Shown here: positions 1 to 64,000 of the stretch, piece by piece
Numbering within the stretch: position 1 is the first letter of the stretch
How the letters are laid out: every line of letters begins with the position of its first letter
Assembly: GCA_964016885.1 (NCBI GenBank)
Contig: OZ024759.1
Span: 15,872,001 to 15,936,000, forward strand
Source: Eledone cirrhosa
Lineage: Eukaryota
Length of the DNA stretch: 64,000 nucleotides
Direction: 5' to 3'
The notes under the pieces: generated by a model
Databases searched by the model: none
The model's input: only the letters and a program-made list of their open reading frames with translations
What the model was told of the DNA's origin: nothing
Program-made: the position numbers and the translations under genes

Positions 1-344
1 TAGGGGTGTGTAAATCTCTGCGTCAAGGTGTCATAACGTAACCATCTCACAATAGAAATACGTATTACGTTTAATTGAGCGAGAGGGAGAGATGGGTGAA
101 GAATTGACCCCAGTACTTGACTGGTTGTTTTTGGTTATTGTTTTTTTATCAACCTCGAAAGGCTGATAAGCAAAATTGAATTCAGAATGTAGAGAACCGG
201 ACCGAATACCCCAAATCATTCAATCAGGTGTTCTATCTGTCTTTTAAAATGTATTAATGTTTTCATATTTTAAATCATTTTTCCATGTCACATCGAAGCT
301 GGATCTTTTTCGTTTTGCTATTCTAACTTTCTTCAGATATCTTT

Positions 345-812
345 TTTATTATTCTTTTCTTCGCCCACTTATTCCTGAAATGGTTGTGGGGGCAGAATCT
401 TCAAACCCTCCTTCCAGCGGGTCATGTCAGAAGCAACCGTCTCCAACTGATCCGGCTGGACGCCCGAGCGTAACCAGCCAAGCTCATGGATGTTATCCAA
501 CTGATCCGGCTGGACGCCCGAGCGTAACCAGCCAAGCTCATGGATGTTATCCAACTGATCCGGCTGGACGCCCGAGCGTAACCAGCCAAGCTCATGGATG
601 TTATCCAACTGATCCGGCTGGACGCCCGAGCGTAACCAGCCAAGCTCATGGATGTTATCCAACTGATCCGGCTGGACGCCCGAGCGTAACCAGCCAAGCT
701 CATGGATGTTATCCAACCATCTTGCTCTGGGGTCATCCCTGGGTCTCCTACCTCCTGGTTTCACCCGTAAAATCTGTCCAACGATTCTTTCCTCAGACAT
801 TCCAACCACTTA
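345..812 (-). mobile_element. RTE-clade LINE 3' fragment with an internal 54-bp tandem expansion
   Basis: Minus ORF 369-809 has RTE C-terminal-like PGGRRPR..PRARWLDNI. It shares its 3' region with 34515-34770 and is flanked by ~84-bp direct repeats. Confidence 0.7.
443..717. repeat. 54-bp tandem repeat, about 5 copies
   Basis: Unit ccaactgatccggctggacgcccgagcgtaaccagccaagctcatggatgttat is repeated identically. Confidence 0.95.
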
Positions 813-1350
813 CGTTTTCATATTTTAAATCATTTTTTCTTGTCACATCAAAACTGGATCTTTTTCGTTTTCCTATTCTGAATTTCTTCAGATATTCTGA
901 ACAATTTTCTAATATTAATTAATCAATCAATCATTTAATTAATTGCTTTATTCAGTTATTGTTAATTATTAACCAATTAAACAATTAAATATAATTATAT
1001 TTAAATTCTGAATAAATTTAAATGCAATCAGCTCTTCCACATCGAAAAACTAACTAGAGAAAAAAATGTTAATCATAAATATAATCATTAATATTTAAAT
1101 TCATATTTCTGACATCTAACATCGTTCCAGAACATTCGATTTTTTAGGAGGGTGTATTTAAGTGTCAGATTTACTTTCTCTGCTAGATTATATGTTGTCG
1201 TCATTGTTTATATTTTGCTCTGTTCATTTACAGTTGGTTAAGTTTAAGCTTAATATGAGTATCGGATGAAACATTCATAGGCTGACTATGCAAGATTGAT
1301 GCTAGGGCTGTGAAATCTTGCATGCATTAATTTCAACTCTTAATAATAAC

Positions 1351-1790
1351 TGGTGGATTGGCAGTTTCGGTAGAGAGGGTCGGACGCCATGCTTTCCAGC
1401 ATAGTGTTACGTCCCGTTACGGACTGAGTTCAAATCCCGCCGAGGTTAACTTTGCCTTTCATCCTTACGAGGTCGATAAAATAAAGTACCAGTAACCCAA
1501 TAGGGTCGATTTAGTCGACTTTCCCTTCCCTCAAAATTGCTGGCCTTGTGCCTATACAAAAAAACATTATTATTATTATTATTATTAGTTTGATAAGGGC
1601 GGTGGATTGGCAGAATTTCTAGAGCGTCGGACACCGTGCTTTGTGGTATAGAGTTACGGTCCTTTACGGTCTGAGTTCAAATCCCGCCGAGGTTAACTTT
1701 GCCTTTCATCCTTACGGAGTCGATAAAATAAAGTACCAGTAATGCACTGGGGTAATTTGCTGGCCTTGCGCCAAAAGAAGAAACAATTAT
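1351..1790 (+). mobile_element. Two tandem copies of tRNA-derived SINE family 1
   Basis: A-box-like tggcagt..cgg, B-box gagttcaaatcc, conserved core tttgcctttcatccttacggggtcgataaaataaagtaccag and (att)n tail. Confidence 0.9.
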
Positions 1791-2075
1791 TAACTCATCA
1801 TCCTTAACTTCATCACCACCATCTCCCTCGCTACCATCCATATCATCGTCACTACTACCATCATCATCATCACTATCATCATCACCAACATCACCTTTAC
1901 CTTCGTCGCCCCCATCGTCACCTTCACTACCATCATCACCACTACCATCATCGCCACTACCATCACCAACACCACCATCACCACAACCATCACCAACACC
2001 ACCATCACCACAATCATCGCCATTATCACAACCATCGTCATTTTCGTTAATACCAACATCACTACCATCACCATT
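1790..2075. repeat. Degenerate (CAT/CAC)n low-complexity tract
   Basis: Trinucleotide periodicity; the overlapping M/V-rich ORF is an artefact. Confidence 0.85.
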
Positions 2076-3332
2076 TGATTAATACACCTTTCATTTAGCG
2101 TTCTGTATAAAGGTGAACATGCCTCATGTACGGTTGTAAGGGGGTAGAAAGAACAGGGGTGGAGGTGAGGGGTATTCAATGTTGGACCGAGATGTAAGAG
2201 GTGTGTAAACTTTCCCTTCACACATCGTACTTGTTAATTCTTAACACCTTGTAATGGTTTAGCAGAGATTCTAAATACGTGATTCATTGACAGTGTTTGT
2301 ACTTTTTTTTTAAATGCCATGCTAATGCGGTCTCATGTGGTTTGTTAATTCAAATGTTTATAGTGTTTTTACTAGTGGACAAATCCTGTTTTCTGTGATA
2401 CCTACCCCCACTACCATAAGTTTCGACGGTTTGCGGGGGTCAGATTTATTCAATTCGAAACATCACAAACCGCAAATTTCACTTCCCCATCACAAAAAAA
2501 TTGTCGCTACAGTGCCGGCCGCCTTCCACGCCATGCTGCCCTCAACGAGTTCATAAAGCATGGCTTGGATGCTCCATGCTTCCCCTCCGCTCTCAGCTCG
2601 AGCTGGTGGGACTGGACCGAGGGGACGGCAAAAGGGCAGACGGCCTGACCAACTTCCCATTCCGCGGTGGCAAACCCCTCGTCTGGAATGCCACTTGCAG
2701 CCAAAAAACGGTTGTAATAGTAAAAATTTACAGAGAAAAAACATAGCAAAGCCTTTTTAATCTGAAGCTCCAAACAACTCTGCTAATTTACTTCCTTAGG
2801 GTATAGATAAGTGAAATATAAACCAGCTGGCATATGGATATAATATAAAGATAAAATGATGGCCGCATATTTGCTATGATCTATACATCAACGCCCGAAC
2901 AGACGTGACATGTGTACTGATTAATATGATATAGTAATTTTAAAATATATAGATTACAACCTAAGACGCTCGGCTGTATAATTATCCAAACATAAAACAA
3001 ACAAAACAAACAAACCGACAAACAAACCGACAAATAATAATAACACAACAAAACAAAATAAGATCTCCATTTGTAATTCCAGGCCATAGATATGGAAATA
3101 CTGAAATATATACGGCATGGAACTCTAATAGGCTTATACAAAGTGACTGGGGTGTATATGATTAAAAACAAAATAACATTAGCATATAGAGAGATATATG
3201 CTAATAGTGATAGGTTTGGTTTCTTTTTTTATTTTGGGTTATTTTTTAGCAGACATGATTGTGTGGTTAAAAGGTTTTTGCATCACAACCAAGATTTTTT
3301 TTTTTTTTTTCCGGTTCTATCTAACTACTGTA

Positions 3333-3720
3333 AGGCAGCGAATTGGCAGATTCGTTAGAACGTCGGATAGAATACTTTGCAGTAGTCGTTTCGGTTCTCT
3401 GCTTCAAGAATTCAAACCCTACCGAGGTTAATTTTGCCTTTCATCCTTTCGAGATCGATCAAAAAAAGTATCAATCTAGCACTGGATTCTATTCTTCTTC
3501 AATATCTCTTTCTCGCTTCTTTTTTCTCAATCTTTCTCTGGAAGAAATCTGCTCTATTCAGACCTGGAGAGGGATGAGCTTCATCGGGTTTTAAAATGCC
3601 CTAGAAATGCGGTATGCCGTTCCTACGAATCCCTTCAAGAGTTACAGGACTATGCATGCTAAGCAGTTTACTACTGTGTTTCACCTTGGCCAAGTGGCTT
3701 CTGATATAAACTCGGGTTGA
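3333..3720 (+). mobile_element. Diverged SINE family 1 variant with an extended 3' body
   Basis: SINE head and core followed by a CT-rich tract and agaaatctgc..ttcagacc. Related copies lie at 12850-13165 (-) and 63460-63790 (+). Confidence 0.6.
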
Positions 3721-4708
3721 GTGAACGTAAAGGGTCATAATACCATGCCGCAAAGCATGGCGTCCGACCCTCTACCGATAATGAAGAAATGTGTTTGTTT
3801 GTTTCGCAATTGATAGAATTAATTTTTTTTTTTTTTCAAAAGCGATAAAAAATTTAATTCCTACCTGTTAATATCCAAGTTTCTCACAGTAACATTAACT
3901 CCGTGTTGCTTTGGTTGGTAAGAATATCCGAAACTAGATTTGGGCGAGGCCAAGTCACGTGCAACGACGACAGCCAATAATAATTTCCAGCTTAGACCAA
4001 CAATTTTGAAGAGGTGGAAGTCGGTTCAATCCACATAAGTTTTTGACAGGTAAAGTTATTTTCGACAGGATTTCAATTTCTTCTTGTGTATGAGTTGGTC
4101 TGTGGTTGGTGTCGTTCGCCTGGAAGAGATCAGATATCAGTGATAAGTTTCCAGGGCCCATCACGACGAGGTCGACAAACGTGGGCCCCAGGATATGAAT
4201 TCAGAACGTTAAGAGCTGGAACAAATATCGTTTCTGATTTAGACACAAGGCCAATAATTTTTGGGGAGGGGAAAGTCAATTAAATAGCATCCCAGTGCAT
4301 TACAGATACTTCATTTTATCGACCCCCGTAAGGATGAAAGGCAAAGTTAACCTCGGCGGGATTAACTTTGCCTTTCATCCTTACGGGATTTGTCCTAAAT
4401 AATAAAAACATGTTAATTTACACAATATAAGTTGTTTTTATACCTCCATGGTCGAACGTATCTATGGATAAAACCCTTTAACTCCTGACCAACTGGTATT
4501 TTCAAACATAATTCATATCCCGCTATACAACTCAGTATGTCATTTCTTTTAAGATTCGGCTGTTATATCTAACAGGTCTGGAGTCCCTATTCCACAACAG
4601 TCAATACATCGTTTCCGATAATAATTTGTTTCACCTCAAACGGATCATCAAACTCCTCCTATGGACTGAGTGCTCTACTACTACGGATATAACCCTCCAG
4701 CGTTCTAC

Positions 4709-4743
<35 letters not shown>

Positions 4744-6170
4744 AAAAAATGAGAATCAGTGTTGCGACGAAAGAAATTTATTTGACATATTACAAATATT
4801 TCTCGGGCGACCAGCTCGAGGCACGATCGATATGGTGATCACACCTGCCTCGAACTGGTCGCCTGAGAAACATTTGTAATATGTCCAATAAATTCACCTT
4901 ACAGTCACATAGAGGGATTGTTTCACTAAGACATATTTTCTGAAACACCTGCTCATGATCTATGGGAAATGTGATTCTTGTAGCATATTTAGTAAAACAA
5001 TCCAGGTGTCATAGTTATGAAGGTACATTTTCCATTTTAATTAATCTGTTTAATTATAATGTATTTCCTGTACCTTTCACAGTTTTTATGTCTTTCACTC
5101 TAGTGGTAATATACACCCTGTAATTAAAACAACTTCTTTACGTGTTTTATCTCCTCTCTCTATATATATATATATATATTATGTATCTTTCAAAATGTTT
5201 GATTTCTGGTTCACAGTTTTGATTTTTTAATTGCTATATATTTATTAATGATTCTAAGATTATAATTAGTTAATGTTCAGTGCTCTAAAGCGGCGACGGG
5301 CTAGGTTTTATCGGTGGTGCTGATAGTGGTGGTGGTATTAATGATTAATAGTGGTGGTAGTGGTGGTGGTGATAGTGATGGTAGTGGTGGTATTAATGAC
5401 AAGCTGAGTTCCAATATTTAAAAAAAACGACGCAGACATAAATTCAGTTACTGCAAATTAACGTGAAAATGTTAAGAGTTTCTAGAATCATCCGAGTTAT
5501 TTAAAATGTCAACTGTAAAAAAACAAGCAGGTCTGGCTTAAATAATACGAGATCTCATTATGTAACTTTTAACACAGAAGAGTTACACATATTACACAGA
5601 AAATATGGAGACATTCACAAGTGTAATATTTGGATTGGCAGTATCGGTAGAGGGTCAGACACCATGCTTTGTAGCATAGAGTTACGGCCCTTTACGATCT
5701 GAGTTCAAATCACCGGTTCTTAATATAATTTGCACATCTGCTCTGCTAGAAATATCACACAAATTGCCCTCAAATTGTGTCATATCACATTTTTTAATGA
5801 AGGGCATGTTAGATAACACAATCTTAAACACTATCGTGTCTGAATGAACAGCGATGTTCATGGCTGGAACGCTTTTGGCTATAGATTTGCTTAACCAGGG
5901 TTGGACAACACGTACAATAGTGTATGTACTCACACCCTTTTATACACTAGAATTATGGCAGCTATACACACTATTGCAGACTATGGGAACATTATATACC
6001 CGCGTACACATACACACACATACAAAAAAATGACACACAATCACACAGAGAGCAAACGTGGATACAAACTCTCTTTCCTTCTTCTCCTCACTTCTTCTCT
6101 CACGCAGACAAACACATACACACACGCACACATATATATATATATGTGTGTGTGTATGTGTGTATGTGTT

Positions 6171-6199
<29 letters not shown>

Positions 6200-6201
<2 letters not shown>

Positions 6202-6359
6202 GAACGAGTAGGACCCCGACGGCTGAGCTCAAGCCGTTTCGACGGCTAATTCTGGACTGAATTAGCCGTCGAAACGTTCCTATTACCCACTCTATTACCC
6301 TAAGTATTGAGTACTTTGGTGCGTTATGGTCCACCTGGTTCCTTACCACACTTCCTTCG

Positions 6360-6393
<34 letters not shown>

Positions 6394-6530
6394 GAAAATA
6401 TTTGACCATTTGTCGAAACGGCTTGAGCTCTGCCGTCGGGGTCAAACATTTTCCTATTACCCACTCTACTACACTAAGTATTGAGTACTCTGGTGCGTTA
6501 TGGTCCATCTGGTCCATCCACCTCCTTTGT
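6200..6530 (+). mobile_element. (TA)n-flanked repeat family E, two copies, with a hammerhead 3' half
   Basis: Shared body ttcctattacccactctactacc..gagtactctggtgcgttatggtccacc also occurs near 15605, 24640, 44357 and 47720. Contains gaaacggc-ttgagctc(a/t)-gccgtc. Confidence 0.7.
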
Positions 6531-6947
6531 TTTATATATATATATATTTACATATATATATATATCACAGCCAAACATACACTCCCTTTTCTCTTTCGTA
6601 GATATGAACATACACACACATATATACAATCATACATACATACACACATACATACATACACACGCACTTACATACATACATACACACTTACATACATATA
6701 TACAAATATACACACATACGCACATACATACACACATACACACATACATATATACGTACATACATATACATACATACATAGATACATACACGCATACATA
6801 CATACATACATACATACATATACACACACATACAAACATACACACATACGTACAAACATACATACAGTGACAGTAACACATATATTCACACACATATATT
6901 CACTCTGTTACACTAAAAACACCAACAGAAACACATTATGAGTCAAA

Positions 6948-7190
6948 GAGTAAAATTGGGTAGACGGAAACTGCATGGAAGCCCGTTGGATAAGCTGTAT
7001 CTGTAATTCAACTGACTAGTCCCATCCCACACAGTTTAACGTTGAATCACCCTGAGAAATCTGTGAATTACATGTCTGGGAAAATACTTAGCCACTTACT
7101 TTGCACGTTTATTTCACGTTGAATAAACAACTAGAACGCTCATCATCGAAGCGACGGAAATCCATTCCTTTCCTTTCCACTAACTGTCCA
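6948..7190 (+). mobile_element. Diverged 5'-truncated SINE family 2-related fragment with a 50-bp TSD
   Basis: Similar to 47005-47326 and 7715-8280; perfect direct repeat at 6898-6947 and 7191-7240. Confidence 0.6.
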
Positions 7191-7417
7191 ATTCACTCTG
7201 TTACACTAAAAACACCAACAGAAACACATTATGAGTCAAACTAAAGCAAGACAGTCGACTCATTGACGTTAAATTAAGGAAACTATATAAAAAGTATTAA
7301 ATTTGATAGACTGAAACATTTATAGCCTTAGAGTTAAAATGAAACCATTCATCAGGTTACCTACAACTGACTTATATGTGTTTAAAGGTGGGAACTGAAT
7401 ATATATAGTCAAATAAT

Positions 7418-7637
7418 AATTGTTTCTACTTTTTGGCACAAGGCCAGCAATTTTGGCGATGGGGAAAGTCGATTAAATCGACCCCAGTGCGTGACAGGTA
7501 CTTTATTTTATCGACCCCGTAAGGATGAAAGGCAAAGTTAACCTCGGCGGGATTTGAACTCAGATCATAAAGGACCGTAACTCTATACTGCAAAGCATGG
7601 CGTCAGGCCCTCTACCGACACTGCCAATCCACCGCCC
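7418..7637 (-). mobile_element. Full-length SINE family 1 with TSD
   Basis: Complete head-core-tail; atatagtcaaataataat occurs on both sides. Confidence 0.9.
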
Positions 7638-7714
7638 TATATAGTCAAATAATAATAACTTTGCGTTGTGAGAACTGAATGAACCTACGTCACTTTCGGC
7701 GGTGAGTATTCAAG

Positions 7715-8280
7715 TTGTCTGATCAACAGAACAGCGTGCTCGTGAAATTAACGTGTATATAGCTGTGTGTTCTACAGACACGTTTATCTTTAATGTAGTT
7801 CTCAGGGAGTTTCGGACTGACACAGTGTAAGGCCTGGTTGACCCTTTGAATTACAGGTTCATCTTGTATTGTATTATAGTGTAAATGCTTGAGTATTCCA
7901 TAGGCACGTGTACCCTTAAGGTAGATCTCTGGGTGGTTCGCTGTTATACAGTGTGTGACAAGGCTGGTCCTTTGAATTACAGGTACAGTCCATCTTGTAT
8001 TACAGTATAAGTGGCTGAGCATTCCACAGACGCGTGTACCTATAAGGTAGTTTTTTAGGGTGATTCAGTGTGACACGGTGTGTGACGAAGTTGGTCATTT
8101 GAATTACAGCTACAGACCAGCCATCTGACAGGCTTCCAAACAGCCTCTGTTGACCCAATTTCACTCACAAGGCTTGGGTTGAGCCGATGTTATGGTAAAC
8201 GACATTTTCTCCAGGTTCATCGCCATGAAACTGAACCCGACACCAAATTATTGCGAAGCGAAATTGTTTACCATTTAACT
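7715..8280 (-). mobile_element. SINE family 2-related element with internal tandem ~120-bp segments
   Basis: Three repeats of tttgaattacagg; reverse complement of the 47140-47280 body; tRNA-like head near 8220-8280. Confidence 0.6.
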
Positions 8281-8439
8281 TCAGTCATGCAGCTTCCAAA
8301 GTTCAAAGTATAAAGCCAACTTATATTAATGTCTTGAACACTGTAGCAGCGTGATTAATACCAAACCGAACTCTGGATAAGTACGAAACAATCTGTATCT
8401 TAGTAACATTTAACTTTTAATATTAATCTATTCCTATGT

Positions 8440-10100
8440 CCGTAGTGAATGTTTGAACTGTCTGTACAAAGGAATCAATATGTTCATAGGATTTCCCATA
8501 AAGTTTTAAGTCATCCGTGAACAGCAGGTGGTTTATCTTAAACTCACATCCTCCCCACTCGTAACCAGCTTTTAACCTTAACACTCATGAAAGTGAAACC
8601 ATACACAGTACAAACAGAAAAGGCGAAATACTGTCTCCCTCATATATTCCTCTCTTTATGTTCACAACTGCCAATGTCTGTCTACATGATGTCAGCTCAG
8701 TCTCCCAACCAACCATACTGCTCACCATAAGCTATGTGACACCATGTCATAAACATTGTGGTAATCGATCCAGGCCTTGGCAAGATTTGTGTGTCCCCTT
8801 TTATAGTCTTTAAGGATCTCTTTATCAATCAACAATTGATCCTTAGTTCCCCTGCTTCTTCTCTTTCATCTCTTTTGCTCTTCAAATAGTGTCTGCTCCA
8901 GATACCCATACATTGCCTCATCAATGATCCCTGTCATAAGCAGCTTCTACATAAGAGGAAGGCAAGAGATAGGTCTAAAGTTGTCAACTACATTTCATTT
9001 CCTGGGATCCTTCAAACGCAAGATCTTTCTCCCAAAGGTTAGCCATTCTGGGAACCTCTCCTTTCCATTCAAGATCTTATTCAGTTGCTCAACAATTCTC
9101 CCACGAAGAGCGCTCAGCCTTTTAAACCAGAACCCTTGCACACCGTCTCTGTCGACTGCTTTCCAATTTGGCATATTTCTACACTGAATAGTTACCATTA
9201 TCAGTTGTTATCTCCAATTCTCTCTGTTGCTTATCCCCAATGTCATTTTTTATGTTAGTCAGCCACTCCACACCTCTCATGTGCTCCTACACTCCAGATA
9301 CCACTCCAAAACTTCTTACTTTCATCTGCATCAGGAATTACATCATCATTCCTAACCATTCCATTTAACTTATCATAGAATATCTTCCAATTTTGTTGGA
9401 AATATACACTCTGTTTATACTATGTGATCTGCTGTTCACATCTCTTAATCTTTGCAGCTTTGGCAAGTACCTTTTATTTCAGCTTTTCAATTACTGTAGT
9501 AATCTTCTTTCTTCTGATATTGTACTTCCCTGTAAGTTATTCAATCTTTCCCCTTTTTTTTTAATTTCACCTCATTTTTCCCTTTCCATAATATTAATAT
9601 CTTTCCTAAGCATTTTGACATCCCTTCAATTCTCCTTTTCCACCATCGTTCCTTGATCTGCTTTTGTGTAGTGCGTTTCAAACCTAACTCTTTAGCATTG
9701 TAAATACATGCATAACTGATGAGATTGTTGGTTTCTCTGATGGTTCTAGTTGGCACCTTCTCAAGGATGTTGTATATTTTGTCAGCTATTTCTTTTAGCT
9801 GACGTTGGTTTGCTTTTACAATTTTTTTTAATACTGTCTCCTGCTTATATCAGCAATCATCCGTCTGTCTTTTTTTTTATATGTCCTTCAGTTCGTTAAT
9901 GTCACCTCTCTCATCCTCTCGAATATTCAATTCCCATTCTTCCTGATGGATTCCTTCATTTTGCATTCACTCATCGCTATTTGAATCTCCAACATCCTGA
10001 GCTTCTATATCCTCCACACCCGCCTGGTTTATCTTTTTTCTTTATCATTTCAATCTCAATCTCCGATTGCCATCCGTTTTTGCACATTGCCCGTGTCGGA
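8440..10100 (-). mobile_element. Degraded R4/Dong-like non-LTR retrotransposon (N-terminal region plus RT)
   Basis: Frameshifted fragments [47 protein letters not shown] and HLLFTDDLKLYGKS are homologous to ORF 48326-50494. Confidence 0.85.
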
Positions 10101-10214
10101 TCACAAATCACGAGATTAGCTTTGCCTTTCATCCTTACGGGGTCGATAAAATAAAGCACCAGTAATGTACTGAGGTCGAGTTAATCGACTTTCCCCTCCT
10201 CCCAAATTACTGGT

Positions 10215-10655
10215 TTGAGATCGATGTGGAAGTCGGACCTTCGTAAAGACCTGACGATCTATCTCTTCATTGCTTTAGTTGAGTCTGTGCTGCTGTATGA
10301 GCCTGAGACTTGAACACTGACCAAGAAATTCACTCAGATGGTGAATGGGTGCTACACGAGAATTCTGAGGATGGCTATGAACATTAATCAGTATACACTG
10401 AGGATAAATAACTCAGAGATTTACGGGAGCCTCCCAAAAGTCAGCTCGAAAGTAACACAGAGGAGACTGAGCTTAGCTGGACATGCTCACTAACATTCAC
10501 GGACGCACTAGAAGAGGGAGACCGAATTGACATATGTTGATGCCCTAAAGAACTGACACTGGTCTTTTGGAGACGCAGGACATGGCAGAGATGATGAGGG
10601 ACAGAGAACGCTGGAGAGAACTCATACATGGATCTCGGGAATTTTACCCGCCCTA
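10215..10655 (+). mobile_element. Degraded RTE-like LINE 3' fragment
   Basis: Translates to LVESVLLYEPET*TLTK..NGCYTRILRMAMNI..RRLSLAGH, an RTE C-terminal pattern. Confidence 0.7.
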
Positions 10656-10668
10656 GATAGATAGATAG

Positions 10669-10714
<46 letters not shown>

Positions 10715-10905
10715 GGGCGGTGGATTGGCAGAATCGGTAGAGGGTCGGACACCATGCTTTGCAGCATAGAGTTACGGCTCTTTATGATCTGAGCTCAAAT
10801 CCGGCCGAGTTTCACTTTGCCTTTCATCCTTACGGGGTCGATAAAATAAAGTACCAGTAATGTACTGGGTATTTGCTGGCCTTGTGCCAAAAGTAGAAAC
10901 AATTA
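10715..10905 (+). mobile_element. SINE family 1 (short-tail variant)
   Basis: Head, core and tail present; adjacent to (att)n. Confidence 0.9.
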
Positions 10906-11147
10906 ATATTTTAGTGTAGCGAATATGGTGGAAATAACGATTTATATCTTGCGGCAATAATAAATACACATCAAGATATGGGTTTATATTATATATATTA
11001 TCTTCATAGTGAAAAAAAAAAAAACTACAACATTCTTACAACTGAATGAACTCTGCTAAAGGCACACAAGACTTTATGTATGAATATGGTTTCACGGCAC
11101 TACTAACACTCCTTAATAGTCAGCCAATGAACTTTTCAGCAACCCCC

Positions 11148-11175
11148 TGAAGAAAGGGTTATGCCCGAAACGTCG
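11148..11175 (+). ncRNA. Minimal hammerhead ribozyme-like core lacking stem I
   Basis: ctgaaga-aa-ggg ttatg ccc-gaaac-gtc. The downstream tail with AATAAA is shared with 30080-30150. Confidence 0.5.
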
Positions 11176-11258
11176 CCCCCCCCTCCTCAACTCTCAAGAG
11201 CGTGAAACTAATAAACCTTTGTTCGTACTGCCTTTCTGTTTTGTTCCCGTTCCATTTT

Positions 11259-11305
<47 letters not shown>

Positions 11306-11344
11306 GATATTAACAAATGGAAACTATATTTATAAAACCATATT

Positions 11345-11409
11345 TATTTTATTATACATATTTCAAGGATACCATGTTAAATTATGGTGTGCTTTCATCA
11401 GACAAAATA
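11345..11409 (-). ncRNA. Type I hammerhead ribozyme, family A (mirror copy)
   Basis: Exact reverse complement of 11571-11635. Confidence 0.7.
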
Positions 11410-11570
11410 CAATATATACCAGTTTTATAAATAAACATTGACGTACCCTTTCAAAATGCAACCGTTACTTTTGGAAGACATCACGATAGACTATCGTGAT
11501 GTCTTCCAAAAGTAACGGTTGCATTTTGAAAGGGTACGTCAATGTTTATTTATAAAACTGGTATATATTG

Positions 11571-11635
11571 TATTTTGTCTGATGAAAGCACACCATAATT
11601 TAACATGGTATCCTTGAAATATGTATAATAAAATA
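11571..11635 (+). ncRNA. Type I hammerhead ribozyme, family A
   Basis: Stem I tattttgt/ataaaata, CUGAUGA, stem II aag..accat/atggt..ctt, GAAA, stem III ata/tat, AUA triplet. Confidence 0.7.
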
Positions 11636-11762
11636 AATATGGTTTTATAAATATAGTTTCCATTTGTTAATAACGTATATTTACTCCAAATACTTGTCGA
11701 GTGCTTTATATCAGTTATAAAAATATTTGCTTGTTGTATCCCAACAATTTAAATAGAACTTT

Positions 11763-11797
<35 letters not shown>

Positions 11798-11919
11798 AAA
11801 TGTGTGAAATCCTTGGTACGGTTAGGCTTATTTGAAAAAAGGAAAAGAATGACTTCACTTGTAATTCTAAACAATTTGATTTAATTTTATAATATATACA
11901 TACATATATACATATGTGT

Positions 11920-12060
<141 letters not shown>

Positions 12061-53736: not shown

Positions 53737-54211
53737 ATATTTATATATGCATATATATTATATTTATATATATATATTATATATATTAAGTATATGCATT
53801 TTTTTATATATATTATATATATTGTATATATAATATATATATATTGTATATATAATATATATATATATACATATATATATATACATATATGTGTGTATGT
53901 ATGTATATGTGTGTATGTATGTATATATATATATATGCATACATACATATATATATAAATATACATATATATATACATATATATATATACATACATATAT
54001 ACATATATATATATACATACATTTATATATACATATATATATACATATATATATGTATGTATATACGTATATATAAATGTATGTATATATATATAAGTAT
54101 ATATATTGCATATGTATATATATGTATCTTATAAATCTATATATAATATATATATATATATAACTTATAAATCTATATATAATATATATATATTTTTTTA
54201 GTATATATATT

Positions 54212-54243
<32 letters not shown>

Positions 54244-54707
54244 ATATTTATATATGCATATATATTATATTTATATATATATATTATATATATTAAGTAT
54301 ATGCATTTTTTTATATATATTATATATATTGTATATATAATATATATATATTGTATATATAATATATATATATATACATATATATATATACATATATGTG
54401 TGTATGTATGTATATGTGTGTATGTATGTATATATATATATATGCATACATACATATATATATAAATATACATATATATATACATATATATATATACATA
54501 CATATATACATATATATATATACATACATTTATATATACATATATATATACATATATATATGTATGTATATACGTATATATAAATGTATGTATATATATA
54601 TAAGTATATATATTGCATATGTATATATATGTATCTTATAAATCTATATATAATATATATATATATATAACTTATAAATCTATATATAATATATATATAT
54701 TTTTTTA

Positions 54708-54763
<56 letters not shown>

Positions 54764-54764
54764 G

Positions 54765-54838
<74 letters not shown>

Positions 54839-55369
54839 TATTTATGTATTTATTCATTTCCAAAGGCCGATTTTTTATTCTATAACTATATTATTTATTA
54901 TCAGGTTGTTTTCAAATCCAGAGAAACGTGCACGTCATATGTATGTGTACATGATTGAATAAATATTTTATTGTACTGTGCTCATCTATTAAGAAATGGG
55001 GGGATGGCTATGTGGTTGAAGGTATTGGTGGATTTCGGATTGGGTGAATGCTTGAAAGCACGGATGGCAGAAAGGATAAATGGAATGATGAACGGACCTA
55101 TTACATATATATAAAAACAATGATGAACGGACCTATTATATATATATTCAAAACAAAAAGCAGCGGAGGACGCGTTTCGCACCTGTCCGACAGACAACCT
55201 TTCCCCCACCCCGGAAAAACCCCCAGTTGATGGATGTGAATCCGAAATAAATATATATATATATAAATCAGGAAATAAGAGTGACACGGTTTGCTATACA
55301 AAAGAGGTTTTTAATCTCATTGCTGACAATTGTATCTCTGAACTGGTAGGTCTAGAGATCGCTACCAGC

Positions 55370-55585
55370 TTGGGGAGAGTCATATTGTTATAATATTGCC
55401 AGAAATAATAACAGAACACACTCACTGTTTGGTTGGTTTTGGCTTCTGTATCTTTTATATCTCCAAACAGTGAGTGTGTTCTGTTCTTATTTCTGGCAAT
55501 ATTATAACAATATGACTCTCCCCAAGTATAACAATATTTGTTTCGTCACACGATTTCATATCAAAAACCTTGCAAAACAAATATA
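55370..55585. mobile_element. Fold-back remnant of the family B terminus
   Basis: 55370-55432 and 55463-55526 are inverted repeats of the family B 3' end. Confidence 0.8.
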
Positions 55586-56077
55586 TATATATATATACAT
55601 ATACATATACATATATATATACATACATATACGCATATATACATATATATATATATATATACATACATATACGCATATATACATATATATATATACATAT
55701 ATATATATACATATATATAGACATACATATATATACATCGATATGTATATACATATTTATACATATATATACGCATATATACATATATAAAAATACATAT
55801 ATACATATACATATATATACATATACATTTATACATATATATATACATATACATATATATACATATGTATATATATACATATATACATATATACATATAT
55901 ATATATATAAATATATATATATATATGCACACATATATATATATATACGTGTATATATACGTGTTTATATATAAATATATACATACATATTTATGTACAT
56001 ATACATTTACATACATATACATATATATAATCGTATATATATACGCACATATATATATATATAAACATGTATCTCTT

Positions 56078-56146
<69 letters not shown>

Positions 56147-56491
56147 TATGTATGGGAGTGTGTGTATACATACATATATACTTAAATTTATAGGTACAGT
56201 GATAACACTGACACTAACAACAGTAATCTATGTGAAGATATCGAAAAAAGTGTGTCATGGGAACGAAATCTATTTCTTTCAAGACTCCAACAATTACACA
56301 GTCTCGTTCTATCAGTACACGGAATCTCAGCAAGAGACGATCAAACATCACGTACAAAATGTACAGATGTACAGACGTACAGATGTTCGAATGTTCAGAC
56401 ATCTGAAAGTGAATGTTTAATCTAGATCGATTTCTCACATGATAACTAACAATATATCACAAACTCACACATCTCTCTCTCTCTCTCTTTG

Positions 56492-56602
<111 letters not shown>

Positions 56603-56741
56603 TCTTGTATATGTACAAATATACGAAGGTGTTTGTATGTATGCAATTAAATGTACATAAATGTATTAGATATATATGCATTATATATATATATATATAT
56701 ATATTCTAATGTATATAAGAGTGTTTTCGCTTTGTCTATTG

Positions 56742-56787
<46 letters not shown>

Positions 56788-57097
56788 CTCTCTTTCAATA
56801 TAGAAGGAAGGAAAATAGTTCTCACTATATAGGGCCAAATTTATTCATTTGAGAATGAATCTATCTGATCTATGTCTCTTCCCCCACCTCCCCTACGCTT
56901 TCGTACTTCATACATATATATATATATCTAAATGATAAGCAACACTAGAATGAATAGTGTCTCCATGACCTATTCTAGAGTTGGCTTTGAAACCTTAGGT
57001 AGCAACCAACTATATTGAGAAATCATACTAACTGTCTTTGGCGCTATACATAGCATAAGGCGTTTTTTCGGTATCTATTCTACGTAAACCCTTGCAC

Positions 57098-57148
<51 letters not shown>

Positions 57149-57375
57149 ATCCGATGATGTTCACTAGTTCTCCTTTTCGGGTAGTGTTTTCTATGCTCAG
57201 AGAGTGGGATTGGTCGAGTACAAGGACTTTCCCCACTAAAAGAACCTTCAAATCACAGGCATTGCTTGTTCAAGATCTTTTACAGGTTCGTGCGGCTGGC
57301 CGTAGCATAAACGTTCACCATTTTCTGTAAACTGACAAGCGATTGCAATACTCTTACCAGAGTTTGCAGCCATCA

Positions 57376-57512
<137 letters not shown>

Positions 57513-57904
57513 AAGAGTTATTTTAGTTATTTAAAGATAAAACAGTAGTTATTAAGTGGCTGGATATTGAATAATCTTCACCACAATAAAAAAACCACTT
57601 AAGACACGTATAGAGTTCTTCTCGCGATGTCCTCACGTTCCTCAGTACTTGTTAAAAACTGACATCCTTAGTATTAATTTCCATCTTTCTTCATCTATCG
57701 ATCTTCTTTGAGTAAATATTTTTCGGATCATTTTCATCACCCTACGTTGAACAAGCTGGTCATCATGGCTTACGAAAGGTTCGTACCTGGTATGACACCA
57801 CTGTAGTAACTGGCCTTATATTGAAACCTGAGTTGCACTATACCTTGGATATTTTTACCCAATTATTACTATCACATATATGCATGTATATTGTATATCT
57901 ATAT

Positions 57905-57981
<77 letters not shown>

Positions 57982-58023
57982 TAAATATATAGAAGTAGTT
58001 CCACAACAGTTGATTCGATATTT

Positions 58024-58064
58024 CCGAGAACAATTGTTTCACGTTATTCGGATCATCAGCTCGG
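58024..58064 (-). ncRNA. Type I minimal hammerhead, family D
   Basis: Minus strand ccgag-ctgatga-tccgaataacgt-gaa-acaattgt-t-ctcgg; stem II is weak in this copy. Confidence 0.65.
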
Positions 58065-58250
58065 TTTAAACCATTGTTCACGGTAATGGTGAACTAACTG
58101 TTGTGAAGCTATTTCTAACAAACTCGTCCCATGGTCTGAGTGCTCTACTACAACGGATATATTCCACCAGTGTTCTACTATTATATATATGTGTGTGTAT
58201 ATATATGTGTGTGTATATATATGTGTGTGTATATATATGTGTGTGTATAT

Positions 58251-58345
<95 letters not shown>

Positions 58346-58379
58346 CACCTACATACTGATACAAACACATATATATCTA

Positions 58380-58799
58380 TGTTTTAAGAAAACCCACTGT
58401 ACTAATAGGAAATGTATCATATGTAAGGTAAACTCCCGGATAAACTGTAAAACTAGAAATGTAGTCTATAGCATAAGATGTACAGAGGGTACTTGCAGAA
58501 ACATGACAACAACATACATAAGCGAGACAGCTCGTAGCATAGGTGAAAGGATAGACCAACACTGGGGGGAACTGAAAGGACGAAAAGACGGTTCAGTACT
58601 ATACGAACATGCCAGACAACAACACGACGGTAACATAGACAACATAGACATTAGAATATCTAAACATAGAAATGACCCAGCAGATAGGCAAATCAGAGAG
58701 GCCAGTGAAATAGAACTTAGAAGGCCAAGGCTAAACAGAAAGAATGAATGGAATAACAACAACACCCAAACAAACAACACTGACCTAAGAGAAGTATAA
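58380..58799 (+). pseudogene. Penelope-like element GIY-YIG endonuclease C-terminal remnant
   Basis: Read in frame from 58380: CFKKTHCTNRKCIICKVNSRINCKTRNVVYSIRCTEGTCRNMTTTYISETARSIGERIDQH..LYEHA..RQIREASEI..RPRLNR. VVY..YIS stands for GIY-YIG, with an upstream Cys cluster. Confidence 0.88.
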
Positions 58800-59055
58800 A
58801 TAAATAAATAGATAAATAAATAAATAAATACATACACAAGCACAATAACAACAAACACATATAAACACACACTAGTAAAGAGTGTATACATTAACCAATA
58901 CACAGTCACCCAATCACGAACACACATCAAACAAAACACTATACACACACGCAAACGCATGCGCAAAGAAGACAGAATAAAATAAACAAATAAATAAATA
59001 TATAAACAGACTAAATAAAGATGGCGTAGAAAATACAATGCAACGGGAGGAAACA

Positions 59056-59109
59056 ATAGCACCACTGACGATGTTGCAGATGTGCAACGAAAGAACTTTG
59101 ATAAACTAT
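59056..59109 (+). ncRNA. Type I hammerhead, family B
   Basis: atag..ca-ctgacga-t-gttgca gatg tgcaac-gaa-ag aa ct-t-tg..ctat. Confidence 0.7.
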
Positions 59110-59303
59110 ATATATGTGTTTGTGTCAATATTGTATCTGTATTATTTTTTACCGTTGGTCAGTCAATGGCAACATTGAGGACCGAATAAATTAGATTACC
59201 GATATAAAAGACACAGAAGCGAAAAGCGAAAACCAACCAAACAGTGAGTGTGTTCTGTTATTAATTCTGACAATATTACACAAATATGACCCTCCCCAAG
59301 TAT

Positions 59304-59349
<46 letters not shown>

Positions 59350-59507
59350 ATACTTTGGAAGTGTCATGTTGCCAAAACAAACACACACACACCTATTAGG
59401 TTTTTTTATTGGCAACATGACCCTCCCAAAGCATAACAATATCTGTTTCAACACACGTTTTCAGATAAAAAATCTCGCAAAACAAATTCAAAAACGAATT
59501 ATATATA

Positions 59508-59552
<45 letters not shown>

Positions 59553-59703
59553 CGTTTCTGAATTTGTTTAGCAAGATTCTTTATCTGAAAACGTGTGTTG
59601 AAACCGATATTGTTATGCTTTGGAAGGGCCATGTTGCCAATAAGAAACAAGATGGCGTAGGACAGAACAAAGGAGAGGCACAAAAACAAAGAAAAGAATC
59701 CCA

Positions 59704-59746
59704 GTCACTGAAGAGGTCACAGAATGTGTGACGAAAGAACTTGGAC
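59704..59746 (+). ncRNA. Type I hammerhead, family C
   Basis: gtca-ctgaaga-g-gtcaca gaatg tgtgac-gaa-ag aa ct-t-ggac. The 36.7 kb copy has tgac here, which completes stem I. Confidence 0.72.
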
Positions 59747-59892
59747 AATATATGAACAATCGTCTGGTTGTGGAACCAACCACCCAACCGGAAATTTATA
59801 AATTATTAAATTTATAAATTTAATTTATAATAAATTGAAGTGAAAGCAACTGGTGCGAGTTTCTTATTGGCAACATGACCCTCCCAAAGCAT

Positions 59893-59924
<32 letters not shown>

Positions 59925-60223
59925 CCTGAGGTGTTGTCAGTTGTTCCATTCCCGGACCAGGCGATGCGTTATGTCCTTGATCAAGACACTTTATTTCGCG
60001 TTGCTCTTTCTACTTGGAGTTGCAACCGATAGAGAGTAGTAGCAACTGGAAATACCAACGGAAACATTGTTTCCTCGGTGCGATTTGACGAAAATCGATC
60101 GACAGAAATATTTTTAAAAAAGAAAAAAATATATATATATATATATATATATACATGTGTGTATATATATATATATATATACGCCCACATATTGACACAA
60201 AAACACATGTGTGTATGTGTGTG

Positions 60224-60257
<34 letters not shown>

Positions 60258-60324
60258 GCTATACTTTTCATTAGGTCATGCTGCTGCCAAACTGAGATAA
60301 TACAAATACATATATCTTATATAT

Positions 60325-60860
60325 AATTGTTTCTACCTTAGGCACAAGGCCAGCAAATACCCAGTGCATTACTGGTACTTTATTTTATCGACCCCGTAAG
60401 GATGAAAGGCAAAGTTAACCTCACCGGGATTTGAACTCAGATCGTAAAGGGACGTAACTATGCTGGAAAGCATGGCGTCCGACTCTCTACCGATACTGCC
60501 AATCCACCGCCCTTATAATATATATAATGGTTTCATATAAGGCCAGCAATTTTGGGGAGGGGAAACCATTCATCAGGTTACCTAGAACTGACTTATATGT
60601 GTTTAAAGGAGGGAACTGAATATATATAGTCAAATAATAATTGTTTCTACTTTTTGTCACAAGGCCAGAAATTTTGGTGGAGGGGAAAGTCGATTAAATC
60701 TACCCCAGTGCGTGACTGGTACTTTATTTTATCGACCCCGTAAGGATGAAAGGCAAAGTTTAACCCCGGCGGGATTTGAACTCAGATCATAAACGGCCGT
60801 AACTCTATGCTGCAAAGCATGGCGCCCGACCCTCTACCGATACTAGCAATCCACTGCCCT
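60325..60860 (-). mobile_element. Two SINE family 1 copies; the second carries sequence matching the flank of the 7.4 kb copy
   Basis: Full elements at 60325-60512 and 60637-60860; 60563-60640 matches 7342-7420. Confidence 0.9.
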
Positions 60861-61449
60861 ACATATAATATATATAATATATGTATTTCTGTTGTGAAGT
60901 TTGCCCAGATAATATACAGATGTCAAGTAAATGTCAATGATATTAGCCGAATCTAGAAGAAAGCTGGCATGACATCCAACCAATCACAATGAAGTATTAC
61001 CAAATGACAAAATACCATATGATATGATATTTCATTCTCATTCCATTTTAGGTTATATATTAATGTTTTCTTTTTCGATTTCCTTTCATCTGTTTTTTAT
61101 TTTATTTTATTTCAGTTCAGCTTTTTTTTTTCGTTTTATTTTTATTTTATTTTATTTTATTTTATTTTATTTTTTCGTTGCATTTGTGGCGTTTGATATA
61201 TTTTTTTATCAACTCTGTTGTGCGTGTGTGTTTATGTGTGTGTTTATGCGTGTGTTTATGTGTGTGTGCATATGAGTATATGTGTATATGTGTGTGTATA
61301 ATTGTGTATGTGTGAGTGTATCTAAATGTATATGTATGTGTGTGTGTAAGTGTGTGTATGTGTATGTGTGAGTGTATCTGGGTGTATGTTGTGAGGGTGT
61401 GCTTCTCTGTGTGTGTATATGTGTGTCTGTGTGTGTATATATATGTATA

Positions 61450-63015
61450 TGTGTCTGACTGTATGTATATGTGTATATGTATGAGTGTATGTATATGTGT
61501 GTATGTTTCTGGGTGTATATATTTGTGTATGTGTCTGAGTGTATGTATATGTGTATGTATCTGAGTGTATGTATATGTGTATGTGTCTGAGTGTATGTAT
61601 ATGTATGTGTCTGAGTGTATGTATATATGTATGTCTGAGTGTATGTATTTGTGTATGTGTCTGAGTGTATATATTTGTGTATGTGTCTGATTGTATGTAT
61701 ATGTGTATGTGTCTGAGTGTATGTATATGCATGTGTCTGAGTGTATGTATATATGTATGTGTCTGAGTGATGTATATATGTATGTGTCTGAGTGTATATA
61801 TATATGTGTGTGTGTCTGAGTGTATGTATATGTATCTGTCTGAGTGTATATATATATATATATGTATGTGTCTGAGTGTATGTATGTGTGTATGTGTCTG
61901 AGTGTATGTATGTGTGTATGTGTCTGATTGTATGTATATGTGTATGTGTCTGAGTGTATATATATGTGTATGTGTCTGAGTTTATGTATATGTATGTGTC
62001 TGAGTGTATATATATATATATGTATGTGTCTGAGTGTATGCATGTGTGTATGTGTCTGAGTATATATATATGTGTATGTGTCTGAGTGTATATATATGTA
62101 TATGTGTCTGAGTGTATATATATGTGTATGTGTCTGAGTGTATATATATGTATATGTGTCTGAGTGTATATATTTGTGTATGTGTCTGAGTGTATATATA
62201 TATGTACGTGTCTGAGTGTATATATATATGTATGTGTCTGAGTGTATGTATGTGTGTATGTGTCTGAGTGTATATATATGTGATGTGTCTGAATGTATAT
62301 ATATGTGTATGTGTCTGAGTGTATATATGTGTGTATGTGTCTCAGTGTATATATATATATGTATGTGTCTGAGTGTATGTATGTGTGTATGTGTCTGAGT
62401 GTATGTATGTGTGTATGTGTCTGATTGTATGTATATGTGTATGTGTCTGAGTGTATATATATGTGTATGTGTCTGAGTTTATGTATATGTATGTGTCTGA
62501 GTGTATATATATATATGTATGTGTCTGAGTGTATGCATGTGTGTATGTGTCTGAGTGTATATATATGTGTATGTGTCTGAGTGTATATATATGTATATGT
62601 GTCTGAGTGTATATATATGTGTATGTGTCTGAGTGTATATATATGTATATGTGTCTGAGTGTATATATTTGTGTATGTGTCTGAGTGTATATATATATGT
62701 ACGTGTCTGAGTGTATATATATATGTATGTGTCTGAGTGTATGTATGTGTGTATGTGTCTGAGTGTATATATATGTGATGTGTCTGAATGTATATATATG
62801 TGTATGTGTCTGAGTGTATATATGTGTGTATGTGTCTCAGTGTATATATATATATATGTATGTGTGTATGTGTCTGAGTGTACATATATGTGTATGTGTC
62901 TGAGTGATTATATATATGTGTATGTGTCTAAGTGTATATATGTGTGTATGTGTCTCAGTGTATATATATATATGTATGTGTCTGAGTGTATGTATGTGTA
63001 TGTGTCTGAGTGTAT
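61450..63015. repeat. ~26-30-bp minisatellite with a 495-bp higher-order duplication
   Basis: Unit gtctgagtgtat(at)ntgtgtatgt; identical variant strings at 62216 and 62711. Confidence 0.95.
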
Positions 63016-63374
63016 GTATGCTTTTATGTCATCGTCTTTTTTTCCTCCTGATTTCTCTTTGCCATTAATTTTTATTATTTACTTATATTTTTTAGTTTTT
63101 TTTAATACATTTTTTTATTTATTTGTTGTTGTTTTCTATTTATTTATTAAAGTTTGTTTTGTCATTTGTCATCGTTGGTTTAGGAATGCTCTGGTTACTG
63201 TAACACTTTACAGCCAACATAACAACACTAGCAACAGCAACAACAGCAACAACGACATTAAGATGTACAGTAGTAGTAGTGGTGGTGGTGGTGGTGGTGG
63301 TGGTGGAGGTGGTGGTGGTGGTGGTAGTGGTGGTGGTGGTGTTGTTGTTGTTGGTGGTGGTGGTGGTGGTGGTG

Positions 63375-63450
<76 letters not shown>

Positions 63451-64000
63451 AGATGGTGATCTGGCATAGTCATTAGAACGTCGGATAAAATTCTTGGCAA
63501 TAGTTTCGACTCTCTCCTCTCTAAGGTCAAATCCCGCCGAGGTCAACTTTGCATTTCATCCATTCAAAGCCGAAAAAAAAAAAGATACCAGTGCAGTACT
63601 GGGGTCGTTTCTTCCTCTATATCTCTTTCTCACTTCCATTCTCTCACTCTCTATGTCCTTCCTTAGAAGAAATCTGCTGTATTCAAAGCTGGTGAGGAGA
63701 AGGGCTCAGCCAGGTGTGGGGGGGGGGGGGTTACCTAAGAAGCCTTATGGTCAATAATGATAATGGTACCCCTCCGGCTCCAACAGGAGGTGTGGGTCCT
63801 TCCCCTCCCACCTCCCCACCTCCCCCCAAAAAAACAAAAAAACTAGTAGTAGCATCAGCAGCGCATCAGCCGCAAGAAGAAGAAGAAGAAGAAGAAGAAG
63901 AAGAAGAAGAAGAAGAAGAAGAAGGCAAAGAAGAAGAAGAAGAAGAAGAAGAAGAAGAAGAAGAAGAAGAATGTGCAACAACAAGAAATTATAATGATGA

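Follow-up and report, generated by a model that had tools for sequence, protein, structure and literature searches.

Three dead Penelope-like insertions in one (TA)n tract of Eledone cirrhosa and the element families behind them

The stretch between positions 58380 and 59900 of the window analysed here (64,000 nt of Eledone cirrhosa contig OZ024759.1, to which all plain positions below refer) combines the remnant of a GIY-YIG endonuclease (EN) gene with two hammerhead motifs and several nested fold-backs, which raises the question of what kind of element left this arrangement behind and how it was inserted. An initial annotation had taken it as a link between dispersed non-coding families and an autonomous Penelope element with a Neptune-like linker. 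The letters reported there were all recovered in place, i.e., the EN frame (58383-58799), aagatggcgtag at 59018 and 59649, and the copies of a terminus at 59286, 59417, and 59875. The region is real and clearly resolved, and shows Penelope biology of a known kind. A single (TA)n tract holds three dead tail-end insertions, of which one belongs to a Penelope-like element (PLE) family termed B and two are fold-backs of a family termed C (Table 1). The EN copy of family B is truncated at its 5' side, shows YIS in place of YIG, and lacks one residue. The reading which we regard as fairly probable is that these are 5'-truncated insertions of two sister autonomous PLE families, each with a pseudo-LTR carrying a YY1 motif, a hammerhead, and the ORF start, and that they arose by a double nick of the (TA)n target and the copying of one RNA twice from two internal sites.

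Table 1. Features of the studied region, given as window positions.
Feature	Position	Strand	Remark
End of family B ORF, truncated at its 5' side, with Cys linker and GIY-YIG endonuclease (CCHH present)	58383..58799	+	dead copy
Family B 3' UTR/pseudo-LTR, ending at short end (+26 from ATG) into (TA)n	58800..59311	+	
AAGATGGCG motif of family B, YY1-consensus match; putative promoter-positioning site	59018..59026	+	
Minimal type I hammerhead B	59063..59100	+	predicted cut after 59098
Family B start codon and first codons (MTLPKYNN), 'shared terminus' of the initial annotation	59286..59311	+	
Small family C fold-back: short end of minus arm at 59342; plus arm has its ATG at 59417 and a tail reaching +86	59342..59502	.	
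Second family C insertion, inverted arm with tail	59547..59647	-	
Second family C insertion, main arm: start just above YY1-like site, short end into (TA)n	59648..59900	+	
AAGATGGCG YY1-consensus site of family C	59649..59657	+	
Minimal type I hammerhead C	59704..59746	+	predicted cut after 59742
Family C start codon and first codons	59875..59900	+	

A search of the genome (3.0 Gb) with the EN peptide of family B returned 32,284 candidates, the best 150 scored of which are 95-100% identical to the query, and the corresponding search with the EN of family C gave at least 150 scored matches in the same identity range. Family B frames reach 1119 amino acids and comprise an Asn-rich stretch, a reverse transcriptase (RT) domain with YSRYVDD, a Cys linker, and the GIY-YIG domain; the family C frame spans 1167 amino acids with RT, linker, and EN. 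The EN domains of both families contain CCHH, with two Cys between VVY and YIG and the His pair after them. An unbroken frame from the ATG to the EN stop was found in none of the B and C copies translated. Pfam gave no match for the family B fragment or the 1119-aa frame and a weak RVT_1 match for family C (E 0.0009), and sequence searches of the PDB returned weak RT matches only. The best named protein relative comes from Octopus vulgaris (68%), and a repeat annotation of octopus mentions 31 recently active Penelope-like families without detail in the part concerned (PMC13282606). An Asn-rich insert of about 150 amino acids or more precedes the RT in both families (L031:4100-4550; L161), with differing sequences, and rotifer Penelope elements are described as having N-rich inserts as well (PMC3846280).

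Hammerhead B was found within 700 nt downstream of the family B EN in 28 of 30 loci, including the window copy, and hammerhead C in none of them; one of the two remaining loci has a deletion inside the motif, and the other has no element end. The proposal that an autonomous Penelope carries family B as its 3' repeat is therefore borne out by these 28 loci, and the opposite outcome, family B missing downstream of the ORF, did not occur. Family C had been regarded as a non-coding family of the same element, but is the pseudo-LTR of a second autonomous family with its own 1167-aa frame, hammerhead C lying downstream of the family C EN in 19 of 20 loci and hammerhead B in none. The two proteins share 66% amino-acid identity over 787 codons, at a nucleotide identity of 83% at second codon positions and 55% at 193 fourfold sites. 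As judged from these sequences, B and C are sister families, each of them autonomous. The exact terminus words occur 25,459 times (C) and 11,408 times (B) in the genome, with no hit for the reversed controls, and 29 termini in 1.0 Mb chosen by position extrapolate to about 87,000 genome-wide; most B and C copies carry no ORF sequence. A head-to-tail array of 4147-nt family B units, 4145 of 4147 positions being identical, together with an inverted tailed arm, was seen at L281-L282, its units sharing a frame break at codon 552. A classification of B and C as retrozymes, i.e., non-coding tandem hammerhead monomers, was rejected, since each family has an ORF of its own and the tandem units measure about 4.1 kb.

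The terminus described as shared is indeed present in B and C, but is coding sequence, namely the ATG and the codons directly after it in each of the two ORFs. Reading stays open for 924 and 928 amino acids from the terminus ATG in tandem copies, the N-termini of B and C are 46% identical over 240 amino acids, and several database relatives align from residues 3-11 onwards. PLE pseudo-LTRs have been described as taking in the first ORF codons, to which the tail adds more (PMC3846280). No stable conserved fold was detected at the ORF start (z 0.25 and 0.07). The longest invariant runs of each family (56 and 66 nt) lie directly upstream of the ATG and are candidates for a protein-binding or splice signal.

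A survey of 273 termini in 1.79 Mb of loci distinguished short ends (+26), tails, and 12 tandem read-throughs, the tails ending mostly at +84 and at +69 to +71 in family B and at +86 in family C. Inverted pairs, taken as outward pairs without a TA run between the arms, combine one short with one tailed end in 70 of 72 cases (binomial p 1e-18), one of the two exceptions being a tail with an internal deletion, and the same rule was read by eye in seven further outward pairs from other loci. Adjacent outward pairs never mix B and C (0 of 76). Among the 44 pairs sharing at least 120 nt, the two arms differ by 1.7% from each other versus 5.2% from other copies, the value being lower between arms in 41 pairs; such near-identity is compatible with one RNA and with two RNAs of one source alike. 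The main insertion ends coincide with TA steps (TAT or CTA).

According to the mechanism which we favour, an element protein would nick both strands of a (TA)n target, and one RNA would be copied twice, from two internal start sites within the first 90 bases of the ORF. Either a single RNA or RNAs from the same source would serve as template for the primings at +26 and +84/+86, and the two copies would be joined head to head. Given the transcription start proposed below, priming close to the mRNA 5' end would account for the many fold-backs consisting of the pseudo-LTR only. For the PAc element, two internal RT start sites flanking the tail have been observed in vitro, together with a hammerhead that is protein-assisted and dispensable (PMC11167929). 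The main competing explanation assumes a single priming, after which self-priming or template switching and resolution by the endonuclease would generate the inverted arm and the one-sided tail. It likewise predicts near-identical arms and one tail, the ends at TA steps suit nuclease cuts as well as priming, and both of its ingredients have been put forward before, EN-mediated resolution as the source of the tail in PMC8557442 and self-priming in PMC3846280. However, a simple fold-back copy should always leave the same class of arm as the shorter one, whereas the tail arm is longer in 27 pairs and shorter in 39, and the insertion spans mostly lie near the sum of both arms, which renders this explanation rather improbable. 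TA tracts left by one insertion serve again as targets, as in the window and at L293:4943-5154, where a small C fold-back comes after a family B end within one and the same (TA)n.

In 5 of 241 arms, A-to-G changes are clustered on the sense strand; these arms stem from four insertions, all of family C (both arms of L193, and L165, L042, and L053). They amount to up to 42 such changes versus 6 others, and no arm shows a cluster of the mirror classes T-to-C, G-to-A, or C-to-T. The clustered arms look like retrotransposed ADAR-edited RNA. The twin A-to-G-rich arms of L193 were discarded as proof of a single edited RNA, because they share other rare changes too.

The two hammerheads were examined for their sequence, fold, and variation. 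CUGANGA is present at 59065 with C as N7 and at 59708 with A, and is followed by one extra base in each case; this base had been reported as the same, which applies to its position, but not to its letter (U in B, G in C). The reported difference in stem II, gttgca/tgcaac in B versus gtcaca/tgtgac in C, was confirmed as two changed pairs with both sides altered each, and gaaagaactt was located at 59089 and 59733, which yields the predicted cuts listed in Table 1. A descriptor of the strict core plus a 6-bp stem II matched twice in the window and not once in 100 first-order Markov simulations, and Rfam returned no match at gathering scores for the whole window. The folding z-scores of both motifs are weak (-1.08 and -0.84), the minimum-energy fold of family B does not form the hammerhead, and stem I comprises 4-5 bp in C and 2 firm pairs in B. 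The window copy of family C has a private G at 59743, which breaks the closing pair of stem I, the position being T in nearly all contigs from three of four sequencing runs.

Selection on the hammerhead structure, as proposed in the initial annotation, is supported by several observations at sequence level. All 11 positions of the catalytic core are equal in B and C at an identity of 55% at fourfold sites, for which a chance of about 0.001 follows by arithmetic. Among 109 B and 131 C copies, changes at subfamily level are confined to the loops, to position 17, which is U or A, and to a single pair in which G-C became G.U, and those in stem III preserve the 15.2-16.2 pair. A hand tally of stem II pairs 3/4 in the first 100 of 1630 matches to older B copies gave C-G/A-U 11 times, C-G/G.U 4 times, C-G/G-C once, U.G/G-C 5 times, and U-A/G-C 69 times; thus, 90 of 100 copies lie on a fully paired path, and 10 have one mismatch. 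These states form an uninterrupted series of paired intermediates that leads from the C-like state to that of B. Against selection, however, it counts that each wobble state is one A-to-G change away from an end state, and that the covariation is based on two changed pairs between two lineages. In family C, variation is lower in the paired and core columns than elsewhere in the pseudo-LTR (0 of 33 versus 35 of 188, p 0.002; p 0.04 for substitutions only), but the corresponding values of family B are not significantly lower (1 of 29 versus 30 of 230, p 0.11), and the invariant runs next to the ATG are longer.

Of 38 B and 51 C arms chosen regardless of length, only one in each family has its 5' end within 6 nt of the predicted cut, so predicted cleavage does not set the insertion ends; 24 of these B and 25 of these C arms run through the whole motif. 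In the favoured reading, the hammerhead would be kept by selection while cutting weakly and needing a partner copy or the element protein, and may act at a step other than template definition, e.g., in the processing of tandem transcripts. An unlikely further explanation is that a hammerhead dimer holds two RNAs together, so that each target strand receives one template. Minimal hammerheads have been proposed to act as dimers (PMC4209133), and the preserved 15.2-16.2 pair of stem III is in line with this, but the stem III duplexes are weak (+1.4, 0.0, and -1.7 kcal/mol), one B variant self-pairing with G.U and the window variant leaving two A.A mismatches. Moreover, many arms are too short to show the hammerhead, the two arms of a pair resemble each other more than they resemble other copies, and a dimer alone does not predict the asymmetry of 70 of 72 pairs.

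Some further repeats of the window deserve mention. A different family of hammerheads, in which stem I is longer and stem III is of the TATGTATA type, occurs at 11579 and 25964 (+), and also at L031:376, L034:9466, L076, and L078:1253, with no ORF linked to it. Decayed hammerhead-like cores and a ACAATTGT palindrome characterize another repeat family ending in (TA)n, copies of which are located at ~58000-58180 (-), i.e., just upstream of the studied region, and at 16290-16420, 20680-20815, and 4590-4740. Older B-type and C-type copies are present at 20819-21093, 25267-25552, 46371-46723, 45763-45842, 55369-55631, and 36636-37030, some of the B-type ones carrying a C-like stem II.

The 5' ends of the arms point to a different site. 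The motif aagatggcg fits the YY1 consensus CGCCATNTT (PMC1904287) on the opposite strand, and its family C version is identical to the motif described as opening mammalian L1 elements (PMC5381506). Its free position varies between A and G at subfamily level in both B and C, and the fixed positions do not vary. Among 100 C arms with the YY1 word, obtained by pairing the first 100 listed places per search, 33 lack both words located 63 and 126 nt upstream, compared to about 7 expected from mutation alone, and arms stopping in the 48 nt below the YY1 word account for about 3 in 100 by arithmetic. For family B, the upstream word was listed for 64 of 100 arms versus 55 of 59 long arms, a baseline that is unmatched for this family. 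Nine of 21 C junctions were placed 11-15 nt above the motif, BLAST having overextended at least one of them, both arms end above it in three C insertions, and the second C copy of the window begins just above it as well. Genome-wide word counts (18,036; 11,550; 10,093; 10,075), scaled by match rates, did not single out the step at the YY1 word, because the sampled loci overestimated the match rate of this word (0.73 versus 36/66). We infer that transcription starts a few to about 30 bases above the YY1-like site, and that priming close to the mRNA 5' end gave rise to the fold-backs with the pseudo-LTR only. The sequence above the site is AC-rich and of low complexity, and could attract junctions through microhomology.

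It is very unlikely that such microhomology accounts for the pile-up without any promoter and that the hammerhead is a relic which has lost its catalytic activity and serves as a protein-binding hairpin only. The low-complexity sequence, the weak folding with just 2 firm stem I pairs in B, and the missing footprint of the cut site in the insertion ends would suit such a relic, but not the retention of 11 of 11 catalytic-core positions with only U or A at position 17 at subfamily level, nor the A/G variation of the motif in B and C at precisely the position that the YY1 consensus leaves free. Least credible and largely refuted is a mobilisation of B and C in trans as non-autonomous retrozyme-like families via hammerhead-cut circular RNA, since each family has its own ORF, the 5' ends lie off the cut site in the numbers given above, and the tandem units seen are full 4.1-kb elements, even if most copies lack ORF sequence and retrozymes are described as deriving from Penelope pseudo-LTRs (bioRxiv 10.64898/2026.07.22.740005).

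Families B and C share with the C-terminal EN+ PLEs one ORF with RT and GIY-YIG domains, CCHH, a telomerase-like RT, pseudo-LTRs, partial tandems, an inverted arm, and a one-sided tail, but not the lack of an RT-fingers insertion that applies to the named canonical clades. All 69 aligned sequences, i.e., B, C, and 67 of 120 listed relatives, contain an insert of about 70 amino acids between RT motifs 3 and 4, at the position of the telomerase IFD, and the Asp of motif 3 is separated from the Gln of motif 4 by a distance of 124-133 in each of them. In the alignment rows counted by hand, this distance is 57-60 for Penelope, C. remanei, and Danio Neptune, 84 for Naiad, and about 115 for human TERT. 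The insert contains conserved words and was modelled with a block pLDDT of 82-97. The RT model as a whole (pLDDT 87.6) has telomerases as its best structural matches (Z 16.6, rmsd 3.6, 262 aligned), which occupy the top 11 VIA rows and the top 3 Foldseek rows. Canonical PLEs are stated to lack the IFD (PMC8557442), and GGAIG, GPIG, and ELGLY gave no match in the supplement text of that paper, in which long runs are cut.

The linker of B and C reads C-x4-CxxC-x7-C, and the spacer is 6-10 in those 27 of the 69 rows that matched the pattern. The Neptune-like linker of the initial annotation did not stand up to this comparison, as the spacer is 7 in B and C versus about 25 amino acids in the Neptune rows, and the label was dropped accordingly. 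The spacing is of the Nematis type: B and C have the short CX2-5CxxC linker of this clade and agree with the C-x4/5-CxxC-x7-C before the GIY motif in the Nematis rows of Fig. S2 in PMC8557442. However, their RT motif 3-4 region differs from the two nematode rows compared, which read GLAMG and lack the insert in Fig. S1 of the same paper. An assignment to Hydra was rejected, because this clade has DKT and a CxCX5C linker and lacks CCHH, whereas CCHH is present here and DKSG is found in 57 of 78 sequences; the combination of CCHH and DKS excludes the Hydra clade. A quick tree with 41 unlabelled rows assigned no clade. The extra insert of about 70 residues likely marks an unnamed PLE branch, and Repbase may already list such elements as Penelope or Neptune.

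Many of the traits seen in B and C have counterparts in known systems. The canonical C-terminal EN+ PLEs (Penelope/Poseidon, Neptune, and Nematis; Craig et al., 2021, PMC8557442; Arkhipova et al., 2013, PMC3846280) are described in these papers with a single RT and GIY-YIG ORF with CCHH, pseudo-LTRs including the first ORF codons, partial tandems, an inverted 5'-truncated arm, a one-ended tail, an N-rich insert, and (TA)n targeting with a Cys linker. Families B and C differ from them by their insert of about 70 residues between motifs 3 and 4 of the RT (124-133 versus 57-60 from D to Q), by DKS and GxxIG motifs, and by a main tail of 58-60 nt versus 30-40, with a near-absolute one-tail rule. 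The minimal hammerheads of metazoan PLEs (Cervera and De la Pena, 2014, PMC4209133) have in common with those of B and C the type I core, the additional base at 9/10.1, a long stem II, and a stem I that is short; their stem III is likewise tiny and is self-complementary, and they form families with compensatory changes, mostly as single motifs on truncated copies. Compared to the motifs presented in that paper, family B adds a stepwise stem II path through G.U states among its genomic copies, and stem III of B and C has a 2-nt loop and is only partly palindromic. PAc, the Poseidon element of Anolis carolinensis (Frangieh et al., 2024, PMC11167929), resembles B and C in that insertions end inside the ORF start, two sites flank the tail, and there is no sign of hammerhead cleavage defining the template, uncut RNA being the template in PAc. 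In contrast to PAc, the ends of B and C coincide with TA steps matching (TA)n, each of the two sites is used by one arm, and the hammerhead, instead of overlapping the ATG, precedes it by 170-220 nt. Mammalian L1 elements share a CAAGATGGCG motif a few bases inside the 5' boundary (PMC5381506), but belong to another retrotransposon class, and the function of the motif in B and C is deduced solely from where copies end.

Minimal hammerheads, inverted arms, one-sided tails, and TA targeting are thus already described for PLEs. Targeted searches of the openly accessible literature yielded no description of families B and C, of the fingers insert in a C-terminal-EN lineage, of a near-absolute end rule with one template per insertion, or of a YY1-like site in Penelope elements with 5' ends above it. 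We tentatively suggest, with more doubt than confidence, that B and C represent an unnamed widespread C-terminal-EN PLE clade with an IFD-like fingers insert, a YY1-fixed start as in L1, and twin priming on one RNA, of which tens of thousands of fold-backs would record the start, the priming sites, and the stepwise evolution of the hammerhead.

The inverted repeats and one-sided tails of PLEs and the role of their hammerheads are open questions in the field (PMC8557442, PMC11167929), for which the young and very abundant families B and C provide sharp, testable rules: one end lies at +26 and the other at +84/+86, each insertion uses one template, and the 5' ends gather at a candidate promoter instead of the predicted ribozyme cut. 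The RT insert is also relevant to the possible ancestry of the telomerase IFD in Penelope RTs, since clades with a C-terminal EN had been regarded as lacking this domain.
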